Shown here: positions 1 through 64,000 of the stretch, piece by piece
How positions within the stretch are numbered: the first letter of the stretch is position 1
How the letters are laid out: every line of letters begins with the position of its first letter
Assembly (NCBI GenBank): GCA_050250935.1
Contig: JBFWNS010000001.1
Span: 96,001 to 160,000 of the forward strand
Source of the DNA: Candidatus Margulisiibacteriota bacterium
Lineage (GTDB): Bacteria; Margulisbacteria; Marinamargulisbacteria; JBFWNS01
Length of the DNA stretch: 64,000 bases
Direction of reading: 5' to 3'
The notes under the pieces: generated by a model
The model's database searches: none
The model's input: only the letters and a program-made list of their open reading frames with translations
Told to the model about the DNA's origin: nothing
Made by a program: the position numbers and the translations under genes

Positions 1-1248
1 AGCGTTTTACATTTTGAATCTGAAATTCACTTGTTGTCTTGGTTGAGCACCCAACCCGCTCTGGGTAAACCCGACATGGCCATTTTGCCGCCCACGGCCA
101 CCCAGGCCCATGCGATTGGCTCCCACGTGCTTTCTGTGTGGTTGGAAGACGAAAAACCAGAACCCCACCGCTGGCACGAACTCTTTGCCCTGATCGAGCA
201 ATTGAAGCAAAGCAATGCCAAACACAAACAGTTTCGTCGCCTGTACGAAGCCACTCACCAAATCTATGCCACGTTAAACATCGAAAAACTGGTTGAAGGG
301 GTGGTTGAAGCCCTGCACATCTGCCTGGAAGCCGATGGGGTTGGTATGTTTTTATTGGACAATGCTGGCCAATTGGTTTTGCGGGCCTATCGTGGCGATT
401 TGTCGCTATCGGATGCGGAACTGGCCCTGCTAGAGCCCAGCTTAACCGAATCTGCCCTGAAATTTAACGCCGAAAAAACCCTGTCTTATAAACGACTGGC
501 CAACGACGAACGCACCTTTGGCGTTCTGGTGATTCGCAAACACCAGGGCTTTCACAGCAGCGACGACGAAGAGCTGCTTCACGAAATCGCCACCCACACC
601 TCCCGAGCCATTGAAAACGCCCAGTTGTTTTCCACCGTCGAAATGTTGGCCATGCAAGATGGTTTAACCGAACTGTTTAACCGCTACTATTTTCAAGCCA
701 ATATCGGCATTGAATTGGCCAGGGCCAAGCGGCATTTGTATCACATTTCGTTGTTGATGCTCGACATCGATCACTTTAAACGGGTCAACGATCACTATGG
801 GCATCAGGTTGGTGACGAGGTCTTAAAACATGTGGCCGACATCTTCAAAGCCACTGTTCGAAAATCCGATATCGTGGCCCGTTATGGCGGCGAAGAAATG
901 GTGGGGGTTTTGATTGGCTGTTCGGATGCAGATGCCCTTTTATTGGCCGAAAAAATCCGAGAAAAAATCGAACAAAGCACCCTAACCGCCGTAAACCTTC
1001 ACACCCCCGATGCCCCAGCCGAGCGCATTCCTTTAACCGTGAGCATTGGTGTTTCTTCTTACCCCGAAGACTTTGCCCATTCCCAAAAGGCCATCTCGTT
1101 TTTGTCCGAACACAATGCGCCTCTCGAGGAAGATTTGCTGGTTTACATGGCCGACAAAGCCCTTTACCGCGCCAAAAAACATGGGCGCAACCAGGTCTTA
1201 AGCTACAAAAAGGTCCAGGGAAAATCGCTGGAAAATCCCCTCCACTGA
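1..1248 (+). CDS. GAF + GGDEF diguanylate cyclase (5' partial; frame open from window start)
   Basis: GAF-like segment, then DGLTELFNR, DIDHFKRVND, RKSD I-site, RYGGEE, ADKALYRAK motifs; no stop in frame from position 1. Confidence 0.92.
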   Translation, partial: SVLHFESEIHLLSWLSTQPALGKPDMAILPPTATQAHAIGSHVLSVWLEDEKPEPHRWHELFALIEQLKQSNAKHKQFRRLYEATHQIYATLNIEKLVEGVVEALHICLEADGVGMFLLDNAGQLVLRAYRGDLSLSDAELALLEPSLTESALKFNAEKTLSYKRLANDERTFGVLVIRKHQGFHSSDDEELLHEIATHTSRAIENAQLFSTVEMLAMQDGLTELFNRYYFQANIGIELARAKRHLYHISLLMLDIDHFKRVNDHYGHQVGDEVLKHVADIFKATVRKSDIVARYGGEEMVGVLIGCSDADALLLAEKIREKIEQSTLTAVNLHTPDAPAERIPLTVSIGVSSYPEDFAHSQKAISFLSEHNAPLEEDLLVYMADKALYRAKKHGRNQVLSYKKVQGKSLENPLH

Positions 1249-1260
1249 CGCACGAAACTG

Positions 1261-1269
1261 TGGTATAGT
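1261..1269 (+). promoter_or_regulatory. Extended -10 promoter candidate for ftsZ
   Basis: TGgTATAGT about 40 nt upstream of the GTG; AAGGAG SD follows. Confidence 0.5.
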
Positions 1270-1307
1270 GGACGAAATTTATTCCCCTCATTTCAAGGAG
1301 CTTCAGC

Positions 1308-2468
1308 GTGTCTAGCGAAAACCTCAAACAATTTGCCAATATCAAAGTTGTGGGCGTGGGTGGTGCCGGTGGAAACGCAGTTAACCGTATGGTTAGCTCT
1401 GGTGTTAAAGGGGTGGAATTTTGGGCCATCAATACCGATATTCAAGCGTTGAATGTCTCGTTGGCCGATCATAAACTTCAAATTGGAAACAAACTCACCA
1501 AAGGTCTTGGCGGTGGCGCCACGCCTGCCGTTGGGGAAGAGGCCGCCAAAGAGAGCTTGGAAGATGTCGAATCGGCCATTGAAGGTGCCGACATGGTCTT
1601 TATTACAGCCGGGATGGGTGGTGGAACCGGCACTGGGGCTGCCCCAACTGTTGCCCGCTTGGCCAAAGAACAAGGGGCTTTAACCATTGGGGTTGTCACC
1701 AAGCCATTTCGCTTTGAAGGTCCGGTTCGGGCCCGCCAAGCCGAAGAAGGGGTTCGCCGCCTTCGCGAGCATGTGGACGCCCTGATTGTGATTCCCAACG
1801 ACAAATTGCTTCAAGTGGTAGAACGCATGACCTCGATGATTGAAGCCTTTAAAATCGCCGATGATGTACTGCGCCAAGGCGTTCAAGGTATTGCGGACTT
1901 GATTACCATTCCAGGGCTCATCAACCTCGACTTTGCCGACGTTAAAACCATCATGAAAGACTCGGGCTCTGCCATGATGGGCATTGGACGTGCATCGGGC
2001 GAAAATCGGGCCGTGGTGGCTGCCGAACAAGCCATTTCTTCTCCCCTTCTCGAGGAGACCATCAACGGGGCTACTGGCGTTATTTTGAACATTACCGGCG
2101 GCGAATCCTTGTCTTTGCACGAGGTTCACGACGCAGCTGATGTGATTTACAGCTCGGTAGATCCCGAAGCCAACATCGTGTTTGGCTCAGTCATCGACGA
2201 GCGTTTGGGCGAAGAGCTGATGATTACCGTGATTGCCACTGGTTTTCGTCGCACCAAAACCGAAACCGGACAACGGGCCTTTTTTAGCGCCACCCGCATT
2301 CGCGAAACCTTTGAACCCGCCCAAGAAACCGTTGTTGAACAACGCGAAACCTTGATCGAAACCCAAATGGAAGCGGTCACCACTGCCTTTTCTGGCACCC
2401 CACTGACCAGCCCAGACAAAGAAGATTTCGATTTGGATGTGCCGGCGTTTTTAAGAAATATTAATTGA
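1308..2468 (+). CDS. ftsZ: Cell division protein FtsZ
   Basis: [22 protein letters not shown] tubulin signature, INLDFADV, C-terminal [11 protein letters not shown] start with SD. Confidence 0.99.
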
Positions 2469-2475
2469 TTATAAA

Positions 2476-2529
2476 CACAAATGCACAGCATTTGTGAGTC
2501 GGCCGCTGAAGCAAGTTCATCGGCCTCGC
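2476..2529. terminator. Tandem hairpins between convergent ftsZ and rph
   Basis: Perfect 9-bp IR CACAAATGC-aca-GCATTTGTG (2476-2496), then GGCCG.TGAA/TTCA.CGGCC stem; no clear U-tract. Confidence 0.45.
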
Positions 2530-2563
2530 TAAAGATAAAATTTAGGGCTTAACGGGGATAGGG

Positions 2564-3277
2564 CTATCTGGTTTCTTGTTTGATTCTGGTGATCATCTCC
2601 GACAAGGTGCCGGAAGCGGTTGCTAGCATTTTTTGAAGGGTGTCTTGGGCGAAGGGCTCTTGTTCTGCTGTGCCTTGGATTTCGACAAACCGGCCGGATT
2701 CGGTCATGACCACATTCATGTCGACCTCGGCTTGGGAATCTTCTTCGTAGCATAAATCGCAGACCACTTGGCCTCGTACTACCCCAACACTGATGGCCGC
2801 CAACCATTCTTTGATCGGCGAAACCTTTAAATGACCGTTACGCTGCATCCAAACCACCGCATCATACAAGGCAATCATGCCGCCGGTGATGGCTGCAGTT
2901 CGGGTGCCGCCATCCGCTTGGATGACGTCCGCGTCGATGTGAATGGTTCGCTCGCCCAATAAATCAAAATCCAAAACAGCTCGAAGGGATCGGCCAATCA
3001 GGCGTTGGATCTCGTTGGTTCGGCCAGAGGCTTTGCCCTTGTTAACCTCGCGTTGGGACCGGGTGTGGGTGGAAGACGGCAACAGCGAATATTCTGCGCT
3101 TAGCCAACCGGTGCCTTTATCTCGCAAAAAAGGCGGTACTTTTTCCTCGATGGTGGCTGTGCACAACACCTTGGTTTCGCCAAAAGCAATCAAAACAGAG
3201 CCTGGGGCATAGCGGGTGAAGGATCGTTGGATACTGAGGGGACGCATTTCGGCGTTGGAACGGTTATCGAGTCTCAT
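2564..3277 (-). CDS. rph: Ribonuclease PH
   Basis: [53 protein letters not shown]; start set at MRLDNR. Confidence 0.97.
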
Positions 3278-3746
3278 CGGTGGGGGCATCACTTTCTTTG
3301 GGGGATTCGTCTAGCGCTTCGAGTTCTTCTTGCACACAGTCGTGGCGGTGTTGCTGCAACACCTCTCGGCCAGACAAAATGTTGTTCTCAAACCGGATCA
3401 TGTCTTTTTGGAATTTGGTGACCACCAATTGCAGCTGAGCCAGCACTTGGTCGGCATAGTCGTTGGCCCCTTTTTTGATGACAAACGCTTGCTTTTTGGC
3501 CTCTTTTAAAGCGTGATTAACGGTATTTTCTGGGTTTTCTGTCTCTAGAATCTCGTCTTCTTGCAGGTGCAATTCCACGTTGTCTCGAACAGAACCTCCC
3601 GCTTTAATGGTGAGCCGAATTTTATCGATAATGGACAAAATGTGGTGCTCATCCAACATTACACGGCCGGTCATGGGAATTTTGGAGCCTTCCAAAACCG
3701 TAGCCTCCAACGCGTCAATTAATCCCAACAATTCATTCATAGCCAA
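3264..3746 (-). CDS. Conserved helical/coiled-coil protein of the kind usually found after coaD (DivIVA/ATP-synthase-B-like)
   Basis: LE..V.EG.KIPMTG and GA.DYAD.VL..L motifs; coupled to coaD and rph. Confidence 0.7.
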
Positions 3747-4215
3747 ACTTCTTTCTTAACGCCGCTTCTACCGGTGCCGGTAAAAAAGCGCGAACATCAC
3801 CTTTGTATTGTGCCACTTGGCGGACCACACTGGAACTTAAATAAGCATACTGGATATCGGTCATAAAAAACACCGTGTCCACCTCGGGACACAACTCGCG
3901 GTTGGTCAGGGCCATCTGAAATTCATAATCAAAATCGGACACAGCCCGCAAACCCCTTACAATTGTAAACACCTCTTGTTGCTTTGCAAAATCCACCAAC
4001 AATCCCTGAAAGCCTTCCACCGTGATGTTGGGCTGATCCTTAAACACCTCGCGAATGAGGGTGATGCGCTCTTCGACCGAAAACAAGGGGGTTTTTGCCG
4101 GATTGTGGATGACGCCAAGAATCAGCTGATCGAACTGCCGACAAGCCCGCTTAACAATGTCCACATGGCCGTTGGTGATGGGGTCGAAACTTCCGGGATA
4201 CAGGGCTTTTTTCAT
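3733..4215 (-). CDS. coaD: Phosphopantetheine adenylyltransferase
   Basis: YPGSFDPITNGH, RGLRAVSDFDYE, LSSSVVR. Confidence 0.98.
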   Translation of the reverse strand: MKKALYPGSFDPITNGHVDIVKRACRQFDQLILGVIHNPAKTPLFSVEERITLIREVFKDQPNITVEGFQGLLVDFAKQQEVFTIVRGLRAVSDFDYEFQMALTNRELCPEVDTVFFMTDIQYAYLSSSVVRQVAQYKGDVRAFLPAPVEAALRKKFGYE

Positions 4216-4775
4216 GGTGATTTTTTCTGAATAAAGGAGAGGATGGCGTTGCCGTAATCGTACTGATGGGTCAACTGAAACGGGGTTTCTAAATCGGCCA
4301 AAACAGCCTTTAAATCCAAGCGTTTGTTGTGCTCGAAAATGGCCAAACCGCGGTCGGATAGTATATCAAAATCGGCCATGGCCTTCAACAAAGTGCCGTA
4401 ATAGTGGTGTCGGTCCCAGGGCGGATCGAAGAACAGAAAATCGGCTTTGGCTTTGGTTCTGCGCAGGAAATGGAGAACGGGAAGTTGAGCGATTTCGAAC
4501 GGGGGGGTTTCAAAATACGGCGCAATCTGCGCCGTATTTTGGTGGACACTGGCGGTGTCCACGTCTACGAAGTAGACAAACCCTCCCCCCCGGGACAAGG
4601 CTTCGAGCCCGATTCCGCCCGTTCCACAGCACAAATCCATAAAGACTTGGCCTTTAATGCGGTCTCCCAAAATGCTAAACAAGGCCTCTTTGACCTTGTC
4701 TTGGGTGGGCCGAAACGCCCGGTCTTTGGGGCTTTGGAGGCGGCGTCCTTTAAATTCACCAGCAATAATGCGCAT
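4212..4775 (-). CDS. rsmD: 16S rRNA m2G966 methyltransferase
   Basis: MRIIAGEFKGR, RPTQDKVKEALF, GLEALSRG, DPPW; start reset to MRIIAG. Confidence 0.93.
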   Translation of the reverse strand: MRIIAGEFKGRRLQSPKDRAFRPTQDKVKEALFSILGDRIKGQVFMDLCCGTGGIGLEALSRGGGFVYFVDVDTASVHQNTAQIAPYFETPPFEIAQLPVLHFLRRTKAKADFLFFDPPWDRHHYYGTLLKAMADFDILSDRGLAIFEHNKRLDLKAVLADLETPFQLTHQYDYGNAILSFIQKKSP

Positions 4776-6844
4776 CAATCCAGCTCCACTTCGAAAACAG
4801 ATTTGTAAGAGGATAACAGGGTTTGGCGCAACCCGCGATGTTGGGGGGCTTGCAGGCGGGGGTCCAATTCCCAAACCGCAGTCGCCGCCGTGTGGGCCTG
4901 GGCCAAGGTTTCTTGGTCCCTAACCAAATCCCCGACTTTAAAATCCGGCAACCCGGACTGCCGAATCCCCAATACATCGCCAGGCCCACGAATTTGAAGG
5001 TCGTGTTCGGCCAATTTAAAGCCATCGGTGGTGGACAACAGCGCTTTAATGCGTTGCTTGGCCGTATCGGTTTTGGGATCAGCAATCAAAAAACAAAACG
5101 AATCCCCTGGCCCTCGGCCAATGCGGCCCCGAAGTTGGTGCAACACCGATAGCCCAAAGCGTTCGGCATGTTGAATCACCATCACGGAGGCGTTGGGCAC
5201 ATCGATGCCCACTTCGATGACGGTGGTGGCTACCAGCACATCCAGTTCTCGGGCCTTAAACGCGGCCATGATGGCTTGTTTTTGAGCCGCCGGCAATTTG
5301 CCATGAATCAGGCCCACTTTATGGGCTTTAAAAACGGTCTGTTGCAAGGTTTCAAATCCTTCGATGGCGGATTTTAAATCTAGCTTTTCGGACTCTTCGA
5401 CCAAGGGATACACCACATACACCTGCCGTCCTTTGGCCAATTGTTCGGCACAAAACCGATAGACCTTGTCCAAGCTTTCTTCTTTAAAAAACAGGGTTTT
5501 AGGTGGGGTGCGGCCCGGTGGCAATTCCCCAATAATGGATTTTTCCAAATTCCCAAAATAGGTTAAAGACAAAGACCTTGGAATCGGGGTAGCCGTCATA
5601 AACAGGCAGTGGGGACAGCCCCCTTTGTTTCTTAAATTAAGCCGTTGCAACACCCCAAAGCGGTGTTGTTCGTCCACCACCATCAGTCCCAAATTGGCCA
5701 GCAAAACCCCCTCTTCCAACAACGCATGGGTGCCGATAACGACGCAGGGTTCGGGGGCAGCCAAGCGGTCTCGGTTTGCTTTTTTTTCTTTGGCCGTGGG
5801 TTTGCCTTTGATTAACACCGTTTCAATACCCAGGGGTGAAAGCCGTTCTTGAAACCGAAAAAAATGTTGTTGGGCCAAAATTTCGGTGGGAACCATTACC
5901 GCAGCTTTCAGACCCGATTGAATGGCAAACAAGGCGGCCATCAGGGCCACATCGGTTTTTCCAGATCCAACGTCGCCTTGAAGCAGTCGGTTCATCATGG
6001 TTGGGGTTTGGACATCGGCTGCCACATCGGCAATGGCCTGGCATTGCGCCTGGGTCAGGGCATAGCTTAATTGGGACAAATAGGCCTCGATCAAGGGACC
6101 TTGGGTTTGCAAAATAGGGCTGGGCTGGGGTTGTTTTACCGATTTTCGTTTTAACAACAAAGACAGCTGTAAAAAGAAAAACTCCTCAAACACCAAGCGT
6201 TTTCTGGCCTGCAAAAAATCGGTTCCCCCTTTTGGAAAATGTAGGGTTTGCAGGGCCCAGGGCAAGGGTTTAAGCTTGTAGGTTTGTCGCAACCCTTCTG
6301 GAAACGGTTCGTCCACCTGCCCCACAAACTGGGGGATGATGGTTTGGGCAAACTGGCGCAGTCGTTTTTGGGGCATTCCTGACACAGTTGGATAAACCGG
6401 AACCACCCGCCCCAACTGGGTTTGAAGCTCGGCCACATCGGCATAAAATTCGGCATCCTGCACCGACACTTCGGTCTCAAAAAGAGTGGCCCGCTCTACT
6501 TTTCCCCTAAAAATCAGCCACCGGCCTTCAACCACCACTTTTTTAAGGTAGGGTTGGTTAAACCAAACCAGGGTGATGGTGGTTCTGCCATCGGTTACGG
6601 CCGCTTTGATCAGGCTCATTTTTTTGGCTTTGTGCTCGATGACCCGAACAATTTGCCCAAAGGCTGTCACCACCTCGCCTTGTGGCAGTTGATTGAGGTG
6701 GGGAAGCTGACGGCGATCGTCATAGGACTTGGGGAAAAAAAACAGAAAATCCCGGACGGTGACCAACTGCAACTTCACTAGCACGTTGGCAAAATGAGGA
6801 CCAATGCCTTTGATGTACTGAAGGCTGGTGTCGAGAGCCCCCAT
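4775..6844 (-). CDS. recG: ATP-dependent DNA helicase RecG
   Basis: Wedge OB domain, QGDVGSGKT, DEQHRFG, MTATPIPRS, QLRGRIGRG, RGPG. Confidence 0.98.
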   Translation of the reverse strand: MGALDTSLQYIKGIGPHFANVLVKLQLVTVRDFLFFFPKSYDDRRQLPHLNQLPQGEVVTAFGQIVRVIEHKAKKMSLIKAAVTDGRTTITLVWFNQPYLKKVVVEGRWLIFRGKVERATLFETEVSVQDAEFYADVAELQTQLGRVVPVYPTVSGMPQKRLRQFAQTIIPQFVGQVDEPFPEGLRQTYKLKPLPWALQTLHFPKGGTDFLQARKRLVFEEFFFLQLSLLLKRKSVKQPQPSPILQTQGPLIEAYLSQLSYALTQAQCQAIADVAADVQTPTMMNRLLQGDVGSGKTDVALMAALFAIQSGLKAAVMVPTEILAQQHFFRFQERLSPLGIETVLIKGKPTAKEKKANRDRLAAPEPCVVIGTHALLEEGVLLANLGLMVVDEQHRFGVLQRLNLRNKGGCPHCLFMTATPIPRSLSLTYFGNLEKSIIGELPPGRTPPKTLFFKEESLDKVYRFCAEQLAKGRQVYVVYPLVEESEKLDLKSAIEGFETLQQTVFKAHKVGLIHGKLPAAQKQAIMAAFKARELDVLVATTVIEVGIDVPNASVMVIQHAERFGLSVLHQLRGRIGRGPGDSFCFLIADPKTDTAKQRIKALLSTTDGFKLAEHDLQIRGPGDVLGIRQSGLPDFKVGDLVRDQETLAQAHTAATAVWELDPRLQAPQHRGLRQTLLSSYKSVFEVELD

Positions 6845-7779
6845 TACCCGGCTTGAAGAATTTGATCCAGCACGGTGGTGATGTCGTCTAGGGTCCACAC
6901 ATTGGCCAATTGGCTTCGGTATTGTCGGGCCCCAGGAATGGCTTTGACGTAGGACAACAGGTGCTTTCGCATTTCTCTGGCGCCAACCTCTGGCCCTTTA
7001 CTCTCGATCATCCACTGGGCGTGTTGCAAAATTAAAGGGACTTTTTCGGCAAAGGTTTTGGGAGGCCCATCAGGGGCAAACACCCAGGGATTGCCAAAGG
7101 TGGCCTGGCCAATCAAAAACCCATCCAAATTGCCCAGTTTGGCCAAGCCATCGGCCCTGTCCTCGACCCCACCATTTCCCAAAACAGGAATCGACAGGTG
7201 ACGTTTGAGTTCGTAAATAGGGTTCCAATCGGCCGGAACATTGTAGGGTTCGACATAGGTTCTGCCATGAATACAAATCATGTTGGCGCCTGCATTTTGG
7301 GCCCCGATACCAAATTCGACCAACCCCTCGGCATTGCCCCAGCCCAATCTGGTTTTCACCGAGACCGGCAAGGCTGTTGCTGTGGCCACGGCTTCGATTA
7401 AATCAAAGGCCAGACCTTCTTTTTTGCGCAGGGCAACACCATGCTCTGATTTCACGACTTTTTTAGAGGGGCAACCCATGTTGATATCCACGCCTGTAAA
7501 GCCCATGTCTTCGCACAATTTTGCGGCTGCCACAAAGGTTTCCCTGTTTTTACCAAAAATTTGGGCCAAAATGGGTTGTTCGCTCGCATCAAAAGCCAAT
7601 TTTTGTTTAACCTTGGCTGCACTATGAAACAGCCCATCCGCCGAGGTAAATTCGGTATAGGTGATCACCTCGGGATTGACGGCTTTGCAGAGCCTTCGAA
7701 AGGCCGAATCCGAATACCCATCCATGGGTGAAACCCCGATGATGGGCTTTGGAAAGTCTTGCCAGAAATTTTTGTGCAT
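6844..7779 (-). CDS. dusB: tRNA-dihydrouridine synthase (DusB-like)
   Basis: PMDG, DINMGCP, VSVKTRLG, HGRT, GNGG motifs. Confidence 0.88.
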   Translation of the reverse strand: MHKNFWQDFPKPIIGVSPMDGYSDSAFRRLCKAVNPEVITYTEFTSADGLFHSAAKVKQKLAFDASEQPILAQIFGKNRETFVAAAKLCEDMGFTGVDINMGCPSKKVVKSEHGVALRKKEGLAFDLIEAVATATALPVSVKTRLGWGNAEGLVEFGIGAQNAGANMICIHGRTYVEPYNVPADWNPIYELKRHLSIPVLGNGGVEDRADGLAKLGNLDGFLIGQATFGNPWVFAPDGPPKTFAEKVPLILQHAQWMIESKGPEVGAREMRKHLLSYVKAIPGARQYRSQLANVWTLDDITTVLDQILQAG

Positions 7780-10008
7780 CTAGACCAATTCTGCTTCGCG
7801 GGTTTGAACCAACGCTTCAACAGCAAATTCAAAGCTTTCGTCGGCGGCTTGAAGCCGGAGGATGGGTTGAAGGGTCGTGGTCCCAATGGCTTCGTATACC
7901 AGATTTCCAGACTCCAAAATTGCGGTTACAGCCGTCATGTTTTCTCGTTTAACGGCGATCACATAGCCCCCGTTTTCGGAAAAGAGGAAGGGAACTGCGT
8001 TTTGGCTGGTGTTCAGGGTCATGCCCACCTTGGCCAAACCATGTTCGCCAACCACCATTTCAACCAGGGTTTGCCAAGCACCCCCCGAAGAAATGTCGTG
8101 GGCGGCCTGAATCAATCCTTTTTGATTGAGGGCGTACATCGCTTGATTCATGGCCTGCTCTTCATCAAAACGAACCTGGGGCGCCACCTCGGCTTCAGAG
8201 ACCCAAGGGGCCACCTGGGTTCCCCCAAATTCGGCATAGCGTTTTCCGAGCAGGATGAGCTGTAAATCGGCTTCATGAACCTGAAGGGTCACGGCTTTTT
8301 GATAGGCCTCCAGCTTGCCCACCACCACAATCACTGGGGAAGGGACAACCGCTGTGCCTTGTTTTGAATCGTTGTAAAAACTCACATTCCCCGAAATGAT
8401 GGGAATGGGTTCTCCAGGCAGGAAACTTAAGCCACGGGCAGCATCGGCAATCCCTTTAACCCCTTGTTCAAAATCAAAAAAGACGCTGGGATTTTCAGGG
8501 TTTCCATAGTTCAAACAATCCGTCAGTGCCAAGGGTCTTGCCCCAACGGCGACCACATTGCGAACCCCTTCGGCCACGGCATAGGCCCCGCTGATGTAGG
8601 GATCTACTGTGCCATACACGTTGCTGTCGATGGAAACGGCTACGGCCGCATCGCAGCCCGGAATGGGGGTTACCACACAGGCATCGGCCTCGCCAGGATA
8701 CACCACCGCATCGCCCCGAACCGCGTTATCAAAAAAGCGATACACCCGACGGAGGCTTTGGTTTTGTCTGTTCTTTAAGAGGGTCTGGGCAATGGTCTGG
8801 GCCGAGGCTTTAGCGTAAGACGGCTTGGCCTGTTTTTGAAGGGGTCTTTCTTGTTTTTGGCGCTGAACCCGAACTTCGGTGGTAATGGCATGGATGGGGA
8901 TTTCAGTGACCACTTGTTCTTTGTGAATCAGACGGTAAACCGGTTCGTTCAAGACCTCGCCCACCACCACAGCCCCGGCGTTGGGATAGAGTTCCGGTAA
9001 AGCAAAGGTCTCGTTAAAACAGGTCAAAACCTCGGGAGTAAACCATCGGGGCACGACCACACAAAAGCGTTCTTGGGTTTCAGAACAGGCAATAATTTCG
9101 GGGGATAAATTGGGAATGACCGTATTCACCGCATCCAAATGCACCACGACACCAAAGCCGCTGGCCGCTGCAATTTCAGAGGTGACGCAAGAAATGCCCC
9201 CGGCACCCAGGTCTTTAAACCCAATGGGCACCTGTTTGTCGGCCACTTGTTTTAGCATGGCTTTGATGGCCTCGACCAACACCCGTTTTAAAAAAGGATC
9301 ATGCACCTGCACGGCCCCAACATTGGTGGCCTTGTCGTCGGTGTCCAAAGTGGTGGACGAAAAACTAGCCCCACCAAATCCGGTGGCATCGGTGGATTTG
9401 CCCATTAAAATCACATCATAAGGCTCGGTTTTGGCTTGTTCGGGCACATAGCTGTGGATGATGGCATCTTCAGTGACCAATCCCAAAGCCGCAACGTTGA
9501 CCAAGCAATTGTCGTTGTACGAGGGGTGATACACCGTTTCCCCGCCCAACACGGGAACCCCCAAGGGATTGGCGTAATCGGACACCCCAAAAATGACACC
9601 CCGTTCAATTTCGCTGGCATGGTCGGAACCAACGCCAAAATGCAGGGAATTCAACACCCCAATCACATCGGCGCCCATACAATAGACGTCCCGCACCACG
9701 CCCCCTACCCCAGTGGCGGCCCCTTCCACAGGTAAAATTTGGGACGGGTGATTGTGGGATTCGTGGGAAATGGCAATGCAATACTGCTTTCCGTTGTGTT
9801 GGGCAAACCGCACAATGCCAGAATCTTCGCCAATGCCCAACGCCACCTCGGAGCCTTTGGTTGGCAAATGGGCTTTCAGAATTTCCTTGCTGCTTTTATA
9901 CGAGCAGTGTTCCGACCACATGGTATCGAAAATGTGTTTTTCAACTTCCGAAGGCACACGGCCTAAAATGGTTTCAATTTGGGCTAAATCCGAGGCAGAT
10001 AAATTCAT
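7780..10008 (-). CDS. purL: Phosphoribosylformylglycinamidine synthase II (small-type PurL)
   Basis: [53 protein letters not shown]. Confidence 0.96.
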
Positions 10009-11246
10009 ACTAAACTCCTTGATGGGGGGTGAAATTCGTTTTCTAATTTGGCGACCACCAAAGTGGCCACACTGTTTCCGATCAAATTGGTAATGGCACG
10101 CGCTTCAGACATAAATCGATCCACGCCTAAAATCAGGGCAATGCCCCCGAGGGGAATCCACTGTCCCGGCAAGGCCGATAACGTCGCAGCCAAGGTAATA
10201 AACCCAGACCCGGTTACACCGGCTGCCCCCTTAGAGGTCAGCAACAGCACCCCAAAGAGGGTTAACAGTTGGGGAATCCCCAGTGGCACCTGATAGGCAT
10301 GGGCAATAAAAAGAGCCGCCATGCCCAGATAGATGGCCGTGCCATCCAGGTTAAAAGAATACCCTGTTGGGATCACCAATCCAACCACCGATTTTGAGCA
10401 CCCTGCTTTTTCTAGCTTTTCCATGACTTTTGGCAAGGCCGCTTCAGAAGAAGAGGTTCCCAAAACCAACAGCAATTCGTCTTTCAAATAGGCCAAAATC
10501 TGGGTAATGCGAAAGCCAAACAACCGGGCCACAGCCCCCAGCCCCACCAACACAAACAACGCCATGGTGATGTAAACGCAGGCCATCAATTTCCCCAGGG
10601 CCAACAAAGCGCCAACTCCAAAAGTTCCTATGGTATAGGCCATGGCCCCAAACGCCGCAACCGGCGACACCTTCATGATCATATTCACCAATTTAAAAAA
10701 GATGTCGTGCAGGTGATTAATAAAGGTGAGGACCGGTTTAACCGGCTCGCCGCATTGGGCAATGGCAATGCCAAACAGCACCGAAAAAAATAAAATCGGC
10801 AACAAATCGCCTTTGGCCAAGGCCCCCACCACACTGTCTGGAATCATGCTGGCCAAGAAACCGGCCCCATGCCCCGTTTCAGACGCAGCAACCGTGTAAT
10901 GGCTGATATCCACCCCTTTGGCCAAGGCAATATCCACGCCCTTTCCGGGCTGCAACACATGACTCACCCCCAAGCCTATCCCCAAAGCCAAGGTGGTCAC
11001 AATTTCAAAATACAGCAGGGCTTTAACCCCGATGCGTCCGGCTTTTTTAAGATCGTCCATGCCGGCAATGCCCGACACAATGGTTAAGAAAACCACAGGG
11101 GCAATCACCATTTTAACCAGTTTGATAAACCCATCGGACAGCACTTTTAGCGAGGTTCCCCAACTGGGACAGACCACACCAACGGCAATCCCCATCACAA
11201 TGGCGATTAGCACTTGAACCGTTAAATTTCGGTACCAAACTTTCAT
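10005..11246 (-). CDS. dctA: C4-dicarboxylate/cation symporter (DAACS family)
   Basis: [47 protein letters not shown]. Confidence 0.95.
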
Positions 11247-11257
11247 CTGGTGTTACT

Positions 11258-11280
11258 CTAACAAATTGTACTATTGTTAG
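11258..11280. promoter_or_regulatory. Inverted repeat (possible operator) in the dctA/AEC divergent gap
   Basis: CTAACAA-N9-TTGTTAG in a 37-nt gap, overlapping -10-like hexamers on both strands. Confidence 0.35.
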
Positions 11281-11283
11281 GCC

Positions 11284-12219
11284 ATGGCCATTTTACACTT
11301 TTGCTTTAACGCCATTATCCCCGAGTTTTTGATTATTTATTTGGGGTTTTTCCTTAAAAAGGTCCGCATTTTAGCCGACGGATTTTCCAAGTCTGTTACC
11401 GATTTGATCTTTTCTGTTTCCTTGCCCACCCTGCTGTTTTTGAGCCTTTCCAGGTCTCAGCTTCAGCTCTCGAACACCCTTGGATTTATGGGGTACGGTG
11501 TTTTGGGAACCTTAGCAATGTGCACCTTGGCTGGGGTTTTTGTTCCCTTTATTGCCAAACCAGTGAATAAGGGCGCCTTTCTTCAAGCCTCGTTTCGCAG
11601 CAATTTTACAGTTCTGGGGCTTACCTTATCGTTGAATTTATTCGGCCCCAAAGCCGTTCCAACCCTGGCCCTGTTGTTTTCTGTGGTGGTGCCCTTGAAC
11701 AACATTTTGGCCATTTTAATGCTGACCCATTATGGGCAACACCGCCTGACACTCAAAACCTTTGTTAAGGGGGTGCTGTTGAATCCGCTTGTTTTGGCTT
11801 GTTTGTTGGGCATCTCGGCTTCTGAACTTCAGCTGCATCTGCCTTTTATTGTTGAAAAAGCAGCCACCACGGTTGCTGCCCTAACTTTACCCTTGGCTTT
11901 GCTGGCCATTGGTTCTTCCCTCAATTTTAATCGCCTCCGACGCAACTGGCACCTCACCGCCTTGGCCACGGCCATCAAACTGGTGGTGGGCCCCCTGATT
12001 TTGGTGTCTGGGGCTGTCGCTCTGGGGTTTCGCGGGTTGGAGCTGGGGAGCCTATTTTTGTTGTTTGCAACCCCAACCGCTGTGGCCAGCTACATCATGG
12101 CCAAAGCCATGGGCAGCAACAGCCGATTAAGTGGGAACATCGTCGCCGTTACAACCCTGGTGTCGGTGCTAACCCTCTCGATTGGCGTTGCTGTGCTCAA
12201 GGCCAAAGGACTGGTCTAG
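11284..12219 (+). CDS. AEC family (malate/malonate permease-like) transporter
   Basis: Many TM segments; LP.LLF, FRSN, NPLV, PLALL.IG, PTAVASY motifs. Confidence 0.9.
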   Translation: MAILHFCFNAIIPEFLIIYLGFFLKKVRILADGFSKSVTDLIFSVSLPTLLFLSLSRSQLQLSNTLGFMGYGVLGTLAMCTLAGVFVPFIAKPVNKGAFLQASFRSNFTVLGLTLSLNLFGPKAVPTLALLFSVVVPLNNILAILMLTHYGQHRLTLKTFVKGVLLNPLVLACLLGISASELQLHLPFIVEKAATTVAALTLPLALLAIGSSLNFNRLRRNWHLTALATAIKLVVGPLILVSGAVALGFRGLELGSLFLLFATPTAVASYIMAKAMGSNSRLSGNIVAVTTLVSVLTLSIGVAVLKAKGLV

Positions 12220-12222
12220 CCG

Positions 12223-12735
12223 CTATTTCAACAGTGGGGCTAAGGTTTTCTCGAAGGTCGACAGATCTTGATAACCCACAAACTTGGCAACGATGCGGCG
12301 TTTTTTATCAATCACAAAGGTGGTGGGGATACCCTGAATCCCGCCAAATGCTTTTACAATGTCCTCGTCCCCCATGGCAATCGGATAGTTGATGCCTTGC
12401 TCTTTAATAAAGGGGTGTACTGGCTTTGCGTCGTCATCCAAGGAAATACCCACCACTTGGACCTTGCCAGCATATTTCTTTTGCAGGGCAACAAAATGGG
12501 GGATTTCAGCCCGACAGGGAGGACACCAGGTGGCCCAAAAATCCAGAATCACAACCTTGCCGTCATAGGCTTTTAAATTCACGGGACTGCCATCCAAGGC
12601 AACCAACGAAAACGCTGGGGCTGGCTTAACCGTTTGCTTGGGGGCCAACTTTTTTTGCAGGGATTGTGCATGCAGCGACGCAGATGTTAAGAAGAGACAC
12701 AGCATGAGCAAAAGCGCACTTTTTAAGTTTTTCAT
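12223..12735 (-). CDS. Exported TlpA/ResA-like thiol-disulfide oxidoreductase
   Basis: Signal peptide, FWATWCPPC, IPTTFVID. Confidence 0.93.
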   Translation of the reverse strand: MKNLKSALLLMLCLFLTSASLHAQSLQKKLAPKQTVKPAPAFSLVALDGSPVNLKAYDGKVVILDFWATWCPPCRAEIPHFVALQKKYAGKVQVVGISLDDDAKPVHPFIKEQGINYPIAMGDEDIVKAFGGIQGIPTTFVIDKKRRIVAKFVGYQDLSTFEKTLAPLLK

Positions 12736-12772
12736 ATCTAAACATTATACCACAGTCAAAATTTGGGGGACA

Positions 12773-13657
12773 ATGGGATTGTTTCTGATATCTTCCCCTC
12801 TTTTTTCCGACATCAAGGACTATCGAGTCTGCAACATCCCCTTTGTTTATCACCAGCAACCGTACCTGGCGATTCGAACCTATACCCACCACTATCAGCC
12901 TTGGGTGGTGGCGATTGATTGCATCACCTTAACCCCTAAACTACTGCCAAAAACCGAGGTTATTCCCACCCAAAATGCCTTTTCCAACCTTCCGTTTCAA
13001 ACCCAGCTTCGAACCGACACCACCCCCCCAATACGACTGGCCAACCATGGGGTGATTCACCAACCCTCTTCAGCTTTTTTTCTGACCCTAGATTTATGCC
13101 CTTCGGCCAAACCCTTGGAAAAAGCCGCTTTGGAACGGTTGATGTCCCTGGCCCCAAACCCAGTGCCCATCGGCATTGCCATTTCAGGAAAATGGCTGCT
13201 CCACCACGAAACCGATTTGCAGTGGCTACAAGAACAAGTGGCCCATCACCGCTTGGACATTACGTGGATCAACCATTCGTTTAGCCATCCTTACGACGCC
13301 CAAGCCCCTCTGGATCACACATTTTTACTGACCCCAGGCCTTTCGGTGGACGCCGAAATTTTGGATACCGAAACATTGCTCTTGGATCGCGGCCTGGTGT
13401 TTTCGCCTTACTTTCGGTTTCCAGGACTCATCGCCAACGAGGCCTGTATGGCCAAATTGGCCGACCTGCATTTGATTCCCTTGGGCAGCGACGCTTGGTT
13501 GGCCAAGGGAGAAATTCCCAAACCTGGCTCGATCATTTTAATTCATGGCAACGGCAACGAACCCGCAGGCATTGCTAGATTTTTGGCGTTTCTGGACGAG
13601 CATCAGCAAGACATTCAAACCCACAAGCTGGTGTTTGGGTCTTTAAGCAATCGCTAG
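12773..13657 (+). CDS. Polysaccharide deacetylase family protein (start uncertain)
   Basis: LTLDLCPS, NHSFSH, FRFPGL, ILIHGNGNEP NodB-like motifs; start moved out of the overlap with the tlpA-like gene. Confidence 0.75.
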   Translation: MGLFLISSPLFSDIKDYRVCNIPFVYHQQPYLAIRTYTHHYQPWVVAIDCITLTPKLLPKTEVIPTQNAFSNLPFQTQLRTDTTPPIRLANHGVIHQPSSAFFLTLDLCPSAKPLEKAALERLMSLAPNPVPIGIAISGKWLLHHETDLQWLQEQVAHHRLDITWINHSFSHPYDAQAPLDHTFLLTPGLSVDAEILDTETLLLDRGLVFSPYFRFPGLIANEACMAKLADLHLIPLGSDAWLAKGEIPKPGSIILIHGNGNEPAGIARFLAFLDEHQQDIQTHKLVFGSLSNR

Positions 13658-14745
13658 ACGTTGAACAAAAATTCGACCACGTCCCCATCTTGCATCACAT
13701 AGTCTTTGCCTTCTTGGCGCAGTACGCCTTTGTCTCGGGCTTGTTTCCAGCCTTTGCACTCGACAAAAACAGGATAGGCCAAGACGTTGGCCCGAATAAA
13801 GCCTTTTTCAAAGTCGGTGTGAATGACACCTGCCGCTTTGGGGGCCGTATCGCCAACCCGAATGGTCCAAGCACGGGTTTCTTTTTCGCCAGAGGTCAAA
13901 TAGGTTTGTAGACCCAACAGGTGGTAACAGGCCTTGGCCAATCGACCCAATCCCGATTCTTCCAAACCCACCGACTCTAAAAACTCTTGTTTTTCGTCGG
14001 CATCCAAACTGGACAACTCTTGCTCCAATTTGGCGCAGATCACCAAACACTCGTCCCCGGTTTCGGCGGCATAGGTTTTGACTTTATCCACCCAGGGGTT
14101 GGGCTGACCGATATTGTTTTCATCAATGTTGGCCACATAAATAACTTTTTTAAGGGTTAAAAAGGCAAATCCTTTCAACACGTCTTTGTCTTCGTCTCCC
14201 ACTGTTTTTCGCACCGGTTGGCCTTGTTCCAAACCCGCTACAATTTTTTTGAGAAGGTCTAGTTTTTGAATCTCTTCTTTTTGCTGGGCTTTTGCCTTTT
14301 TCTGTTGGGTGTCCACCAGCTTTTGGGCCAGCTCCAAATCGGCCAACAACAATTCGGCGTTAATCACCTCGATATCGCCAATGGGGTCCACGGCACCGTG
14401 AACATGAACAATATTGGGGTCGTCAAAACACCGAACAATGTGGGCTATGGCCGCAGTTTCTCGGATGTTGGTTAAAAACTTGTTCCCCAACCCCTCGCCC
14501 TTTGAAGCCCCTTTTACCAATCCAGCAATGTCGACAAACTCGATGGTGGCAAAAATGCGCTTCAAACTGCCCGTAATGCCAGACAGGGCATCGACACGGG
14601 CATCGGGAACTTCCACGATTCCTGTATTGGGTTCGATGGTGCAAAACGGATAATTTTGGGCATCCACCGTGGAATTGGTAATGGCATTAAACAGGGTGGA
14701 TTTCCCAACATTGGGCAATCCCACAATTCCAATCGAAAGGGTCAT
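13654..14745 (-). CDS. ychF: Redox-regulated ATPase YchF
   Basis: GIVGLPNVGKSTLFNA, NYPFCTIEPN, DIAGLV, HTDFEKGFIRA, EGKDY. Confidence 0.98.
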   Translation of the reverse strand: MTLSIGIVGLPNVGKSTLFNAITNSTVDAQNYPFCTIEPNTGIVEVPDARVDALSGITGSLKRIFATIEFVDIAGLVKGASKGEGLGNKFLTNIRETAAIAHIVRCFDDPNIVHVHGAVDPIGDIEVINAELLLADLELAQKLVDTQQKKAKAQQKEEIQKLDLLKKIVAGLEQGQPVRKTVGDEDKDVLKGFAFLTLKKVIYVANIDENNIGQPNPWVDKVKTYAAETGDECLVICAKLEQELSSLDADEKQEFLESVGLEESGLGRLAKACYHLLGLQTYLTSGEKETRAWTIRVGDTAPKAAGVIHTDFEKGFIRANVLAYPVFVECKGWKQARDKGVLRQEGKDYVMQDGDVVEFLFNV

Positions 14746-15206
14746 CGAACGAGGTTGACGTCGCTTTCCACAGAAACTTCTGCTGCGCCATCCCCTTCCA
14801 TTTCGTCTTCCATATCCAAGCGTTGGGCCATAATTATATCGGGATTAATGCCATATTGCGGGAAAAATTCCAAAAAGGTCTTCATATCCAAAAACAATTC
14901 GCCCAGGTTGCTGACATGGGAATAACGGCGCCAAATTCGATCAAAAAACTTGGTAATGATTAAGCCATCATAGGTTTCCAATAAATCCATCATTTGCCCA
15001 ATTTTGGCCAAACGATTTTGAATGGTTACTGCGGGAAGCGACTCGTCGCCAGCCACTTTAATCATCAGTTCTTCGGCGATTTCTCGAACACGTTCGCCAG
15101 TAATCAGAATGTCCAGTTCGCTGATTCGAGAAGCAGCAGGTTCAAACACAATAAAATTTTGACACCGGGTTTCGTTAAGATGAGCAGGGATAATGGGTTT
15201 AGACAC
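14742..15206 (-). CDS. Hypothetical protein, translationally coupled to ychF
   Basis: GTG start with AAGGAG SD; 4-nt overlap with ychF; no motif recognised. Confidence 0.75.
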   Translation of the reverse strand: MSKPIIPAHLNETRCQNFIVFEPAASRISELDILITGERVREIAEELMIKVAGDESLPAVTIQNRLAKIGQMMDLLETYDGLIITKFFDRIWRRYSHVSNLGELFLDMKTFLEFFPQYGINPDIIMAQRLDMEDEMEGDGAAEVSVESDVNLVR

Positions 15207-15237
15207 AAGCGCTCCTTTAAAATGAGATCACAGGTAA

Positions 15238-15264
15238 TTATCGAAACGATCCGTACAAAATTTC
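15238..15264 (-). promoter_or_regulatory. sigma28 (FliA)-like promoter candidate
   Basis: GAAATTTT-N11-TTCGATAA on the minus strand, 31 nt before the GTG at 15206. Confidence 0.45.
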
Positions 15265-15289
15265 AGCAAAACCCAAATAGGTTTATCCC

Positions 15290-15317
15290 ATTATAATCAA
15301 AAACAACGGCATTGCAA
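15290..15317 (-). promoter_or_regulatory. sigma70-like promoter candidate
   Basis: TTGCAA-N16-TATAAT on the minus strand, upstream of the 154-aa ORF and ychF. Confidence 0.5.
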
Positions 15318-15322
15318 CGGCT

Positions 15323-15847
15323 TCAAACCAACTTTGATTGCTGCATGTCCTTTATTCTGGCCACCACTTTGGGGTGTTTGGGACGAAACCATCCTTGCTT
15401 TTGGGCTATAAAATACCCACACCCCGCATGAATTTGGTCTTCTTGAACAAAGGTACTAAAGGGATACTGCCGACACAAAGTGGGTCGATTTTCGTAGTCA
15501 TTACACCGGTTGTCTGGGGTTAAACACTGGCACGAAAAATGATCGATACCAGTACCTCTCCAAGTCGGTCGAAAGCGCTCGAAAACGGGGTCCTTGGCAA
15601 TTAAGACCTCATAGTCGGACAGCGTGGCCACTTTTTCCCCATTTCGAACCAAGGTAATACGACGGCAACATTGCCCCGAATGCTGACAAGCCCCTCCCAC
15701 ATAAAGCAGCTCTATTTTTAACCATTCCCAGAGCTTTTGTTCGAGGGTCTTTAATCCTACAAAATCCACGATGCAATACAGGCTATACAAGACCAGGGCT
15801 GCCACATAATCCGGCTTTGGCGAGGTGATCTTTTCAAAAAAGGTCAC
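15323..15847 (-). CDS. YkgJ/CxxCxxCC-family cysteine-cluster (putative Fe-S or Zn) protein
   Basis: CQHSGQCC...CQCL...RC..YENRP..CR.YPF; starts 2 nt after the fibre A stop. Confidence 0.8.
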   Translation of the reverse strand: MTFFEKITSPKPDYVAALVLYSLYCIVDFVGLKTLEQKLWEWLKIELLYVGGACQHSGQCCRRITLVRNGEKVATLSDYEVLIAKDPVFERFRPTWRGTGIDHFSCQCLTPDNRCNDYENRPTLCRQYPFSTFVQEDQIHAGCGYFIAQKQGWFRPKHPKVVARIKDMQQSKLV

Positions 15848-15849
15848 GG

Positions 15850-18800
15850 TTATTGGGTCTTGGCTGTGGCCCGGGCTTGGCTGATGGTGTTGAGTTCGGA
15901 CATCAACTGCTCGATATCTTGGTTTTGTTTGTCGAGTCTGTCGTTGAACCGTTTTACAATTTCATCCCGTTCTTGATGAAGGGAGGCCACGTCTTTTTGA
16001 ACCTGCTCGACAGTGGTTAAGGTTTTTTGAAGCGGTGGCATGCTGAAATTAAAGCCAACTGCGGTGTTAATCAGTTTAACTTCTTCTTTATTCGAAGATG
16101 TCCAAGCACGACCCACAATTAAAGCCACTGCAGGCGAAATATGATCCGGAGACACCGCAACGGCTGTTCCATCGTTATAGCCAGAAGGCACCAGATAGTC
16201 GCCGGCATGAACCACACCCCGAACTTTTACGGGCACTTGACCAAAGAACGAGATCAGTTCAACAAGCTTCATTTTGTCTTTGCCTGGCCAATTACCAGCA
16301 ACGCTGGCCCCAGAACTTTTCACCATAACCTGTTGGACACCTTGGGTATTTTTAGAAATTTTGCCATTGGTAACCCCAACAATGTCGCCTTTTTCGAAGG
16401 TGTCAGACGCGGTTTCTTTGTACAAATATTCCGCATAGTCCGCACCCGTGGTCTTATAGCGAACCCCACTGCTGCCATTGCCTTCTATTTCTCCCAGTAC
16501 AGAGCTATTGTTCATGAAGGTGATGAAGTTACTATCCGTGCCGACACTGGCCAGACCTGTATGCATAATGGCCAAGGAATCGGCCGTGTTGCCACCTGTG
16601 TTTTCGATAATCACTGCATGGTTGGCGGAAACCGAAGAATCGCCAGCCGTGCTGGCCTTAATGTGCAAGGTGGTTTTGGGAACAAAACTTGATATTCCAC
16701 TTCCCATAATCGCCACGTTTTTGCTGACAGGATAGACGTCTAAAACGGGTGTAAAGGTTCCGGTATTCGTGTAACCCACAGAAAACGTATTGCTGAAGCT
16801 GGTATTCGAAGTTGCAATATTGACTCGCAACTCGGAAACACCATTGGAAACGTTGTATCTAGAGATCCACAGTTGTGTATTATTGTCTGATCCATATCCT
16901 GTGTTCAAAATTGGACCACCCGAAAAGAACAGTTTATCGCCATTTCCAGCAGTGCCAGAAGAAGCGCTCTCGCGAATAATACCAACCCGGACATCGCCGT
17001 TAACCACCAAGGCATTTTGAGGCGTAGAGGTCCCAATCCCCACTTTGTCTCTGGCCATAAAGAGGGTGTCATAGACTGTGTTTGGATCTCCAAGATCTCG
17101 CATTCTAAAGCCCATGGTTCCAGAGCCATAGTCTCGAATGGTTAAATCGCCACCAAAGGTAGACCCAGAGCCAAATCGTGCCAAATCGCCACCCACTGTT
17201 CCCTGAACTTCCAATGCTGTGGTGGGTTGGGTGGTGCCAATGCCCACATAGCCGCCTTTAAACAAGGCCGCATACTTATTTCCGCCAATTCCACTATTGT
17301 CCCCAGCTCGGGCATCGACACCGGTCACATCGACTTTAAGCCCATAGGCCGCTGCGTTGTTATACACGGCCCAGTTCCCAGATAGCCCATTACCAATTGG
17401 CAAGCTTGCAACATTAATGTTCATCCCAATTAAATCGCCGGACCCAATATCTGCACCGAAGCCCAATCGAACCGTTTGAGCATTATAAGTAGCCCCAGCT
17501 GCAGGGGCCACATTTAAAGTTGTGGCCACATTCAGCAATTGGGAAACATTAAGGGTTGTAACATCAATTTGACCCGATGAAATATCCAATTGCCTGGCCG
17601 AAATACTACCCGCAACGGTTAAAGGTGTTGTCGGCAAACTGGTGCCAATCCCAACATAGCCATTTGCAGAAACCACCAACATGTCGGGAGTGGTCGAAGA
17701 ACCTACCCACAAAGGCGTTGCCGCCGATACAATATGCAGGGCAGCTGCAGGAACCGTGGTTCCAATCCCCACCGTACCGTTGCTGCTTACTGTCATGACG
17801 TTGGTACTGCTTGTTCCATTCCAATAATTGAATCGCAGCGCAGAATTGGCACTTCCGCCCCAGTTCAACACCGAATCGTATTCGGTGGCACTTCTTGCGC
17901 GAAGACCAAAGAAAGCACTTTCTGACCCATTTCGAACCAGATAACCCTTTGTTGTGCTATCGGTAATCCAGCTTGCAACCGATCCCGAGTAGTTGGCACC
18001 CAACTGAATTTTATCCCGAACATTCAAGGCGTAGTTAACGGTCGCTGTACCAATACCAACCCCATTTGCCGTTACAAGAAGGGCATTGGTCGTGGAGCCT
18101 ACATCCACCAAAAATGGCCCATTCACATGAAGCAGGGCTGTTGGGGAGCCGGTTTTAACGCCCACCAAGCCGTTGGCTGAAACCACCAACACGTTGGAAA
18201 CTGAACTGCTATCGGCCCTGAATGTGCCAACGACGTGAAGATTCGCACTAGGCACGGTGGTGCCGATCCCAACTTGGCCATTGTTTTGGGCAAACAAGAC
18301 CGAAGTTCCAGAATTGTTTTGAACATCCAAAACCCCAAAAGTTGAGGTGCTGCTGGAACTTTTAATGGCGAATTGTGCACTGGGATTGGCCACTCCAACA
18401 CCGACATAGCCATTGGAGGTCACCACAAAATAGTTGGTGGAGGTGCTGGAATTCCCATCAATTCTAACCACAGCCAAGCCTGGGGTCTCGTTAATCACAT
18501 GGAAAGTCGCATCGGGCTGGGTTGTGCCAACCCCAACGTTACCGCCCAAGAATAACGCGGAATATTTGTAGCCTTGTTTCGATGCAGAAGCGGCTTCGGC
18601 CGTGGTATATCGGGCCGACAAATTGCTTAAGTTGACCTTTACACCTGTTGCGGTTTCGCCATTGCCCAAACGCCCAAAATTATTGGGGTCTGCACTTTCA
18701 AGAGGTGTAGAGGCAAAATTAATGTTCAAGCCGGTAAAGGTCGAACTGGAGGCCGTGGTTCTATTCGTAATGTACATAGAGATTTTATCGGCATCGACCG

Positions 18801-21800
18801 TGCCAACCGTTGTATTGTCGAGGGTGGACACGATTTCCATGGTGGTTAAGGCATTGGGTGTCCCAATGGTTAACTTTTGGGCACTGGTATCCCAAAATAA
18901 ATTGGCAGCACTACTCAACGATTGGCTTGCATCAAAGAAAGGAATACGCCCTGGAACCCCGACAAAGGTAATATCGGATTGGGCTCCGGCAGGGCTTACA
19001 AACGCCAGATTTCCAGTTGGGGTTACATAGACAATGCCATAATTGCTAACGGTTGCTGGGGTTGTTGTGCTTTTTTTAAGCAAGACCGAGCCGCCAACCA
19101 TCACATCCGAATTATGAGAGGTAGCCCCTTGGACGGTTAGGACACCGGTACCTGTATCAACCGTCACCCCAGAAGCCCCATAGAACAGAGGGGTTACCAA
19201 TGCTGTGGTGACATTCAAGGTTGTGCCAACAGTCATGTCCCCATTGACATCCAACTGTGTTGCAGGCTGTGTGGTTCCAATCCCAACCAGACCTTCAGAA
19301 GTAATTCGCATTCTTTCTACAGGGGTTGAATCTTCAGGATCAGTGATAAAGACCAAATGAGATCCTGGTGTATTGCTAACCGCATTGCTTCGAACTGCGG
19401 CTATCCCTGATCCAACGCTGGAGGTGGTTACGACACTGTCTGGAATCATAACAATACCGGCAGCTGTATTCAGGGCCGATTGGGCCGTTTGAATGCGTAA
19501 TAAACCCCAGGTATCGGTGGATCTCGCCAGAAAACTAGAGGCCGTTGTTTTGGCGATATGAAGCTTGGAATAGGGCTGAGAAGTCCCAATACCCACGTTA
19601 GCGGTTGCAGAAGGGATGAACAAGGTATTGCTGTTGATATTAACCGTTGCGTTGGTTGCATTCAGCTGGCCGACAACCACCATGGAATTGGCCGTAACGT
19701 TTCCTGAAACGGTGATTCCTGTGGTCGGCGCAGTCGCAATGCCAATGCCAATGCCGCCACTAAACGTCGCCGAAGAGCCACTAAAGTTCTGTGTCACCAC
19801 CAAATTGGATACTTTTAAAACAGAGTTTACTGAAACGGTACCTGCCACCAAAGAACCAAACGTAGCCGATGGCGCCGTTAGCGCATTGTTTAATGCCAAA
19901 ACATTGGCGGTTAGTGTATCGGTTACGACCAAAGAGTTAATGGTAACGGTTCCATTAACCGATGTGGTTCCCGTCACATACAACGAATTAAAGGTGACGG
20001 TGCCCGCACTAAGGGTCCCCTGAAGAAACAAATTATCTGCAATAATGTTCCCGCTAACATGTAATTCTGCTTGCGGTGTTGTGGTACCAATCCCAACATA
20101 CCCTCCATTAAACAAAGCGGCGTAGCGGGTTCCGGTTGTCCCAGAGACATTGACATTTAAACCCGTACCCACACTATTGCTTTGCAATACGGCAGAGGAC
20201 ATGTCTACGTTGATCCCAACCGCTTGTTTGCCAGCGGCAATCATATTGACTGGCGATGTTGATCGGATGTTGACATCCAGTCCTGTAATATTTTTATCAA
20301 AGAAGAAATTGCTGTTGGGCGCAGCGCCATCTACGGTAATGCCAATTTTTTCGGACGTGAAATTGCTAGAGGCTGCAGCAGAAAATGTTTTGCTAATTTC
20401 AATTTGTCCATTGGGAAGCGTCGTTCCAATCCCTATGTTACCCGTTGCATCTAAATAGAAGCTTCCATTATTGATGTTCATGGTTGTTGCAGTGATCCCT
20501 TGTTGCACCACCAAGGAATTCATGGAAACCAATCCGGCAACTTCCAAGGGAAAATTAGGTGTTGTAACCCCAATACCAACCAGAGGGTTCCCTTGAACGT
20601 CTGCCTTGGCCACTAGGGTATTTGTTCCTACGATAAGATTGGGAACATTCAACCCACCCGACAAATTAAAGAAGTTTGCAGATACAGTTCCATTAACCTC
20701 TAAATCTGCTCTTGGGTTGGTCAAACCAATACCCACAGGTCCACCTTGAAACACAGCGGCAGCTTTGAACCCTGTGGTATCCGTCTCGATATTGGTCACA
20801 TCGACATATAGACCAACGGCAGCAGCGTTGTTTAAAAACAACCCGCTGGTTTGGCCCATTGAAATATTCATCCCCCTCACGGAAACCACCTTGCTGGTGT
20901 TCCCCCAGTTTTGGTCGATGGAGACATTAATATCCTGGGCATGAAAATCCCGAACACTGGTTAACAACCCTTGATGATTCAATCGAGAATCAATGCGGAA
21001 GGGCTGGGTGGGAACCATTGAAACGGAATTGGTAACCGTTAAACCATTGTTTTCTGAAAACGTATTGTTGATCACCATGGATCCACCTAGATCTAATTTA
21101 GAGTTGGCAATATCCACGTTAATGCTGGTTTGAGCCAAGGTTGAACTATCCACCCAGAAGGCCAAAGCCCCTGTGTTTCCAGTTCCCCTCTGTAAGGGTG
21201 ATGAAATAATTTTGGTATTACCACTGGGATCGGTGTATTCCAAATTACCTGTGCTCACAAACAATTTTCCAAACACCGATGGCGACGTGGTAACAGCTAT
21301 ATCTTTTAGGTTGAGGTAATCGGTGGTTAAAAACCCTTGTAAATCGAAATTTCTGGCTAAAATGAGGGTGTTGGCCGAAATGGTTCCATTAACTTCCAAA
21401 GGTGTCTGAGGCAAGGAAGTCCCTATCCCAACATTCCCAGACGAATAGTAGATATTCAGCCCATTGGTGCGCCAAGGTGTGTCTCTTGGAATAAATTGCT
21501 GATCGGCAATATACAAACTGTTAACGGAAAGGGACCCATCTACCAAAACAGGGTAAGAACTTGAAACATTGGTGGTCCCAATGGCGACCTTACCCGACAA
21601 AATGGTATTCCCACTGACATGTAAATTGGCACTGGGGGTAGCAAAGCCAAGGCCAATACCAACGCCGGTATCAGACATCACCACAGTTGGGGATCCACTG
21701 GTAATGGGGTTCCCACCTGGTTTGATGACAAACAAATTAGAGGTGACTCCCATACTGTATCGCTTCGTTCCACTGATATCGAAGGTCAGCATGGCGTCGT

Positions 21801-24429
21801 TGCCAGATCGGTTGGACAATTCCAGAAGACTGTTGGGGGAAGGGGTTCCAATACCCACCAGTCCTTGAGACCGGAACGTATTCCCATTGTTTTTGTCTGG
21901 GTCGGACCAAGGTGAACCCGGATTGGGGTTGATGGTGATGGTTGCACTGGGGTTATTGGGATCTCGAACTTGGAAAGAGGTTCCCACAATGGAGCCATTG
22001 ACCACCAACCGTTGGGTTGGGTTTTCGGTCCCAATCCCCACGTTTCCAGAACTGGTAATGACAAAAATGGTAGGGGTTCCTGTTAACGGCGAGCCCACCA
22101 CTTTGAACAAATAAGGCTGCGACACATCAGATACGGTTAAAAGCGCATCGGGCTGTGTGGTGCCAATGCCTACCTTGCCATTCATCACCGCCAGTCTCGC
22201 AGTGCCGGTGTCGGTGGTGCCGATACCCACATTCCCAGAGGTGCTAACTGAAAACGCTTGGGCGCCATCACTGTTGCCCACTGCCCTAAACAAATAGCCG
22301 GTCAATTGATTGCTGGATACTGTAAGCGATGCACTGGCCGTATCGTTGGTCCCAATCCCAACCCCACCAGAAGCCCGAATCAAAAACTGATTGGATCCCG
22401 TCGAGGCAAAAGCGCTGGTACTGGGCGTATAGTCTGCATAGACAAAACTACCATTGTGCAAAGCCTGCGCTTGATAGCCCATGGCATAGCTGTAGGCCCC
22501 TGATGCCACGTTTTGAAAGCCACCAAGGACTGCAGAATAATCGCCTGAAGCTCTGTTTTTATAGCCCCCCAAAACAACCGAATAGCGACCCGAAGCAACT
22601 GGACCATAGCCCATGGCAGTGGAGTAGAGCCCATCGTTGGCATCGTCCCATTCATCACCTTCTACGGTCCCCGCTCTAAAAACTGATTTTGCGGGGTACC
22701 ACATCATACGGGTTCCGGCACCTGTGGCTGGGATGGTTTGAGTGCCATCCAATTGCCCCGAAATGACGATCCCACTATTCCCACTGATTTGCAGATTCGC
22801 ACTGGGGTCTTTAATTCCGACCCCGATTTTATCGCCTTTGAAAACAAAAATGGGCGAACTAAAATCGCTGCCTTTTGAAATAATAAAGGCATCTTGGGTT
22901 TTGGATTCCACCCCAATGGTGAATAAACTTTGACTTCCGATACTAAAGCCAATACCAGCATTTCCAGTGATTGAAGACAACTCCAGAAGGTTTTTAGGAT
23001 CATTGGTTCCAATTCCCACATTGCCCAAATCGTAAAAAATCCGTTGGTTTGTGGTGGAGACGTTGTTTTCCAACAACCAATAGGTGCTGTTGGATAGCGC
23101 CGTTTGCAAAGGTTGGCCATTCAGCGTATAAGCCTTGGCATCCACATTCCCACTGACTTGCAATTTATAAATGGGAGAGGTTGTTCCAATACCCACATTG
23201 GCACTGCCAACATAGAGGATTGAATTTCCCAAGCTATTTTTAACCACCAACAAATCGGCATCCCCGGTTACACCCCGAATGTCCAAACGGGCACTGGGGG
23301 TTGCCGTTCCCAATCCCAAGCGGTTATTGGTAGAGTCCCAAAAGAAATTGTCTGATCCTGTTATGGTTTTGGTATCAGCCCAAAAGACAACCTGGCCCGC
23401 TCGAACAGTAGACGCGGCCCGAAGACCAATCAGAGACTGCCACCCGGTGGTCGTAAACCCTTGAAATTCACCATTGATATATTGCAAAGTCCCCGTTTGT
23501 GCGCCAAGTGCTGCACCAATATGAACCCCGCCATTTACATCCAATCGTTCTTGAGGAGAGGATGTCCCGATCCCCACCTTGCCGGGTGATGTTCCGCGAT
23601 TAAAATAAATATCACCATCTTGGGCCGCTTTTTGCCACAACAACCGTTCTCCCAAATAGTCAGAGAGGGTAACCCCGCCCACCGAGAATCCCGTGGCATT
23701 AACCGTCCCCACCACATCCAACGTATAGCTTGGGGTGGTCGTTCCAATCCCCACCTTTGCATTTCCAGTCGCAAAATAATAGATATCGTTGTTTGTTTTT
23801 TGCCAAATAGAGGTCTGAATATCGGAGCCATTAATTTGATAGCCGGTGGCGTTTACTCTTCCTGCTATATCCAATATGTAGGAACTGGAGGGGGTTGAGG
23901 TTCCAATCCCAATTTTGTTGTTGGTGCTGTCCACATACAACAAACTGGAACCCACTTTTAAATCCCCCAAAATATTGGCGGAGGTGAAAGAGCCTATAAT
24001 TTTTGAGGCATCTAGACTTTTAACTTCGTCAGCCAATCGGGACTGAATCGCGTAGGGGGCCGAAGACAACGGAAAATAGACCGTTGCATAGCCTTCGACA
24101 GTCAATCCTATTCTTGCACCAACTTGATCAAAAATCTGAGACGTTAAGGGAATGGTAAAGGGGGCCCCCAAAATAAAACTACAAGACCCATTCACGAAGA
24201 GCACATTGTAGTTGGAGGTTACCCAGGTGTTTGCCGTGGTGGTAGTCACCCCAGAGGCTGGATAGATTCCTATCGAAACGGTCTTTCTGCCTTCCAAAAG
24301 TCCCCCAGTTTGGGAGGACAGGGTTGCTTGAAAAATAACGTTTAAGGGGGCTGCGGCAAATAGGGGTTTGGCCCCTACGCAAAACAGGCTCATTATTATC
24401 GCAACCAGTACCAGTTTAAAAGTCTTCAT
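15850..24429 (-). CDS. Giant secreted fibre/adhesin A (2859 aa): GIGT repeats, YadA-head-like repeats, C-terminal Peptidase-G2-like chaperone and coiled coil
   Basis: Signal peptide; about 20 exact (V/I)GIGT motifs by manual count; ASGxYS repeats; GADYAEY...GQVPVKV.G...GDYL; heptad tail. Confidence 0.85.
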   Translation of the reverse strand: MKTFKLVLVAIIMSLFCVGAKPLFAAAPLNVIFQATLSSQTGGLLEGRKTVSIGIYPASGVTTTTANTWVTSNYNVLFVNGSCSFILGAPFTIPLTSQIFDQVGARIGLTVEGYATVYFPLSSAPYAIQSRLADEVKSLDASKIIGSFTSANILGDLKVGSSLLYVDSTNNKIGIGTSTPSSSYILDIAGRVNATGYQINGSDIQTSIWQKTNNDIYYFATGNAKVGIGTTTPSYTLDVVGTVNATGFSVGGVTLSDYLGERLLWQKAAQDGDIYFNRGTSPGKVGIGTSSPQERLDVNGGVHIGAALGAQTGTLQYINGEFQGFTTTGWQSLIGLRAASTVRAGQVVFWADTKTITGSDNFFWDSTNNRLGLGTATPSARLDIRGVTGDADLLVVKNSLGNSILYVGSANVGIGTTSPIYKLQVSGNVDAKAYTLNGQPLQTALSNSTYWLLENNVSTTNQRIFYDLGNVGIGTNDPKNLLELSSITGNAGIGFSIGSQSLFTIGVESKTQDAFIISKGSDFSSPIFVFKGDKIGVGIKDPSANLQISGNSGIVISGQLDGTQTIPATGAGTRMMWYPAKSVFRAGTVEGDEWDDANDGLYSTAMGYGPVASGRYSVVLGGYKNRASGDYSAVLGGFQNVASGAYSYAMGYQAQALHNGSFVYADYTPSTSAFASTGSNQFLIRASGGVGIGTNDTASASLTVSSNQLTGYLFRAVGNSDGAQAFSVSTSGNVGIGTTDTGTARLAVMNGKVGIGTTQPDALLTVSDVSQPYLFKVVGSPLTGTPTIFVITSSGNVGIGTENPTQRLVVNGSIVGTSFQVRDPNNPSATITINPNPGSPWSDPDKNNGNTFRSQGLVGIGTPSPNSLLELSNRSGNDAMLTFDISGTKRYSMGVTSNLFVIKPGGNPITSGSPTVVMSDTGVGIGLGFATPSANLHVSGNTILSGKVAIGTTNVSSSYPVLVDGSLSVNSLYIADQQFIPRDTPWRTNGLNIYYSSGNVGIGTSLPQTPLEVNGTISANTLILARNFDLQGFLTTDYLNLKDIAVTTSPSVFGKLFVSTGNLEYTDPSGNTKIISSPLQRGTGNTGALAFWVDSSTLAQTSINVDIANSKLDLGGSMVINNTFSENNGLTVTNSVSMVPTQPFRIDSRLNHQGLLTSVRDFHAQDINVSIDQNWGNTSKVVSVRGMNISMGQTSGLFLNNAAAVGLYVDVTNIETDTTGFKAAAVFQGGPVGIGLTNPRADLEVNGTVSANFFNLSGGLNVPNLIVGTNTLVAKADVQGNPLVGIGVTTPNFPLEVAGLVSMNSLVVQQGITATTMNINNGSFYLDATGNIGIGTTLPNGQIEISKTFSAAASSNFTSEKIGITVDGAAPNSNFFFDKNITGLDVNIRSTSPVNMIAAGKQAVGINVDMSSAVLQSNSVGTGLNVNVSGTTGTRYAALFNGGYVGIGTTTPQAELHVSGNIIADNLFLQGTLSAGTVTFNSLYVTGTTSVNGTVTINSLVVTDTLTANVLALNNALTAPSATFGSLVAGTVSVNSVLKVSNLVVTQNFSGSSATFSGGIGIGIATAPTTGITVSGNVTANSMVVVGQLNATNATVNINSNTLFIPSATANVGIGTSQPYSKLHIAKTTASSFLARSTDTWGLLRIQTAQSALNTAAGIVMIPDSVVTTSSVGSGIAAVRSNAVSNTPGSHLVFITDPEDSTPVERMRITSEGLVGIGTTQPATQLDVNGDMTVGTTLNVTTALVTPLFYGASGVTVDTGTGVLTVQGATSHNSDVMVGGSVLLKKSTTTPATVSNYGIVYVTPTGNLAFVSPAGAQSDITFVGVPGRIPFFDASQSLSSAANLFWDTSAQKLTIGTPNALTTMEIVSTLDNTTVGTVDADKISMYITNRTTASSSTFTGLNINFASTPLESADPNNFGRLGNGETATGVKVNLSNLSARYTTAEAASASKQGYKYSALFLGGNVGVGTTQPDATFHVINETPGLAVVRIDGNSSTSTNYFVVTSNGYVGVGVANPSAQFAIKSSSSTSTFGVLDVQNNSGTSVLFAQNNGQVGIGTTVPSANLHVVGTFRADSSSVSNVLVVSANGLVGVKTGSPTALLHVNGPFLVDVGSTTNALLVTANGVGIGTATVNYALNVRDKIQLGANYSGSVASWITDSTTKGYLVRNGSESAFFGLRARSATEYDSVLNWGGSANSALRFNYWNGTSSTNVMTVSSNGTVGIGTTVPAAALHIVSAATPLWVGSSTTPDMLVVSANGYVGIGTSLPTTPLTVAGSISARQLDISSGQIDVTTLNVSQLLNVATTLNVAPAAGATYNAQTVRLGFGADIGSGDLIGMNINVASLPIGNGLSGNWAVYNNAAAYGLKVDVTGVDARAGDNSGIGGNKYAALFKGGYVGIGTTQPTTALEVQGTVGGDLARFGSGSTFGGDLTIRDYGSGTMGFRMRDLGDPNTVYDTLFMARDKVGIGTSTPQNALVVNGDVRVGIIRESASSGTAGNGDKLFFSGGPILNTGYGSDNNTQLWISRYNVSNGVSELRVNIATSNTSFSNTFSVGYTNTGTFTPVLDVYPVSKNVAIMGSGISSFVPKTTLHIKASTAGDSSVSANHAVIIENTGGNTADSLAIMHTGLASVGTDSNFITFMNNSSVLGEIEGNGSSGVRYKTTGADYAEYLYKETASDTFEKGDIVGVTNGKISKNTQGVQQVMVKSSGASVAGNWPGKDKMKLVELISFFGQVPVKVRGVVHAGDYLVPSGYNDGTAVAVSPDHISPAVALIVGRAWTSSNKEEVKLINTAVGFNFSMPPLQKTLTTVEQVQKDVASLHQERDEIVKRFNDRLDKQNQDIEQLMSELNTISQARATAKTQ

Positions 24430-24459
24430 GGTTTAGCCTTGTTTCGGTCATTTTCTGTG

Positions 24460-24486
24460 TAATCGTGAACCACAGTCTAAAACTTG
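24460..24486 (-). promoter_or_regulatory. sigma28-like promoter candidate of fibre A
   Basis: CAAGTTTT-N11-CACGATTA, 30 nt before the ATG at 24429. Confidence 0.65.
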
Positions 24487-24488
24487 CA

Positions 24489-25094
24489 TTAAAATATCCA
24501 TCTTAAAATCGGACTCATGACTGTGCCAGCCAAGGTTGAAAAAATCCCCAAGTAGGCCAGTAAAAAAACCAATACCATACCATAGGGCTCTAACTTTTCA
24601 TATTGCCTGCGCCACGCCCAGGGCAAGAAGTAGGCCACAATGCGGGACCCATCCAAAGGCGGGATCGGAAATAGGTTAAAAAGCCCAAGCCAAATATTCA
24701 CCACAACACCGGTTGCCACACACTCTTGTAGGATGGGGCTGGACTGTACTATTCCCCATTTCCAAAACAATCCAAACACAGCAGCTTGGGTAAAGTTGCT
24801 TAAAGGGCCAGCCAAAGCCACCCACATCATGTCCCGATACGGATTGTGAAAATAGCGCATGTTAACGGGAACAGGTTTGGCCCATCCCATAAAAAACGGG
24901 GTCCCCGATACCAGACAGATCAAGGGCACCACAATGGAACCCAAGACATCGATGTGGGGAATGGGATTTAAAGTGATTCGACCCAATGCCTTAGCCGTGG
25001 GATCGCCAAACCGATTCGCCACCACCCCATGCGCAACTTCGTGGATGATGATGGACAGCATTAAAATGGCAAAACGCAGGCTAAATAGAATCAT
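24489..25094 (-). CDS. Site-2 protease (M50) family membrane metalloprotease
   Basis: HEVAH, GDPTAK..GR.TLNP, GWAKPVP, NLFPIPPLDG. Confidence 0.94.
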   Translation of the reverse strand: MILFSLRFAILMLSIIIHEVAHGVVANRFGDPTAKALGRITLNPIPHIDVLGSIVVPLICLVSGTPFFMGWAKPVPVNMRYFHNPYRDMMWVALAGPLSNFTQAAVFGLFWKWGIVQSSPILQECVATGVVVNIWLGLFNLFPIPPLDGSRIVAYFLPWAWRRQYEKLEPYGMVLVFLLAYLGIFSTLAGTVMSPILRWIF

Positions 25095-25929
25095 GGTTGG
25101 CCCTTGGGTGTGCAGTCAGATAAAGGGATTTTAGGCGGGATTTGGACACAGACGTGTATCGTTCGGTGGTCGAGACATTGGCATGACCCAGCAACCGCTG
25201 AACGGCCAATAAATCGGCGTTGTTGTCCAACAGGTGGGTTGCAAAGGAATGCCGCAAATCGTGGGGGCTCATGGCAATCCCATTGTTTTTGAAACACCGA
25301 ACCACCCGCCGATAGAGGGTTTGCCGGCTGATAGGAAGTCCTTGGGCATTGGCAAAAAGCCATTTTCCACGCCGAGATTCTGTCGTTTGACTGTAGGCCT
25401 TCAGGGTTTCTAAAGCCAGGGCGCCCAAAGGCAGGAGTCGTTCTTTTTGACCTTTGCCCAACACACACAGGGTTTCGTTTTCCCAATTGACATCGTCCCA
25501 ACGCAGAGCAACAGTTTCGGACAATCTCAAGCCGCAACCATACATTAATTCGATGGCAGCTCGATCTTGCAAGGACAGGTTCAAGTTTAGGACTGAATCG
25601 ATCGACTGAACACCCAAGGCCCTGGGCAGGGTTTTGGGAATCTTGGGCAACACCGCTCCCACCGTTATGGGGCTGGAAATCCATTGCTCTTGGTGCAGGA
25701 AGTTCAAAAACGTTTGAATGGCGCTCAGTTTGCGTTGCAAGGTCGCTGGCCCATAGCCACGGCGAAACAGCTGGGCAATGGCGTCCTTACAACGGGTCTC
25801 ATCCCAGGGTTCTCCCAGGTGGGCTATCAGTTGGGAAATGTCGGTTTGATAGGCCAAAAGGGTATGTTTAGACACCCCTTGCTCGGTTTCTAGGCCTTGA
25901 AGATAGTGGGTTAAGGCCTCTTTTAACAT
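25081..25929 (-). CDS. xerD: Tyrosine recombinase XerD/XerC
   Basis: GLRLSE, GKG.KER, HDLRHSFATHLL, LLGH...TT..Y; nudF-xerD synteny. Confidence 0.82.
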   Translation of the reverse strand: MLKEALTHYLQGLETEQGVSKHTLLAYQTDISQLIAHLGEPWDETRCKDAIAQLFRRGYGPATLQRKLSAIQTFLNFLHQEQWISSPITVGAVLPKIPKTLPRALGVQSIDSVLNLNLSLQDRAAIELMYGCGLRLSETVALRWDDVNWENETLCVLGKGQKERLLPLGALALETLKAYSQTTESRRGKWLFANAQGLPISRQTLYRRVVRCFKNNGIAMSPHDLRHSFATHLLDNNADLLAVQRLLGHANVSTTERYTSVSKSRLKSLYLTAHPRANHDSI

Positions 25930-26459
25930 GGTGCGTTTAACCGGTCTTTGGCCACAAAATAAGCCAAAATGGTTTTGATATCGATGAGCTCGCCACTGGC
26001 TAGCTTTTGACCCATCTGGTCTAGAGTCCAGGCATGAACTTGAACCAACTCGTCTTCATCAAGGTGTTGGGCGCCTGAAACCAATCCTTTGGCCAAGAAA
26101 AAAAAGAGCTCTTCATTGCAAAATCCAGGGGTTGGGAACCCAGAAAACAACGGTTGCCAATCCAAAGCGGTAAAGCCGGTTTCTTCGGCCAATTCTCGCT
26201 TTGCAGCCGACATGGGTTCTTCGCCAGGGTTAATAAGACCAGCTGGCACTTCGAAGAGCTGCCGGCCCAGCGGGGTTCGAAACTGCTCGACAACGATAAT
26301 CTCGGTTTTGGAGGGCATGGCAATGACCACCACAGCCGGTGCATGATCGATGATTTCTCGGGTTGCAATAACACCTGTTTCCAGTTCGATCCAATCTCGC
26401 CGGAGGTGGACAATTCGGCCTGAAAATAGGGATTCTGTATGCAGGGTTTTTTCTGTCAT
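25923..26459 (-). CDS. nudF: ADP-ribose pyrophosphatase (NUDIX)
   Basis: REIIDH, QFR, EVPAG, Nudix box AAKRELAEETG, PGFCNE; start reset to MTEKT. Confidence 0.88.
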   Translation of the reverse strand: MTEKTLHTESLFSGRIVHLRRDWIELETGVIATREIIDHAPAVVVIAMPSKTEIIVVEQFRTPLGRQLFEVPAGLINPGEEPMSAAKRELAEETGFTALDWQPLFSGFPTPGFCNEELFFFLAKGLVSGAQHLDEDELVQVHAWTLDQMGQKLASGELIDIKTILAYFVAKDRLNAPC

Positions 26460-26532
26460 TGAAGTACCCTTTGTTGTACCACGATTTTTGTTTCTTGTGT
26501 ATTCGGGTGCAAATTGCCTACAATGCCAGACC

Positions 26533-27462
26533 ATGAATATTCTTGTTGCTGGTGGCGCTGGTTTTATCGGCAGTCATTTAACCCATCATCTTTTAAACGC
26601 CGGACATCGGGTTTATTGCCTCGACAATTTGGTTACCGGCCAACAGCGCAATGTGGACCCTTTTAAGGCCAACCCCAACTTTCATTTTTTACACGAAGAT
26701 GTCACCACCCCCCTTAAGCTGTCTGTGGATTTGATTTACAGCTTTGCTTGCCCTGCCTCGCCACCCAACTATCAAAAAGATCCCATTCAAACCGCCAAGA
26801 CTTCGTTTTTGGGGACCTTGAATCTCTTGGAATTGGCCAAAAAAAATCAGGCCAGATTGATCCAAGCGTCGACCTCCGAAGTGTATGGAGACCCCCTTCA
26901 ACACCCTCAAACCGAAGCCTATTGGGGCAATGTCAATCCGATTGGGATTCGGAGTTGCTATGATGAAGGCAAGCGAATCGCCGAAACCCTGTGTTTTGAT
27001 TTTAAGCGTCTCTTTAACACCCGAGTTCAGGTGATTCGAATTTTTAATACCTATGGCCCCAACATGGACCCCAAAGATGGCCGGGTGGTTAGTAATTTTA
27101 TTAACCAAGCCTTGGTTGGAGACCCCTTAACGTTGTATGGCAATGGGGAACAAACCCGGTCTTTTTGTTATGTTGACGACCTTGTGGCTGGGATTTTTGC
27201 CCTGGATCGTCACCCCGAGTTTACTGGCCCTGTGAATCTAGGAAATCCCCACGAATTTACGGTGAAAGCCTTGGCAGAAGCCGTCCTTCGTCTGACCCAA
27301 AGTACATCTGAATGCCAGTACTTACCCCTTCCCCAAGACGACCCCAAATGCCGGAAACCCAATATTGATTTGGCCCGATCCGTTTTGGGTTGGGAACCCC
27401 AGATTTCGCTGGAAGCCGGACTCCACAAAACCATTACCTATTTTAGGCAATTATTGGGCTAG
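26533..27462 (+). CDS. UDP-glucuronate decarboxylase (UDP-xylose synthase)-like SDR
   Basis: GGAGFIG, ACPASP, ASTSEVYGDP, YWGNVNPIG.RSCYDEGKR, RIFNTYGP, QTRSFCY. Confidence 0.94.
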   Translation: MNILVAGGAGFIGSHLTHHLLNAGHRVYCLDNLVTGQQRNVDPFKANPNFHFLHEDVTTPLKLSVDLIYSFACPASPPNYQKDPIQTAKTSFLGTLNLLELAKKNQARLIQASTSEVYGDPLQHPQTEAYWGNVNPIGIRSCYDEGKRIAETLCFDFKRLFNTRVQVIRIFNTYGPNMDPKDGRVVSNFINQALVGDPLTLYGNGEQTRSFCYVDDLVAGIFALDRHPEFTGPVNLGNPHEFTVKALAEAVLRLTQSTSECQYLPLPQDDPKCRKPNIDLARSVLGWEPQISLEAGLHKTITYFRQLLG

Positions 27463-27923
27463 ATATAAAACATTGCCGGTTTACACTCGGCTTGGGCTTT
27501 GAGCTTTTTTTCTTTGTCCAAGATATCCAAAATGGTGTAACGGTCCAAGATCCCCGAAACACTGTCCCGAACTTCGGCCAAAATACATTTTAAGCCACAA
27601 GCCTCGACATTTTTGCACTCCTGACAGGGCATATAAGCCATTTTGCTGACACAAGGGGCCAACGCCAAAGGGCCAGACAACAACCGAATGACACGCCCCA
27701 GGGTGATGTCTGCAGGCGCCATTTTAAGAAAATATCCGCCCCCAGCCCCTTTTTTGCTTTCTAAAATTCCATTGTTTTTAAGTTCCAATAAAATGAGCTC
27801 TAAAAATTTTTTGGGAATCTGGGTTTGGGTTGCGATGGCGGCAATTAATTGTGGCTCGCCTTCGGGAAGTTTTGCCAAATACACCAAGGCATTGAGGGCA
27901 TACTTTGTTTTTTTCGAGAGCAT
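27459..27923 (-). CDS. Rrf2 family transcriptional regulator with Cys-rich C-terminal half
   Basis: KYAL, IP.KFLE.IL, S.KG.GGGY.L, CVS...C.EC.....C. Confidence 0.93.
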   Translation of the reverse strand: MLSKKTKYALNALVYLAKLPEGEPQLIAAIATQTQIPKKFLELILLELKNNGILESKKGAGGGYFLKMAPADITLGRVIRLLSGPLALAPCVSKMAYMPCQECKNVEACGLKCILAEVRDSVSGILDRYTILDILDKEKKLKAQAECKPAMFYI

Positions 27924-27924
27924 T

Positions 27925-30900
27925 CTAGCTGCGTTTTAGGCGTTGAACTTGAGCCCGAAGCTGCTCAATTTTTTGCTGACGGTCATCCAATATTTTTTGG
28001 TAGTCCAGTTCCATTTTTTGATTGGCTTGCCGCATGGATTGGGCTTCGTCTCTTAGGGCTTCAACCAAGGCCCCTTGTTCCACCACAGAGATGGCCCCAT
28101 GAGGGAAGCCCACCATGGCTTTGACCTCGTGAACACCTTGCCCGCTTTGGGCCATCATCGCACGACCTAAAATTTTGTCGACTGTGCTAGAGGTTACAGC
28201 CCTGGGGGAAATAGCAATGGCGATTCCGTCGTTTAATCCCGAGGGAATCAGATAGTCTCCGGGTTGAACAATCCCTTTCACTTTAATGGCCACTTGTCCC
28301 AAAAAGGCAACCAAACCGTAATTGGACTCCTGACCTGCAGGGGGTTTGTTCCCTGCAATAATCGGGGTAGAACTGATGACCATCAGGGTATCAGCCCCAT
28401 CCGTTTTTCGGGATATTTTTCCGCCAAAAATGCCCACAACCTCTGCTTTTTGGATGGCTTCGGTTGCATCGACTTTGGGCAAATACTCGGCGTAGTCCGC
28501 TTCCGGAGAGGTAAATTGAACCCCGCCATCCGAGTTTCCTTCGACCGATCCCAACTGGGTTAGGGCTGCCGATGTTGTCCCGCTTAAGAAGGTAATAAAA
28601 TTGGAATCTGAGGACCTTGTGGTTACCCCCGTATTGGAAAATACGATGGCCAGAGAATTGGCATTGGTTGCTGCACTGGTGTTTTCGATGACCATTAGAT
28701 TACCCTCCCGCACATCCGCAAGAGCTGTACTGATTCTATGTTTATTGCCATATACATGTAAGGGGGCCATGGTTTGATTGGGGGACCCTATGCCGATCCC
28801 CGCAACAGTTGTAAAGGCTGGTGGGGCCCCGTCTGGAACCACCGCAGGCACACCGCCAACATTCACATTGAATGCTTCTGTCCAGGCACCTGCTGTGGTG
28901 TAGCCAACTGCAAATTTTGAGCCTGGCGCTGTAGACCCGCCGAGGTTGTCTTCTCCGATATTCACCCGAAGTGCCGAAACCCCAGAAGAGGCATTGTATC
29001 TGCCCATAAACAAATCGTCGCCATTGTCGCTGTCGAAATTTTGGGCGCTGATGCGGTTATAGCTGTTGGTTTTGGTTAACAGGGGATGGCCACCCGAGAA
29101 AAAGATCTTGTTGCCATACCTTCCCGACGTTTCTGTGGCACCGGTGGTATTGCTCGTAACACCGATCTGTACAGCCCCAGCTACCAGCAATGTCCCCGTA
29201 TTTTTGGTACTGGTATTCACAAAATCCCCTTTGGCAATATTTAGCCCTACGGTCCCCACATAGGCGGTATTTTCTGTAACCCCTGTGGTAACATTGCCTG
29301 TCGAAAAATACAGGCTATAGGTACTACCAACCTCATCATTGTTCTCTAAAACTCTAAACCCAATATTAAACGCGGCAGGCTCTACACCCCTAACTGCAAA
29401 AGAAAAAGAAGGGGTCGAAGGGGCAGTCAGTTTAAGCATGGTGGCAAAGTTCTGAACATTAATCCAATCATCCCCAGACCCGCCTTCTCTATCCATGGTG
29501 AAAACACTTAAGGGAATATCCGCCGTTGGTAAAGAACTGGGCCCACCAATCACCACATTGCCAAGGAAAGACGCAGCATAAGCTTTACCCGCCGTGTTGG
29601 GATCCCCAGGCTTGATTCGGCTAGGGGGCAAGATGGTATTAACATCCGTAACATCCACATACAAACCAATGGCACGTGCTGCTGATGCATTTAAATCATG
29701 AGTTCCATCGTACATGCTTAAATTAAGACCTCCCAATGCCAGGGTACTTCCCGAAATATTGGCACTAACCATCACTTTATTGCTGGCTGCAATCACAGGA
29801 TTTGTAAAGATTAGGCCACCCAGCCCTTCTGCTGCCAAACTAATGTTGCGGGACACCCTAAAATGCTCTCCGGGTCCGCTGACACTGGTCACATTAACCG
29901 TTGAAGCAGACAACAGGGTTCCCTGAGTATGCTCGACCACTTTGGTTGCCGTCAAAATGCCGCCAACGGTTAACAACGCAGTTGGATTGGCTGTGGAAAC
30001 CCCCACAAACCCATTTCGGCTGACCACCAAACTGGTGGTGCCAGACTGAAGGGCCAATAGCGGAGGCACGGTTGCCGATGTTCCTTGAATTGTGACCGTT
30101 GCCGAAGGCGCAGCACCAGCCAAACTGACTTGGCCTGACGCATTCATTCGTAACAATTCCGTTGTGCCATAGCTAAAGACCATGGAATCGGCAGTATTTG
30201 TACTTCCTCCAAAATAGTATTCCGCCTTTCGTGCTATTGTACCGGGCAGTGGGGTCATAAGCCCCCAAAAGCCCAGGGAGTCGCCAACACTGCTTAGGTA
30301 TCCCAGTATCTTATTTTGATCTTCGGTCTCAGCAATCACGGCTGATTCGAAAGTACCTACCCCTGCGTCGCCACTGACCACCAATCCCATGCCAACCACG
30401 GGGGTTGTTCGAATGGCCGCCCACCCGTTGTTTGTGACCACAAATTCCCCGGATGGCCCCGCCACAAAGGTGCCCAGTGTTGCATTCGAGGTTACGACAT
30501 GCAATGTTGCTTGTGGCTGTGTTGTGCCCACCCCAACCTGACCTGTTGCTGTTACAAATAGGGGACTCGTGGAGAGTAAAAGGGTTTGATTACCAGAAAC
30601 ATGAAGACTGGCTTGAGGCGAGGTTGTTCCAAGTCCCACTTTATCGGTTGCGTTTAATAGTGGAAGCCCTGTGCTGTCGGTTAAAGCCAGCAGAGAATCG
30701 CCATCAGCGCCTAGCCCTTTGAGCGTTACCTGGCTGCTTAAATTGGTACTAACACCAAAACCGATATACCCCACATTGTTAATGGCCATTGCGTTTCGGG
30801 TAACGCCATCACTACCAACGGCATAGGCTTGGACCACAGAATAGGTTGGGTTTACGGCTGTGATATGAACATTGCCCGATGGCAATGAATTGCCAATGCC

Positions 30901-33900
30901 AAACCCGCCACCCATGAAGGTTCCCGTAACTTTTCTGCCAATCGAGAGTACCTGTGGGAAGGTTTGGGTGCCACTGACGGCCGTTAGGTTTCGCAGGTCC
31001 ACACGGAGACCCACGTAGGTATCTCCGTCGATTTCGGTACTCCCTGAAATTGCAATAGTGGACCCATTGAAAAAGGTGCTAGACCCACCCGAAACAGCAT
31101 TTCGATTTTGAAAGTTTAATCCAACTGTCTGACCCACCAGTGTCCCTGTCGAACTGGTTGGATAATAAGATTCAAAGGCCACTGAATTGCCAGAACTGAC
31201 TGTGGATACAACCAATTTTCCGGTCGTCGCATTGGTTGTAACCCACATTAACCCAGCATTGGTTGTGAGGGTTTCTTGACTACCAAAAATGGGAACTCGG
31301 CCCGTAACCCCACTAAAAGATGGATTCAAAATATAGGTTGAAGAACCAATATTATATTTCAGATAATTTCCAGAGACGATAAACCCACCATAATTGGACA
31401 CGGTTTTAAGTTCATTGGACTGTAGAATTTTTAGGGTTGTGGCTTTCATATCGCCCGATACATTGGCCGTTGCCAAAACCACCATGGAACCAGAAACAGA
31501 CACGCCACTGGTACCGCCGATTCGGTTTAATGCGATGCCATTTCCCACATTAACTGTAATGGCCGTCGCGTTTCGGTTAACCTGTAATTTTACGGTCGGA
31601 TCGGTTAGTCCAATCCCCACATTGCCAGAGGCTAATAAAATCATTTGAATGGAGGGTGTGGAGCCTTGGGGATTTGAGATCATTACCAAGCTGCTCGAAC
31701 TGGGGGTACTGGTTTGTTTCCAGGCCGCAATCCCCGAACCAACTGAACCGTTGGAAGTATCAGGAACCAAAACGATGCCAGATGCATAGTCAGCAGCTGC
31801 AGACTCATTTTGCACCAGGACACTGCTCCAAGATAGGGGAGAAGCGGCATCATAACTGCCTGAAGTGCCCTCAACATCAAGTATCCCCTGAGGATTGGCT
31901 TCTCCGATCCCGACCAATCCAGAGCCCACTGTCAAAGCATGGGACGCAAAACTTCCGGCCGTTAACGATTGGGTCGCCAAAATTTCGTTGGAGGTAATGC
32001 CTGCGGCTACATTTAATCCCGAAGAACCGGTCCCCCCACCCACACTCAAAAAGGTAAAGAGTCCATTGGTAGCACTGAGGCTGTTTTGAACAGATAAAGC
32101 CGACACATTGGCCGTGCCATTGAAAGTAGCTGTACTGTTCACCAAAAGCGTTCCATTAACATTGAGGGTGATTGCCCCTGAATTAATGCCAGACAACACG
32201 GTTAGTGTATTTTGATTCAAGGTTCCAACATACATTTGCTGAATATTCCCTGTATTTAACACCATGTTTGCCGTAACGATGAGCGTATTAAAGGAGGCTG
32301 TTTTAATGCCAGACAGAAACTGGGCCTGCGGGAAATTCGTTGCATAAAGGGTTCCCACAACTTGCAAGGCAGCGGTTGGAACAGGCTGAGTGGTTCCAAT
32401 TCCTACATTTCCACCGTAAAAAATAGCGGCATTATTAGATCCAACATTGTTGGTAGGTGGCATGGTTACAGCAATCCCGACTTTTACAGCCCCGGTGGTT
32501 GTATACAATTCAGAAAGATCCACATTCAATAGGTTTGTGGTTTGACCTGAATTATTCAAGGGCCCAACATAGTTTCGGGTTGCGGTTAAAAGCTGAATAT
32601 CCAACCCTGTGGTGTTGTATCCCAGGGAATCTGTATTGATAATTTGGGTGAGCTTGCTCATTTTTAAATCTTGAGAGGTCGATTGGCTTAGTGCTTTTAA
32701 AATATCCAATTGCGCAACAGGAGAAGAATTACCAACCCCAACTAAACCAGCCGAAGTCACCAAAAAAGTATTGGACTTGGCTGAAAAGGTTTTACCTGAA
32801 AAACCATTGACAATCGACGCTTCTCCAAACTGAGCCGCCCCCCCTATCGAAAGCAAGCTATTACCCGTAGAAGCTTTAATTGAAACTGTTCCATTCTCAA
32901 CCAACAAAGCATTTTGAACATTGACAGTGGTCATAATCAACTGATTCGAAATTACGAAATTATTGGCCGATACGATCCCTTTTACATCCAACTCCGCAGA
33001 AGGGGTTGCAAGACCAATACCCACTTTTCCAAGAAAGATGCCAGCATATTTATAGCCAGGATTCGCCGCAGTTTGGACCTGAATATTGCTAACGTCCACA
33101 TTGATCCCCTGCGCCTGAGCACCTTGAGTTAATTTGCTACCGTTGGTTCGGGTTAGAACAATATTTAGCCCGTGAATATTAAATGGTGATGTTGGGGTTG
33201 AGGGACTCCACACAGAGGGCCAAGTATCCACAAAAACATTAATGGATGCGGCGGTGTGGTCTGGAACCCGGCTAAAGTCGCCCGTATTGTTAATCGTGGT
33301 GCTAACCAATGTTCCGAGTTCTGGCAGGCTTCCATCAAAATTTATCTGATTTTTAATCAGGTAGTTACTGGTTACGTTGTAGGTACTCGCCAAATTAACG
33401 TTTCCTGTTATCTGCCATTTCTGGTTTAGATTATCCCAAGAAAAAAACGGTGTTTCTGACAAATAGATGGGTGAAAGATTGGGGGAAACCAACCAGAAGG
33501 CCAAATTCCCGCCATTTCCCAATCCTGCTGTGAAGATTTCTGAAATATTGACAACGCCAGCGGACCCATACAAATTAAGCTTCCCACTGGCTAATTTTAG
33601 CTGAGCAATATCGCCTGACTCTTGTCCCAAAACTTTGTTTTCGCGGATGTTTAACTGCTGGGTTGTAAAATTATTGGTTGCATCAGAAAAATAGACCAGT
33701 TGCTGAACAACATAGCCATTGGAAGAGACGTCTCCTGCCACTTCGAGGGTTGCCTGGGGAACAGAAGTCCCAATGCCGATGTTGCTGTAAACCCCTGGCC
33801 CGACGTTAATATCGTAGTAGATGCGGTTGTTGCTGGTTGCATTCCACTCTGTACCGGTTGAAGAAATCACGCGGCCTTCCAGGTACAATTTATCCATATT

Positions 33901-36822
33901 CACCGTTGAAACCGCCATTGTGTAGTTTGTGGACGAAGAGAAAATTCTGAGTGATGAAAAAATGGAAGTACCCCGAACATCAAAGGGCACATTTGGACTG
34001 GCCGTATTGATCCCTGCCCAAGAGCCTTTAACCACAAAGGTGTTGGGTGTCGCCAAGGCCAAAGAAGCAAAAGGACCAAATCTTAATGCCGTGGGATCTG
34101 ATACCCATACCCCTGTTCCAAACTGGAAGGTGCCATAATTTTCAAAGGTCAGAAATGGGGAGATGCTCCCATTGCTTAGATTGGACAACTCTAACAAGCT
34201 GTTTGGCGAAACTGTGCCTATCCCCACAAACCCAGCTTTAGGCTGGTTGCCGATATTTCCAGAAGGAAAATAGATGTTAGGGGTTGTAGTCTCCCAATCC
34301 CAAGGCTCAACCGAGGGGCTAGTCGACAGTTCTTCTCCAGTCGGCAAAATATAGCTATCGGCCAAAATATCACCACTGACCAACTGCAAGGCCCCAGCAT
34401 CCGATGTTCCAGGGACTTTACCAAGCCCCACGCTTCCGAAGGAGCTGATGTACATGGCAGGTGTAGCAACCCCATATTGACCATAAACCGTCATGAGTGT
34501 GGGATAAAGGTTGGATGTCGAATTATTAAAGACATACATTGAGGCGTTGCTTGCTGTTGCACCCAGGGCTACGGAGCCAGAAACAAACAATCGGGCAGAA
34601 CCTGCCGTGTCTGAAGCGATACCCACGTTGCCAGAGGTTGAAATTGAAAAATGAGTTCCCCCATTTCCGACAAAACGAAGGATGGATCCTGTAGGTGTGA
34701 TTCCAGCAACCGTTAAGGCCCCTGCAGAAACCGTATTGGTGCCAATCCCCACACCGCCTCGGGACCGAATGATCAACTGATTTTCAACTTTAGAATCTAA
34801 GGAAGCAACCGGTTGGCTGTCCCCAAAATAGGCAGCGCCCAAATGGGTCAAAGTTGCGCCTTTTCCCAAGGCCAAACTGAAGTCGTGTTGAACCGTTTTA
34901 TCTGAGCCGCCAAACGCCGTCGAATAAGCGCCCCAAACGGCGTTGCTGGTCCCCCCCATGCTTGAAGCAAAGTTACCGGTTACATAGTTATTGAATCCCC
35001 CAACCACAGAATATCGAGACAAATGACTATCGTCCCAATCGGCCCCAGAAAACGCAGACGGGGTCACCAAAGTCCCAAAAACCAAGGTTGATTTTGCAGG
35101 GTAGAAGAAGAACCGCGTTCCTGGGCCCGTTACCGGTAAATTGGCAGAAACCCCATAGGTACCGCTAAATAAAACCCCCGCGTTCCCACTGATGGTTAGG
35201 TTTGCAACCGGGTTGTAAACCCCGATCCCAAAACGGTCTTGTTGGGCCACAAATAGCGGCAAGCCCTGCCCAAGTTTATCTCCTTTTTCAACTCGGAAAG
35301 ACCCATTGGACCCCGTTAAAACCCCCATGGTGTATCGCTCGAGAGTGCCCCCGCTGTAATAGCTGAAGCTGATGGCAGGATCTTGGCTGGGCCGATTGGT
35401 GATTTGAGAAATTTGGAGCAAATTAGCAGGATCTGGACGACCGATACCCACATTTCCCAACATATAGGAGATGCTGTTTCCGGTCGGATTGAGCTGCCAG
35501 AATGTGGCATTTGAAATAATCAATCGCAAATCTTTACCCCCTAGCGTTATCCCTTTGGCATCCAAAGTTCCGGACACCTGCAAAGTGACGTTTGGGGTGA
35601 TGGTTCCTATCCCCACATTGCCCGTAGAACCCACAAACAAGACTGAATTGGCAGAACTTGAGGCGCTGTTAAACAAGGCGGCATTGGGCCCGCCCGTAAT
35701 TTCCACTCTCGAGCTGGGGACGCTGGTTCCGATTCCCATTTTTTGGGTGGTGGGATCAACATAAAACAAATTGGATGTGGTTAACAAAGAGGTGGAAACA
35801 AATTGGGTCGGAAACGTGGTTTTGGGGAAGACGACGGTCTTAATCCCTGTTAAAGAAACCCAGCCATCGGATGTCGACACATACCCTTGGAAATCGCTTC
35901 CATTCCACCGAATGGTACCCGCGTTGGTGGAGCTGGTGTCTCCGACACGAAGACCTCCATTGATGTCCAAGGTTTCTAAAGGAGAAAATCGACCAATCCC
36001 AATCTTTGTGGTGCTGGTCTCTCCCCAATAAATATCTTCGGTGTTACCTGTAATGGTTTTCCAATCAAAGGCCAAATTAATCCCTGTGTTGCTAACCAAA
36101 AGGGCGGTTGCATTCACTGTCCCGACCACATCTAGGGAAAACCTTGGGGTTGCGGTTCCAATCCCAACGTTACCCCGAACATAGGAAATGTTTTGGCTGA
36201 CATCTTGTTGCCAGGGGAAAAGGTTCTCGAAGGATTGGCCTGCAATATAAAGTCCTTGGACATTGACTTTTCCATTGACATCAAGCAATTGGTTTGGGGT
36301 TGTTTTCCAAAGACCAATGTGCGAATTATCCGGATCAACATATAAAATGTTGCGGCTCACAGTAAATAATTTGCTGACATTAACGGTTGTTGTAAAGTTC
36401 CCATAGACCGTTGCTGCATCGGCACGACCCGCCGTATCGGCCAGGTTGGTTTTGACGGCATAAGGCAAAGACGTAACGGGCATGTAAATGGTTTCGCTTG
36501 TGGGCAACGTGATGCCCAGATAGGGGTTGGTGACATCCAGATCTGTAATGACCAGCGGAGAAACTTCCCCCAACTTAACCCCAAAATTCCCGTTGGTGAA
36601 TTTAACCAATTTACTTTCGGTCCATGCGCCAGAAGGCGCCGAGTAGGTGCTGTTAGCGGTACTGAAGCTATAAAATTTAAAGGCAACCGAAATATTGCCA
36701 CTTAGGGCTTGATTGGCAGCGTTGTAGGCCGTTCCTTGGAAATCCATGGTCAAGGCCAACACCACCAGCGGTGTGGCTAGCCAAGCAAGTCCCAAAACCA
36801 TTCCCCAAACGTACTTCTTCAT
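27925..36822 (-). CDS. Giant secreted fibre/adhesin B (2965 aa), paralog of fibre A
   Basis: Signal peptide; GIGT-type repeats; YadA-head-like segment; EADYAEYL...GQV..KV.G...GDYL; C-terminal coiled coil. Confidence 0.85.
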   Translation of the reverse strand: MKKYVWGMVLGLAWLATPLVVLALTMDFQGTAYNAANQALSGNISVAFKFYSFSTANSTYSAPSGAWTESKLVKFTNGNFGVKLGEVSPLVITDLDVTNPYLGITLPTSETIYMPVTSLPYAVKTNLADTAGRADAATVYGNFTTTVNVSKLFTVSRNILYVDPDNSHIGLWKTTPNQLLDVNGKVNVQGLYIAGQSFENLFPWQQDVSQNISYVRGNVGIGTATPRFSLDVVGTVNATALLVSNTGINLAFDWKTITGNTEDIYWGETSTTKIGIGRFSPLETLDINGGLRVGDTSSTNAGTIRWNGSDFQGYVSTSDGWVSLTGIKTVVFPKTTFPTQFVSTSLLTTSNLFYVDPTTQKMGIGTSVPSSRVEITGGPNAALFNSASSSANSVLFVGSTGNVGIGTITPNVTLQVSGTLDAKGITLGGKDLRLIISNATFWQLNPTGNSISYMLGNVGIGRPDPANLLQISQITNRPSQDPAISFSYYSGGTLERYTMGVLTGSNGSFRVEKGDKLGQGLPLFVAQQDRFGIGVYNPVANLTISGNAGVLFSGTYGVSANLPVTGPGTRFFFYPAKSTLVFGTLVTPSAFSGADWDDSHLSRYSVVGGFNNYVTGNFASSMGGTSNAVWGAYSTAFGGSDKTVQHDFSLALGKGATLTHLGAAYFGDSQPVASLDSKVENQLIIRSRGGVGIGTNTVSAGALTVAGITPTGSILRFVGNGGTHFSISTSGNVGIASDTAGSARLFVSGSVALGATASNASMYVFNNSTSNLYPTLMTVYGQYGVATPAMYISSFGSVGLGKVPGTSDAGALQLVSGDILADSYILPTGEELSTSPSVEPWDWETTTPNIYFPSGNIGNQPKAGFVGIGTVSPNSLLELSNLSNGSISPFLTFENYGTFQFGTGVWVSDPTALRFGPFASLALATPNTFVVKGSWAGINTASPNVPFDVRGTSIFSSLRIFSSSTNYTMAVSTVNMDKLYLEGRVISSTGTEWNATSNNRIYYDINVGPGVYSNIGIGTSVPQATLEVAGDVSSNGYVVQQLVYFSDATNNFTTQQLNIRENKVLGQESGDIAQLKLASGKLNLYGSAGVVNISEIFTAGLGNGGNLAFWLVSPNLSPIYLSETPFFSWDNLNQKWQITGNVNLASTYNVTSNYLIKNQINFDGSLPELGTLVSTTINNTGDFSRVPDHTAASINVFVDTWPSVWSPSTPTSPFNIHGLNIVLTRTNGSKLTQGAQAQGINVDVSNIQVQTAANPGYKYAGIFLGKVGIGLATPSAELDVKGIVSANNFVISNQLIMTTVNVQNALLVENGTVSIKASTGNSLLSIGGAAQFGEASIVNGFSGKTFSAKSNTFLVTSAGLVGVGNSSPVAQLDILKALSQSTSQDLKMSKLTQIINTDSLGYNTTGLDIQLLTATRNYVGPLNNSGQTTNLLNVDLSELYTTTGAVKVGIAVTMPPTNNVGSNNAAIFYGGNVGIGTTQPVPTAALQVVGTLYATNFPQAQFLSGIKTASFNTLIVTANMVLNTGNIQQMYVGTLNQNTLTVLSGINSGAITLNVNGTLLVNSTATFNGTANVSALSVQNSLSATNGLFTFLSVGGGTGSSGLNVAAGITSNEILATQSLTAGSFASHALTVGSGLVGIGEANPQGILDVEGTSGSYDAASPLSWSSVLVQNESAAADYASGIVLVPDTSNGSVGSGIAAWKQTSTPSSSSLVMISNPQGSTPSIQMILLASGNVGIGLTDPTVKLQVNRNATAITVNVGNGIALNRIGGTSGVSVSGSMVVLATANVSGDMKATTLKILQSNELKTVSNYGGFIVSGNYLKYNIGSSTYILNPSFSGVTGRVPIFGSQETLTTNAGLMWVTTNATTGKLVVSTVSSGNSVAFESYYPTSSTGTLVGQTVGLNFQNRNAVSGGSSTFFNGSTIAISGSTEIDGDTYVGLRVDLRNLTAVSGTQTFPQVLSIGRKVTGTFMGGGFGIGNSLPSGNVHITAVNPTYSVVQAYAVGSDGVTRNAMAINNVGYIGFGVSTNLSSQVTLKGLGADGDSLLALTDSTGLPLLNATDKVGLGTTSPQASLHVSGNQTLLLSTSPLFVTATGQVGVGTTQPQATLHVVTSNATLGTFVAGPSGEFVVTNNGWAAIRTTPVVGMGLVVSGDAGVGTFESAVIAETEDQNKILGYLSSVGDSLGFWGLMTPLPGTIARKAEYYFGGSTNTADSMVFSYGTTELLRMNASGQVSLAGAAPSATVTIQGTSATVPPLLALQSGTTSLVVSRNGFVGVSTANPTALLTVGGILTATKVVEHTQGTLLSASTVNVTSVSGPGEHFRVSRNISLAAEGLGGLIFTNPVIAASNKVMVSANISGSTLALGGLNLSMYDGTHDLNASAARAIGLYVDVTDVNTILPPSRIKPGDPNTAGKAYAASFLGNVVIGGPSSLPTADIPLSVFTMDREGGSGDDWINVQNFATMLKLTAPSTPSFSFAVRGVEPAAFNIGFRVLENNDEVGSTYSLYFSTGNVTTGVTENTAYVGTVGLNIAKGDFVNTSTKNTGTLLVAGAVQIGVTSNTTGATETSGRYGNKIFFSGGHPLLTKTNSYNRISAQNFDSDNGDDLFMGRYNASSGVSALRVNIGEDNLGGSTAPGSKFAVGYTTAGAWTEAFNVNVGGVPAVVPDGAPPAFTTVAGIGIGSPNQTMAPLHVYGNKHRISTALADVREGNLMVIENTSAATNANSLAIVFSNTGVTTRSSDSNFITFLSGTTSAALTQLGSVEGNSDGGVQFTSPEADYAEYLPKVDATEAIQKAEVVGIFGGKISRKTDGADTLMVISSTPIIAGNKPPAGQESNYGLVAFLGQVAIKVKGIVQPGDYLIPSGLNDGIAIAISPRAVTSSTVDKILGRAMMAQSGQGVHEVKAMVGFPHGAISVVEQGALVEALRDEAQSMRQANQKMELDYQKILDDRQQKIEQLRAQVQRLKRS

Positions 36823-36835
36823 GCCCTACCCTTCA

Positions 36836-37783
36836 TCAGAGGTTCAACGAAACAGAAAAATAGTGATTGTTGTCATATTGGATATGATCGCTTTTTTGCA
36901 TGGCATAATCGAAATTAATGCCATTGACTTCCAATCCAATACCCAAAGCAAGTCCACTTTTAACATCGGTAATCACGTTAAACTCGCGGTATCCCCCCGA
37001 AACTTGGAAAAAGGGAACAAAGGATGGCCGATAGTTCAAGCTTGCGGCCCGTAGCATTTTGTTGCTACCCACTGTCTTTATTTGACCGTGCAATTGGAAA
37101 TCGCCCATGGTATACCTTACCGCATAAATAGCTTGAAGTGGAAGCGTTTCTGATCCCCCATTGTTGTAGTTGACCTTTAAACCGGCTATCACGTTTTTCA
37201 GGGTAATCGACGTATTAAACGCCCCGGTATCCAACACCATCCCTGCATCCATGTTGAAGCCTGACCCTGTGTATTTTTCGATGCTATTGGAGTAATAAAC
37301 CCCCGAAACCCCAAAATGCAAGTTCCGGGTTTGAGAAACGGAATAGGACACTTTGGCCACCAAACTGGAGTACCCGAAGGTTTCGCCGGTTTCGGAAATA
37401 TACCAATCGCCACTGAGGTCCCCAATGACATTGCTCTCTACACCAATGGCCTGGGTCTTTTTGAGATCGCCAACATCGACACTCATCAACCCAAGACCAA
37501 TCACCCCATAGGGCATTCTCATGCTGACGGCCACGTTTTTGAAGTTGGCTTCGTCCATTAATTTAGAGGTAAACGCAGACACCGAAAACCGACGGATGCG
37601 GTACAAAGCCGCTGGATTTTCAAACACACTATTGGCATAGGGGCTAAACCCTTCCACCTGACCCAACCGAATGGCCCGTGCCGAAGACCCGATATCGGTG
37701 ATATCCAAATAGTTTCCACCGGCCACCGCAGGGGTCGCCAGCAAAAACAATCCGAGGATCATGGCCAGGCTTTTTTGAATCAT
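36836..37783 (-). CDS. PorV/PorQ-like (FadL-related) outer-membrane beta-barrel
   Basis: Signal peptide; N-terminal L.I..IG.SARA..LG......NPAAL hatch motif; amphipathic strands; C-terminal HYFSVSLNL strand. Confidence 0.75.
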   Translation of the reverse strand: MIQKSLAMILGLFLLATPAVAGGNYLDITDIGSSARAIRLGQVEGFSPYANSVFENPAALYRIRRFSVSAFTSKLMDEANFKNVAVSMRMPYGVIGLGLMSVDVGDLKKTQAIGVESNVIGDLSGDWYISETGETFGYSSLVAKVSYSVSQTRNLHFGVSGVYYSNSIEKYTGSGFNMDAGMVLDTGAFNTSITLKNVIAGLKVNYNNGGSETLPLQAIYAVRYTMGDFQLHGQIKTVGSNKMLRAASLNYRPSFVPFFQVSGGYREFNVITDVKSGLALGIGLEVNGINFDYAMQKSDHIQYDNNHYFSVSLNL

Positions 37784-38388
37784 GGGATAACCGCCATTTT
37801 ACCTTTGGACAGGACTTTTCCGCCGCTTACAAGCACATAAAAATAGACTCCCGCAGAAAGTTGATAGCCCCCAAAACTGTCCAAATCGAGGCGAACCTTG
37901 TTGTAGCCGTATTTGGCACCTTCAGACCCTGCTGCAAAAGACCCATTAAAAATTCGATTGGAGAAAATGTCGTAGATTTGCAATTGAATATCCACGTTTT
38001 TGGACAACTGATACCCAATGATGCCGCCCTTGGCTTGTTGGAAGGGGTTGGGATAAACCAGTGCAGGTCCAATAACGGCCGCTTCGACATTCGAAAAATC
38101 TTGGACACCCACGCTTGTCGAACCTGTGGGAATGGTGGACTGCAAATTGGCAAACCCCATTTTAAGGACAGACAGTTGGTTCGCATTGACCGAACGGTTG
38201 ATGTTGGTTTCTTTTGAGAGTTCTGGATTGAGGGCTTTTACAAAAGCAGTGAAGTAGTTGGCAAAATAGAAGACTTGATTGAAGGAGACTGAAGAAGTTG
38301 TATCGTCGATTGTATCGGCCTTCGCGGGAACACCCGTTAAGGAGAGGAAAAAGGCCAGTAGCAAAATGGTAAAACGTGTCTTAAACAT
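37780..38388 (-). CDS. Small secreted protein consisting largely of a T9SS type-A-like C-terminal sorting (FlgD-Ig-like) domain
   Basis: Signal peptide; VYPNPF...I.YQL...LQIYD...LSAGVYFYVL...KMAV. Confidence 0.78.
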   Translation of the reverse strand: MFKTRFTILLLAFFLSLTGVPAKADTIDDTTSSVSFNQVFYFANYFTAFVKALNPELSKETNINRSVNANQLSVLKMGFANLQSTIPTGSTSVGVQDFSNVEAAVIGPALVYPNPFQQAKGGIIGYQLSKNVDIQLQIYDIFSNRIFNGSFAAGSEGAKYGYNKVRLDLDSFGGYQLSAGVYFYVLVSGGKVLSKGKMAVIP

Positions 38389-38427
38389 GGGTCTGTTCCA
38401 ATAGTGGTTTCGATCTGTTTTGTATAC

Positions 38428-38454
38428 TTATCGTGTGAAGGGGTTGAAAACTTG
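38428..38454 (-). promoter_or_regulatory. sigma28-like promoter candidate of the CTD-PorV-fibre B operon
   Basis: CAAGTTTT-N11-CACGATAA, 39 nt before the ATG at 38388. Confidence 0.65.
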
Positions 38455-38496
38455 TATAAATCATTTGATGGGTGTTGAGAACATGGGTTGGTCGGA

Positions 38497-39792
38497 TTAG
38501 CGGGTCAGGACACGGGCTTCGGTATCGTAGCCCTTGCTTCCGGTAATGGTTGCGGTATAGAACTGCCCGGGTTTTAGGGATTCGGGGTTGGCAATTAACA
38601 CCACCCCATCCACATCTGGGGCTTCTCGGAACGATCTGGCGATGCCATCGCCTTCGTAAAGCACTTGGATGGTTTCATTTTTTCGGCTGGCCAACTGCGC
38701 TTGGACACTCTTTTTTTGTGCAGACATCACGCGGTTGAGTCGTTTTTGTGCGATTTCGCGGGGCACTTTGTCGCCCAAGCGCGCCGAACGGGTTTCCCGT
38801 TCTTCGGAGTAAAGGAAGGCCCCCAATTGGGTGAAGGGATACTGTTCGATAAAGGCGATAAGCTCGTCGACGTGCGCTTCGGTTTCGCCAGGGAAACCGA
38901 TGATGAGGGTGGTTCGAAAAACCAATTCGGGAATTTCTTGCTTAAAGAGGGTATAGATGCGACGCAGATCGTCTTGGGTAGAGCCACGCCCCATGGCTTT
39001 GAGCAACTCGGAATTGACATGCTGAATGGGCATGTCCAAATAGCGGCAAATGGTCGGATTGTCTTTGATGACCTTAACCAAGGCCTCATCAACCCGAGGC
39101 GGGAAAATGTACATGGCCCGAATCCATTCGACACCCTCGACTTTGGCCAGGGCCTCGAGCAAGATTGGCAAGGAGGGTTTTCCATAGAGATCTTCACCCC
39201 AACAGGTGGTATCTTCGGCAATTAAAATGAGTTCTTTGGCCCCAAACGAGACTTGCAATTTGGCCTCGGTGATTACCTCTTCGAGGGGTTTCGAGGTGTG
39301 TTTACCTCGAATTTTGGGAATGGTGCAAAACGAACACCAGTTGTCGCACCCTTCGGAAATTTTAATGTAAGCAAAATGAGACGGAGTCAGTTTAAGGTAT
39401 TGCTTGGGCACCACCGGTGTAAACCGACGTTTAAACACCATAGCCGCCAATTTTTCTTGGATGGTGCCTTCTTCGTGGGTGGTTAACCACAGATCCACCA
39501 AGGGGTATTTGGCGGTTAATTCTTCTTTTTTGAAGCGGCTGGGGTAACAACCACTGACCACCACATATTTAAGGTCTCCGGCTTCTTTTTTGGCGATTAA
39601 GGCCTCGATATTGGCCTCGGTTTCGTCGATCGCAGATTGGATAAACGAACAGGTATTCAAAATGGTGATTTGTTCGCCGCTGCCTTCTGGGGTGATGGCA
39701 AAGCCCCCCCGGCGAAGTTGGTCTATCATTTTTTCGGAATCAACTAGCGTACGGGCACAACCCAAAGAAACCAAACTGAACTGATGCGACAT
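38497..39792 (-). CDS. rimO: Ribosomal protein S12 methylthiotransferase
   Basis: SLGC...VDSE, NTCSFI, AYIKISEGCDNWCSFC.IP, LDMPIQH, APDVDG. Confidence 0.96.
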   Translation of the reverse strand: MSHQFSLVSLGCARTLVDSEKMIDQLRRGGFAITPEGSGEQITILNTCSFIQSAIDETEANIEALIAKKEAGDLKYVVVSGCYPSRFKKEELTAKYPLVDLWLTTHEEGTIQEKLAAMVFKRRFTPVVPKQYLKLTPSHFAYIKISEGCDNWCSFCTIPKIRGKHTSKPLEEVITEAKLQVSFGAKELILIAEDTTCWGEDLYGKPSLPILLEALAKVEGVEWIRAMYIFPPRVDEALVKVIKDNPTICRYLDMPIQHVNSELLKAMGRGSTQDDLRRIYTLFKQEIPELVFRTTLIIGFPGETEAHVDELIAFIEQYPFTQLGAFLYSEERETRSARLGDKVPREIAQKRLNRVMSAQKKSVQAQLASRKNETIQVLYEGDGIARSFREAPDVDGVVLIANPESLKPGQFYTATITGSKGYDTEARVLTR

Positions 39793-39908
39793 GCGATAAG
39801 AATCTCCTAAAAATCAGCAATTCGGGGTATTATAGTCGTTCTTGGCGTTACCGACCAGAACACATCGCGACCCCAATATCACCCCAATTGTTACGAATAG
39901 GACCCCCA

Positions 39909-42035
39909 ATGACTGCTACCCTTAACACCCAACAACAAGAAGCCATTGCCCACAGCGCGGGTCCCCTGCTGATTATTGCAGGCGCAGGCTCTGGCAAAAC
40001 CATGGTACTCACCCATAAAATTCGACATCTGATTCAAACCCAGGGGCTTTCCCCCAATGCCATTTTGGCCATCACCTTTACCAACAAAGCCGCCAAAGAA
40101 ATGAAAGAGCGAGTTCGAACCTTGTTGGGCGAAACCCAGCCCCAACCGTGGATTGCGACCTTTCATGCGTTTTGTGCCGAGGTATTGCGCAAGGAATTTC
40201 ATCATTTGGGGCGATCCCAGTCGTTTGTAATTTTGGACAGTGGGGACCAGCAACGTATTCTCAAAGACATTATTAAAAGCAACAATTTGGACGAAGACCT
40301 GTATTCGGCCGCTGTGGTTTCCGCCCGTATTAGTGGGCTTAAAAACAAGTTGGTGAGCCCCGAGGACTATCGCAACCCCAGTCGCCGGGACTACGATGGC
40401 AAATTGGCCGATGTGTATCAGGCCTATCAGTATCGGTTGCGGCAAAACAACGCCATGGATTTCGACGACCTGATTTTCGGAGTCACCACCCTTTTTGTTA
40501 CCCACCCTGCGGTGTTGGAACATTATCAAAACCGGTTTCGTTCCATTTTGGTGGACGAGTACCAAGACACCAATCATGCCCAATACATTTTGGTTCAATT
40601 GTTGGCCAAGCGTCACCAAAATCTTTGTGTGGTTGGGGATTTTGACCAAAACATTTATTCCTGGCGGGGGGCCAATATTCAAAACATTTTGAATTTTGAA
40701 CAAGACTATCCCACAGCTACCGTGATTCGACTGGAACAAAATTACCGCTCGACCCAAACCATTTTGGACGCCGCAAACGCCGTGATCGAAAACAATACCC
40801 AACGGCAACCTAAAGTGCTGTGGACCGACAATAATCCCGGAACCCCCATTGTGGTTTATGGGGCCAAAAGCGATTTTGATGAAGCCGAATGGATTACCCA
40901 CACCATCGAAGACCAATTGAAAACCCACGATGCCAACGATGTGGTGATTTTGTTTCGCACCAACGCCCAAAGCCGGGCTCTGGAAGAACAATTACAACGC
41001 AAAAGCATGGCCTATCGCCTGATTGGTGGGCTTAAATTTTTTGCCCGAGCTGAAATCAAAGATTTTATCGCCTATCTGCGGCTGATTGTGAATCCCCAAG
41101 ACCGCATTGCCTTTGCCCGAGTGGCCAACCGTCCCACCCGAGGTATGGGCGAGGTGACGGTACAAACCCTGTTGATGGCGTCTCAGGACCAGGGATTAAC
41201 CTTTCAAGAACTGCTGGCCCAAGGCAACTTACCCCTACGAAACAAGGCCAATATCCAGACCTTTTTGGACTGGGTCGAAACCCAACATCAGCACTTAAAA
41301 GCTGGGGCTTTTGCCAATTTGGGGGATTTGCTCAAACAGATTCTAGACGACACCCAATATGCCACTTGGCTGGGCCAAGATCCCGCCACCAAAGACGAAA
41401 AATTGGACAACCTCTACGAACTGATCGCCATGGGACACGCCGAAACCGATGCTGAAGCGTTTTTAAATCGCTTGGCTTTGGCCACAGATGGCGACCAAAC
41501 CGAGTCGACCCACAGTGCCGTCACGTTAATGACCATTCACCATGCCAAAGGGTTGGAATTTCCCATCGTCTTTGTGTGCGGACTGGAAGAAAAAACCTTC
41601 CCCCATATTCGGTCTTTGCACAACGATTCCGAACTCGAAGAAGAACGCCGTCTCTGTTATGTGGCCCTGACCCGTGCCAAAGAAAAGCTGTTTTTAACCT
41701 ATTCAGGACGACGCCAGGTTTTTGGCGAAGTCAGTTTGCATGAACCCTCTCGGTTTTTGGCCGAAATTCCATCTAGATTGCTCCAAACGGCTGCTCCGAG
41801 AGTGGACCTGTCTGCCGCCAAAGTAAGCTTTTCCTTGGGGAAATTTACCCCTGTTACCCAGCCTGTACAGTCTTTTGATCGGGGTGAAACGGTTTATCAC
41901 CGCGACTGGGGCCAGGGCCAGGTGATTCGTACCGAAGGGGAAGGCGAAAAAATGGTGATCCATGTGAATTTTTCGGGGTCGCTTAAAAGCTTAATTGCCA
42001 AATATGCCCCGTTGACCAAAACCCCAGGAGGTTAG
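39909..42035 (+). CDS. pcrA: ATP-dependent DNA helicase PcrA/UvrD
   Basis: AGAGSGKT, ITFTNKAA, DEYQDTN, LEQNYRST, AKGLEF, EEERRL.YV, C-terminal Tudor-like domain. Confidence 0.96.
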   Translation: MTATLNTQQQEAIAHSAGPLLIIAGAGSGKTMVLTHKIRHLIQTQGLSPNAILAITFTNKAAKEMKERVRTLLGETQPQPWIATFHAFCAEVLRKEFHHLGRSQSFVILDSGDQQRILKDIIKSNNLDEDLYSAAVVSARISGLKNKLVSPEDYRNPSRRDYDGKLADVYQAYQYRLRQNNAMDFDDLIFGVTTLFVTHPAVLEHYQNRFRSILVDEYQDTNHAQYILVQLLAKRHQNLCVVGDFDQNIYSWRGANIQNILNFEQDYPTATVIRLEQNYRSTQTILDAANAVIENNTQRQPKVLWTDNNPGTPIVVYGAKSDFDEAEWITHTIEDQLKTHDANDVVILFRTNAQSRALEEQLQRKSMAYRLIGGLKFFARAEIKDFIAYLRLIVNPQDRIAFARVANRPTRGMGEVTVQTLLMASQDQGLTFQELLAQGNLPLRNKANIQTFLDWVETQHQHLKAGAFANLGDLLKQILDDTQYATWLGQDPATKDEKLDNLYELIAMGHAETDAEAFLNRLALATDGDQTESTHSAVTLMTIHHAKGLEFPIVFVCGLEEKTFPHIRSLHNDSELEEERRLCYVALTRAKEKLFLTYSGRRQVFGEVSLHEPSRFLAEIPSRLLQTAAPRVDLSAAKVSFSLGKFTPVTQPVQSFDRGETVYHRDWGQGQVIRTEGEGEKMVIHVNFSGSLKSLIAKYAPLTKTPGG

Positions 42036-42039
42036 TCTG

Positions 42040-42753
42040 ATGATCCGTTTGGGTGTCAATATCGACCACGTGGCCACCTTGCGCCAAGCCCGAAAAGAGG
42101 GAGATCCCGATCTGTGTGCCGCCGCCCGAGATGTCTTGGAGGCCGGTGCCGACAGCATTACGGTTCATTTGCGGGAAGACCGGCGTCACATTCAAGACGA
42201 GGATTTGGCCCAGCTGATGGCCTTTGTGCCCAAATTGAATTTGGAAATGGCTGCCACCGAATCGATGGTTCGGGTGGCTTTGGAAACCCGGCCCTGGGCC
42301 TGTTGTTTGGTTCCCGAAAAACGCGAAGAACTGACCACAGAAGGCGGGTTGGATGTGGCCGGGCATCAGGCCCACCTTGCCGCTGTTGTGGCACGCTTAA
42401 AGGCCAATGGGATTTTTGTCTCGGTGTTTATAGATCCAGATTCTGCTCAACTGGAGGCAGCCCAACAGGTCGGTGCCAACGCCGTTGAACTACACACGGG
42501 CACCTACGCCCGACTCTCGCAACAAGGCACCCAAGAAACCGAACGGGAACGGCTGGTAAACGCCGCTGAATTGGGACACCAGCTGGGGTTGGCTATTCAC
42601 GCAGGGCATGGGCTTAATCGCCGCAATGTGGGGCCTATTGTGCAGCTTCCCCATCTTCAAGAACTCAACATTGGCCATAGCATTGTGTCTCAGGCTCTAT
42701 TTGTGGGGCTTCGCCAGGCTGTTAGAGAAATGAAAAGCCTGGTTGTGCTCTGA
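42040..42753 (+). CDS. pdxJ: Pyridoxine 5'-phosphate synthase
   Basis: LGVNIDHVATLRQAR, HLREDRRH, TTEGGLD, HAGHGL, NIGH. Confidence 0.98.
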   Translation: MIRLGVNIDHVATLRQARKEGDPDLCAAARDVLEAGADSITVHLREDRRHIQDEDLAQLMAFVPKLNLEMAATESMVRVALETRPWACCLVPEKREELTTEGGLDVAGHQAHLAAVVARLKANGIFVSVFIDPDSAQLEAAQQVGANAVELHTGTYARLSQQGTQETERERLVNAAELGHQLGLAIHAGHGLNRRNVGPIVQLPHLQELNIGHSIVSQALFVGLRQAVREMKSLVVL

Positions 42754-42778
42754 TTTTGGGTAGGTTATTATTAGCCCG

Positions 42779-43060
42779 ATGTCGATGAATATTCAGCCTA
42801 AATTTAATGCAGACCCCCTGAATTCCAACCCCAACTTGGCTGAAGCAGGCTCTGTTATTTTGGATGTTAACAACCGTAAAGTGGCCATTCGACGCTCTAA
42901 AATTAAAGACATCGCAAAAGGGTTGGCCGAAATTGCGTTTTCCATGGGCGAAACCAACGACATGGACACCTACACCGCCATGATGGCCGAAGACATCTTC
43001 GAAGCCCTTCAAAAGGTTCGCAAACGGCAAAAAGAAAAAAAGAAAAAAGGGCATTCTTAA
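42779..43060 (+). CDS. Hypothetical protein with basic C-terminal tail
   Basis: Fills the gap between pdxJ and convergent mfd; no motif recognised. Confidence 0.6.
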   Translation: MSMNIQPKFNADPLNSNPNLAEAGSVILDVNNRKVAIRRSKIKDIAKGLAEIAFSMGETNDMDTYTAMMAEDIFEALQKVRKRQKEKKKKGHS

Positions 43061-43082
43061 ACCCTATTCTTCAGTGTGATTT

Positions 43083-45197
43083 TTACCGCAATTGAGCCCT
43101 AATTCCCTCGAACAAAATCTTCACCACCTCTGGCAGCTGTCCATAGCGGTCTTCGACTTCCCAAATTAAATCGTCCAGTTCGTCTTGTCGGGTTACGCCC
43201 ATCAAGCGCTGATAAATGGCCAACCGTTCGGATTCTGTATCGATGTAGTCGTCGGGGATATAGGTCTGAAGCACGTCTTCCAAATGAAGGGTTGGTTTTT
43301 GAGGCGGTCGTTGGCCTCGCGCTCGATAAACGGCATCTTCCAAAAGCTTACAATACAACTCGAAGCCCACAGCTGTGACATGGCCCGATTGCCGGTGCCC
43401 GAGCATGGTTCCGGCCCCCCTCAATTCGAGGTCTTTGAGGGCCAATTTGTATCCCGATCCCAAGGCCATATAGTCGCGAATGGCTTGGAGGCGCTTGATC
43501 CCTGCCCCGCTGAGGGTTTCTTCGCTGGTGTAAAACAAATGGGCATAGCCTTGTTTTTCGGTTCGTCCCACCCGACCCCGCAATTGGTGGATCTGAGACA
43601 ACCCAAAGTTTTCGGCTTTTTCGATGATGATGGTATTGGCGTTGGGAATGTCCAACCCGTTTTCGATGATGGTACTGCAAAGCAAGACCTGAATCTCGCC
43701 TGCCAGAAACCTTGCCATGGTTTTTTGAAGGGCCCCTTCTGGCATTTGGGCATGGGCCACCTCCAGGGTGACATTCCCCAAAATTTTTTGAAGCGCCGCC
43801 GCCCGTTGGGCGCTGTAGCGAACGTTGTTATAGATGTAAAACACCTGCCCACCCCGAGACAATTCGGTGGCTACAGCCTGATGAACAGCCTCGTCGCTGT
43901 AGGCTTGAACCGCCGTTAAAACCGGTTTTCGCTTCAAGGGCGGGGTACTGATGAGGGACAAATCTCGAGAGCCTGTCAACGACAAATAGAGGGTTCGGGG
44001 AATGGGGGTTGCACTGACCGACAAAACATCCACCGTGGGATGGGCTTTTTTGAGGGCTTCTTTGTGGGTCACCCCAAAGCGTTGTTCTTCGTCCAAAATT
44101 AAGAGGCCTAAATTTGGAATACTCACATCTTTTTGAAGCAAACGGTGGGTGCCAATGACCACATCCACGCTGTTGCGTTTTAAGCCATCCAAAATGGCTT
44201 GCTGGTCTTTTTTAGACCGAAACCGAGACAACCCCTCAACCCGGATGGGAAAGGGCTCGAATCGCTTTTTAAACAGGGTCAAATGCTGTTCGGCCAACAG
44301 GGTGGTTGGGGCCACGATGGCCACTTGCTTGCCGTTGTCTGCCGCTTTAAAGGCAGCCCGGAGCATAACTTCGGTTTTGCCATAGCCCACTTCACCACAG
44401 AGCAACCGGTCCATGGGACGCTGGGATTCCATATCGGCTTTAATGGCGGCAATGGCCGACAGTTGATCCTGGGTTTCTTTATAGGGAAAGGTGGCCTCTT
44501 GCTCGAGTTGCCAGACGCTGTCTTCTTTGCAGGCAAACCCCACCACCAATTGACGTTGTTTGTACAGCTCGTAAATGTCCGAGGCCAATTCCAAAACGGC
44601 TTTTTGGGCCTTCTTTTTGGTGGTTTTCCAGCTGCCGTCATACAGGCCATTAATCACGGGCTCGGTTTCGGAGTCGCCATAGGGATGCACCCAATTCAAC
44701 TGGTCCAAAGGCACAAACAACCGGTCTTCGCCCTTGTATTGAATCCACAAAAAGTCGCCTTCTTTTCCAGCAAAAGCCCGGCGAACCAGTCCTTTATAGC
44801 GCCCCACCCCATAGTGTTCGTGAACCAAAATATCGTCGATTTTGTAGGTCGACAGAACCGAATCGTCCAACACCGCCTCGCCCATGGGTTGGAAATAGGG
44901 GGATTTTTGAACCGTATTCGTGGCCGCAATGGTGGTTTTTTTGAGTTCGGACAAAGACCGTTGTGTTTGAACCAAAAACGAATTGAGCCGCTCGATGGAC
45001 TCCCCAAAATAGTCGATGCGAATGGGATTGGTTTGATTCACCGCAAACACGTCGATGATGGAACCACGCACCGAAAACTCACCCGCTTCCAAAACCATGG
45101 GAACCCGGACATAGCCCAGATCCACCAAATTTTTGATTAGGTTTTCGTGACTGGGGTATCGCTTTTTGGTCAGGTCTAGGGTAAGGGTCATTGCCAA
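43083..45197 (-). CDS. mfd: Transcription-repair coupling factor, compact 704-aa form
   Basis: GEFSVRGSIIDVF (UvrB-homology), VH..YGVGRY (RID), GEVGYGKTEV, DEEQRFG, QLRGRVGR, ERL..Y (TRCF). Confidence 0.92.
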   Translation of the reverse strand: MAMTLTLDLTKKRYPSHENLIKNLVDLGYVRVPMVLEAGEFSVRGSIIDVFAVNQTNPIRIDYFGESIERLNSFLVQTQRSLSELKKTTIAATNTVQKSPYFQPMGEAVLDDSVLSTYKIDDILVHEHYGVGRYKGLVRRAFAGKEGDFLWIQYKGEDRLFVPLDQLNWVHPYGDSETEPVINGLYDGSWKTTKKKAQKAVLELASDIYELYKQRQLVVGFACKEDSVWQLEQEATFPYKETQDQLSAIAAIKADMESQRPMDRLLCGEVGYGKTEVMLRAAFKAADNGKQVAIVAPTTLLAEQHLTLFKKRFEPFPIRVEGLSRFRSKKDQQAILDGLKRNSVDVVIGTHRLLQKDVSIPNLGLLILDEEQRFGVTHKEALKKAHPTVDVLSVSATPIPRTLYLSLTGSRDLSLISTPPLKRKPVLTAVQAYSDEAVHQAVATELSRGGQVFYIYNNVRYSAQRAAALQKILGNVTLEVAHAQMPEGALQKTMARFLAGEIQVLLCSTIIENGLDIPNANTIIIEKAENFGLSQIHQLRGRVGRTEKQGYAHLFYTSEETLSGAGIKRLQAIRDYMALGSGYKLALKDLELRGAGTMLGHRQSGHVTAVGFELYCKLLEDAVYRARGQRPPQKPTLHLEDVLQTYIPDDYIDTESERLAIYQRLMGVTRQDELDDLIWEVEDRYGQLPEVVKILFEGIRAQLR

Positions 45198-45835
45198 TCC
45201 GGGACATAGGCCAGGGTAAAGCCCACCATGTCGAGGTTTCTGTGGTGTTTGAGGGTTTTGGCCAGTTCGGTCAGGGTGGCCCCCGAGGTTAAAATGTCGT
45301 CTACCACGGCCACGCGCTGGTAAGGGGGAAAGCTGTCTTCCACCCTAAAACAATTCCTCAAAATGGTTTTGCGTTGTTCGGCAGTTTGGGCATGAAGGGG
45401 CGGCGTGTCGACGGTTCGATTCACCGGGGTTGTGTAGTGGGCTTGATGGGTTTCAAAATAGGGCGAAAAGACCAAATCGAGGTGATTATAGCCCCGTTTT
45501 CGAAGCCGATCGGGGTGACTGGGAACAGGAATCCAGGCGTCGATGCCATGGAAGGGCAACACCCCCATGTGTTTTTGAAGGGCGGCCACCAACAGGGGGG
45601 CAGCCTCAGGACACTGTTCAAATTTCAAGGCCCGTATCAGCGATTTAACCGGCCCCTCGTAGGGAAAAAGTCCAATTACAGAGACCATCCCTTCTATGTG
45701 GGTATTAAAATGAGGCTTCGGAACCACCTGTTTTCGACAGGGCTCGCACAAGATTCCCTCTCCCAAACTACCACAATGGCAGCAGACCCTGGGAAAAATA
45801 AGATCGAATAGTTTGACCAACCAGGACTTCATCAT
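45188..45835 (-). CDS. comF: ComF family protein (Zn finger + phosphoribosyltransferase)
   Basis: C..C...C..C, PVP, RGYN, VDDILTSGAT. Confidence 0.88.
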   Translation of the reverse strand: MMKSWLVKLFDLIFPRVCCHCGSLGEGILCEPCRKQVVPKPHFNTHIEGMVSVIGLFPYEGPVKSLIRALKFEQCPEAAPLLVAALQKHMGVLPFHGIDAWIPVPSHPDRLRKRGYNHLDLVFSPYFETHQAHYTTPVNRTVDTPPLHAQTAEQRKTILRNCFRVEDSFPPYQRVAVVDDILTSGATLTELAKTLKHHRNLDMVGFTLAYVPDWQ

Positions 45836-45901
45836 GCCCCAAATCATAGTCTGGATTGGCCTCTTGCCACAACGTTTGGGTGTGACCTACCATGAACCTC
45901 C

Positions 45902-46573
45902 ATGAAAACCTATCGCATTGCTCCCTCCATTTTGTCTGCCGATTTTGCCCGTTTGGGCGATGAAGTCAACGCCGTTTTGGCAGCCGGTGCCGATTGGGTT
46001 CATTTTGATGTCATGGACAACCACTATGTCCCCAACCTGACCATTGGGCCTTTGGTGTGCGAAGCGTTGCGCAACCACGGCATTACAGCCCCCATCGATG
46101 TGCATTTGATGGTCAAACCTGTGGATCGCATTATTGGGGATTTTGTTAAAGCCGGTGCCTCGGCCATTACCTTTCATCCCGAAGCGTCTGAACACATCGA
46201 CCGATCTTTGTCGTTGATTAAAGACGCGGGTCTGATGGCCGGCTTGGTGTTTAACCCTGCAACGCCATTGGATTATTTGGACTATGTGATGGACAAAATT
46301 GATATCGTACTGATTATGTCCGTTAATCCCGGTTTTGGGGGGCAATCTTTTATCGATGCTGTTATTCCCAAAATCAGAAAAGCCAAAGAAAAAATTCAGG
46401 CCAGTGGCCGCAATATTATTTTGGAAATTGATGGGGGCGTAAACCCTGGCAACATTCGCCGCATTGCCGAAGCGGGAATCGACACATTTGTGATTGGTTC
46501 TGCCCTTTTTAAAACCCCCAACTATGTGGACACCCTTGCCCAGTTTAGAAACGAGCTGGCACAAGCACGTTAG
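45902..46573 (+). CDS. rpe: Ribulose-phosphate 3-epimerase
   Basis: [35 protein letters not shown]. Confidence 0.98.
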
Positions 46574-47222
46574 CATCCAAAAAATCCGGGGACGCAAGTC
46601 GCTGAGCCTTCGTGTGGAAGGCCCCGATCGGATTGTGGTGCGGTCGCCTTGGTTGGTGTCGCCGAAAACCATTTGGCAGTTTATCTATGAAAAATCCGAC
46701 TGGATTCAAGACCGCTTGGACGATCACGCCGCCAGGCACCGTCCCCTGACAACCGGCCGGGAATTGCTGTATTTGGGCCAACCCAAAACCCTTCAGATTG
46801 TCCCTTCACCTAAAAAAAGACCGGTTGTAACCTTGGCACAAGACACCTTAAGGGTTGCAACCCAACACCCAGAAACTGTTAAAGCCGCTTTGGAAAAATG
46901 GTATCGGGCCAACGCTGCCGACATCATTTCGGACCGGGTCTCGATTTTTCAGCCCCAGGTCGGGAAACCGGTCAATGCCATTCGGTTTAAAACCCTCAAA
47001 AGCCGCTGGGGCAGTTGTTCGTCCAAAAATAATTTAAACTTTAACTGGACCCTGATGATGGCCCCTCTGGATGTGATCGATTATGTCGTGGTTCATGAAC
47101 TCTGCCATTTGCTGGTCCCCAACCATTCGGCTGCCTTTTGGGAAACCGTCGCCAAGATCTTGCCCGACTACAAACAGCGGTGGGCCTGGCTTAAAAACAA
47201 CGGGGAAAAACTCCGCCTTTAG
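46524..47222 (+). CDS. YgjP/M48-like zinc metallopeptidase family protein (start uncertain)
   Basis: [20 protein letters not shown]. Confidence 0.88.
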
Positions 47223-47225
47223 CCG

Positions 47226-47468
47226 CTAGGAGGCTTTGGACCTGCGGGGTTTTTGGAAATGGCTCAGGGTAAACAAAGCATGCTTTTTAGCCTCGGACAG
47301 CTTTCGAATCAACGGCACGGTGTCGATGGCCATATCGTAGTGGTGTTTGCGCAAGTCGGTATTGTGCAGGGCCTCGGTTTCCAGTTCGTAAATCAGGGAT
47401 TGCAATTGATTGGCAACCTGGGCGATACGCTCCAAATGGTCTTTGCCCAACTGTTCTTCGGCGCTCAT
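47226..47468 (-). CDS. Hypothetical helical protein
   Basis: 4-nt overlap with the EVE gene stop; fills the gap. Confidence 0.6.
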   Translation of the reverse strand: MSAEEQLGKDHLERIAQVANQLQSLIYELETEALHNTDLRKHHYDMAIDTVPLIRKLSEAKKHALFTLSHFQKPRRSKAS

Positions 47469-47932
47469 GGTTTGGGTTTGCCCAGGGTTTCGATGAACTT
47501 AAATTCGGCTTCTGTGACGGGCTGAACCGACAGGCGAGACCCTTTTTGAAGCACCACCATGTTGGCCAATTCGGGGTATTGTCTTAAATCCGACAAGGAC
47601 ACAAACTTGGAAAACGTGCTGACATAACCCACATCCACCATTTCCCAAATGGGTTTTTCGGGGGTGGATTTGGGATCAAAATGATCGTGATTGGGGTCTT
47701 CCCAAGCGGTAAAATCGGGGTGGGCTGCTTTCACCACTTTACAAATGCCAGCAATCCCCGAAGGCTCGGCGTTGGAGTGATAAAAAAAAGCCAAATCCCC
47801 AACCGACATGGCATCGCGCATAAAATTTCGGGCTTGATAGTTTCGAATGCCATCCCAAAAGGTGGCTTTGTCTCGCTTGAGATCGGCAATGGAATAACAA
47901 CCGGGCTCTGTTTTTAATAGCCAGTACTTCAT
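47465..47932 (-). CDS. EVE domain protein
   Basis: YWLLKTEP, WDGIRNYQARN, FYHS, RLSVQPV; alternative start at 47941. Confidence 0.94.
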   Translation of the reverse strand: MKYWLLKTEPGCYSIADLKRDKATFWDGIRNYQARNFMRDAMSVGDLAFFYHSNAEPSGIAGICKVVKAAHPDFTAWEDPNHDHFDPKSTPEKPIWEMVDVGYVSTFSKFVSLSDLRQYPELANMVVLQKGSRLSVQPVTEAEFKFIETLGKPKP

Positions 47933-47962
47933 ATTCGTCATGATAAATTTTATACTGTCGGG

Positions 47963-48298
47963 ATGCAAGGCCACACCCATCACCAGTCCGAAGGCGCCCT
48001 CCAGGAGCTTGTCGCCGTTAAACCCCCACATTTTTATACCGTGGTGCTGTTAAACGACGATTTTACGCCCATGGAATTTGTCACTTGGATTTTGGAGACC
48101 GTGTTTTATAAAACCCCAGAAGAAAGTGTGAAGTTGATGCTCGATGTCCACCACCGAGGGCGTGGCGTTTGTGGGGTGTTCACCTATGACATTGCCCGCA
48201 GCAAAGCCAGCCAAGTCGAAGAGCTGGCCAGGCAACACCAACACCCGCTACACTGTGTGATTGAACCCGTTTCCCCCGAAGATAGCACCGCACCATGA
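47963..48298 (+). CDS. clpS: Clp protease adaptor ClpS
   Basis: LLNDDFTPMEFV, MLDVH..G, HPL.C. Confidence 0.96.
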   Translation: MQGHTHHQSEGALQELVAVKPPHFYTVVLLNDDFTPMEFVTWILETVFYKTPEESVKLMLDVHHRGRGVCGVFTYDIARSKASQVEELARQHQHPLHCVIEPVSPEDSTAP

Positions 48299-48305
48299 TA
48301 CTGCC

Positions 48306-50504
48306 ATGATACTAATTGAAGAACTCGAAAAAACCCTTACAGCCGCCTACGACGAAGCCAAAACCCGTCATCACGAATTTGTGACGCTTGAACACCTGCT
48401 GTTGGCTTTAACCTTCGATCGGATTTCGGCCACACTTTTGGAAGTGTGTGGGGCCAATTTAACCACCCTTCGCCAAGACCTTCGTAGCTTTTTGGATGAA
48501 AAAATCACCGCCCTGCCCCCCCATATTCAAAAAGACCCCGAATATTCGGTGGGCTTTCAGTTTGTGTTGCAACTGGCCATTGGGCATAGCGAATCGGCCG
48601 GTAAAAATCACATTGATGCCAGCAACCTGTTGGCGGCGTTGTTTCGCGAAGAGCAATCGGCTGCGGTGTATTTTTTGAGCCAACAAGGGATCTCGCGCTT
48701 GGATGTGCTTCGGGTGATGGCCCATGGCAGTGCCAAACCCGAGGTTGAACGCACCGAAACATCCGAAGAATCGGGTGGCGCAAAGGCCCTGGAAGGCTGT
48801 TGCCTGAACCTGAACGAGATGGCCAAAACCCAGGGCTTTGACCAGCTGATTGGCCGAGACATCGAGCTGGATCACATCATCCACTGTTTGGGCCGGCGCC
48901 GAAAAAACAATCCCATTTTGGTTGGGGATGCTGGGGTGGGGAAAACCGCCTTGGCCCAAGGTCTGGCCGCTAAAATCGTGGCCGGCGATGTTCCCGACTT
49001 TTTGAAAAATGCGGTTTTGTATAGCCTCGATATGGGGGCTTTATTGGCCGGAACCCGGTACCGGGGGGATTTTGAAGAACGCCTCAAAAAAGTCCTGACC
49101 CAACTCGAAAAAGAGCCGTTTAGCATTTTGTTTATCGACGAAATTCATACCCTGATCGGTGCTGGAACCTTGGGCAACGGCAATTTGGATGCGGCCAATT
49201 TACTCAAACCGGTGTTGTCCAGCGGAGCTCTGCGCTGCATGGGGACCACCACCCACGAAGACTATCGCCGCATTTTCGACAAAGACCAAGCCTTGTCCCG
49301 CCGCTTTCAAAAGATCTCGGTTTCTGAACCTTCCGAAACCGAAACCACGGCCATTTTGCAAGGTCTTAAACCGAAATTCGAATTGTTTCATACCGTTCGC
49401 TACGACGACGCTGTGATGTCCCATTTGGTACAAAGCGCAGGCCGCCTTTTCCACGATCGCCGATTCCCCGACAAAGCCATTGATTTGATGGACGAGGTTG
49501 GGGTGACCCTGAAGCTTCAAAATCGTACCGACAAACACATTACGGTTGCCGATGTGGATGCGGTGCTTAAAACCCGATACCCCCATCTTTTAACCACAGC
49601 AGAACCCGACAAAAAAGACCTTAAATCCAGTTTATCTGCTGTGTTGTTTGGCCAAGACTCGGCCATAGAAACGGTTGCCGATGCTGTGCAGATTGCCCAA
49701 GCGGGTTTGCACGATCCCCAGCGGCCCCTGGGCTGTTTTTTGTTTGCAGGCCCAACAGGGGTCGGTAAAACCGAATTGGCCAAACAAACCGCCGAACACC
49801 TGGGCATGACCTTTTTACGCTTCGACATGAGCGAATATATGGAAAAACACGCCGTTGCCCGACTGATTGGGGCGCCCCCAGGCTATGTTGGCTACGAACA
49901 AGGGGGCTTGCTGACCGAAGCCGTTCAAAAATCCCCCAAATCGGTGGTTTTGCTCGACGAAATTGAAAAAGCCCACGACGATATTGCCAATATCTTGCTC
50001 CAAGTGATGGACCACGGCACCCTGACCGACACCAATGGCCGCGCCGTCAGCTTCAAAAACACCCTCCTAATTTTAACCACGAACGCCGGGGCCAAAGAAA
50101 GCCAACAAAAACCGATTGGATTCGACAAGCCCGATTTCGAGGACCGCAGCAAAGAAGCCATTGAAAAACGGTTTTCCCCGGAGCTGCGGAACCGTCTGAC
50201 CGCCATTGTGACTTTTGCCCCGCTTCAAAAGGCCGTCATGACCCAAATTTTGGACAAGGAATTGCAAGTGATTGTCGCCCGCTTGGCCGAAAAAAAGGTT
50301 ATCTTTTCTCTCGATGATGCCGCCAAAACGATTTTGTTGGACAAGGGCTTTGACCCCGCCATGGGCGCAAGACCGCTTAAACGCTGCCTGGAACGGGAAA
50401 TTTTGGTTCCCCTCTCCAAAGCCGTGCTGTTTGGCCAGCTCCAAAATGGTGGAAACGCCACCTTAATCGCCCAAGAAGGCCAGCTTCGGATGAGCTACAC
50501 ATGA
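48306..50504 (+). CDS. clpA: ATP-dependent Clp protease ATP-binding subunit ClpA
   Basis: HEFVTLEHLLLAL N-domain; two AAA modules (GVGKTA, GPTGVGKTE); no M-domain; follows clpS. Confidence 0.95.
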   Translation: MILIEELEKTLTAAYDEAKTRHHEFVTLEHLLLALTFDRISATLLEVCGANLTTLRQDLRSFLDEKITALPPHIQKDPEYSVGFQFVLQLAIGHSESAGKNHIDASNLLAALFREEQSAAVYFLSQQGISRLDVLRVMAHGSAKPEVERTETSEESGGAKALEGCCLNLNEMAKTQGFDQLIGRDIELDHIIHCLGRRRKNNPILVGDAGVGKTALAQGLAAKIVAGDVPDFLKNAVLYSLDMGALLAGTRYRGDFEERLKKVLTQLEKEPFSILFIDEIHTLIGAGTLGNGNLDAANLLKPVLSSGALRCMGTTTHEDYRRIFDKDQALSRRFQKISVSEPSETETTAILQGLKPKFELFHTVRYDDAVMSHLVQSAGRLFHDRRFPDKAIDLMDEVGVTLKLQNRTDKHITVADVDAVLKTRYPHLLTTAEPDKKDLKSSLSAVLFGQDSAIETVADAVQIAQAGLHDPQRPLGCFLFAGPTGVGKTELAKQTAEHLGMTFLRFDMSEYMEKHAVARLIGAPPGYVGYEQGGLLTEAVQKSPKSVVLLDEIEKAHDDIANILLQVMDHGTLTDTNGRAVSFKNTLLILTTNAGAKESQQKPIGFDKPDFEDRSKEAIEKRFSPELRNRLTAIVTFAPLQKAVMTQILDKELQVIVARLAEKKVIFSLDDAAKTILLDKGFDPAMGARPLKRCLEREILVPLSKAVLFGQLQNGGNATLIAQEGQLRMSYT

Positions 50505-51547
50505 AGTGGCTAGGGCTGTTGGTTCTTCTTGTTTTGGTCTTTATGCTTCTGATCCTGTACCTGGGCTACCATTTTTCTGCACCGGGTTATCAGGGTGCGG
50601 TAAGCTATCACTTCAACGGCAAAACCTTTGAAAATGCAACCCCCGTTCGTACCCGATTTCTGGATGTTTTGAAATGGAAATGGACCTCTTCCCCACAGGC
50701 TTGGCCCCAACATGTGCCATTGACCTTTAAGCCCGACATTCAATACCCCATTCCCAGCAAAGCCTTTCGTCTGACCTTCATCAACCACGATACGTTTTTA
50801 ATCGAAGCCGATCACCTTCGGATTTTAACCGACCCCATTTGGTCCAAGCGGGCCAGCCCATTTTCGATGCTAGGGCCCAAACGGGTACATGATCCCGGTC
50901 TTCCCTTTTCAGAACTCCCCCCCATCGACGTTGTTTTGATCAGCCACAACCATTACGATCATATGGACATCCAAACCCTTAAGGCCCTTCAAAAACGCTG
51001 TCGGCCCTTGTTTATTACCGGTCTTGGCAATAAGGCATTTTTGATACAGCAAGGCCTGCAAAACGTGGTTGAATTGGATTGGTGGGATTCGATTCAAGTG
51101 AAGGGCTGGACCCTGACCTTTACCCCCGCCAAACATTTTTCGAGCCGGGGTTTATTTGATCGGAATCAAACGCTTTGGGGTGGATTTGTCGCAAAATCGG
51201 CCACGGGGGCAACCCTCTATTTTGCAGGAGACACGGGATTCGATCCTTTTTTTAAGGCCATTGCAACACAATTGGGCCCCATTGATGTAGCCTTATTGCC
51301 CATCGGTGCCTACGAACCCACTTGGTTTATGAAGCCCGTACATTGCAACCCAGCAGAGGCCGTCCAAGCCCATCAATTGTTGGGTGCCAAACAAAGTTTT
51401 GGGATGCATTGGGGCTGCTTTCAGCTCACCGACGAGGCCAGAGAACAACCTTTGGCCGAACTGGCATCTGCCCTGAATCAGGCGCACATTCCCACAGCCG
51501 CCTTTAAAGTGCTTCAACCGGGGCAAACCACGCTGGTTCCGTTTTAA
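50501..51547 (+). CDS. MBL-fold metallohydrolase (NAPE-PLD/RomA-like), N-terminally anchored
   Basis: TDPIWS, SHNHYDH, YFAGDTG, PIGAY, HWG.F. Confidence 0.9.
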   Translation: MKWLGLLVLLVLVFMLLILYLGYHFSAPGYQGAVSYHFNGKTFENATPVRTRFLDVLKWKWTSSPQAWPQHVPLTFKPDIQYPIPSKAFRLTFINHDTFLIEADHLRILTDPIWSKRASPFSMLGPKRVHDPGLPFSELPPIDVVLISHNHYDHMDIQTLKALQKRCRPLFITGLGNKAFLIQQGLQNVVELDWWDSIQVKGWTLTFTPAKHFSSRGLFDRNQTLWGGFVAKSATGATLYFAGDTGFDPFFKAIATQLGPIDVALLPIGAYEPTWFMKPVHCNPAEAVQAHQLLGAKQSFGMHWGCFQLTDEAREQPLAELASALNQAHIPTAAFKVLQPGQTTLVPF

Positions 51548-52077
51548 ACCCTTAAAGCCAAGGTCTTGTGTTTGCCTGCAATGGCCACATATTTTTGCGC
51601 CCATTTTTGGTTTACTGTAAATGCTTCGGGCCCCAGATTTCGGATTACTTTTCCGGGAACACCCACCACCAATGACCCCGATTCGATGGTTTGATTTTCC
51701 GTGACAATGGCCCCAGCCCCAATGACACATCCTTTTTTAAGAACAGCGCCGTTCAAAATGATGGCCCCCATGCCAATTAAGCAGCCATCTTCGATGGTGC
51801 AGCCATGCAAAACCGCCCGGTGCCCCACCGTCACATCTTCGCCAACGATACACGCGTTGTCATTTTCAACATGAATCACACAGCCATCTTGGATGTTGCT
51901 GCGTTTGCCAATGTGAATGCGGTTGATGTCCCCTCGCAGAACCGCCGAATAAAACACCGAGGCATCTTCTTCTAAAATCACATCCCCCACAACCGTGGCT
52001 GTATTGGCCACAAAAACGCTGGGATGAATGCTAGGCGCTTGGTCTAGAACCGAATCTGGCAAATCGTATTTGTGCAT
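51544..52077 (-). CDS. Gamma-carbonic anhydrase family protein
   Basis: LRGD, NIQD..VIH, VTVGH..VLHGC hexapeptide repeats. Confidence 0.93.
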   Translation of the reverse strand: MHKYDLPDSVLDQAPSIHPSVFVANTATVVGDVILEEDASVFYSAVLRGDINRIHIGKRSNIQDGCVIHVENDNACIVGEDVTVGHRAVLHGCTIEDGCLIGMGAIILNGAVLKKGCVIGAGAIVTENQTIESGSLVVGVPGKVIRNLGPEAFTVNQKWAQKYVAIAGKHKTLALRV

Positions 52078-52080
52078 GGG

Positions 52081-52254
52081 CTATCCTTTGGGTGTTGTTA
52101 AATAGCGAATGAGCATCCCCACCCCAATTCCGATTGGTATGATGGGCCAAACCACCGACGCATCGGCAATTTGCAAATTATCCAATAAAAAGACCAACCC
52201 AATACAGATTAATAGAATCCCAGAAACCAGACCCCGTTTTGGCAAAGCCGCCAT
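52081..52254 (-). CDS. 57-aa two-TM membrane protein (LiaI/LiaF-TM, DUF5668-like); absent from ORF track
   Basis: AAGGAG SD + ATG; MAALPKRGLVSGILLICIGLVFLLDNLQIADASVVWPIIPIGIGVGMLIRYLTTPKG; fills the operon gap. Confidence 0.85.
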   Translation of the reverse strand: MAALPKRGLVSGILLICIGLVFLLDNLQIADASVVWPIIPIGIGVGMLIRYLTTPKG

Positions 52255-52258
52255 ATCG

Positions 52259-53140
52259 CTACTCCTTTGTATTAATGGTTAAAGAACCCGATTTTAAATT
52301 GATGTGAATGCGCAATTCTGGCTTACCTGGGTGATAGTGTTCGCTGATGTATTCGTCTGAACGGGTCTTAAAAAAGCCCGTAATCGTGGTTTTAATCATG
52401 AGGGTATCTTGGAACACAATGCGAACGTTGGCCGAGGCTGGCAGGACCAATTTGGCCCGACCTACCCCACCTTTTAGCTCGACATTTCCACTGGGCGTTT
52501 TGTCGCCAGAAAAATCCAATACATAGTTTCCTGCCGAACTGGTAAAGGTTAAAGAGGCGATGTTCGCATTGGATAATCCATAAAAATGGCAGTCCGAAGC
52601 CCCAGAATCGATGTCCACGGTTAATCGCTCGGGGTTGGGCTCTAGGAACAAGACCGTCATTTTACTGGCCACGGTTTTAAGTTTAAGCGATTTTAAAGGG
52701 ATGCCTGTAAAATCCAAGTGCTGGGTCGAGGTTCTGTTTTCGATCTTAATGGATTGGGTTACGGTTTTGGGCAGGGCCAATTTCCAAGCAAAAGCCGAAG
52801 ACCCCAACCGTTTGGATCGCATTTTTTGGCGCAAATACAAGACCTGATGCCCATTTTCCATGAAGCTTTTCTCGAAGGTTGTCATGACCCGGGGATTCAA
52901 TTCAACTTGCGAGGTCACCGCTTCGTTTGAGGTTGCCGATTCTATGTCCAGTTTTCCGGTTCGAAATTGGATATCGGTAACCATGTCCTTGTCCCCAGCC
53001 ACGCGAAACACCCGCAACTGGCTGTGCCCCCGACGTTGCCACACCGGTTCGGGAGCATGTCTGGACACCACCACAAGTCCTGCGACAATCAAGGTGGTCA
53101 GCCCCATGCTGATCCACCGAAGTCTAGTTTTTGAGGGCAT
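52259..53140 (-). CDS. Membrane-anchored beta-strand repeat protein (toast-rack/LiaF-C-like)
   Basis: N-terminal TM segment, repeated L.L..GAS/GVG strands; adjacent DUF5668-like ORF. Confidence 0.55.
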   Translation of the reverse strand: MPSKTRLRWISMGLTTLIVAGLVVVSRHAPEPVWQRRGHSQLRVFRVAGDKDMVTDIQFRTGKLDIESATSNEAVTSQVELNPRVMTTFEKSFMENGHQVLYLRQKMRSKRLGSSAFAWKLALPKTVTQSIKIENRTSTQHLDFTGIPLKSLKLKTVASKMTVLFLEPNPERLTVDIDSGASDCHFYGLSNANIASLTFTSSAGNYVLDFSGDKTPSGNVELKGGVGRAKLVLPASANVRIVFQDTLMIKTTITGFFKTRSDEYISEHYHPGKPELRIHINLKSGSLTINTKE

Positions 53141-54572
53141 TGGATGCAGGGCCTGGCACTGGCTTTGCTGAAGACAAAATGGCCAATAACGCCTTCACTT
53201 TGGCGGCGTGAGCACTGTCCTTTTTCTCTGCAAAATAGGTTGCCATTTGGTTTAAAAAGATCGCATTGGTTTTGGACAACTCAATGGCTTTGTCATAGGC
53301 CGCACTGGCCTGGGCAGAATTCCCTTGTTTGATAAGAAGCTCGGCCTGCAACATGTGCAACTCCGAAAAATCCAATCCTGGATTCATTTCTCCTTTAATA
53401 ATGCCTTTTTCAAGCTCTTGTTGGGCTTGGGTGGGCTCTCCCATCAGCACGTAAACTTTGGCCAAAAAATAATGGGGCAAGGGCGAGGCTGGGTCCCGAG
53501 ACGCTAGGGTTTGATAGGCTGCAATGGCCGTGGCCGTATCCCCTTGGGTTTTGGCCCGAAACGCCCGTACACCGGGGTCGTTGATGACCAATTTATTGTG
53601 GGTCAGTTTGTCTTGGATAAACGCCTGGACCAGCTGGCTTTGTTTATAGCGCAATAATTCGTCTTGCTCTTTTGCAAAATCAAAAGGGGTGGGTCGTGGA
53701 AGACCCCGTTTACCCAACACCCGAATAATGTGATAGCCAAATGGGGTTCGAAATGGCTTCGATATGCCGCCTTCGGGGGTTGCATACAGGGCCGTTTCAA
53801 ACGTCGCCACGGTTTTACCAAGGCCCAACCATCCCAAATCGCCGCCTTTTGATCGGGTTTGAGAATCGTCGGAATACTGCTTCACCGCTTCGTCGAAAGG
53901 CATCCCGGCTTTGATTTTCTGATACACCGCATCTGCCTTGGCCTTAAGTTCGTTTTCAGAAGGCGATTCCGGGCCAACACCAATCAACACATGGGCCACA
54001 TGGACTTCGGAATATTTATCCACCACGTCATCCACATTAACCGTTGCTGTTTTGGCAATTTCGGCGCTGACTTTTTGAACCAACACATCGTCTTTTAGGT
54101 TGTCGATGAATTGATCATAGGGATAATGGCTTTTTTCCAAAAGGGCTTTTAAGCCCTCTTCGCCACGGACATTGTATTGCCGATAAACATTGCCAAGGGC
54201 CATATCCAATTCTGCACCCGACACGTCCAAGCCGCGGTCTTTGGCTTCTTGGGTCAGAAGGGTGTATTGCAGGGCTTGGTCGAAGGCATTGCCTTGAATA
54301 ATCTCAGCCAATTCGGGTCGAATTTTTTGGCCATTTAATTGTTGTTCAAGTTGGCTGAAATTAAAGTACAAAATTTCAGAATATTTTTTGCGATTAATGG
54401 GCAAAGACCCAATCATGGCCAATTGGTTGGGATCATTTTGTTGGGGAGTCGACGTGTTATGTAAACGGCCATAAAACCCTGTGATGGCCAACCCTGTAAA
54501 CAGGGTTCCACAAAACAACACCACAATCACCCAAGCAATAATTTTTGATTTTTCACGCATCGCAACTAGCAT
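53124..54572 (-). CDS. SurA/PrsA/PpiD-like parvulin PPIase with C-terminal TPR
   Basis: N-terminal TM, SurA-N helices, HVLI, YSDD...GGDLG, TPFGYHII, TPR-like tail. Confidence 0.9.
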   Translation of the reverse strand: MLVAMREKSKIIAWVIVVLFCGTLFTGLAITGFYGRLHNTSTPQQNDPNQLAMIGSLPINRKKYSEILYFNFSQLEQQLNGQKIRPELAEIIQGNAFDQALQYTLLTQEAKDRGLDVSGAELDMALGNVYRQYNVRGEEGLKALLEKSHYPYDQFIDNLKDDVLVQKVSAEIAKTATVNVDDVVDKYSEVHVAHVLIGVGPESPSENELKAKADAVYQKIKAGMPFDEAVKQYSDDSQTRSKGGDLGWLGLGKTVATFETALYATPEGGISKPFRTPFGYHIIRVLGKRGLPRPTPFDFAKEQDELLRYKQSQLVQAFIQDKLTHNKLVINDPGVRAFRAKTQGDTATAIAAYQTLASRDPASPLPHYFLAKVYVLMGEPTQAQQELEKGIIKGEMNPGLDFSELHMLQAELLIKQGNSAQASAAYDKAIELSKTNAIFLNQMATYFAEKKDSAHAAKVKALLAILSSAKPVPGPASNALKN

Positions 54573-54589
54573 GACGACTCCTTACGTAT

Positions 54590-55477
54590 CTAGATTGTGG
54601 ATTTTAAGGTCTTTGAAATGGAAATATAAGCGCCCAACACGCCCAAAGTCGTGCCCACCAAGGCCACGCACAAATAGAGCATGTTCAACTTAAAGGCATC
54701 AAAAACCAGGGGAAAATAAGGCAAACTTTCTTGGAATTTTGCTGCAAAAAACAAATAGCTAAATTTCAAGAAAACAACAGCGATCACCGAACCGGCTACC
54801 CCCATCAGCAGCCCTTCAATAATAAATGGCCAGCGAATGAAAGCCTTGGTCGCCCCCACCAATTGCATAATGACAATCTCGTTTTCTCGGGCCAAAACCG
54901 TCAACCGAATGGTATTCACCACAATCAACAAGGTCGCAAAGGTTAGGAGCCCGACCAAGACAAATCCCACAATTTTGGTGTACCTCGAAAACAATTCAAT
55001 CCGCTCGGCCATGGCTCCCATATAGCCCACATCGTCCACCAAATCTTTGAACTGTCCCAAATAACTCGCGATTTCGGGCAGATTGTTGTTGTCATACAAA
55101 AATATCTGAAAGGAATTGGGCAAGGGGTTGTTTTCCACAAAATCTGAAAGATCCATGTTTTTGTAGTTTTGCTTGAATTTTGCCCAAGCGGTGTCTTTGT
55201 CGATGTAAACCACTTGGCTGATTTTATCCACTTTTTGGAGTTTGGCTTGAAAAGCCTCGGCCTGTTCTTGGGTGACAGAATCTTTTAAATAAACCCGAAC
55301 TTCGAGCTTAGAAGAAATAAAATCCGCCAAATTGTGAATGTTGAGCATTAACAATAAAAATACCCCAAACATCACCAAGGACACGGTAATCGTGGCAATG
55401 GAAATGGCAGACATCAACCCGGAACGGCGCATGCCAATCATGGCTTCTGAAATAAAGAATCCCAAATCACGAAACAT
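54590..55477 (-). CDS. ftsX: Cell division permease FtsX
   Basis: NPLP, NTIRL, IMQLVGA, PFIIEG; follows ftsE. Confidence 0.95.
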   Translation of the reverse strand: MFRDLGFFISEAMIGMRRSGLMSAISIATITVSLVMFGVFLLLMLNIHNLADFISSKLEVRVYLKDSVTQEQAEAFQAKLQKVDKISQVVYIDKDTAWAKFKQNYKNMDLSDFVENNPLPNSFQIFLYDNNNLPEIASYLGQFKDLVDDVGYMGAMAERIELFSRYTKIVGFVLVGLLTFATLLIVVNTIRLTVLARENEIVIMQLVGATKAFIRWPFIIEGLLMGVAGSVIAVVFLKFSYLFFAAKFQESLPYFPLVFDAFKLNMLYLCVALVGTTLGVLGAYISISKTLKSTI

Positions 55478-55482
55478 GGTGT

Positions 55483-56163
55483 CTACCCTTCATACATGCC
55501 AAATTGTTGGTCTCGGACCACCTTGCCTCGGTCTAAAGCAATGACCCGTTTTCGAATATCGTCGACCACATTTTTATCGTGGGTGGCCACCAGAACGGTG
55601 GTTTGTCTGGCATTGATTTTACTGAGCAATTGCATGATTTCCCAAGTAGAATCCGGGTCCAAACTGCCGGTGGGCTCGTCGGCCAACAAAATGGGGGGGT
55701 TGTTCACAATGGCTCTGGCAATACAAATGCGTTGCTGCTCGCCACCCGACAATTCGCAAGGCAGGCTGTTCATTTTGTCTTGAAGACCCACCAGTTCCAA
55801 AACCTGGCTGACTTGTCTGCGAATTCTGGATCGGGAATAGTGCATCACCCGCAGGGCAAAAGCGATGTTTTCGTACACCGTTCTTCGGGGAAGCAATTTA
55901 TAGTCTTGGAAAACCACCCCAATGCTGCGCCGCAACATGGGAATTTGGTCTTCGGCCATCGACGCTAGGGACATATTGCCAATAAAAATATCCCCCATCG
56001 TTGGGGTGTCGGCCCGAAACACCATATTCAGCAAGGTCGATTTTCCTGCACCCGAAGGGCCTACCAAATAGACAAACTCATTTTTTTCAATGTGCAAATC
56101 CACCCCATCCAAGGCTCTAAACCCGTTGGGATGAATTTTTTTAAGGTTTTTGATTCGAATCAT
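55483..56163 (-). CDS. ftsE: Cell division ATP-binding protein FtsE
   Basis: GPSGAGKST, RR.IGVVFQDY.LL, LSGGEQQR, ADEPTG. Confidence 0.96.
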   Translation of the reverse strand: MIRIKNLKKIHPNGFRALDGVDLHIEKNEFVYLVGPSGAGKSTLLNMVFRADTPTMGDIFIGNMSLASMAEDQIPMLRRSIGVVFQDYKLLPRRTVYENIAFALRVMHYSRSRIRRQVSQVLELVGLQDKMNSLPCELSGGEQQRICIARAIVNNPPILLADEPTGSLDPDSTWEIMQLLSKINARQTTVLVATHDKNVVDDIRKRVIALDRGKVVRDQQFGMYEG

Positions 56164-56166
56164 GCG

Positions 56167-58152
56167 TTAAGACAGCCTTTTTAAGATCGACTCTGAAATC
56201 GCCGACGCAGAAAAATGATAGTGTTCCACCAAGGCCTTCATGGGGGCGCTGTCGCCAAAATGATCGATGCCAAAGGTCAGACCTTCCGACCCCACATATT
56301 TGTGCCATCCAAAGGTGGATTGGGCTTCGATCGAACAGGTTAAGCGAGCACTGCCCAAAACCGACTTGCGATAGGCTTCTGGCTGGGCATCGAACAGTTC
56401 AAAAGAAGGCAAAGAGACCACACGAACCGATTGACCCGCCGCTTCCAAAGCCTCGGCAACCGCACAAGCCAAGCTGACTTCTGAACCTGTGGCCAGCAAA
56501 CAAACATCGAGGGTTTCTTTGGAAGATTCCGATTCTTTGCGAATCACATACCCGCCTTTTCGAACCCCATCGATGGAGGCGCCTGGTAACTCGGGCAGGG
56601 CTTGGCGGCTCAAAATTAGGGCCGTCGGCGCTGTCGCGTTTAAGGCCGACAACCAAGCCCCTTTGACTTCGGTGGAATCGGCTGGGCGAATCACCGTCAG
56701 CCCAGGCATGGCCCGCAGACCGGCCAAATGCTCGACCGGTTGATGGGTAGGTCCATCTTCGCCCAAAAACACAGAATCGTGGGTAAATTGATAAATGACC
56801 GGTAGCTTCATCAAAGCCGCCAAGCGTACCGCGTTTTTCATGTAGTCGGAAAAGGTTAAGAAGGTTCCGCAAAATGGGGTGTAATAGCCGCTTAAAGCCA
56901 ACCCAGAAGCAATGGCCCCCATGGCAAATTCGCGAACCCCGTATTTGATGTTTCGACCGGCGTAGTTGGCCGGAGAAACCACCCCACTGCCTTTAATGAA
57001 GGTGTTGTCCGAACAAGACAAATCGGCAGATCCACCCACCACAAAAGGAAGATGCGTGTTTACGGCCGCAATCACAGCACCCGAGGCTTGCCGAGTGGCA
57101 CCTGGCTTAATGGGCAGTGCCGCTAGTGTTGCTTCAAAATCGGGGGTAATGCTGTGGTTTTGAAGGGCTTCTAGTTTGGAATGAACCTCTGTGCCCAAGG
57201 CTGAAAACTGGGTTTTCCAAGCGTCGTAGTCTGCGATTTTTTCTTGGGTTTTGGTTTCAAAAAAGCTGCGAACAGCAGCCGAAACCGAAAAGGGCTCCGA
57301 ACCCAGACCCAGGGCAGCCTTTGTTTTGGCGGCCTCTTCAGCACCCAAGGCTTTGCCATGAACTTCAGAAGTGCCTTGGTACGTTGCAGACCCTTTTCCA
57401 ATAATGGTTTTGGCAATGATCAGAACCGGCTGACCTTTGTGGGCTTTTGCCGCTTGGAAGGTGGTTCGAATCTCGGCCAAATTGTGGCCATCGATGGTGA
57501 CAACATGCCAGCCATACGCTTGATAGCGCAGGGCCACGTTTTCATCAAAACACTCGGAAATGGGGCCATCCAAACAAATTTGGTTGGCATCGTAGATCAC
57601 AATTAAGTTGTCGAGCTTCATGTGGCCGGCAAAGGAACTGGCCTCTGCTCCCACCCCTTCCATTAAACAACCGTCACCGGCCAAGGCCACGATGTTTGGG
57701 TTTAAAAGGTCCTTGTCCGCGCCCGAAAGCCCCAAATCGGCCTGAAGCATTTTGTGGGCCAGGGCCAATCCCACGGCGTTGGCGATTCCTTGACCCAAAG
57801 GACCTGTGGTGGTTTCTACCCCTGGGGTGTGGCGAAATTCGGGGTGACCTGGGGTTTTAGAACCCCATTGCCGGAAGGCTTTTAAATCGTCCAAAGACAG
57901 GTCGTATCCGGCTAAATGCAACCCGGCATACAACAGCATCGATCCATGGCCTGCAGACAAAATAAACCGATCTCGGGCCACCCAATGTGGGTCTTTGGGG
58001 TTAAAGCGTAGGCCTTCAGAAAACAAATAGGCCCCCAGTTCGGCGCAACCCAAGGGCAAGCCTGGGTGGCCAGAGTTGGCGGCTTCGATGGCATCAATGG
58101 CCAATCCACGAATGGTATTGGCAACGGAGAGAAGGTGTTGATCGTCTGACAT
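56167..58152 (-). CDS. tkt: Transketolase
   Basis: ANSGHPG, RDRFILSAGH, TTGPLGQG, GDGCLMEG, GVREFAM, GEDGPTHQPVE. Confidence 0.98.
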   Translation of the reverse strand: MSDDQHLLSVANTIRGLAIDAIEAANSGHPGLPLGCAELGAYLFSEGLRFNPKDPHWVARDRFILSAGHGSMLLYAGLHLAGYDLSLDDLKAFRQWGSKTPGHPEFRHTPGVETTTGPLGQGIANAVGLALAHKMLQADLGLSGADKDLLNPNIVALAGDGCLMEGVGAEASSFAGHMKLDNLIVIYDANQICLDGPISECFDENVALRYQAYGWHVVTIDGHNLAEIRTTFQAAKAHKGQPVLIIAKTIIGKGSATYQGTSEVHGKALGAEEAAKTKAALGLGSEPFSVSAAVRSFFETKTQEKIADYDAWKTQFSALGTEVHSKLEALQNHSITPDFEATLAALPIKPGATRQASGAVIAAVNTHLPFVVGGSADLSCSDNTFIKGSGVVSPANYAGRNIKYGVREFAMGAIASGLALSGYYTPFCGTFLTFSDYMKNAVRLAALMKLPVIYQFTHDSVFLGEDGPTHQPVEHLAGLRAMPGLTVIRPADSTEVKGAWLSALNATAPTALILSRQALPELPGASIDGVRKGGYVIRKESESSKETLDVCLLATGSEVSLACAVAEALEAAGQSVRVVSLPSFELFDAQPEAYRKSVLGSARLTCSIEAQSTFGWHKYVGSEGLTFGIDHFGDSAPMKALVEHYHFSASAISESILKRLS

Positions 58153-58164
58153 GTCGTTTCGTCC

Positions 58165-59223
58165 TTACAGTTTTTTCAAAAGTGCGATGCGCGAAGACCA
58201 GTTCACAACATCGTTAATCACAATCAGGGCCATCAGGGCCATGAGCACCACATAGGCCGCGGTGTTAATGCGGTTTTCCCAGAGCTTATTCAAGGGTTTT
58301 TTACGCAACGCTTCAATGATTAAAAACAAAATATGGCCGCCATCCAACACCGGAATGGGCAATAAATTCGCGACGCCCAAACTGATGCTAATCATGGCCA
58401 CCATCCCAAAAAAGGCTGCAATACTGCGCTGCAATTGGTAGGATGTAATTTGAACAATGCCAACGGGGCCTGCCAATTCTTTAAGTCCGGCTTTTCCGGT
58501 GATCAGCATGGTCAAACTTTTAAAAACCAGCCCCACATTGTGTTCAGTGGCATCGATGCTGGCCGACAGTGCGGCCAGGGGACTCAACCGTTCCCATTGG
58601 GTTTCGAACACCACCCCTATCAGGCCTTGTTTCCCACCATCTAGGGCCTCGGGAATTACGGTAATGTTCAAGATATCTGCGCCTCGTTTCAGTTCAAACA
58701 CCAAGGGCAAATGGGTCGAATTATGAATGGCGGGAATCAAATCGTCTTCCACGCTGCGAACGGGAATTTCATTGACGGTTAAAATGCGGTCTCCAGGCAA
58801 CAAGCCACCTTTCATGGCCGGGGAATCTTGGGCAATTTTATGAAGTACAGGCTGGGTATGGGGAACGCCCATCAAGGTGTAGATGCCAACAAAAATAAAA
58901 AATCCCAACAGAATATTGAACACGGGTCCTGCTGCAATCACCGAAAACCGACGCCCCCAACTTTTGTTGTAAAAATTCAGTTCTGCAGGGGGTGGAGAAT
59001 CTGATTGCTCATCGTCCATCCCCGCTAGTTTTACAAACCCGCCCAGGGGTAATAAACGCAGGGTATACAACGTACCGCCGATGGTTTTTCCAAAAATTTT
59101 TGGACCCATGCCCAAACTAAACTCATAGACCCCGACTCCGGCGCGCTTGGCCACGATCATGTGCCCAAATTCATGAATTAAAATAACAAATGCCAACGCC
59201 AAAATGGTGATTAAAATACTCAT
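58165..59223 (-). CDS. rseP: RIP metalloprotease RseP (one PDZ domain)
   Basis: HEFGH, PLGGFV, PDZ, GPVGI, NLLPIPVLDGG. Confidence 0.95.
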   Translation of the reverse strand: MSILITILALAFVILIHEFGHMIVAKRAGVGVYEFSLGMGPKIFGKTIGGTLYTLRLLPLGGFVKLAGMDDEQSDSPPPAELNFYNKSWGRRFSVIAAGPVFNILLGFFIFVGIYTLMGVPHTQPVLHKIAQDSPAMKGGLLPGDRILTVNEIPVRSVEDDLIPAIHNSTHLPLVFELKRGADILNITVIPEALDGGKQGLIGVVFETQWERLSPLAALSASIDATEHNVGLVFKSLTMLITGKAGLKELAGPVGIVQITSYQLQRSIAAFFGMVAMISISLGVANLLPIPVLDGGHILFLIIEALRKKPLNKLWENRINTAAYVVLMALMALIVINDVVNWSSRIALLKKL

Positions 59224-59295
59224 GATGTTTTACCTCGGGTGGCTATGATACAGTATTCTCATCCGAATGGGCCAGAACTCTGGGGGATTTTTACC

Positions 59296-60447
59296 GTGTC
59301 TAAAAAAATTTTTATCAGTGCGATAGAGCCGTCCGCAGACCTGCATGGGTCCCATTTGGTCAAAGCCCTCCTTCGCCAAGACCCCGAGCTGATCTGCTAC
59401 GGCTATGGTGGGCAGCACTTAAAGGCCACTGGCATTGCCATTTTAGATGACTTAACGGACCGCAGCACCATTGGATTTATCGAGCCTATTCGACATCTTT
59501 TTAGGTTTGCCATAGCCTATTTTCGTATTAAAAAAGAACTTCAAAAAACCAGGCCGGACTTGGTGGTGGTGATCGATGCGCAGGGATTTCACCTGCCTGT
59601 TTTAAAAGCCGCCAAAGCTCTGGGCCTAAAAACCGCCTATTTTATCACCCCCCAAGAATGGCATTGGGGCAGCGACGAAGGCGGCAAATCCGTGATTGCT
59701 GTAACCGATTTGTTGATTTGTATTTTTAAGCAAGAAGCCGAATTTTATTCGCGACTTGGGGGCCATGTAGCCTATGTGGGGCACCCGCTGGTGGATAGCG
59801 TGGTACCAAAGCTGTCCCCCGAAGCGTTGCGCAATACCCTAAACCTATCCCCTACCAAACCCATTCTGGCCATTTTTCCAGGGTCCCGAAAACAAGAGCT
59901 GGCCCTGACGGCTCCCGTGCTGCTGGAAGCCGCCAGTCTGATTTCCCGAAAAAAAGACATTCAACCTGTCATTTCGGTGGCCGCCCTGCATTTGGAACAA
60001 AAAATTCGTGCTTTGGCCATCGAGGCTCGACTGCCTTTTGCAACTTTTTATACCGGGGATTCGGCCAGCTTGATCCAAGCCGCGGATCTGTCTCTGACCA
60101 CTTCGGGCACCATTACCCTCGAGCATGCCATTTTAAAAAAACTAGCGGTGGTGGCCTATAAATTTTCGCCGCTGTCCTATCGAATCGCCAAATTTGTACT
60201 CCGTAAAAAACTAGAAAAACTTCGGTTTATGGCCCTGCCCAACATGCTGGCCGACGCCGAAATTTTTCCCGAATTTTTTCAAGACAAAGCCACAGCTTCG
60301 GCCCTAGCATCAACAGGATTGGCCCTTTTGGACGATGCAACCTTGCGCACCGAACGCCAATCCAAATTGGATGGACTACCGGCCCAACTGGGGGATCCTG
60401 GGGTTTTAGACCGGGCAGCAACAGCCTTGTTGACAACCCTTCACTAG
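59296..60447 (+). CDS. lpxB: Lipid-A-disaccharide synthase
   Basis: E.SAD, PQEW.W, VGHPL, PGSR..E, SGTITLE, LPN, PE..Q; GTG start chosen. Confidence 0.92.
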   Translation: MSKKIFISAIEPSADLHGSHLVKALLRQDPELICYGYGGQHLKATGIAILDDLTDRSTIGFIEPIRHLFRFAIAYFRIKKELQKTRPDLVVVIDAQGFHLPVLKAAKALGLKTAYFITPQEWHWGSDEGGKSVIAVTDLLICIFKQEAEFYSRLGGHVAYVGHPLVDSVVPKLSPEALRNTLNLSPTKPILAIFPGSRKQELALTAPVLLEAASLISRKKDIQPVISVAALHLEQKIRALAIEARLPFATFYTGDSASLIQAADLSLTTSGTITLEHAILKKLAVVAYKFSPLSYRIAKFVLRKKLEKLRFMALPNMLADAEIFPEFFQDKATASALASTGLALLDDATLRTERQSKLDGLPAQLGDPGVLDRAATALLTTLH

Positions 60448-60764
60448 CTTTTTTGAACGGCGTCTTCCAACCACGTGGCATAGTCGGGCAATGCTTCGGC
60501 TTGAATGGCCACAATTTGAGGCACATCGAAGGGATGATGGTCTTTGATGGCCTGCATGACAGTCGCTTGGGTTGAAGCAGGGACTTTGAACCAACACCGA
60601 ATTTCCGAAGCCGATTCCAACTGCCCTTTCCACCAATAGGTGCTGGTGATGGGGGCATCGATTTGCGCGCAGCCCGCCAGACGGTAGGCCATGATGGTAT
60701 CAACCAGGGTTTGGGCCTGGGCTTCGGTACTGACAGTGGTAAGGATGAGGGTGACTGAATTCAT
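60444..60764 (-). CDS. cutA: Divalent-cation tolerance protein CutA
   Basis: LAGCAQ, S.YWWKG, HPFDVPQI. Confidence 0.93.
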   Translation of the reverse strand: MNSVTLILTTVSTEAQAQTLVDTIMAYRLAGCAQIDAPITSTYWWKGQLESASEIRCWFKVPASTQATVMQAIKDHHPFDVPQIVAIQAEALPDYATWLEDAVQKS

Positions 60765-60774
60765 GGGATCAATA

Positions 60775-60803
60775 TTGTGATGATAAAATTCTTAAGTTAT
60801 ACT
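60775..60803 (+). promoter_or_regulatory. sigma70 promoter with no downstream plus-strand gene (antisense RNA promoter)
   Basis: TTGTGA-N17-TATACT; points antisense to the small peptide ORF. Confidence 0.65.
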
Positions 60804-60809
60804 GGAACT

Positions 60810-60905
60810 CAGCTTGTAGCTTACCAGGAAAACGGCGAAACCTGGCAAGCCTTACTGGTGGTCTTGACTAATGCTGGCGAGCAATTAACATCAAGACCAC
60901 CAAAA
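60810..60905 (+). ncRNA. Putative antisense (antitoxin) RNA; 3' end unknown
   Basis: Starts just downstream of the promoter; covers two hairpins overlapping the peptide ORF 3' end. Confidence 0.45.
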
Positions 60906-60960
60906 GTGAAACAATAAGTTCGATAATCTCGCCTACTGTTAATTCAACTTTTAGTTTGAT
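60868..60960 (-). CDS. Putative 30-aa type I toxin-like membrane peptide (ATC start)
   Basis: AGGAGGT SD 6 nt before ATC; (M)KLKVELTVGEIIELIVSLLVVLMLIARQH; in-frame GTG at 61011 gives a 47-aa alternative without SD. Confidence 0.6.
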   Translation of the reverse strand: MKLKVELTVGEIIELIVSLLVVLMLIARQH

Positions 60961-61068
60961 GTCAACACCTCCTCTCTTATAACTCGAGGGGTTGAGAGGT
61001 GCTCGTCGCACTAGCGCCGTTTCGATAAAGCTTACACGACGGCAGTTATTCTGGAAATATTTTTATTT

Positions 61069-61479
61069 TTATATAAAAGATACTTGTTCTTCAAAAAAAG
61101 CCTTGTCTTTGGGATGACTTAGTTTGTCGGCAATGTCGGCTTTGTCCAGCCACAGGGCTTCGGGGTTTTCGGGATCGGTTGGGGCCAATTCGGTTTGGGT
61201 GGTGGTGAATAAAAAGAATTCGATGCGTTTAAGCTCTGAGTGGTCTTCCCCACCATTTTTGCCAATGCGATACCGTTCGTAAAACCCCAGGTAACGCACC
61301 AAGGTGAGGTCCGTCACACCGGTTTCTTCGGCAATTTCTCGCTTGGCTGCATCAAGCAGGGTTTCGCCAGGGTCCACGTGGCCTTTGGGCAAGGACCACG
61401 AGGTGCCATGTTGGCAGGTGATAAGCACCTGCCCATGGCGATTAAGGACAATGCCACCCGCGCTGATGGTTTTTTCCAT
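61069..61479 (-). CDS. NUDIX hydrolase
   Basis: SAGGIV, WSLPKGH, AAKREIAEETG. Confidence 0.93.
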   Translation of the reverse strand: MEKTISAGGIVLNRHGQVLITCQHGTSWSLPKGHVDPGETLLDAAKREIAEETGVTDLTLVRYLGFYERYRIGKNGGEDHSELKRIEFFLFTTTQTELAPTDPENPEALWLDKADIADKLSHPKDKAFFEEQVSFI

Positions 61480-63170
61480 CAGAACAGGTTTTTGTCGGTG
61501 ACAGCGCCTTCGGAGGCTGAAGTCGTCAGTTTGGCAAATTTGGCCAAGACCCCACGGGTGTAACGGGGCGCTGGTTGCTTCCAGGCTGCCAACCGGGCTT
61601 GAAGTTCAGCATCGGGAACGTGAACATTGACCTCGTGTTTTTCGGCATCGATGGTGATGGTATCGCCGTTCTGAATCACGGCAATCACCCCACCGTCAAA
61701 GGCTTCTGGTGTGATGTGTCCCACCACAAAACCATGGGTTCCGCCTGAAAATCGGCCGTCGGTAATTAAGGCAACATCCTTGCCCAGGCCACGACCCATC
61801 ACCGCCGAGGTTGGGGACAACATTTCCCGCATCCCAGGTCCGCCTTTAGGACCTTCATAGCGAATGACGATCACGTCGCCTTTAACAATCCCGCCATCCA
61901 AAATGCTTTTGAGGGCTGCTTCTTCCGAATCAAACACCTTGGCCTTACCTTCAAATTTGAGGCCTTCTTTGCCAGAAATTTTGGCGACGCCGCCCTTAGA
62001 CGCCACGTTGCCGTAACACACCACCAAATGCCCTTGCGATTTGATGGGATTGGACAAGGGACGAACCACTTCTTGACCCGTGGGATAAGGCGCAACATCG
62101 GCCAAGTTTTCGGCAAGGGTTTTGCCCGTCACCGTCAGACAATCGCCATGCAGCAACCCAGCGTCCAATAAAATCTTCATCAAAGGGGTCACACCACCAA
62201 TTTCCACCAACTTGGACATGGTAAACCGGCCGCTGGGTTTTAAATCCGCCAACACCGGTACTTTTTGACCAATACGGGTAAAATCGTCCAAGGTTAGGGG
62301 AATACCAGCCGTATGGGCAATGGCCAACAAATGCAGCACGGCGTTGGTGGATCCTCCCAAAGCCGTGACCACCACAATGGCATTTTCCAAGGACTTTTTG
62401 GTGACGATATCCAAGGGTTTTAAATTGGCTTGAAGCAAGGCATAAACGGCTTTTCCCGCGTTACGACAGTCTTCTTTTTTATGCTCGGAAACCGCCGCTT
62501 GGGCCGAACTATTTGGCAAACTCAGCCCCATGGCCTCGATGGCCGATGCCATGGTGTTGGCCGTGTACATACCCCCACAAGAACCAGGGCCTGGAATCGC
62601 ACATTTTTCGACTTCTGTCAGTTCGGCAGCATCGATTTTGTTGTTGGCAAATGCCCCGACGGCTTCGAAAACAGAGACCACATCTTGGTCTTTGTTTTTG
62701 TGGCATCCTGGCAAAATGGTCCCGCCATATACAAACACGGAGGGACGGTTCATCCGCAACATGGCCATGACACAGGCCGGCATGTTTTTGTCGCAGCCCC
62801 CAATGGCCACAAACCCATCCAAATTTTCGCAACCCACCACCGTTTCGATGGAATCGGCAATGACTTCTCGGGAAACCAGGGAATATTTCATGCCTTCTGT
62901 TCCCATGGAAATCCCATCAGAAATCGTGATGGTGTTAAAAATAATGGCTTTTCCACCCGCTTCGTTAGCCCCAGCTTCGGCTTCTCTGGCCAAGCCATCG
63001 ATGTGCATATTACACGGGGTTACCATACTCCAGGTCGAAGCAATCCCGATTTGGGGTTTGTTAAAATCCTCGTCGTTAAAGCCCACGGCCCGCAACATGG
63101 CGCGGGAAGGGGCTCGGTCGTAGCCGTCTGTCATCTGAGAAGAAAAATGTCGGGGGTTGTGTGAGCTCAT
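61479..63170 (-). CDS. ilvD: Dihydroxy-acid dehydratase
   Basis: [46 protein letters not shown]. Confidence 0.98.
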
Positions 63171-63257
63171 AACATCTCCAATGGGTAAAAGATTATCAAC
63201 AGGGCATCGAAATAATGGGAAAGAATTCTAGCACTTTTTTGGGTTTAATGTTAGGCT

Positions 63258-63520
63258 CTTGCCTGGTTTTTATCAGGGAAATTGGGCGAAAAACCCAGCT
63301 GTCCCGCAACTGTGAAGCGACTTCATAGAGCCTATCCCGATTTGACAGATGCAAGGCAAAGACAAGTAAAAAAACCGGAATTTAGCTACCTAAATGAGGA
63401 TTTTTTTAGCTTGGCTTTAACGCAGCAGATACAAATGCGGATAGTCTCCAGTGGAAGTAGCCTAGTCAGAATGCCTGAAATCAACCCCAATTTACCCCAT
63501 GCCCGTGGATAGGCATTAAG
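63258..63520 (+). promoter_or_regulatory. Cobalamin riboswitch with expression platform
   Basis: AGGGAA.TGGG..AAAACCCA.CTGTCCCGCAACTGT core; GGAAG...AGTCAGAA..CCTG B12 box; ATGCC/GGCAT hairpin next to the SD; upstream of a TonB receptor. Confidence 0.88.
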
Positions 63521-63528
63521 GAGTTTTT

Positions 63529-64000
63529 ATGCGCGTAGACGTTGTGTTTAAGCAAGTCTTGCTTGCTGTTGTGTGTATGTGTTGGTCGGGGCTAGTGATG
63601 GCCCAAACCGAGCCCAGTATAGCGCTTCCCGAAACTGTGGTCAGTGCAACCAAGTTTCCAAGACTCAGTTCGCAAGTCGCCGAAGATGTGTTTGTGATCA
63701 CCTCGAAAAATATGGAAGCAGCCGGGGTTAAAAACATCAAACAAGCCTTGATGTTGGTTCCTGGCTTAACCGTTTCGGATACGGGCGGGGCAACGCCAAC
63801 AACCCTTTTCTTACATGGGTTTCAATCTTACCAAATTTTGGTCCTCAAAGACGGCATGCCCATCAACGACACCATTTCTCCGCAGCCCATTGCCTATTTG
63901 GATTCGCTTTCCATCGATGATATTGATCGGGTCGAGGTGATGTTCAATTCCAAAAGTGTGCTCTATGGTAGCCAAGCCATGGCTGGCGTTATTCAAATTT
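63529..64000 (+). CDS. btuB: TonB-dependent receptor, probably cobalamin transporter (3' partial; absent from ORF track)
   Basis: AAGGAG SD, signal peptide, TonB box ETVVSAT, plug motifs VPG, LVL.DG.PIN, IDRVEV, LYGS.AM.GVI. Confidence 0.85.
   Translation, partial: MRVDVVFKQVLLAVVCMCWSGLVMAQTEPSIALPETVVSATKFPRLSSQVAEDVFVITSKNMEAAGVKNIKQALMLVPGLTVSDTGGATPTTLFLHGFQSYQILVLKDGMPINDTISPQPIAYLDSLSIDDIDRVEVMFNSKSVLYGSQAMAGVIQI

Follow-up and report, generated by a model that had tools for sequence, protein, structure and literature searches.

In the sections of PMC8594479 and PMC6733600 considered here, two features are singled out as the key determinants of mRNAs for type I toxins: hairpins between the Shine-Dalgarno (SD) sequence and an anti-SD, and long-distance interactions between the 5' and the 3' end. 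The aapA/IsoA systems of Helicobacter pylori are present in several chromosomal copies and encode a peptide of about 30 residues; their aapA mRNA contains local anti-SD hairpins in addition to a 5'-3' long-distance interaction and is activated by trimming of its 3' end (PMC6733600, same sections). The 3' partner of this interaction is the anti-SD itself, and IsoA is described as lying inside the mRNA and overlapping the ORF (PMC8594479, same sections). For hok/Sok and its relatives pndA and srnB, the sources describe an inert full-length mRNA with its 5' end paired to its 3' end (PMC6733600) and an antisense RNA, Sok, acting at the 5' side (PMC8594479). Hok is a peptide of about 50 amino acids assigned to a Pfam family, and mok overlaps its start region. 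Franch et al. reportedly found in 1997 that the 5'-3' pairing of hok gives an inert mRNA and that 3' processing triggers its refolding. A different arrangement is given for TxpA/RatA and BsrG/SR4 of Bacillus subtilis, in which a convergent 3' antisense RNA overlaps the end of the ORF (PMC8594479, sections considered here). Both are Gram-positive systems whose antitoxins possess terminators. To our knowledge, an extra 5'-3' lock has not been described for either of them.

According to the section of PMC12390103 considered here, type I systems are so far reported only from Proteobacteria, Firmicutes and Tenericutes plus one cyanobacterial (Microcystis) candidate, and part of PMC5367252 discusses why this range looks so narrow. 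The candidate outside the classical phyla, MsoT1/MsoA1 of Microcystis aeruginosa, comprises a toxin of 63 residues with two predicted helices, tested in E. coli, and a cis antisense RNA that covers the 3' UTR together with the adjoining end of the coding region (PMC12390103, same section). No report of "type I toxin-antitoxin" together with Margulisbacteria was found in the literature searched.

The locus investigated here lies within a 64,000-nt stretch of a Candidatus Margulisiibacteriota genome (contig JBFWNS010000001.1, positions 96,001 to 160,000; in the following, the window). There, a 304-nt spacer separates two minus-strand genes, cutA (60444-60764) and a NUDIX gene (61069-61479); a preliminary description had proposed a type I toxin-antitoxin-like locus for this spacer. 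The spacer hosts one of six own-genome copies of a conserved, structured module of about 205 bases on the minus strand. These modules form a real, conserved and lineage-restricted family; very probably they are small mRNAs for a membrane peptide, and as judged from sequence comparison they most likely provide the toxin part of a type I toxin-antitoxin-like family that is new. The elements of the window copy are as follows.

61052-61057, minus strand: -35-like hexamer TTTCCA, read in the sequence; predicted promoter of the module RNA
61029-61034, minus strand: -10-like hexamer TAAGCT of the same predicted promoter
60816-61022, minus strand: predicted transcript of about 205 nt (toxin-type mRNA) with inferred ends
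61015-61022, minus strand: 5' element AAACGGCG, complement of the H4 loop (inverted repeat I4)
60994-61001, minus strand: anti-SD CACCTCTC, 5' arm of hairpin H1
60966-60976, minus strand: purine tract GAGAGGAGGTG with SD AGGAGGT, 3' arm of H1
60868-60960, minus strand: 30-codon frame IKLKVELTVGEIIELIVSLLVVLMLIARQH followed by TAG; codon 1 (ATC) aligns with the GTG start of copies C8b and C2a
60909-60939, minus strand: hairpin H2, within the N-terminal half of the frame
60855-60903, minus strand: hairpin H3, with a stem of 12-13 bp (60891-60902/60856-60867) and the last codons plus stop as loop
60819-60850, minus strand: hairpin H4, with a 10-bp stem and the 12-nt loop TTTCGCCGTTTT (60829-60840), complementary to the 5' element
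60775-60803, plus strand: promoter-like site TTGTGA-N17-TATACT, 9 of 12 matches, aimed across H4 and H3; hypothetical antitoxin promoter

In its working, the module would find its closest parallels in aapA/IsoA and hok/Sok with respect to the 5'-3' lock, and in TxpA/RatA and BsrG/SR4 with respect to a convergent 3' antisense RNA; it is a member of none of these four. With aapA/IsoA it shares the peptide length of about 30 residues, the several chromosomal copies and the combination of a (here predicted) long-distance interaction with anti-SD pairing, yet without sequence similarity (no Pfam or Rfam match). The predicted architecture also differs: the complement of the H4 loop is found in the 5' terminus and not in the SD tract, so that the 5' terminus would dock into a hairpin loop and a nearby anti-SD would sequester the SD, and the only antisense promoter-like site common to the copies lies beyond the 3' end rather than inside the mRNA. 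As in hok, the 5' end would pair with the 3' end. In place of mok, out-of-frame mini-ORFs occur in three of the six complete copies, and a coupling role for them is pure conjecture; the peptide is without a Pfam match at E<=10, unlike Hok, and the antisense RNA is predicted at the 3' side, unlike Sok. The overlap of a convergent antisense RNA with the ORF end known from the two Bacillus systems is predicted for the module as well, whereas its antisense RNA is hypothetical and has no Rfam match. MsoT1 is unrelated in size and architecture, and the module, in contrast to it, is known from sequence alone.

The preliminary description had suggested a search for further copies and a covariance model built from homologues; both were carried out and extended the family. 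BLASTN of the spacer against its own genome (1.95 Mb, 17 contigs) returned copy 2 on contig C4 with 74% identity, and a profile of the first two peptides retrieved copy 3 on C1 as well as a single copy in G003, a genome belonging to the same class. A covariance model (R1) based on the 3' domain of these four sequences pointed to three further places in the own genome. Reading of these matches identified C8b and C2a as complete but divergent copies and C8a as a 5'-truncated remnant. The own genome thus harbors five complete copies and a truncated one, and the six complete copies considered below are the five own-genome copies plus that of G003. Peptide profile and R1 together yielded convincing members in only two of the 146 phylum genomes covered. 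When the spacer was compared by BLASTN with 40 genomes of the same class, no credible match was obtained beyond the own genome. An orthologue of the window copy, ~90% identical and located at the same cutA-NUDIX site, was detected on a 573-nt metagenome contig (X3); it differs by 52 substitutions and four indels, and the substitution readings given below cover 37 of these 52. The same run contains a copy-2-like contig as well. Among the sequencing runs listed for the locus there was no RNA run. The evidence base of the family consequently amounts to two genomes and one metagenome contig, with paralogues that are not independent of each other. The flanking genes differ at every copy and include genes for MazG-like and SepF-like proteins, a ComEA-like protein, tRNA-Leu and HExxH proteins. 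Because these contexts are unrelated, the module is self-contained and not a leader of cutA.

Several candidates were discarded in the course of these searches. What the covariance model matched in further genomes (best E 0.059, 0.10 and 0.18) lacks the architecture, and peptide matches in genomes G107 (E 0.009) and G042 (E 0.035) were not counted as members. The G042 frame (G042:C13:3124-3177, minus strand, locus L085), ending in NLKLDVHELLKLLTLLLLLASF, resembles the family peptides; without stems and without SD it was left out, and it possibly forms the end of a longer ORF. An IUPAC pattern for the four subfamily-A frames matched three stretches of metagenome contigs, all by chance in unrelated frames. 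Within genome contigs the same pattern was found solely on the G003 contig already known, and neither it nor a subfamily-B stem pattern occurred in viral contigs.

Each complete copy is preceded by a promoter-like site that matches the consensus at 7-9 of 12 positions. In the window it reads TTTCCA-N17-TAAGCT (7/12); copy 3 carries the TTTCCA hexamer at the same place, and no change in this promoter is among the X3 substitutions read. The -10-like hexamers of the six complete copies (TAAGCT, TATACT in three, TACAGT and TACTAT) end 5-7 nt before the 5' element. By number, promoter-like sites in the 1.2-kb region are not above chance (2 vs 1.0 +/- 0.9 in shuffles). The transcript start was deduced from the -10 position and the end was set just past H4, after which no intrinsic terminator follows. 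On the same strand, GTTCCA-N17-TATCAT (60780-60808), ending ~15 nt before the cutA ATG, represents a plausible cutA promoter. Its -35 region and that of the module form a 13-nt direct repeat with one mismatch (60795-60807 and 61044-61056).

The structure of the window copy exceeds chance, with MFE z-scores of -4.75 and -5.16 in two runs for the minus-strand RNA and -3.74 for the plus strand. Sense z-scores ranged from -4.1 to -6.9 in four of four copies, each being below the antisense value (-1.6 to -4.9). The single G-U pair of H4, which is available on the minus strand only, agrees with the earlier statement that G-U pairs favor folding of this strand. When four sequences were aligned with MAFFT, standard pairs made up 94.3% of the 140 pair cells, compared with at most 51.1% when the partners were slid. 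In total 14 of 35 pairs had changed on both sides, and the covariation score was reached by none of 500 shuffles, with the structure having been derived from the same few sequences that entered this test. Helix 1, located in H2, contributes six pairs, two of them changed on both sides. The perfect 12-bp inverted repeat described before (60856-60867/60891-60902, I1), which encloses the TAG stop codon at 60870-60868, was recovered as the H3 stem, and across the complete copies 10-13 bp are retained around the stop codon. Over seven sequences, 92.9% of the H3 cells were paired and 6 of 12 pairs had changed on both sides. In X3, the H3 pair 60859/60899 is exchanged from T-A to C-G. A measure of further pair types in H3 was not above shuffles (reached by 475 of 500). 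The previously noted 10-bp hairpin 60841-60850/60819-60828 is likewise present as H4 (helix 5), in which 8 of 10 pairs had changed on both sides and 100% were paired.

In all six complete copies a perfect complement of 6-9 nt to the H4 loop is placed 6-8 nt after the -10-like hexamer. The 5' element and H4 loop read AAACGGCG/CGCCGTTT, AAAACGGAG/CTCCGTTTT, GACGGAC/GTCCGTC, GCAGTC/GACTGC, AAAACGGAC/GTCCGTTTT and AACGGAG/CTCCGTT. Four different sequence versions of the 5'-3' pairing are distinguished, three among the own-genome paralogues and the fourth in G003. Shuffling of the loops attained the observed complement length in 40-640 of 20000 trials. A match to an RNA outside toxin-antitoxin systems, such as 6S, had been named beforehand as evidence against the proposed reading, and it was looked for. 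Scanning window positions 60300-61500 against Rfam at E<=10 returned a chance lncRNA fragment outside the element, five other loci scanned against Rfam 15 at E<=1 gave two tRNAs, and neither tRNA nor tmRNA was found at the window locus. The suggestion of a new family is hence borne out, as no Rfam, Pfam or NCBIfam family matches.

The SD sequence AGGAGGT resides at 60973-60967 (minus strand), exactly as first described. Its proposed upstream partner GCACCTCTC is indeed present at 61002-60994; the pairing with the SD tract takes two alternative 6-bp registers rather than a single 9-bp helix, CACCTC/GAGGTG or CCTCTC/GAGAGG, the latter recognized by eye. The anti-SD is unaltered in copy 2 and X3 while the loop between the arms varies, and it is located 6-24 nt upstream of the SD tract. 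Variants of both arms match each other (CACCTC/GAGGTG, CTCCC/GGGAG, ACCACCT/AGGTGGT and ACCCCCT/AGGGGGT), and for C2a the pairing of C-run and G-run appears in the MFE fold. The ribosome-binding site is thus computationally predicted to be occluded by the anti-SD and/or the 5'-3' interaction, as in mRNAs of type I toxins. SD usage in the genome is conventional: among 139 GGAG cases upstream of long ORFs, 101 have the motif 5-8 nt before ATG. In the window copy, GGAG stands 8 nt before ATC.

This ATC is the first codon of the 30-codon ORF of the preliminary description, of which the frame itself (60960-60871) was confirmed and a canonical start was not, since it begins with ATC instead of ATG, GTG or TTG. 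Codon 1 is ATC in copies 1 (the window copy), 2 and X3, GTC in copy 3 and G003, and GTG in C8b and C2a; five of seven frames therefore have ATC or GTC, and a canonical start is confined to C8b and C2a. In these two, a G-rich SD is followed 6-7 nt on by GTG, and the peptides begin MKIEIKLSF and MKIGFEFTV. A longer frame of 47 amino acids from GTG 61011, the sole upstream in-frame ATG/GTG/TTG, was rejected because of a stop in copy 2, seen by reading also in X3. The in-frame GTG or ATG three codons upstream abuts or is part of the SD tract, and in the window copy a spacer shorter by 1 nt puts the upstream GTG out of frame. With ATC at the homologous start position, the window copy would be either weakly translated from a near-cognate codon or silent. 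Out-of-frame mini-ORFs at or just after the SD were noted in the window (GTG TTG ACA TCA AAC TAA, 60951-60968, minus strand), in G003 (ATG TCA GAA TAG, locus L017) and in copy 3 (seven codons, locus L027).

Loss of the ORF with the structure retained had been considered a possible outcome; instead, the frame is open in all copies and stops at the same place. All four X3 indels fall outside ATC to stop, and within the frame four codons carry synonymous and five carry conservative changes among the 37 of 52 substitutions read. Codon position 2 was the least variable in six of six pairs, synonymous codon differences numbered 32 in frame compared with 19 and 10 in the shifted frames, and NG86 dN/dS was below 1 in five of six computable pairs (0.68 for copy 1 vs copy 2, ~1 for copy 2 vs copy 3). 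Nearly the whole frame also lies in helices. The bases that directly follow codon 1 show conservation at third positions as well (nTCAnAnTAnA, invariant in the four subfamily-A copies), which points to a constraint on the RNA rather than on coding; together with the mini-ORFs, it might reflect dual coding, coupling or a pairing site. On balance, we consider it likely that the frame is translated. In agreement with the claimed single hydrophobic helix, the family peptides have a hydrophobic-helix profile with GRAVY 0.9-1.6, in frames of 29-31 codons on predicted RNAs of 194-216 nt (-10 hexamer to H4). This falls within the range of type I toxins, i.e., hydrophobic peptides below 60 amino acids on mRNAs of 150-400 nt (PMC8594479, sections considered here).

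Five versions of the peptide were searched against Pfam and NCBIfam without any family at E<=10. Among the models that we take to represent the known type I toxin families (Hok_Gef, Ldr, TisB, Ibs and Fst), none was matched. A profile search of 1.84 billion protein representatives returned zero matches at E<=0.001, weak evidence given that such small frames are rarely called as genes, and look-alikes in the ESM Atlas (scores <=0.81) were uninformative.

Regarding the antitoxin, the plus-strand site TTGTGA-N17-TATACT was found as described before, whereas its support as an antitoxin promoter weakened on closer inspection. An equally good match arose in 390 of 3000 shuffles (13%) of the surrounding 65 nt, the site faces and overlaps the plausible cutA promoter, and in X3 both hexamers are altered (TTGTGG...TATGCT). 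An opposite-strand promoter-like site is located 9-27 nt outside H4 in six of six copies, 9 of 12 matches being reached in only three (window, G003 and C2a). Local shuffles equal the six sites in 390, 633, 586, 200, 440 and 36 of 3000 cases (1-21%); the sites are therefore individually unremarkable and only their shared position is suggestive. A terminator for an antisense RNA was not evident in the copies except for a U7 run in C2a, where the H4 complement followed by U7 would give an RNA of ~40 nt with a loop equal to the mRNA 5' element. Further inside the window copy, a second antisense promoter-like site (TTGACT-N16-TAACAT, 60864-60891, plus strand) overlaps the stop codon with its -35 and has a twin in copy 2 (L002 1660-1633, minus strand) with AATCAT as -10; an RNA started there would span the SD and the N-terminal half of the frame. 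As a shared feature it was dismissed, being restricted to copies 1 and 2 and absent by eye from copy 3 and G003.

Three other explanations need to be weighed against a type I system. The module could be a gene for a non-toxic small membrane peptide without antisense partner, the mRNA structure tuning stability and low translation as for other bacterial small membrane proteins. All frame and structure evidence fits this equally well, and so do the weak antisense promoter evidence and the antisense terminator not being seen. Yet five complete and one decayed copy at unrelated sites of a 1.95-Mb genome, the patchy distribution (2 of 146 genomes), start codons that are weakened and two mechanisms that would silence translation are together, in our view, typical of toxic, selfish modules and not of housekeeping small proteins, so that we regard a non-toxic peptide as unlikely, at odds that nevertheless deserve attention. 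Further down in probability, and quite unlikely in our estimate, is a family of non-coding structured sRNAs in which the frame is a by-product of U-rich helices and the SD-like tract with its partner just another helix. It would account for an "ORF" lying almost entirely within H2 and H3, a codon 1 other than a start codon in five of seven frames, conserved third positions after codon 1, dN/dS near 1 in some pairs and the lack of homologous annotated proteins among 1.84 billion representatives. It does not sit well with SD-N6/7-GTG exactly at codon 1 of two divergent copies, an open frame with the same stop position in all copies and indels only outside it, or a most conserved second codon position, commoner synonymous changes in frame and a hydrophobic-helix profile.

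A REP/BOX-like intergenic repeat or a cis-acting cutA leader was already disfavored and is highly improbable. The location of the module immediately before cutA, in the same orientation and with no intervening terminator, would suit a leader, but other copies precede convergent or unrelated genes (sepF-like, comEA-like, tRNA-Leu), each copy has its own promoter-like site and SD-led frame, and flanking target duplications common to the copies are missing. Direct repeats that might be read as target duplications flank copy 1 only (13 nt with one mismatch); this reading was rejected, as the other copies have no such repeats in common. The type I layout of the preliminary description accordingly stands in its toxin-mRNA half, which is well supported by multiple copies with their own promoter-like sites, the covarying anti-SD and 5'-3' pairing and the conserved hydrophobic frame, and falls short in its antitoxin half, for which the case is weak in view of faint promoter-like sites, the overlap with the cutA promoter, the X3 changes and the lack of an evident terminator. 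Overall, the module probably represents a new type I toxin-antitoxin-like family, and for the full reading with mRNA, predicted antisense RNA and peptide we see the chances as evenly balanced.

If the module is such a type I system, its course might be envisaged as follows. Transcription from a sigma-70-type promoter would begin precisely at the 8-nt 5' element, whose complementarity to and covariation with the H4 loop suggest that the two pair, closing the RNA as the long-distance interactions of the hok and aapA mRNAs do. The upstream anti-SD, with its covarying complementarity, would hold the SD tract in a local hairpin. Owing to both the 5'-3' closure and the SD sequestration, the full-length RNA is proposed to be stable and poorly translated. 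Once the 3' hairpin is trimmed or H1 opens, the ~30-residue peptide could be synthesized. It carries an alternating charged/hydrophobic N-terminus and a hydrophobic segment of 16-18 residues, and insertion into the inner membrane with damage to it is predicted. A convergent RNA that starts a few nt beyond H4 would have complementarity to both H4 and H3, would present in its loop the same sequence as the mRNA 5' element, and might pair with the 3' part of the mRNA, leading to cleavage by RNase III or a block of translation. Genes for RNase III and PNPase are present in the genome.

Taken to its most specific form, the type I reading describes a family of new design in a phylum without cultured members: an mRNA locked by its 5' end docking into the 3'-hairpin loop, an antitoxin in the form of a short convergent RNA whose loop, identical in sequence to that 5' end, acts as a mimic competing for the hairpin loop, and one subfamily with a toxin started at AUC/GUC, keeping its synthesis at trace level. 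We offer this combination as a long shot. A covariation-supported family in Margulisbacteria would widen the type I range and would show that mRNA architecture finds such loci where peptide homology cannot. The six paralogues and the G003 copy, part of them with a replaced start codon, would provide a natural series on how 5'-3' locks and weak starts restrain toxic peptides.

The surroundings of individual copies deserve mention. Locus L081 (G000:C8:5500-14500; items at 570-2243, 2321-2523, 5128-6816, 6850-6984 and 6949-8997) comprises two paralogous genes for HExxH-motif proteins of ~560 amino acids with a module copy after each; one of these copies is complete and the other is the 5'-truncated remnant, on the opposite strand and overlapping a ComEC-like gene at its 3' end. 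A ComEA-like gene adjoins copy 3. The copy on contig C330 of G003 (L017; items at 1292-1382, 2607-2676 and 2741-3049) is found between tRNA-Leu and tRNA-Arg genes beside a small ORF resembling a nucleotidyltransferase domain, a setting that looks like an island.
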